Notes: generated from the letters alone by a model not told the origin. A stretch of 15,153 nt of DNA from Candidatus Bathyarchaeia archaeon (GCA_038883795.1 JAVZLK010000038.1:1-15153), one strand, 5' to 3'. Positions 1 to 15,153 are shown, numbered from the stretch's first letter. Made by a program: numbers and translations.

Positions 1-1
1 C

Positions 2-223
2 TTCGTCAAAGAAAAAGCAAAGAGATATGTGGAAAAACTTGAAAAGAGCGGATGCCGAGTGATAACAGACACATGTGCAGTCGTAACATGGACAGACAAG
101 CTTGGAATAAAAACAATAATGACAAACTCCGCCAAAACAGCTCACTACGCTCCAACCCTAAACAAAGCAGAAACCATACTCGCCCCGCTTGAAAAATGCC
201 TAAACACAGCCCTAAAAGGATAA
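2..223 (+). CDS. C-terminal part of an aconitase X (DUF521-type) catalytic subunit, possibly phosphomevalonate dehydratase large subunit; 5'-truncated host gene
   Basis: Frame is open from position 2 (FVKEKAKRYVEKLEKSG...). It contains DTCAVV and TNSAKTAHYAP, matching the AcnX C-terminal DTCxVV...TNSxKxAxY motifs. Confidence 0.8.
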   Translation, partial: FVKEKAKRYVEKLEKSGCRVITDTCAVVTWTDKLGIKTIMTNSAKTAHYAPTLNKAETILAPLEKCLNTALKG

Positions 224-269
224 GGTTTATTCGAACGAAAATCATTTTCCATGATGCATCCGCAAAAGC

Positions 270-344
270 GCTCCGGTAGTATAGCCCGGTCAAGTATTCC
301 GGCCTTTCGAGCCGGAGACGCGGGTCCGAATCCCGCCCGGAGCA
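270..344 (+). tRNA. tRNA-Glu(TTC), intronless, CCA not encoded; probable integration target
   Basis: Cloverleaf read by hand: acceptor GCTCCGG(270-276)/CCGGAGC(337-343), anticodon stem CCGGC/GCCGG with loop CT-TTC-GA (anticodon 306-308), T-stem GCGGG/CCCGC with loop TCCGAAT, discriminator A344. Confidence 0.96.
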
Positions 345-351
345 CTCCAAA

Positions 352-407
352 TCTGCTTGCTTCAGCAGAAAGAAGCCAGAAATGGGCTTTTTTGCCCACT
401 GGCTTTT
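352..407 (+). terminator. Two adjacent stem-loops after the tRNA; possible terminator or processing structure
   Basis: TCTGCT(352-357)/AGCAGA(364-369), then AAGCCAG-AAA-TGGGC-TTTTTT-GCCCA-CTGGCTT (373-405) with a T6 loop and trailing Ts. Confidence 0.4.
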
Positions 408-451
408 GGGACCGTCCTGGGACCGTCCCAGCTATGTTGGGAGGACCGTCC
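407..451 (+). repeat. 11-bp tandem repeat TGGGACCGTCC x2 plus a third GGACCGTCC core
   Basis: Copies at 407-417 and 418-428; third core at 443-451, immediately before ATG 453. Confidence 0.8.
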
Positions 452-452
452 T

Positions 453-1466
453 ATGCACAAGGATACGATAGACGAGTTGAAAAGGCGTGTGGATGAGCAG
501 TGTAGGGCTTTGGGTTCTTTAGCTTCAAGCTTTGAGGGCGAAGATAGGCTTGGAGAGTTGGTGAGGCGTGTGGAGAAGCCTTGTGAAGCCTTAAGCTCTT
601 TAGCTGCTGGTTTTTCCTTTGAAGGCTTTGTTTTAAGTTGGCCTGAAACCAGGGAGCTGTTTCTGCAGTATGTCGAGTTTAAGCGTTATGAGCCTGCTAA
701 TGCAAGGAATATGATTGGCTATTTGGATAGGTTTGTTAAGCAACCTATTAAAGAGCCTTTGGATGTTATGCGAATTTTTTCGCCTTTAAGTGTGGGGCAG
801 AGGCATCACTTGAATCGTGCTATGAGGGCTTGGTTTAAATGCTTAGAGATTAACAAGCCTGATGGGCGGTTTAAAGAGTTTCTTGACAGTTTGAGGAAGG
901 CTATTCCGAAGGCTGAAGTGGGCATAGACATTAAGGTTCCAGAGGAAGAGCAGATAATTTCTGATTTGAAGCGATTAGTTTCGGAGCCTTTGCCTTTGCA
1001 GGCGGAGTATAACTTGCTTTTGGATTCTGGTTTGAGGCTTGTGGAAGTTGTTAGGCTTCTGAACGATTTTCCAGAGGCTGAACGACTTCAAGGTTTTTAT
1101 CGTTGCTCAGTTGGGCTTTTCAGAGGGTCAAAACAAGCGTATTACTGCTACATGACAGAATACACCTACCAGTTGATAAAGAAGTTAAATGAAAAGGTTT
1201 CAGAAATTAGGCTGAAAAGAAGGCATCAACTCCACAAATATACGAGGGCAAAGTATCTGAGGAAGTTTGCCAACGACATGATGACAAGCGAGAAGCTGAA
1301 CATTCCGGAAAGCGTTGCAGACTTCATTCAGGGCAGGGTTCCAAAAAGCATAGGGGCTAAGCATTACATGAAGCTTAAACGCAAAGCAGACCAATACTAC
1401 CCAAGATATGCACAGTATGTGACGGAATTAAGGCAAAAAGCAAACGTGTTCTTCAACACTCTTTAA
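453..1466 (+). CDS. SSV1-type archaeal tyrosine integrase (possibly the Int(C) part of a split gene)
   Basis: Motifs DSGLRLVE (Arg I), AKYLRKF (KxxR), ADFIQGR and KHY (catalytic Tyr). Adjacent to a tRNA. ATG 453 has GGGAGG at 439-444. The frame is open upstream to 285; the ORF track start is TTG 357. Confidence 0.9.
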   Translation: MHKDTIDELKRRVDEQCRALGSLASSFEGEDRLGELVRRVEKPCEALSSLAAGFSFEGFVLSWPETRELFLQYVEFKRYEPANARNMIGYLDRFVKQPIKEPLDVMRIFSPLSVGQRHHLNRAMRAWFKCLEINKPDGRFKEFLDSLRKAIPKAEVGIDIKVPEEEQIISDLKRLVSEPLPLQAEYNLLLDSGLRLVEVVRLLNDFPEAERLQGFYRCSVGLFRGSKQAYYCYMTEYTYQLIKKLNEKVSEIRLKRRHQLHKYTRAKYLRKFANDMMTSEKLNIPESVADFIQGRVPKSIGAKHYMKLKRKADQYYPRYAQYVTELRQKANVFFNTL

Positions 1467-1526
1467 TTTTTATTATTGTATTGCATAGATTGAACTGGAG
1501 AGAACTAAAAGATAAAGTGAGCAGTC

Positions 1527-2297
1527 TTGGTTTACGATGCTGTGAAACGACATTTAGCTATCGAGAAGCTTGTCACTCGTGTTTCAGATGAAGGCTTACA
1601 ACGCAAGTATTATCGGTTTAGGCGTGCCCGATGGTATGGTGGGATAGTTACAGCGGATTGCGTGGGTTGCGGGCTTATTTGTAAGTTTTGCTGGGTTTCT
1701 GATAAGGCTCTGTATCATCCTGCTACAGCTGGAACATTTTACAGTGCGGAAAAAGTTGCAGAGAACATGCAGCAAATAGCCCAAAAATCTGGTTTGAAGC
1801 AGTTGCGTCTAAGCGGCGGCGAACCAACACTTGGGAAGGGGCACTTGTTAAGTCTTCTTGAACAATTGAAAGGCAAAGACTACACGTTCATTTTGGAAAC
1901 AAATGGTATCCCTCTAGCCTATGACGAAGACTATGTTTCAGAACTGTCAAGATACCCTTTTGTCCATGTGCGAGTTTCTTTAAAAGGTTGCAATGAACGC
2001 GAATTTGCCATGCTCACTGACGCCATGCCTGAAAACTTTAACTTGCAATTAATGGCGCTGGAGAACCTTATTGAACATGACGTTAGTTGCCACCCATCTG
2101 TTATGGCTTCGTTCTCTACGAGGAAAAATCTGCAAGCACTTATGAAAAGGCTTGCGGAGATAAGTGGTAAGCTATCAGAAGATTTAGAAGTTGAAGAACT
2201 CATCTTGTATTCACACGTGAAGGAAAAAATACAAAAGTGCGGACTGCAATACTACACTGGATACCAGCCTAACCAAGTTCCAAAAGAACAAATCTGA
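1527..2297 (+). CDS. Radical SAM protein of an uncharacterised archaeal family (COG5014-like)
   Basis: CVGCGLICKFC contains CxxxCxxC. Also SGGEPT and ILETNG motifs, and the N-terminal signature RKYYRFR..RWYGGIVTAD. Confidence 0.85.
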   Translation: MVYDAVKRHLAIEKLVTRVSDEGLQRKYYRFRRARWYGGIVTADCVGCGLICKFCWVSDKALYHPATAGTFYSAEKVAENMQQIAQKSGLKQLRLSGGEPTLGKGHLLSLLEQLKGKDYTFILETNGIPLAYDEDYVSELSRYPFVHVRVSLKGCNEREFAMLTDAMPENFNLQLMALENLIEHDVSCHPSVMASFSTRKNLQALMKRLAEISGKLSEDLEVEELILYSHVKEKIQKCGLQYYTGYQPNQVPKEQI

Positions 2298-2432
2298 GTT
2301 ACATTCAAGTTACATTTGAGGTTAAAAAACATGCCTTTAGCAAATCACCATACAGGGAGCAAAGACTCCGCGTTATAACAAAATTATCACTTTTGAATTT
2401 TAACAATTATTGATATTATTGAGGCTGCAAAG

Positions 2433-2484
2433 TTAGTCAAAAGTTTTATAAACTTTTTTACCTAAAATTAGCATAAGTGACTAA
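2433..2484 (+). promoter_or_regulatory. Promoter/operator of the AbrB-MTase-REase operon
   Basis: TATA box TTTATAAA (2445-2452) lies inside the inverted repeat AAAAGTTT-TAT-AAACTTTT (2439-2457), about 25 nt before GTG 2477. Outer inverted pair TTAGTCA(2433-2439)/TGACTAA(2478-2484). Confidence 0.6.
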
Positions 2485-2686
2485 TATGGCTGAAATAACT
2501 GTTCTAACCAGAGCCTCGACCAAAAGCAACAGATCGTTAAGAACTACAGTTCCAATCGGAATAGTTAGACAATTTAACCTTGTGGACGGAGATAGGTTGA
2601 TCTGGGAACTTCGAGCTGAGGAAGGCAAACTTGTAATAGTGTTGAGACCCGAAAAACAAAACGCGAAAGGTTCTGTAGTTACTTGA
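2477..2686 (+). CDS. AbrB/MazE/SpoVT-type DNA-binding protein (alternative start ATG 2486)
   Basis: SLRTTVPIGIVRQFNLVDGDRLIWE fits the swapped-hairpin pattern. TTGA overlap with the MTase gene. Confidence 0.8.
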   Translation: MTNMAEITVLTRASTKSNRSLRTTVPIGIVRQFNLVDGDRLIWELRAEEGKLVIVLRPEKQNAKGSVVT

Positions 2687-4278
2687 TTGAAATAGAGGCG
2701 AAGGTCAATATGCTAAGCGAAAAACATGACATTACACATTCTATTCTACTAATAGATAACAGCATATCCCCAGAAAGTCTCCTCAAACCTTTTAGAGGGA
2801 CGGTTAAGGTTACTAGTTTTCCTAATTTGAGCAACTATAACACGATTGCTATTTACGACGCTCCAGCATTTTTGCCATTTTGGTTTAATAAATTCAAGCT
2901 GTGGAAATTTGATTTTAAGTATCATATCGTTGTATACTTTGATCCCTTAAATGAATTTAAGGCTAACAATTTGCTTGTATCGCATGTTGGCCTTTTGCTG
3001 ATGTCTAAAAAATTTGCACCAAATAAAGTAAGAACACCTCATCAATACTGTTCATTTTGTAAAAAACCCCTTAAAGATTGGGGAGGTAAAACCCATCTTA
3101 TGCATCCTGAGGGATCTCTTATCTCTGATGTTTGGAAGGATATGCCTTTAACTTACAAGGATATAGTTGGAAGAAGTTGCCCGCCTATCGTGGTTAAAAG
3201 ATTAGAGAGAATGTTTGGTAAAGTTGATGTAATTAAAGGTGAAAAAGAAATATTACACAATGAAACTCAGAATATTTGTGAGGTAAACAATTTTCCTGCA
3301 CATGTGAAGAATATAGTTTTGAAAGGCGATGCAACAGAGATTTTGAAAGGAATTCCTTCAAACTCAGTCGACATGATCTTTGTAGACCCTCCTTATAATC
3401 TGGGGAAAAAATATCTAAATTATGAAGATGAAAGAAAAGATTATGTCGAGTGGTCTCTTAAATGGTTGAATGAATGTTTTAAAATTTTGAAACCAAATGG
3501 TAGCTTGTTTCTTTTAAACATCCCGAAATGGGCACACGAAATCTTAGTTGAATTGCTCCCTGATTATCATTTAATTAGATGGATTGTTTGGGATGAAACT
3601 GCTGAACCTATGGGAAAACTGATTCCTGCTCATTATGCACTGTTATGGCTTTCCAAAACTAGTGATGTTAAAACTTATCCATTGAAAGAGGACCAAGATT
3701 CCATGAGTTATTGCTTAAGAATAAAATGCGCTAAAGTGAGAAGGAGTTTAGGGATAAGAGATAAGATAAGCGTGAGGGATGTAAGGTGGGACATTCACAG
3801 AATTAAACATCGCCATAAAAGGTTCAAGTTTCACCCAGTTCAGTTGCCGGAGAAGCTTTTACGTTTTTTGATTGAGTTAACCACGAGCGAGGATGATATA
3901 GTTTTAGATCCGATGGTGGGAACTGGAACAACAGTGGTTGTTGCAAAAAAATTAAAAAGAGCATTTGTAGGCATCGACATCGACCCCACTTATGTAGAAA
4001 TTACAAACAAAAGGCTGGCGGGTGAGCTCGAAGAAATTTTAGAAACATCAAGCAAAAATAATCTGAGAGATAGAAAATTTGGAATTACCAAAAAATGGGT
4101 GCAAGTTGAAATGGAGAAATTTGCAAAAAATTTTGGAAAACTTCCAACAATAGATGAAGCAAGTTTATATCTAGGAGTGAGTAAAGACAAGCTAAGTGAG
4201 ATTTTTCCAAACTGGAGTAAAGCACTGAAACTTGCAAAATTGACGCTACAAACAGATCTGAACCGATATGCTAATTAG
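2683..4278 (+). CDS. Site-specific DNA methyltransferase (N4-C/N6-A, beta class) with a degenerate N-terminal MTase-like repeat and a C-terminal helical domain
   Basis: DMIFVDPPYN (motif IV) precedes HPVQLP and VLDPMVGTGTT (motif I variant), then GIDIDPTY. This is the beta motif order. Confidence 0.92.
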   Translation: MIEIEAKVNMLSEKHDITHSILLIDNSISPESLLKPFRGTVKVTSFPNLSNYNTIAIYDAPAFLPFWFNKFKLWKFDFKYHIVVYFDPLNEFKANNLLVSHVGLLLMSKKFAPNKVRTPHQYCSFCKKPLKDWGGKTHLMHPEGSLISDVWKDMPLTYKDIVGRSCPPIVVKRLERMFGKVDVIKGEKEILHNETQNICEVNNFPAHVKNIVLKGDATEILKGIPSNSVDMIFVDPPYNLGKKYLNYEDERKDYVEWSLKWLNECFKILKPNGSLFLLNIPKWAHEILVELLPDYHLIRWIVWDETAEPMGKLIPAHYALLWLSKTSDVKTYPLKEDQDSMSYCLRIKCAKVRRSLGIRDKISVRDVRWDIHRIKHRHKRFKFHPVQLPEKLLRFLIELTTSEDDIVLDPMVGTGTTVVVAKKLKRAFVGIDIDPTYVEITNKRLAGELEEILETSSKNNLRDRKFGITKKWVQVEMEKFAKNFGKLPTIDEASLYLGVSKDKLSEIFPNWSKALKLAKLTLQTDLNRYAN

Positions 4279-4314
4279 GTTTTCATTTAGATACTGAAAT
4301 AAGGGATTGTAACG

Positions 4315-5412
4315 TTGTGGCATAAAGAAAATTCTGAAAAAATTAGGGAAGATTACATTAGCAAAAACACGTTTCTTCTGACACCTTCTTTATTGAGGGA
4401 ATATTTGGCCCAAGTAGGGCTTATTAAAAAGAAGGTATTCAAAGAAGAAAGCTCCTCAATAAGAAATGATTTAGAGCAGTTCCTGGATTTTTTGGGTCAA
4501 AACCCGCCGGAAAATGATTTTTTAAAAACATTTGCTGAGAATCAAATTTTTGTTGACTTATTTGTAACGATCGCGTTAGAATCTTATGAAGTTCTTTGTA
4601 GAATTCTCATGCTGCTGGATAGGCATCACGAAGAAAACAAAATAAAAGATAACGAATTAAAAGAACTCATAACCAAAGTAAAGCAGGATAGATGTAAATT
4701 CCTTCCCAAAACAAGTATAGATCTAAAAAAGAAACTCAATGAGAAAAAATCGGTTAAGAATTTGCTGGTTTTTCTTCTCTATAAAATGTTCTCAGAAGAT
4801 TTTGGGAAATACTATAATGCGAACATATCTAATGGAGAACTTTATGAATTAATTGGAAAATCCATAACTCGTTTTTGTGAGAATATAATTACCCTAAAAA
4901 TGCTTCCCGAATTAATTAGAAATCATCCTGGAGTAAAATCGCAGGTATTAGACTTGTTACAGTTAATATATTCATCAAAAAGTAAAGGTATGCTAAAAGC
5001 TAAAGAAGGAATAAAATACGAAGAAGTTTTGAAGGAAGTCTTAGATTTTCACGGAATTCCTCATGAGCTTGAAGAAAAAAATGAAGAAGATGAAAATGAA
5101 GAGACGAGTAAACAAACCAGAAAATGGGACATATATATCCCTAACAAATCTAATCCCAAAATCGTCATTGAAGTGATGTATGTGATTACAACTTCAAGCG
5201 GTATGACCAACAAAAGAAAGGTGATAGTCGCTGAATCAGAAAAGGGACTCATGAAAATATTTGCACTGATGGACGGCGCAGGATGGATAGCAAGGTGGAG
5301 TGATGCTAAGAAAATTTTGGAAGCTGATGTGTATACGTTCACTTTTCACAAAGAGAGTTTAGAAAAAGCCATCAACACTGTAAAAAATCAATTGAACAAT
5401 TCGGCGACGTAA
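4315..5412 (+). CDS. Putative type II restriction endonuclease with a DpnII-like PD-(D/E)XK C-terminal domain
   Basis: RKWDIYIP...IVIEVMY..TTSSGMT...LMDGAGW resembles the DpnII/MboI-like catalytic region. Lies directly downstream of the MTase. Confidence 0.72.
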   Translation: MWHKENSEKIREDYISKNTFLLTPSLLREYLAQVGLIKKKVFKEESSSIRNDLEQFLDFLGQNPPENDFLKTFAENQIFVDLFVTIALESYEVLCRILMLLDRHHEENKIKDNELKELITKVKQDRCKFLPKTSIDLKKKLNEKKSVKNLLVFLLYKMFSEDFGKYYNANISNGELYELIGKSITRFCENIITLKMLPELIRNHPGVKSQVLDLLQLIYSSKSKGMLKAKEGIKYEEVLKEVLDFHGIPHELEEKNEEDENEETSKQTRKWDIYIPNKSNPKIVIEVMYVITTSSGMTNKRKVIVAESEKGLMKIFALMDGAGWIARWSDAKKILEADVYTFTFHKESLEKAINTVKNQLNNSAT

Positions 5413-5480
5413 AGTTATGGCTTTTTTAATGGTAAGGCAGTTCAGATCGATTTGCTTAACGAAGATTTGTGATGCCGATC

Positions 5481-5906
5481 TTACTTTAACTTTGCCTTGC
5501 TTTCTTCAAGGTATTTTTCGTATTGGTCTAGGATTTTGTCTATTTGGTCGTCTATGAATTCCTCTGCGTTGTAGTAGGGTGTGTTCATTTGTTTCACTGC
5601 TTTGTTTAGTTTGTCGTATTTTTGTTTTGGGATTTCTATGTATTCGTATTCTTCTGATTCCCATTTTAGGAAGAAGCGTATTGCTTGGCGTATGAACTCT
5701 TCTTTTCGTGTGTAGCCTTTATGCTTGTTTTTGGTTATGAATTCTTCGACTTCGTGGAGTAGCTCTGGCGGGACTGTTACTGATTGGGTTAGGAGGGCTT
5801 CTATGGCGTCTTGGTAGGTTTGCATTTTCATTGTTTGGGCTGTTAACTCGCCCAGCAGGGCTGTGAGCTTCTGGTGAATGTCGTCCGAGATTTTTAGGGT
5901 TTTCAT
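5481..5906 (-). CDS. Transcriptional regulator with three tandem RHH-like units
   Basis: Three beta-helix-helix patterns: MKTLKISDDIHQKL...TYQDAIEALL; SVTVPPELLHEVEEF...RKEEFIRQAIR; YIEIPKQKYDKL...NAEEFIDDQI. Confidence 0.7.
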   Translation of the reverse strand: MKTLKISDDIHQKLTALLGELTAQTMKMQTYQDAIEALLTQSVTVPPELLHEVEEFITKNKHKGYTRKEEFIRQAIRFFLKWESEEYEYIEIPKQKYDKLNKAVKQMNTPYYNAEEFIDDQIDKILDQYEKYLEESKAKLK

Positions 5907-5980
5907 TTCTGTTCCATCCCTTTTTTGTTGTTTATGGTTTATTTCGTTTTTGGTATTACAAGTATGATTAGTGGAATTAG

Positions 5981-6011
5981 ATTTATAAATTCTTCGATGT
6001 ATACTAAGTAT
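5981..6011. promoter_or_regulatory. Palindromic TATA element and candidate operator between divergent RHH genes
   Basis: ATTTATAAAT (5981-5990) is a perfect palindrome. ATACT-A-AGTAT (6001-6011) is an inverted repeat just downstream. Confidence 0.55.
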
Positions 6012-6038
6012 CCAAAGAACCTTGAGGAGAACATCGCC

Positions 6039-6230
6039 TTGAAAGTCAAAATTGGATTCACAATCGAGCCTGAACTACTACGGGAGATAGACGAGCTGCG
6101 GGGCATTACAAAACGTAGCACATTCATTGAATATGTCATCAGGCTTGGGCTGAAAACCTACAAGGAAGAGAATCCGATTCCAAATCCTACAAGCAGGTTG
6201 TCTAAAGCTAAAAAGGAGGCTCACCGATGA
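6039..6230 (+). CDS. CopG/RHH-family regulator, first gene of the rightward operon
   Basis: KIGFTIEPELLREIDELRG..KRSTFIEYVIR is RHH-like. Start TTG 6039 chosen for GAGGAG at 6024-6029; the ORF-track start at 5925 spans the promoter. Confidence 0.75.
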   Translation: MKVKIGFTIEPELLREIDELRGITKRSTFIEYVIRLGLKTYKEENPIPNPTSRLSKAKKEAHR

Positions 6231-6436
6231 GTGGGAAAGGCGACTTGAAGGTTTTGGTTAAGTCTGCTGAGGATTTAGCTTACGCCTTAAGGGATACGCT
6301 TGATGTTTTGGCTGATCATGAGCGCCGTATTAAGCGGCTCGAGGAGAAGCTTGGCTTTTTGGCTAATGTAGAGTCGCGGGTTGTTGAGAAGGCTGTTGCT
6401 GGAGGCGTGTTGAATGAAGCTTCAGCTTTTAGCTAA
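6227..6436 (+). CDS. Small coiled-coil hypothetical protein
   Basis: ATGA overlap with the upstream gene, GGAGG RBS, heptad pattern LADHERRIKRLEEKL. Confidence 0.65.
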   Translation: MSGKGDLKVLVKSAEDLAYALRDTLDVLADHERRIKRLEEKLGFLANVESRVVEKAVAGGVLNEASAFS

Positions 6437-6674
6437 AATCACGGATGCTGAGCTTCTGCGTAAGAGTATGCATGAGCTTGGAACAGTCTTTTATCAGGCT
6501 GATGGCGAAGGCAACATTACGAAGGTTGTTTATTTCAGCGGTTCAAGGGTTGTGGAGTTTGTTGGCAAGGTTGATGAGGCTTTAGCCAAGTGTGTCAAAG
6601 CATTAGGGCATAAGGTTGACTCCGTAGAAGTAGATGAGTTTCAGGGTTTTGTCCGCATAGTCCAGCAGGGCTGA
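6414..6674 (+). CDS. Hypothetical protein (alpha/beta)
   Basis: GGAGG RBS just upstream; operonic overlap; no recognised motif. Confidence 0.65.
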   Translation: MKLQLLAKITDAELLRKSMHELGTVFYQADGEGNITKVVYFSGSRVVEFVGKVDEALAKCVKALGHKVDSVEVDEFQGFVRIVQQG

Positions 6675-6683
6675 ACCTTTTTT

Positions 6684-7007
6684 ATGCGTTTGAAGGTGAC
6701 CAAATATGTTGATTCGCACAGGGTTAATCCAAACTATCCCACATTACGCATCGAGTTTGAACTCCCAAAAGACGACAATTTTCGCATCCGTAGCATGTTT
6801 GAGGCTGATTGGTGTCCAAGGGATGACGAAATAATTGAGGTTGTTGAGAAAATGTTGGACATAAGCCCAACTTTTGGGCCTAAACTCGCCAAGCGTTTAG
6901 AGGCTAAAAGCAAACTTTTGTGGAGACTTCTAAGCGAATACGCGTTTGCATTGCATCAGGTGAAGCCGCACCTTGAAGGAATATTGGGCAAGAGGCGTGG
7001 CGCATGA
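6684..7007 (+). CDS. Hypothetical protein
   Basis: 107-aa ORF tightly packed in the operon; ATGA overlap with the next gene. Confidence 0.6.
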   Translation: MRLKVTKYVDSHRVNPNYPTLRIEFELPKDDNFRIRSMFEADWCPRDDEIIEVVEKMLDISPTFGPKLAKRLEAKSKLLWRLLSEYAFALHQVKPHLEGILGKRRGA

Positions 7008-7231
7008 CCCGTTGCGTATTATGCTATCCTTTCACACATAACAAGGCGGAGTTTTTGATTATTTTCGGTAATGATGAACAGCAACTCCATGTTTGCAAGT
7101 GGTGTTTAGAAGACTTAAAGCTGCTTAGATTTAACGCCAATCAAATAATCTGTTTGCCAAAGCCTTTCCATTTCAAGGTTTCCTTCTGGTTTTTGGGTCC
7201 AGTAAGAAGCTTGTTGGAGGCTAAGGCTTGA
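7004..7231 (+). CDS. Small putative zinc-finger protein
   Basis: CVLC...CKWC pair; ATGA and TTGA overlaps on either side. Confidence 0.55.
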   Translation: MTRCVLCYPFTHNKAEFLIIFGNDEQQLHVCKWCLEDLKLLRFNANQIICLPKPFHFKVSFWFLGPVRSLLEAKA

Positions 7232-8724
7232 GCGAGTTTGACACGGCTGAGGTTCGCCAAAGCGTCATGGAAGCCCTAACCAAATTGGATGAGTTAAAGC
7301 ATTCCATTGATGTTTTGCAAGCTCAGATTAAGAGCGATTTTGAACGTAAAATGGAGTTGTTCCGCTTTAGTCAAGTGCGCAAGGAGTTTTTGGAATCCTT
7401 CTTTGAAGAGCCTTATGTTATTATTCCTAAGAGGGCTAATGAGTGGTATGTTATAGCGCCTAAATGGCTGGATTTTCAGATTGGCTGGCTTGAGCGTTCA
7501 ACAAAAAGCTACAACATTTTCGTTGTGAACCGTTATGTTAAATGGTTCAGCGAAATCCCACAAAGCCTAGAAGAAAAATTCAAATTCGCTAAGCCCTTGC
7601 CATTCAAAGTATATGACGGCATGCTGTTAACAGGCAAGGAGCTACAAGAGGAAGCCCTACGCCGATACAAGCATTTTATCACCCGCAGAGAAGGCGAGGA
7701 TAGGCTTCGTATAAAAAGAGGCTACGAGTTTAAGCTCATAGCTCAAATGATTGAAGATGGCACTTTGCCTTTTATGCCAACACCCGTTAAAGAGGAGGAC
7801 CTTAGGCCCTATGATGGCATAAAACTGCGAAGCTATCAGCAATATGCCTGGAACGAGTTTCTCAATAAAGGGGCTATTGGAGTTTTCTGGGCTTTCGGAA
7901 GCGGAAAAAGCCTTTTCGGAATCTATGCCCTCGCAAGGGTCAAGGGCAGAAAACTCGTCGTTGTTCCGACTTTAACGCTTAAGGAGCAGTGGCTTGAACG
8001 CATAGCCAAATACATACCGCAATACCGACAGGAAACAGAGGTTGTAACATACCACGCTTATGACAAAGTCAAAGCTAACGAATACAGTTTAATTATTTTT
8101 GATGAATGCCAGCATCTTCCAGCCAACACGTTTGTGCGTTTAGCCACTTTGAAGGCTAAATACCGCATGGGTTTTAGCGGTTCGCCTTACCGTGAGGATG
8201 GGCGTGAAAACTACATTATCGCCTTAACAGGCTTTCCAATTGGCATGAGTTGGGAAGAACTGATTAGGCTTCAAGTTGTGCGAGAACCAACCTTTCGAGT
8301 TTATATTTTGAGCGATAATCGTGAGAAAATGCGGAAACTTGGTGAATTACTGCAAATACCTGTTAAGACGTTGATTTTTTGTGATTGGCTTGATTTAGGC
8401 GAGAAAATAGCCAAAACATTCAACATACCATTCGTTTACGGAGAAACCAAAGACAGGCTTGAAATCATCCGAGAAAGCCAAGCGTGTGTTGTTAGTCGTG
8501 TGGGTGATGAGGGAATAAGCCTTCCAGGAATAGAACGGGTCATAGAAGTAGCCTTCCTTTTTGGAAGCAGAATGCAGGAAAGCCAAAGGTTTGGAAGGCT
8601 AATGCATTCAGCAAAGGAAGAGCCTGAACACGTCATTCTGATGACTGAGGATGAGTTTGAAAGTTATCAGAAGAGGCTTTACGCTATAACGGAGCGGGGT
8701 TTCAGAATAGAGTTTGTAAGGTAA
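7228..8724 (+). CDS. Superfamily 2 helicase (XPB/Rad25/ResIII-like) with an N-terminal extension of about 190 aa
   Basis: Q motif LRSYQ, Walker A AFGSGKS, motif Ia VVVPT, DECQH, motif III SGSP, motif V DEGISLP, motif VI QRFGRLMH. Confidence 0.9.
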   Translation: MSEFDTAEVRQSVMEALTKLDELKHSIDVLQAQIKSDFERKMELFRFSQVRKEFLESFFEEPYVIIPKRANEWYVIAPKWLDFQIGWLERSTKSYNIFVVNRYVKWFSEIPQSLEEKFKFAKPLPFKVYDGMLLTGKELQEEALRRYKHFITRREGEDRLRIKRGYEFKLIAQMIEDGTLPFMPTPVKEEDLRPYDGIKLRSYQQYAWNEFLNKGAIGVFWAFGSGKSLFGIYALARVKGRKLVVVPTLTLKEQWLERIAKYIPQYRQETEVVTYHAYDKVKANEYSLIIFDECQHLPANTFVRLATLKAKYRMGFSGSPYREDGRENYIIALTGFPIGMSWEELIRLQVVREPTFRVYILSDNREKMRKLGELLQIPVKTLIFCDWLDLGEKIAKTFNIPFVYGETKDRLEIIRESQACVVSRVGDEGISLPGIERVIEVAFLFGSRMQESQRFGRLMHSAKEEPEHVILMTEDEFESYQKRLYAITERGFRIEFVR

Positions 8725-8730
8725 ACGCCG

Positions 8731-8865
8731 ATGAAGCAGAAGTTTGTTGTAATAATTCATTTGGATGGTGAAAAGCCTGTTACGCCAATTGATTTGGCTC
8801 TTTGCTTTAAACACTTGCCCATTAATGTTTCAAAGGCTTCTTTTCAGGTTAGGGAGTTAAGGTGA
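8731..8865 (+). CDS. 44-aa hypothetical protein, absent from the ORF track (MKQKFVVIIHLDGEKPVTPIDLALCFKHLPINVSKASFQVRELR)
   Basis: Translated by hand: ATG 8731 to TGA 8863-8865. It fills the gap between the helicase and the wHTH gene almost exactly. Confidence 0.55.
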   Translation: MKQKFVVIIHLDGEKPVTPIDLALCFKHLPINVSKASFQVRELR

Positions 8866-8869
8866 TTTT

Positions 8870-9514
8870 TTGGCTGTTGACTATGCATTATTATCTACTA
8901 CTTCTACCGCTCTTGGGCGTGTGAGAGGCTTTACGATAACGCTTCTTTACATGTTGTTTGATGGTGGTGGACGCTGCTGCGATTTGGCTGAAAGGAGCGG
9001 AAAAAGCCAGAATTATGTTTGGCGGTATTTGAAGAACATGGAAAGGTATGGTTTAGCCTTGAAAAATGGCGATTTTTGGTTTTTGACTGATTCTGGGGTT
9101 GAATTTGTTAAGTATTTGGATTTCGTATATAATAATATAATAGATTATCGAAAGAAAGTAAAAAGAAAATCAAAAGAAAATAGAAAGAAAATAGAAACTA
9201 ACCAGCCAAAAACAACAAAACAAATCCCCATTAGTTTGTGGCTACAAAATTCAGGTTTAGACAGCGTGGAAAAGGAAGTAGTAGAAGTGTTGCTAAAGCA
9301 TTACAATGGAACAGGCTCAAAATTTATCCTCGTCAAAGACCAATATGAGCTATCAGAAAAGCTAAAAGCAAACCCAAGCGAGCTTCTTGAAGCCCTAAAA
9401 AACCTTAGACAAGATAACATAATCTACTTATACCGCTCAGACATAGAGGGATATTGGAAAGTAGGGCTGAAAGCAAACTTCATAAAAATTCTAGAAAACG
9501 CAGCTAAACATTAA
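8870..9514 (+). CDS. Double winged-helix protein; candidate replication initiator
   Basis: N-terminal wHTH (DLAERSGKSQNYVWRYLKNMERYGLA...WFLTDSG), basic linker, C-terminal wHTH (ELSEKLKANPSELLEALKNLRQDNIIY). AGGTGA RBS. The initiator role is inferred from the internal repeats and the adjacent helicase. Confidence 0.65.
   Translation: MAVDYALLSTTSTALGRVRGFTITLLYMLFDGGGRCCDLAERSGKSQNYVWRYLKNMERYGLALKNGDFWFLTDSGVEFVKYLDFVYNNIIDYRKKVKRKSKENRKKIETNQPKTTKQIPISLWLQNSGLDSVEKEVVEVLLKHYNGTGSKFILVKDQYELSEKLKANPSELLEALKNLRQDNIIYLYRSDIEGYWKVGLKANFIKILENAAKH
9126..9197 (+). repeat. AT-rich tract plus four 11-bp tandem repeats (iteron-like); candidate replication origin
   Basis: TATATAATAATATAATAGATTAT (9126-9148), then AAAGAAAGTAA / AAAGAAAATCA / AAAGAAAATAG / AAAGAAAATAG (9151-9194). 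Confidence 0.7.
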
Positions 9515-9612
9515 TGTTGAAAACGTTTTAAATGAATAATTGCAAGGTCATTCTTCCGAAAAGGAATTTAGGAAATTCCACTAGAAAAGATAAGTGGAGA
9601 GGCGTTGAATCT

Positions 9613-9852
9613 GTGAAGTTGAAAATAGAAAATGATAAGTTTTACGTCTTGGAAGCTGGAGGTGAAAAATGGATTTATAGCCATGAAGATGAAGCAATAA
9701 GTTCATTAAAAGAAATGCTTTCTATAGACAAAGAGTTGGATGAGAAAAATGTTAGCATACTAGAGGTGGAAACAAGAGGAGAAAAGTGGCAGGTCAAACA
9801 GCTTTCATGGTCAAAAATAGCCCTTAAATTACTTAGAGGAGAGAAACAATAA
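9613..9852 (+). CDS. Small hypothetical protein, first gene of the ParB-rSAM-TcmP cassette
   Basis: GTG 9613 preceded by GGAGAGG (9596-9602); ORF-track start is 9532. TAATG coupling to parB. Confidence 0.65.
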   Translation: MKLKIENDKFYVLEAGGEKWIYSHEDEAISSLKEMLSIDKELDEKNVSILEVETRGEKWQVKQLSWSKIALKLLRGEKQ

Positions 9853-10784
9853 TGGAAGAAATAATAAAAATAATATCTATAGATAAGATACGGCCAAGTC
9901 CGTTTCAGCCAAGGGAAACATTTGCCAAAAAGGAAATTGAAGAATTAGCAGACTCAATTAAGGGAAGCGGCTTAATTCAACCTATAATTGTAAGGAAAAA
10001 AGGTGAAACATATGAGATTATAGCTGGAGAGAGAAGGTGGAGGGCCTATCAATACGCTGGTTTAAAAGAGATACCGGCAATAGTCAAGGATGCTGATGAT
10101 ATAGAGGCAAGAGAGCTAAGTTTAGTGGAAAATTGGCATCGTTTGGCCTTAGAGCCTCATGAGGCAGAAAGGTTCATTGTCGGGCTGTATAAAGATGGAA
10201 TCCGGCTGGGAAGATATACGTCTGTAGAAGACATGGCACGGAAAACGGGGATATCGCGGCAGACTCTACAGGAAATTCTTTTGGCTCATAAGGAAAGGGA
10301 AGAATTGGGTGCCACCGGTGGCACCCTAACCTATACTGACTTCAGGGAAACGAGAATAATCAAAGATCAACCAGAGCTAAGAAAACAAATTCTGATGCTA
10401 AGAGAAAAGGGAAAACTATCGCGTGATGATTTGAGAGAGTTCTCAAAAACGATTGTAGAGGTATCGGAACCCGTTAGAAAAGCTCTGCTTAAAGAGGATT
10501 CCAAATTAACACCTGAGGAAGCAAGACTTATTGATGTTGAGCTACTGAATCCTGAGGAGAAGATAAAAGCAATAGAGATGCTTGAAAGAGAAAAATCGTC
10601 TGACCGCGTTAGATCTTTAATACAAGTCATAAGAGAAATAGAGGAAAAAAGACAAAAAGAAATAGAGGTTATTAAGGAAGTTGACACTGGAGATGTATGG
10701 ATATGCCCCGTCTGCAATAAAAAGTTTCATCTAATTCATGTGGAGCCAGGGAAAGCACATAGATTTGAGGAAGTAGTTGAATAA
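9852..10784 (+). CDS. parB: ParB/Spo0J-family protein with HTH and a C-terminal Cys/His zinc-finger-like tail
   Basis: IRPSPFQPR, LIQPIIVR, IIAGERRWRA (GxxRxxA), ENWHRLAL; HTH SVEDMARKTGISRQTLQEIL; tail CPVC...H...H. Confidence 0.88.
   Translation: MEEIIKIISIDKIRPSPFQPRETFAKKEIEELADSIKGSGLIQPIIVRKKGETYEIIAGERRWRAYQYAGLKEIPAIVKDADDIEARELSLVENWHRLALEPHEAERFIVGLYKDGIRLGRYTSVEDMARKTGISRQTLQEILLAHKEREELGATGGTLTYTDFRETRIIKDQPELRKQILMLREKGKLSRDDLREFSKTIVEVSEPVRKALLKEDSKLTPEEARLIDVELLNPEEKIKAIEMLEREKSSDRVRSLIQVIREIEEKRQKEIEVIKEVDTGDVWICPVCNKKFHLIHVEPGKAHRFEEVVE
10307..10326. promoter_or_regulatory. Perfect 20-bp palindrome inside the first parB; candidate parS-like site
   Basis: GGGTGCCACCGGTGGCACCC equals its own reverse complement and is a GC-rich island in an A-rich gene. 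Confidence 0.7.
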
Positions 10785-11710
10785 TGCCTTTTGTAGCTCA
10801 AAAAATCCTTACTCCTTCCCAACTTAAGCTCAGTAGGGCATATGGCACGAAGGAATATCCATCCATATTATACTACTTCAGAAAAACACCGAAATCTATA
10901 GTGTGCCCACATTTTTGGGAATTAAGATGGGCTTATGGTTGTCCATTTGATTGTGCATATTGCTATCTGCAAGGAACTTTTAGAGGGAAAAAAGAACCGC
11001 GGTATGTGCCTTTAGAACACGTATTTTTAGCTCTTGAAGAGGCTTTTAACGATGGAAACCTTGAACCATCCATATTTAACAGCGGTGAATTAGCTGATTC
11101 ACTGATGAATCCAAAAATAATGGAAAAAATAGCAGACAAGTTTGAGGAGCAAAAAAAACATAAGTTGCTTCTCTTAACGAAATCTGATAATGTAGACTTT
11201 TTGGTTAAAAAACCCAGAAAACAAACCATCGCAAGTTTCAGCTTAAATGCCCGTAAAGTCTGGGAGTTATGGGAGCACAGAACACCATCGCCTGAGAGGA
11301 GAATAAAAGCAGCGAAATCTTTAATGGAAGCCGGATATGAGGTTAGAGTTAGAATAGACCCTATTTTTCCGATAGAAAATTGGCAGATACATTATGAGGA
11401 TTTAATTTACTCTATGCTTTCTAATTTTTCATGCGATCCCGAAAGGATAACCTTAGGCACACCTAGGGGCCTACAGAAAACGCTTCTATTTTCAAAGGAT
11501 AACTCGTGGACTAAATGGTTTACAGAGTCGTCGGGATGGGGAAAGAAAATAGCTGCCTCAACTAGAAAAGAAATATACTTTTTCTTACTCAATAAACTCA
11601 CTGCCTATGGGTTCGATAGATCAAAAATTGCCATTTGTAAAGAAACTGAAACGATGTGGAGCGAACTAGGGTTAAACAAAAATGATTGCAAGTGCAACTG
11701 CGTGAGGTAA
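10784..11710 (+). CDS. Radical SAM protein of the spore photoproduct lyase (SPL)-like family
   Basis: YGCPFDCAYCYLQ (CxxxCxxC), SGELADSL, LLTKS, FSLN, RIDPIFP are SPL-like. TAATG coupling to parB. Confidence 0.85.
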   Translation: MPFVAQKILTPSQLKLSRAYGTKEYPSILYYFRKTPKSIVCPHFWELRWAYGCPFDCAYCYLQGTFRGKKEPRYVPLEHVFLALEEAFNDGNLEPSIFNSGELADSLMNPKIMEKIADKFEEQKKHKLLLLTKSDNVDFLVKKPRKQTIASFSLNARKVWELWEHRTPSPERRIKAAKSLMEAGYEVRVRIDPIFPIENWQIHYEDLIYSMLSNFSCDPERITLGTPRGLQKTLLFSKDNSWTKWFTESSGWGKKIAASTRKEIYFFLLNKLTAYGFDRSKIAICKETETMWSELGLNKNDCKCNCVR

Positions 11711-11715
11711 TTTCG

Positions 11716-12669
11716 ATGTGGCAATGTATGCATTGCCGATGTAAAAAGCCGGAACGTCCCGATACTTGTCCAGCATGTGGGTTGGTTCAAGCAGGAGAAG
11801 GGACACAGGATAAATATGAAATTTTGGAGAGTTATTGTCATCCTTTAAGCTTGATCATGCGAAATCATGGTTTCTCACACTACTTTATTGACGCATGCGC
11901 AGGAAGCGGCTATGTTCAAGCTTTTGAAGAAAATAAACTTATAAAAGGATCCCCAATAATTATGGCAGAAACAAGAGAATGGGTTGAAAACACAATAAAA
12001 GATAAGACTAAGACTCCGTCCGTTGAGTGCATTTTCATAGAGATTAACCAAAAAACAAGGGAATTGTTGGAAAAATGGACTAATCGCTACCAAGATTTTA
12101 TAAAAGTAATACAAGGGGATTGTAACACTGAACTAGAAAAAATCCTAAATAAGTTTGACTCTGATGCCCCTAAGCCGTTTACTTTCATTTATGTAGACCC
12201 ATTTGGTTTGGGAAGCCCAGTAATTCAAAAAAGAACCGTGGAACGGATACTTGAAAGACAATATACTGAACTTTTCATGCATTTTTCGTGGTGGGGCGTT
12301 GATAGGTCGGCAGGGTATTTTTTAAGAAACCACAACAGCCCCGATCCAACAGTTAGAAAAACTGCAAAAACTATAGGGGAAACTTTGGATATCTTTCTAG
12401 ACTTAAAAGAGTGGCCAGAAATATGGCAAAAATACTCGCGAAATCCCAAAAAGAGAAGAGATGAAATCCTAAAATATTATTTAGTAAGCTTAGAAAAATA
12501 CTTTAAACATGTAGAATACATCGAAATACCCGTTGGGTCTGAGTATCCGAGCTATTATTTAATATTTACCACAAGAAATGAAACCGGAAGAAAAATAATG
12601 AAACATATAATGGAAAGAAAGAGAAGAAGAGGGGCAGAATCGTTAGAGAAGTGGTTTGGAAGTGTCTGA
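11716..12669 (+). CDS. tcmP: TcmP-like (three-Cys-motif partner) SAM-dependent methyltransferase-fold protein with an N-terminal zinc ribbon
   Basis: TQDKYEILESY, FIDACAGSG, FIEIN, GDCN, FIYVDPFG, TELFMHF, YYLIFTT..ETG..IMK match TcmP. N-terminus WQCMHC...CPACG. ATG 11716 has a GAGGT RBS; ORF-track start is 11686. Confidence 0.82.
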   Translation: MWQCMHCRCKKPERPDTCPACGLVQAGEGTQDKYEILESYCHPLSLIMRNHGFSHYFIDACAGSGYVQAFEENKLIKGSPIIMAETREWVENTIKDKTKTPSVECIFIEINQKTRELLEKWTNRYQDFIKVIQGDCNTELEKILNKFDSDAPKPFTFIYVDPFGLGSPVIQKRTVERILERQYTELFMHFSWWGVDRSAGYFLRNHNSPDPTVRKTAKTIGETLDIFLDLKEWPEIWQKYSRNPKKRRDEILKYYLVSLEKYFKHVEYIEIPVGSEYPSYYLIFTTRNETGRKIMKHIMERKRRRGAESLEKWFGSV

Positions 12670-12741
12670 ACTGTCATCATATTCTGCTTTAAAGACTTTA
12701 GTTTATAGAATTTTAAAAACCTGTTAATTCCTCATGCAACA

Positions 12742-13473
12742 TCACAAACTGTATATCAATTCCGCTGTCCCAGGAACCTTGGAAGCTAAAGCACCGATGT
12801 CTTTGCTGAGTTTTTTTAAAGCTTCTTTGGTTCTATCATTGTATTGCAGAAGCATTTTGCATTCTAACCAAAGTATTAAATCCACGGTCTTTCGCGCGAG
12901 AGTCAATATCTCATCAGATTTTTCCGGTATATACTGCAAATTTGGCCAAGTCAATTTTTCGTCAAGGCTTTTCCTAGAAATATGGACGTATTTGCAGAGG
13001 TCCGAAAACAATTCCTGAAGCTTTTCTGCAGGAAGCCCCAATCCCTCAAATATCCGTTTGCGAGGAAATTCCGTTCTCCTTTCGTCAAGTAAGGCCAGCC
13101 ACAATTCAAATTTATCTAAATCCATCTCCACTTCAATAAACTCACCACTTAGCAATGACGGCTTAATACAAGCAGCAGCGCCAGCCAGATTAGCTTCGTA
13201 TAGCCAGCGAAGCGCCCTTGCAGCTGAATGATAAGCTCCTTGAAAAAGATTTACCAAAAATTCTAAATAGGTTCTTAATGAAAGACTGCATACATAGTAG
13301 GGTATACCGGATTGCCCTTCTAACATAATATCTTGAGCAATGTCGGTTAATACAAATAAATAATTGAGATACTTAATCGCTTCGTCGCATTCGTCCATCT
13401 TTTCTTTATAAGTCAATTCAAATATTCCATTTATCCTCTCAAGGAGACGATTTAACTCATGTAACGTTTCCAT
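12742..13473 (-). CDS. Alpha-helical hypothetical protein, possibly DUF5677/HEPN-like
   Basis: GAYHSAARALRWLYE and LFSDLCKYVH resemble the R..E and late S/C..vH pattern of that group. ATG 13473 has GAGGTG upstream; ORF-track start is 13503. Confidence 0.5.
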   Translation of the reverse strand: METLHELNRLLERINGIFELTYKEKMDECDEAIKYLNYLFVLTDIAQDIMLEGQSGIPYYVCSLSLRTYLEFLVNLFQGAYHSAARALRWLYEANLAGAAACIKPSLLSGEFIEVEMDLDKFELWLALLDERRTEFPRKRIFEGLGLPAEKLQELFSDLCKYVHISRKSLDEKLTWPNLQYIPEKSDEILTLARKTVDLILWLECKMLLQYNDRTKEALKKLSKDIGALASKVPGTAELIYSL

Positions 13474-13760
13474 TAATAACACCTCGGAATAAATATTTTT
13501 CATAAAAACTTAAGATTTCGGTTTCATCAACTTTTAGTAAGTTTTAGCTGTGAACTTTTCCGTTACTAAACTAAGTTTTTCCGCGTATTGTAGGAATGCT
13601 ATGCGTAGGGTTTCGCTTTCGCTTTGTCCCAGTTTCTGGCATATTCTGTCTAGTAGTTCTTTGTGTTGTGGGCTTAAAACAACCCTTACAATATGTTTCT
13701 TTGCCACCTTTTGACCATCCTGTTGTATAATTTAATTTATGTTTTGAAACATATATTTTT

Positions 13761-14999
13761 ATGGGGCAGAGCAACGAAAGGCGGGTTTGGACTCTGCCCT
13801 TGGAAACAACAGACCAACATACTCATTCTGAACGAGACATTGAGTATACTTTTCTTAGTTTAGAGCTTCTTCAGCCTCCGGAATTGGGCATACGTGTTGA
13901 TACATTGCGGAAGATTGACGAGTTAGCTGAATCCGTCGTAGTTAATGGCGTATTAGAGCCGTTAATTGTTAGGCCTTCTAAAGAGGTTGGCAGATATGAG
14001 GTTGTCTGTGGGCTGCGAAGATTTTTGGCGGCTGAAAAAGCCGGGTTGAAAACTGTTCCATGCATAGTGAAGGAAATTGCTGACCGCGAAGCCATGGAAG
14101 CCATGCTGGTCGAGAACATAGAACGCGAAGACTTGTCAGACTATGAGAGGGGCAGATGGCTCAAGCTCATAATAGAGAAGTTTCCAGACACATATGGCAA
14201 CATGGACGAGTTTGCTCGTAGGTTCGGATTCGTCACACACGCCCAAGTTTCGCGTCTAATTTCCCACTTTGAGTTCATGGAAGAATTAAAGAAAAAGCTT
14301 CCAACAATGTTCGTTCCACATGGAACGAGTATACCTGAAGGCATCACCCGAGAGATTCGGCGTGCTCCAAGCGAGTGTCAAACTAAACTTGTTGAGTATG
14401 TGGTGAAGCATGAGCGTCATGGTAAGGATGTCGCTGGCATAGTTAATGTTCTGTTAGAAACACCAGAGGATTTACGCGAGAAAGTGCTGACCGTTTTGAT
14501 TGAGAAGGATTTGAATGCGCGGGAAACTACGGAGTTGCTTAAGGTGTTATCAGCCCATAAGGTTATAGTGAAGGCTGAAGAGAAGCTGGAAAAAAAGAAG
14601 CCTCCAGGGGGAACTTCCAAAAAGGGACTTGCGACACAAGCGGAAACCGAACAAGCGGTCAACATGCCCGAAACTCAGGCTCCGCCCAAACATGAGGAGG
14701 CTAAACCGTTTAAGCCAAGCTTGGACCAACTAAGAAGTATCGCCGAAGAAATCAAGGCTAAAAGGCTGGAACAGAAGTATGACAAAGCTGGGCAAATATA
14801 CATTTTCCTTTCCAACTATTATCCGCAACAGCTTATTGATGCCTTCACAGACCGCGTTAAGCTTGAAGGGCTCACGGAAGAAAAGGCAGTAGCTATGATG
14901 AAGGAAATTGTGGCCGAAATGTGCGACCGCCTTACAAACTATGGCAGAAAACATGAAGTGTTAGACGAGATATTTGAAACTGTGGTTAAGTGGCGTTGA
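13761..14999 (+). CDS. parB: Second ParB/Spo0J-family protein with HTH and a long C-terminal extension
   Basis: GVLEPLIVRP, YEVVCGLRRFLAA, ENIEREDLS; HTH NMDEFARRFGFVTHAQVSRLI; low-complexity linker followed by a helical C-terminal domain. Confidence 0.88.
   Translation: MGQSNERRVWTLPLETTDQHTHSERDIEYTFLSLELLQPPELGIRVDTLRKIDELAESVVVNGVLEPLIVRPSKEVGRYEVVCGLRRFLAAEKAGLKTVPCIVKEIADREAMEAMLVENIEREDLSDYERGRWLKLIIEKFPDTYGNMDEFARRFGFVTHAQVSRLISHFEFMEELKKKLPTMFVPHGTSIPEGITREIRRAPSECQTKLVEYVVKHERHGKDVAGIVNVLLETPEDLREKVLTVLIEKDLNARETTELLKVLSAHKVIVKAEEKLEKKKPPGGTSKKGLATQAETEQAVNMPETQAPPKHEEAKPFKPSLDQLRSIAEEIKAKRLEQKYDKAGQIYIFLSNYYPQQLIDAFTDRVKLEGLTEEKAVAMMKEIVAEMCDRLTNYGRKHEVLDEIFETVVKWR
14311..14328. 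promoter_or_regulatory. parS-like inverted repeat inside the second parB
   Basis: TCGTTCCA-CA-TGGAACGA has 8-bp perfect arms. Its core GTTCCACATGGAAC differs at one base from the bacterial parS core GTTCCACGTGGAAC. Confidence 0.75.
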
Positions 15000-15153
15000 C
15001 TCCGCCTTTATCTGTCCTAAGTCGCCTTTTCTCTCTAAAATATGCATTAGGAATATCCGATATTTCAATCCTTGCCCAAGAAATGGGCTGCGATGAGGAA
15101 ACTGTGGGGGCTATTGACAAAGCTTTAAGGCAACATCTTAAACGGAAGATAGG
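14996..15153 (+). CDS. Start of a putative HTH protein, 3'-truncated by the window
   Basis: TTGA overlap with the parB stop. Frame is open to the window end: (M)TPPLSVLSRLFSLKYALGISDISILAQEMGCDEETVGAIDKALRQHLKRKI. Confidence 0.5.
   Translation, partial: MTPPLSVLSRLFSLKYALGISDISILAQEMGCDEETVGAIDKALRQHLKRKI

Follow-up and report, generated by a model that had tools for sequence, protein, structure and literature searches.

The stretch of DNA analysed here, which we call the window, comprises 15,153 nt from a Candidatus Bathyarchaeia archaeon (GCA_038883795.1 JAVZLK010000038.1:1-15153; assembly of 2,182,157 bases). Near its start, a tRNA-Glu gene (TTC; positions 270..345, + strand, detected by ARAGORN) adjoins the gene of an archaeal phage-type integrase (357..1466, +; PF16795, 101.6 bits against a cut-off of 27). 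Since this tRNA gene is the likely integration target, we place the two parB genes of the window within an integrated element. The first, encoding ParB1 (9852..10784, +; 310 aa), has directly upstream a small ORF (9532..9852, +; 106 aa) and, just before that, a gene for a winged-helix (wHTH) protein (8870-9514). The small ORF has no family match in Pfam, NCBIfam or PADLOC; it is kept upstream of ParB in the homologous locus L127 (52% identity over 75 residues to L127:59-325, E 9e-30).

On the other side of ParB1 lies a gene for a radical SAM protein of the spore-photoproduct-lyase-like family (10784..11710, +; PF20903, 66.9 bits; PF04055 also matches), adjoined by the last gene of the cassette, which encodes a TcmP-family protein (three-Cys-motif partner; 11686..12669, +; TIGR04474, 133 bits against a cut-off of 53). 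The TcmP ORF matches the PADLOC candidate-defence models PDC-M41A and PDC-M30A, and, in a literature search, two papers bear the name of the family, with no functional study of TcmP among the 10 listed of 639 matches. A radical SAM gene stands 3′ of ParB in the window, L124 and L126, of the same family in all three, and also in L127, where a 315-aa downstream ORF was so called from its translation alone. The second gene, encoding ParB2, occupies 13761..14999 (+; an ORF of 412 aa, 399 aa in the database form P0121). The genome has seven ParB_N ORFs above the Pfam cut-off. The window also encodes a methylase and contains a weak BanI-like endonuclease match.

Both ORFs are ParB-type, as the sequence-only reading of this DNA had proposed. 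ParB1 scores 113.7 bits with PF02195 (cut-off 26.3) and 117.4 bits with TIGR00180 (cut-off 58.45), and ParB2 scores 74.7 and 90.5 bits, respectively, against the same cut-offs. ParB1 consists of an N-terminal CTPase-type ParB domain, a helix-turn-helix (HTH) and a C-terminal beta-rich CxxC module. The nucleotide-binding (CTP-box) motifs of ParB, GxxRxxA and ENxxR, are present in ParB1 as GERRWRA (residue 59) and ENWHR (residue 93), and in ParB2 as GLRRFLA (residue 84) and ENIER (residue 118). ParB1 aligns through the HTH of Thermus thermophilus Spo0J; its AlphaFold2 model (mean pLDDT 83.1) has helices at 125-132 and 136-152, the latter being the recognition helix (codons at 10257..10307, +), and Foldseek finds target-normalised TM scores of 0.68-0.69 to Noc and ParB-parS chains and 0.62 to the KorB chain 8qa9_B. 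At the C-terminus, where canonical ParB has its dimerisation domain, the model has beta strands (275-307, with the CxxC motif), which are covered by none of the PDB matches. ParB1, as modelled, is of the canonical ParB/Noc/KorB-type fold with CTP-box motifs, for which CTP binding and hydrolysis, clamp closure and sliding are predicted. In ParB2, the PDB alignments end near residue 158 and the HTH stretch has no Pfam HTH match.

No ParA-type family was found among the 19 window ORFs scanned, the contig stopping at 15153 with a gene beyond that point possible, and the ParA-binding motif [LFI]G[KR]G[LFI], in the form given in PMC12704722, is absent from both ParB1 and ParB2. A role in partition is, therefore, not supported.

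Within the ParB1 gene, positions 10307-10326 form a perfect 20-bp palindrome (10 + 10), GGGTGCCACCGGTGGCACCC, found by a palindrome scan and hereafter palindrome 1, which we propose as the cognate loading site of ParB1. It is in frame with the ORF and spells codons 153-158 (G-A-T-G-G-T). According to the AlphaFold2 model, these residues belong to a loop (153-160) that follows the recognition helix at once; the sequence-only reading had put the loop directly before the next helix, which stands, and 10-16 residues after the recognition helix, which was loose. Palindrome 1 is the longest in the window and the sole palindrome there with spacer 0 and arms of at least 9 bp; of 300 windows simulated with a first-order Markov model, 10 contained one as long. 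It is the single match in the whole assembly, even allowing up to three mismatches, and shows no match to the conserved bacterial parS consensus.

In the ParB2 gene, palindrome 2 (TCGTTCCA-CA-TGGAACGA, 14311-14328) consists of two 8-bp arms separated by a CA that is not symmetric; it is in frame and falls within codons 184-189 (F-V-P-H-G-T). Both palindromes, with the residues they encode, are thus as first described. The further remark that the element has no comparable GC-rich palindrome elsewhere holds for palindrome 1 and fails for palindrome 2, which has an unexceptional 50% G+C and is accompanied by two more palindromes with 8-bp arms (2439-2457 and 2945-2962). Simulated windows contain on average 0.78 palindromes with arms of at least 8 bp (spacer 0 or 2), and 139 of 300 contain at least one. 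Judged alone, palindrome 2 is at chance level. It differs from the bacterial parS consensus at three positions, again a chance-level likeness, since 29 of 200 shuffles give at least two such matches; exact copies of the consensus 16-mer occur in the bacterial loci L082 and L103. Palindrome 2 is contained in a longer dyad of 26 bp (dyad 2, 14307..14332; 10 of 13 arm positions paired), whose centre, between 14319 and 14320, splits a His codon (CAT) behind its first base.

Palindromes recur at the same place in related genes. Four of the five ParB1-type homologous loci with DNA each carry a different perfect palindrome of 14-20 bp in the same loop, 93-98 residues after GERRWRA: GATGCCACCGCGGTGGCATC (20 bp) in L125, ATGACCGCTAGCGGTCAT (18 bp) in L127, AAGTGTCCATGGACACTT (18 bp) in L126 and AAGGGCATGCCCTT (14 bp) in L124. 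The fifth, L123, has an intact ParB with no palindrome at the loop, and we count it against a loading site carried by the gene itself. The sole close ParB2 homologue with DNA (L013, 51% identity) contains a perfect 26-bp palindrome, AACATTAGAACTCGAGTTCTAATGTT, with the same nucleotide centre as dyad 2; the centre is not palindromic in any of 28 more remote ParB2 homologues, which likewise counts against such a site, and in one of these distant homologues (L030) a 7+1+7 repeat lies near the position. Because relatives carry them at the same position, we regard the palindromes of both families, palindrome 2 included, as real. Those of the homologues are perfect over 14-26 bp and have the form of a short dyad-symmetric duplex, as does palindrome 1 over its 20 bp; each palindrome tested occurs once in its own genome. 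Among 113 ParB ORFs, six have spacer-0 arms of at least 7 bp in the corresponding 72-nt segment, and these six are the window's ParB1 and the genes of L124, L125, L126, L127 and L013. One of 74 viral ParB ORFs, the phage gene L188, has such arms there.

The same tendency is seen in peptides from the databases (120 ParB1 and 33 ParB2 proteins), for which the palindromes are only those that the peptide permits. The loop peptide permits arms of at least 9 nt in 75 of the 120 ParB1 homologues (57 of the first 81); among all other centres, the share is 0.32%. At the shared centre of the ParB2 family, 17 of the 33 proteins permit arms of at least 14 nt, against 0.05% of other centres permitting at least 13. 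The reverse-complement codon pairs seen in the loop include A/G, G/A, I/D, V/D, V/N, L/K, T/S, T/R, M/H and R/A in the ParB1 family, and are P/G, T/V and A/A in the ParB2 family. The loop itself is 4-9 residues long.

In the ParB1 and ParB2 families alike, gain or loss of an Arg in the HTH region goes with gain or loss of a G in the half-site. In ParB1, the residue concerned is 136 (codon CGG, 10257-10259, +; aligned to an Arg in the HTH of Spo0J), at the start of the recognition helix. Over a 31-protein tree, residue 136 (R/Q) and the base that opens loop codon 154 (G for Ala, Val and Gly, A for Ile) changed nine times each; on average, 5.3 of 6 independent pairs show a joint change, none a change in the opposite sense, and the best partner of residue 136 among 277 column traits is Ile at 154. 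The DNA itself shows both states: Arg occurs with G at position -6 in the window, and Gln with A in L127. In the ParB2 family, Arg165 (14253..14255, +; HTH region Q-V-S-R-L-I) and the P..G pair of the loop change jointly in 4.6 of 6 independent pairs on average, again never oppositely; the top partners of Arg165 among 609 traits are loop columns, and Arg versus non-Arg there covaries with the bases beside the dyad centre. The sign tests give p ~0.06 per family, on "quick" trees with many open forks and among kin that are not independent. The HTH residue lies 17-22 codons from the loop, so that segment swapping could move both at once, and the upstream columns 137/138 of the ParB2 family covary too. 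Exceptions are P0027 (Gln with Val) and P0151 (Arg with T-R-V). Two further observations count against a site read by the protein that it helps to encode: half-sites vary greatly among relatives, and near-identical recognition helices occur with different dyad centres (T-G in P0026, T-S in P0028 and P0033).

Recurrence at the aligned codon position with differing sequences, and covariation with the HTH region, had both been set as a check by the sequence-only reading and are borne out in the two families. On this evidence, we think it rather probable that each of the two orphan ParB genes embeds the cognate parS-like loading site of its own product, a site that evolves in place. Such a site would be dyad-symmetric DNA inside the reading frame, serving to load a ParB-type CTP clamp and lying in the codons for the tolerant surface loop that comes immediately after the recognition helix. 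It would be inherited with the gene and diverge there, symmetric (compensatory) base changes keeping the dyad and forcing paired amino-acid changes in the loop, with changes of the half-site accompanying those of the HTH region (Arg with G, Gln with A). We infer from sequence that ParB would bind at the palindrome, load and slide with CTP, and act downstream as a clamp. Its role may be to maintain the element, to silence in the manner of KorB, or to recruit the radical SAM and TcmP proteins encoded next to it.

The palindrome might instead be the site of another dimeric protein (the product of the small ORF, the winged-helix protein or a host factor) lodged in a tolerant part of parB. The small ORF is kept beside ParB in the window and L127, the wHTH gene is just upstream, and symmetry up to the centre would suit any dimeric DNA binder. 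This explanation nevertheless seems unlikely to us, for the half-site covaries with the HTH region of ParB itself, in two families, and ParB2-type genes have the palindrome without the neighbours of the ParB1 cassette.

An mRNA hairpin or DNA cruciform affecting translation, mRNA stability or replication would likewise lead one to find compensatory changes, which are typical of paired structures, and the 20-mer of palindrome 1 indeed folds into an 8-bp stem with a 4-nt loop (MFE of the 60-nt stretch, -17.8 kcal/mol). The fold is, however, ordinary for its composition (z -1.44; 16 of 200 shuffles fold equally well). Moreover, the six perfect cases are all symmetric through the centre (ACCGGT, GCTAGC, CCGCGG, CCATGG, GCATGC, CTCGAG), where a hairpin loop would leave the central 4-6 bases free, and an RNA element would not be expected to covary with an HTH residue; we hold this explanation to be quite improbable. 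Much the same applies to the palindrome as target of neighbouring DNA-acting enzymes (the SPL-like radical SAM protein with TcmP, or a restriction-modification pair), with ParB a mere carrier. It would be in keeping with the ParB, radical SAM, TcmP-type gene order conserved in the window, L124, L126 and L127, with the joint absence of the downstream radical SAM gene and the palindrome from L123, and with the methylase and endonuclease match of the window. Against it, ParB2-type palindromes occur without the cassette, L125 has a palindrome with other neighbours, and the sequences differ too much among relatives for one enzyme specificity, making it very unlikely. That the palindromes are functionless scars of insertion or repair, with covariation due to linkage and shared descent, is hardly credible despite the variable loop length, the traits common among kin and the chance level of palindrome 2 alone, as perfect symmetry is kept across many sequences and two protein families, the feature is nearly confined to these clades among the 113 and 74 control genes, and scars would deteriorate instead of acquiring paired substitutions.

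If each gene carries its own loading site, the two in the window differ in condition. The ParB1 site is intact, and the predicted ParB2 site is broken by one base at its centre because the His codon (CAT) stands in place of the Arg present in 30 of 33 relatives; dyad 2 is a weakened copy of the site. Two working systems on the element are, therefore, not assured, and the claim of self-contained parB/parS units is supported in part.

There is a precedent for a parS inside parB: parS-359 of Bacillus subtilis lies within parB (spo0J), as described in PMC4442127. The sites proposed here resemble it in lying within the coding sequence of their own parB. parS-359 conforms to the parS consensus conserved in bacteria, and the chromosome has several such copies, which work with ParA and SMC; the sites of the window type, by contrast, are single-copy, family-specific and different in each relative. 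They also keep to one place, the loop that follows the recognition helix, whereas parS-359 lies further downstream within its gene, and they belong to archaeal mobile elements without ParA.

We take ParB1 residue 136 to be the equivalent of Caulobacter R173, by way of the T. thermophilus Spo0J alignment rather than a direct one. The pairing of Arg with G and Gln with A, between residue 136 and position 6 of the half-site, is like the switch between Caulobacter ParB-parS and Noc-NBS: as given in PMC7383237, the recognition helix has at its start an Arg that reads a half-site guanine, R173 of ParB bonding guanine 1 of parS, and the Gln at that place in Noc reads adenine. Here, the base concerned has another position in the half-site than in Caulobacter ParB/Noc, close relatives have made the switch many times over, and the site is inside the gene.

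KorB of plasmid RK2 and other orphan ParB-CTPase clamps of mobile elements are likewise comparable, being ParB-fold, HTH-bearing clamps that work on palindromic operators with no ParA partner; it is the ParB1 model that matches KorB chains. KorB has many operator copies in promoters, unlike the one site per genome, inside the clamp's own gene, described here. Orphan ParB homologues are, according to PMC12704722, frequent on mobile elements and in archaea.

We suggest, tentatively, that such genes are self-specifying modules of clamp and site: with the site in loop codons beside the recognition helix, one stretch of DNA would be both reader and target, and paired changes could quickly create mutually orthogonal pairs. 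In that event, several elements, or two systems on one element, could coexist in a cell without cross-talk, and every such metagenomic gene would report its own cognate site; collectively, these genes would make up a natural library of paired protein and DNA specificities. The archaeal ParB-HTH-ASCH proteins (PF02195, PF17762 and PF04266) are related to ParB2 more distantly (30-40% identity); unlike ParB2, they have a conserved G-V-P-R-E-L-G-K-L-D-Y loop with no palindrome there, and they are present in 24 of the 25 genomes of family f6.

The palindrome in the first parB gene (ParB1, 9852-10784), GGGTGCCACCGGTGGCACCC at 10307-10326, is a perfect 20-mer and the only palindrome in the window with no spacer and arms of at least 9 nt; Markov simulation of the window gave a spacer-less palindrome of this length in 10 of 300 runs. 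It has no second copy in the assembly with up to 3 mismatches allowed, and the window holds no further half-sites beyond the palindrome itself: the one 9-mer matching the half-site with a single mismatch, at 2086, is what chance provides. Palindrome 1 contains two hexamers of the form of the BanI site; these hexamers are not kept in the palindromes of its relatives. The second palindrome, TCGTTCCA-CA-TGGAACGA at 14311-14328 in the ParB2 gene (13761-14999), is by itself at chance level, simulated windows having 0.78 such palindromes on average, and two more palindromes with 8-bp arms occur in the window. Both lie exactly where the sequence-only reading had placed them. As a near-canonical bacterial parS, palindrome 2 shows 3 mismatches, which is again the chance level, and this reading is retained as no more than a lead.

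Palindrome 2 is part of a 26-bp dyad (dyad 2; 14307-14332) whose central codon in the window specifies His (CAT, 14319-14321), while 30 out of 33 relatives have Arg there. A single base of the His codon breaks the centre of what is otherwise a near-perfect dyad, 10 of the 13 arm positions remaining paired; the element's ParB2 site may therefore be in decay, or no more than tolerated.

In an AlphaFold2 model of ParB1 (mean pLDDT 83.1), residues 1-200 match the structures of ParB, Noc and KorB, and the sequence alignment runs through the helix-turn-helix (HTH) of Thermus thermophilus Spo0J. The recognition helix comprises residues 136-152, and palindrome 1 codes for G-A-T-G-G-T (residues 153-158) in the loop that directly follows it.

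Relatives of ParB1 at the DNA level are scarce. A single-protein query against genome contigs and viral contigs yielded no close relatives; a metagenome profile scan matched the generic ParB motif and gave 80 unrelated ParB loci, which were used as controls only. With a family-specific alignment of C-terminal halves, one locus (L127) was found in the genome contigs and none in the viral contigs, and an order-level search of 401 genomes produced only four ParB1 relatives, all distant (36-39% identity). The gene order at L127 is that of the window: a small ORF, the ParB gene, a 315-aa ORF, which from its translation alone would be a radical SAM protein, and a fourth ORF of TcmP-like size. Its aligned loop carries a different perfect 18-mer, ATGACCGCTAGCGGTCAT, coding for M-T-A-S-G-H. 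Three of the four distant relatives have a perfect 20-mer (L125, GATGCCACCGCGGTGGCATC), a perfect 18-mer (L126, AAGTGTCCATGGACACTT) and a perfect 14-mer (L124, AAGGGCATGCCCTT), respectively, and the loop of the fourth, L123, has no palindrome. The palindromes of the ParB1 relatives are located 93-98 residues past GERRWRA, a motif of the CTPase domain. The palindrome of L125 shares the half-site core TGCCACC with palindrome 1; the ParB protein of that locus differs in its C-terminus and in the genes downstream, yet the 20-bp palindrome is kept. A DDE transposase fragment (L125, 2972-3505) adjoins the ParB1-type gene there.

For ParB2, 29 homologous loci were checked, and a class-level search of 401 genomes added no further relative. 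The sole close relative, L013 (51% identity), carries a perfect 26-mer, AACATTAGAACTCGAGTTCTAATGTT; its centre, exactly like that of dyad 2, falls between bases 1 and 2 of the sixth loop codon. The remaining 28 loci are of the widespread ParB-HTH-ASCH type and have no palindrome at the shared centre; in L030, a 7+1+7 repeat lies close to it. This family (L014-L041), in which the loop is conserved as G-V-P-R-E-L-G-K-L-D-Y and lacks a palindrome, was found in 24 of the 25 sampled genomes of one taxonomic family and probably represents ParB-like proteins of the chromosome that serve another role.

Recurrence of a palindrome at the aligned codon position, as the sequence-only reading had anticipated, is thus seen with different sequences in five homologues (L013 and L124-L127), and palindrome 1 and the palindromes of L125 and L013 each occur only once in their respective genomes. 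When spacer-less palindromes with arms of at least 7 nt were scored in the 72 nt after the HTH in 113 ParB ORFs, only six had one: ParB1 of the window, L013 and L124-L127. Among 74 ParB ORFs in viral contigs there was one, the phage gene of locus L188, with CTTTAGATCGATCTAAAG. This perfect 18-bp palindrome (2982-2999; in L189, 1432-1449) lies within the coding sequence of a 320-aa phage ParB, roughly 100 residues past GERRWRA, a few codons beyond the place that the palindrome takes in the archaeal genes; the gene beside this ParB gene is GTP-cyclohydrolase-like, judging by its translation alone.

A perfect palindrome in the reading frame requires paired codons to be reverse complements, and its trace can be sought in database proteins. 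Loop peptides of that pattern in the ParB1 family include G-A-T-G-G-T, G-I-T-G-D-T, G-G-T-G-A-T, G-V-T-G-D-T, G-A-T-R-G-T, G-V-T-S-D-T, L-L-T-G-K-R, I-R-T-G-A-N and M-S-S-T-T-H. For each centre, we computed by script the longest perfect palindrome that any codon choice permits; these palindromes, calculated from peptides, are permitted ones and not observed ones. Loop arms of at least 9 nt are permitted in 75 of the 120 ParB1 homologues listed (57 of the first 81), as compared to 0.32% of all other centres in these proteins. In the ParB2 family, 17 out of 33 proteins permit arms of at least 14 nt at the shared centre, an Arg codon between P/G, T/V or A/A, and 0.05% of other centres permit at least 13. 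In the five homologous loci whose DNA shows a perfect palindrome (L013 and L124-L127), the permitted palindromes are realised.

Covariation of the site with the HTH was assessed in 31 relatives of ParB1 whose loops are six residues long, on a tree built without the tested columns. Residue 136, the first of the recognition helix, aligns with an Arg of the Spo0J HTH. Arg at this position goes with a loop codon 154 starting with G (Ala, Val, Gly), and Gln with one starting with A (Ile); among proteins in one or the other state, only P0027 departs from this pairing, with Gln and Val, while P0012, with Arg and Phe, shows neither state of the base. In the DNA itself, the base at position 6 from the centre is G in the window, where residue 136 is Arg, and A in L127, where it is Gln. 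Each trait changes nine times on the tree; on well-supported branches, a mean of 5.3 out of 6 independent pairs change in the same way and none in the opposite way (sign test, median p = 0.06). Among 277 column traits, Ile at 154 is the top partner of residue 136, the intervening columns being weaker. In ParB2, Arg165 (in Q-V-S-R-L-I) accompanies a P..G pair (CC..GG next to the centre), with P0151 as an exception: the two traits change nine and eight times, respectively, they shift together in a mean of 4.6 out of 6 independent pairs and in opposition in none, and loop columns are the top partners of Arg165 among 609 traits. The sequence-only reading had expected half-sites to change with the HTH region, and over both families 9-10 independent pairs agree and none disagree (sign test, about 0.002-0.004), on quick trees that have many open forks and in which kin are not independent.

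Two columns upstream also co-vary in the ParB2 family, and near-identical recognition helices occur with different dyad centres (T-G in P0026 versus T-S in P0028 and P0033). The HTH residue and the loop are 17-22 codons apart, so that a swapped segment would move both; module swapping would explain the covariation just as stepwise co-evolution would. By way of the Spo0J HTH alignment, residue 136 would be the equivalent of R173 of Caulobacter ParB; in the ParB2 search, the alignment of the Caulobacter chain ended where the HTH begins. According to published work, R173 bonds with guanine 1 of parS, and a Gln in its place reads an adenine in the Noc site (PMC7383237). The Arg-G/Gln-A covariation observed here matches this published rule.

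We consider it reasonably probable that the palindromes are cognate sites of the ParB proteins encoded around them. The proposal that each gene would embed its own loading site is partly supported: its computational predictions hold, and the second site in the window, with the broken dyad, is weakened. A possible alternative is that palindrome 1 acts as an RNA hairpin: the 20-mer and its flanks, 60 nt in all, fold at -17.8 kcal/mol and the 20-mer forms an 8-bp stem, but given the composition such a fold is nothing exceptional (z -1.44), all six perfect palindromes are symmetric through the central bases that a hairpin loop would leave free, and an RNA element would not track an HTH residue. 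Binding by another protein, or action of the neighbouring radical SAM and TcmP enzymes at the palindrome, is also possible but would account less well for the data, since ParB2-type genes have palindromes in different neighbourhoods. Functionless scars would have lost perfect symmetry across so many sequences.

A ParB site within its own parB gene, putative in the present case, has a counterpart in Bacillus subtilis, where parS-359 is located inside parB (PMC4442127). Orphan ParB-CTPase proteins are described as common on mobile elements and in archaea, from which chromosomal ParABS is generally absent (PMC12704722). Phrase searches of the literature on parS sites within parB genes, and on ParB proteins of Bathyarchaeia or of integrated elements, brought up the B. 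subtilis case. They gave no account of co-evolving palindromes within the gene, nor one of the whole combination proposed here: a site present once per genome, held at a single codon position in the loop behind the recognition helix and diverging in place by paired substitutions that dictate the amino acids of the loop, all this in archaeal elements that lack ParA, in two ParB families and twice on one element.

As a rule, ChIP-seq or SELEX is required to identify the cognate site of an orphan ParB-like clamp. Should the site lie at a fixed codon position within the gene, it could be read from sequence alone across whole families of uncultured archaeal elements, and its natural variants with their paired HTH changes would be ready-made data on the evolution of DNA-binding specificity, extending the Arg-G/Gln-A rule established for ParB and Noc. 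With a symmetric DNA site prescribing its amino acids, the coding loop would be a clear example of overlapping constraints, and the case also suggests how co-resident mobile elements might escape incompatibility.

The window is an entire contig (C38) of an assembly of 2.18 Mb in 81 contigs (87% complete). A tRNA-Glu (270-345) at its start adjoins an archaeal phage-type integrase (357-1466), which on its other side adjoins the second radical SAM protein of the window (1527-2297), with weak viperin-like and MoaA-like matches. A small MazE/AbrB-type ORF (2477-2686) overlaps by 4 bases at its 3′ end with the ORF of an N6/N4 DNA methylase (PF01555, 146 bits); the methylase and, after it, an ORF with a weak, sub-threshold match to a BanI-like endonuclease (26 bits, cut-off 28) occupy 2683-5412. 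Genes for an XPB-like helicase and a winged-helix protein also lie downstream of the integrase. Such gene content downstream of an integrase is typical of a mobile element; no attL/attR direct repeat was found on the contig, and the far end of the element is therefore not on it. ParB1 (310 aa) and ParB2 (412 aa) both pass PF02195 and TIGR00180 and have the GxxRxxA and ENxxR motifs; a ParA-binding motif is absent from both sequences, and no ParA-type family was detected among the 19 window ORFs scanned.

Directly upstream of ParB1, a small ORF of no known family (9532-9852) is 52% identical to the ORF at 59-325 of L127; it is conserved before ParB1-type genes and may encode a partner protein. 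A 78-aa ORF of L125 considered as another relative gave no BLASTP alignment with it and was rejected. Downstream of ParB1 come a radical SAM protein resembling spore photoproduct lyase (10784-11710) and a member of the TcmP family (11686-12669; TIGR04474, 133 bits). The latter matches the PADLOC candidate defence models PDC-M41A and PDC-M30A (best E 2e-19), because of which the ParB/radical SAM/TcmP cassette may be a defence or DNA-modification module.

The public names of homologues point to Bathyarchaeia and other archaea, and parts of the stretch were found in six sequencing runs, all of them hot-spring metagenomes. Among the four runs examined, only X2 has a contig across palindrome 1; it is 99% alike, with zero changes within 10307-10326, and adds no diversity. 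The assembly has seven ParB_N matches above the Pfam cut-off, including the two in the window; the other five (L006-L010) are located on contigs C21, C46, C39, C48 and C19. L009, the sole one of these five to pass the HTH-motif filter, has no long palindrome in its loop region. The seven matches suggest that several ParB-bearing elements reside in one genome.
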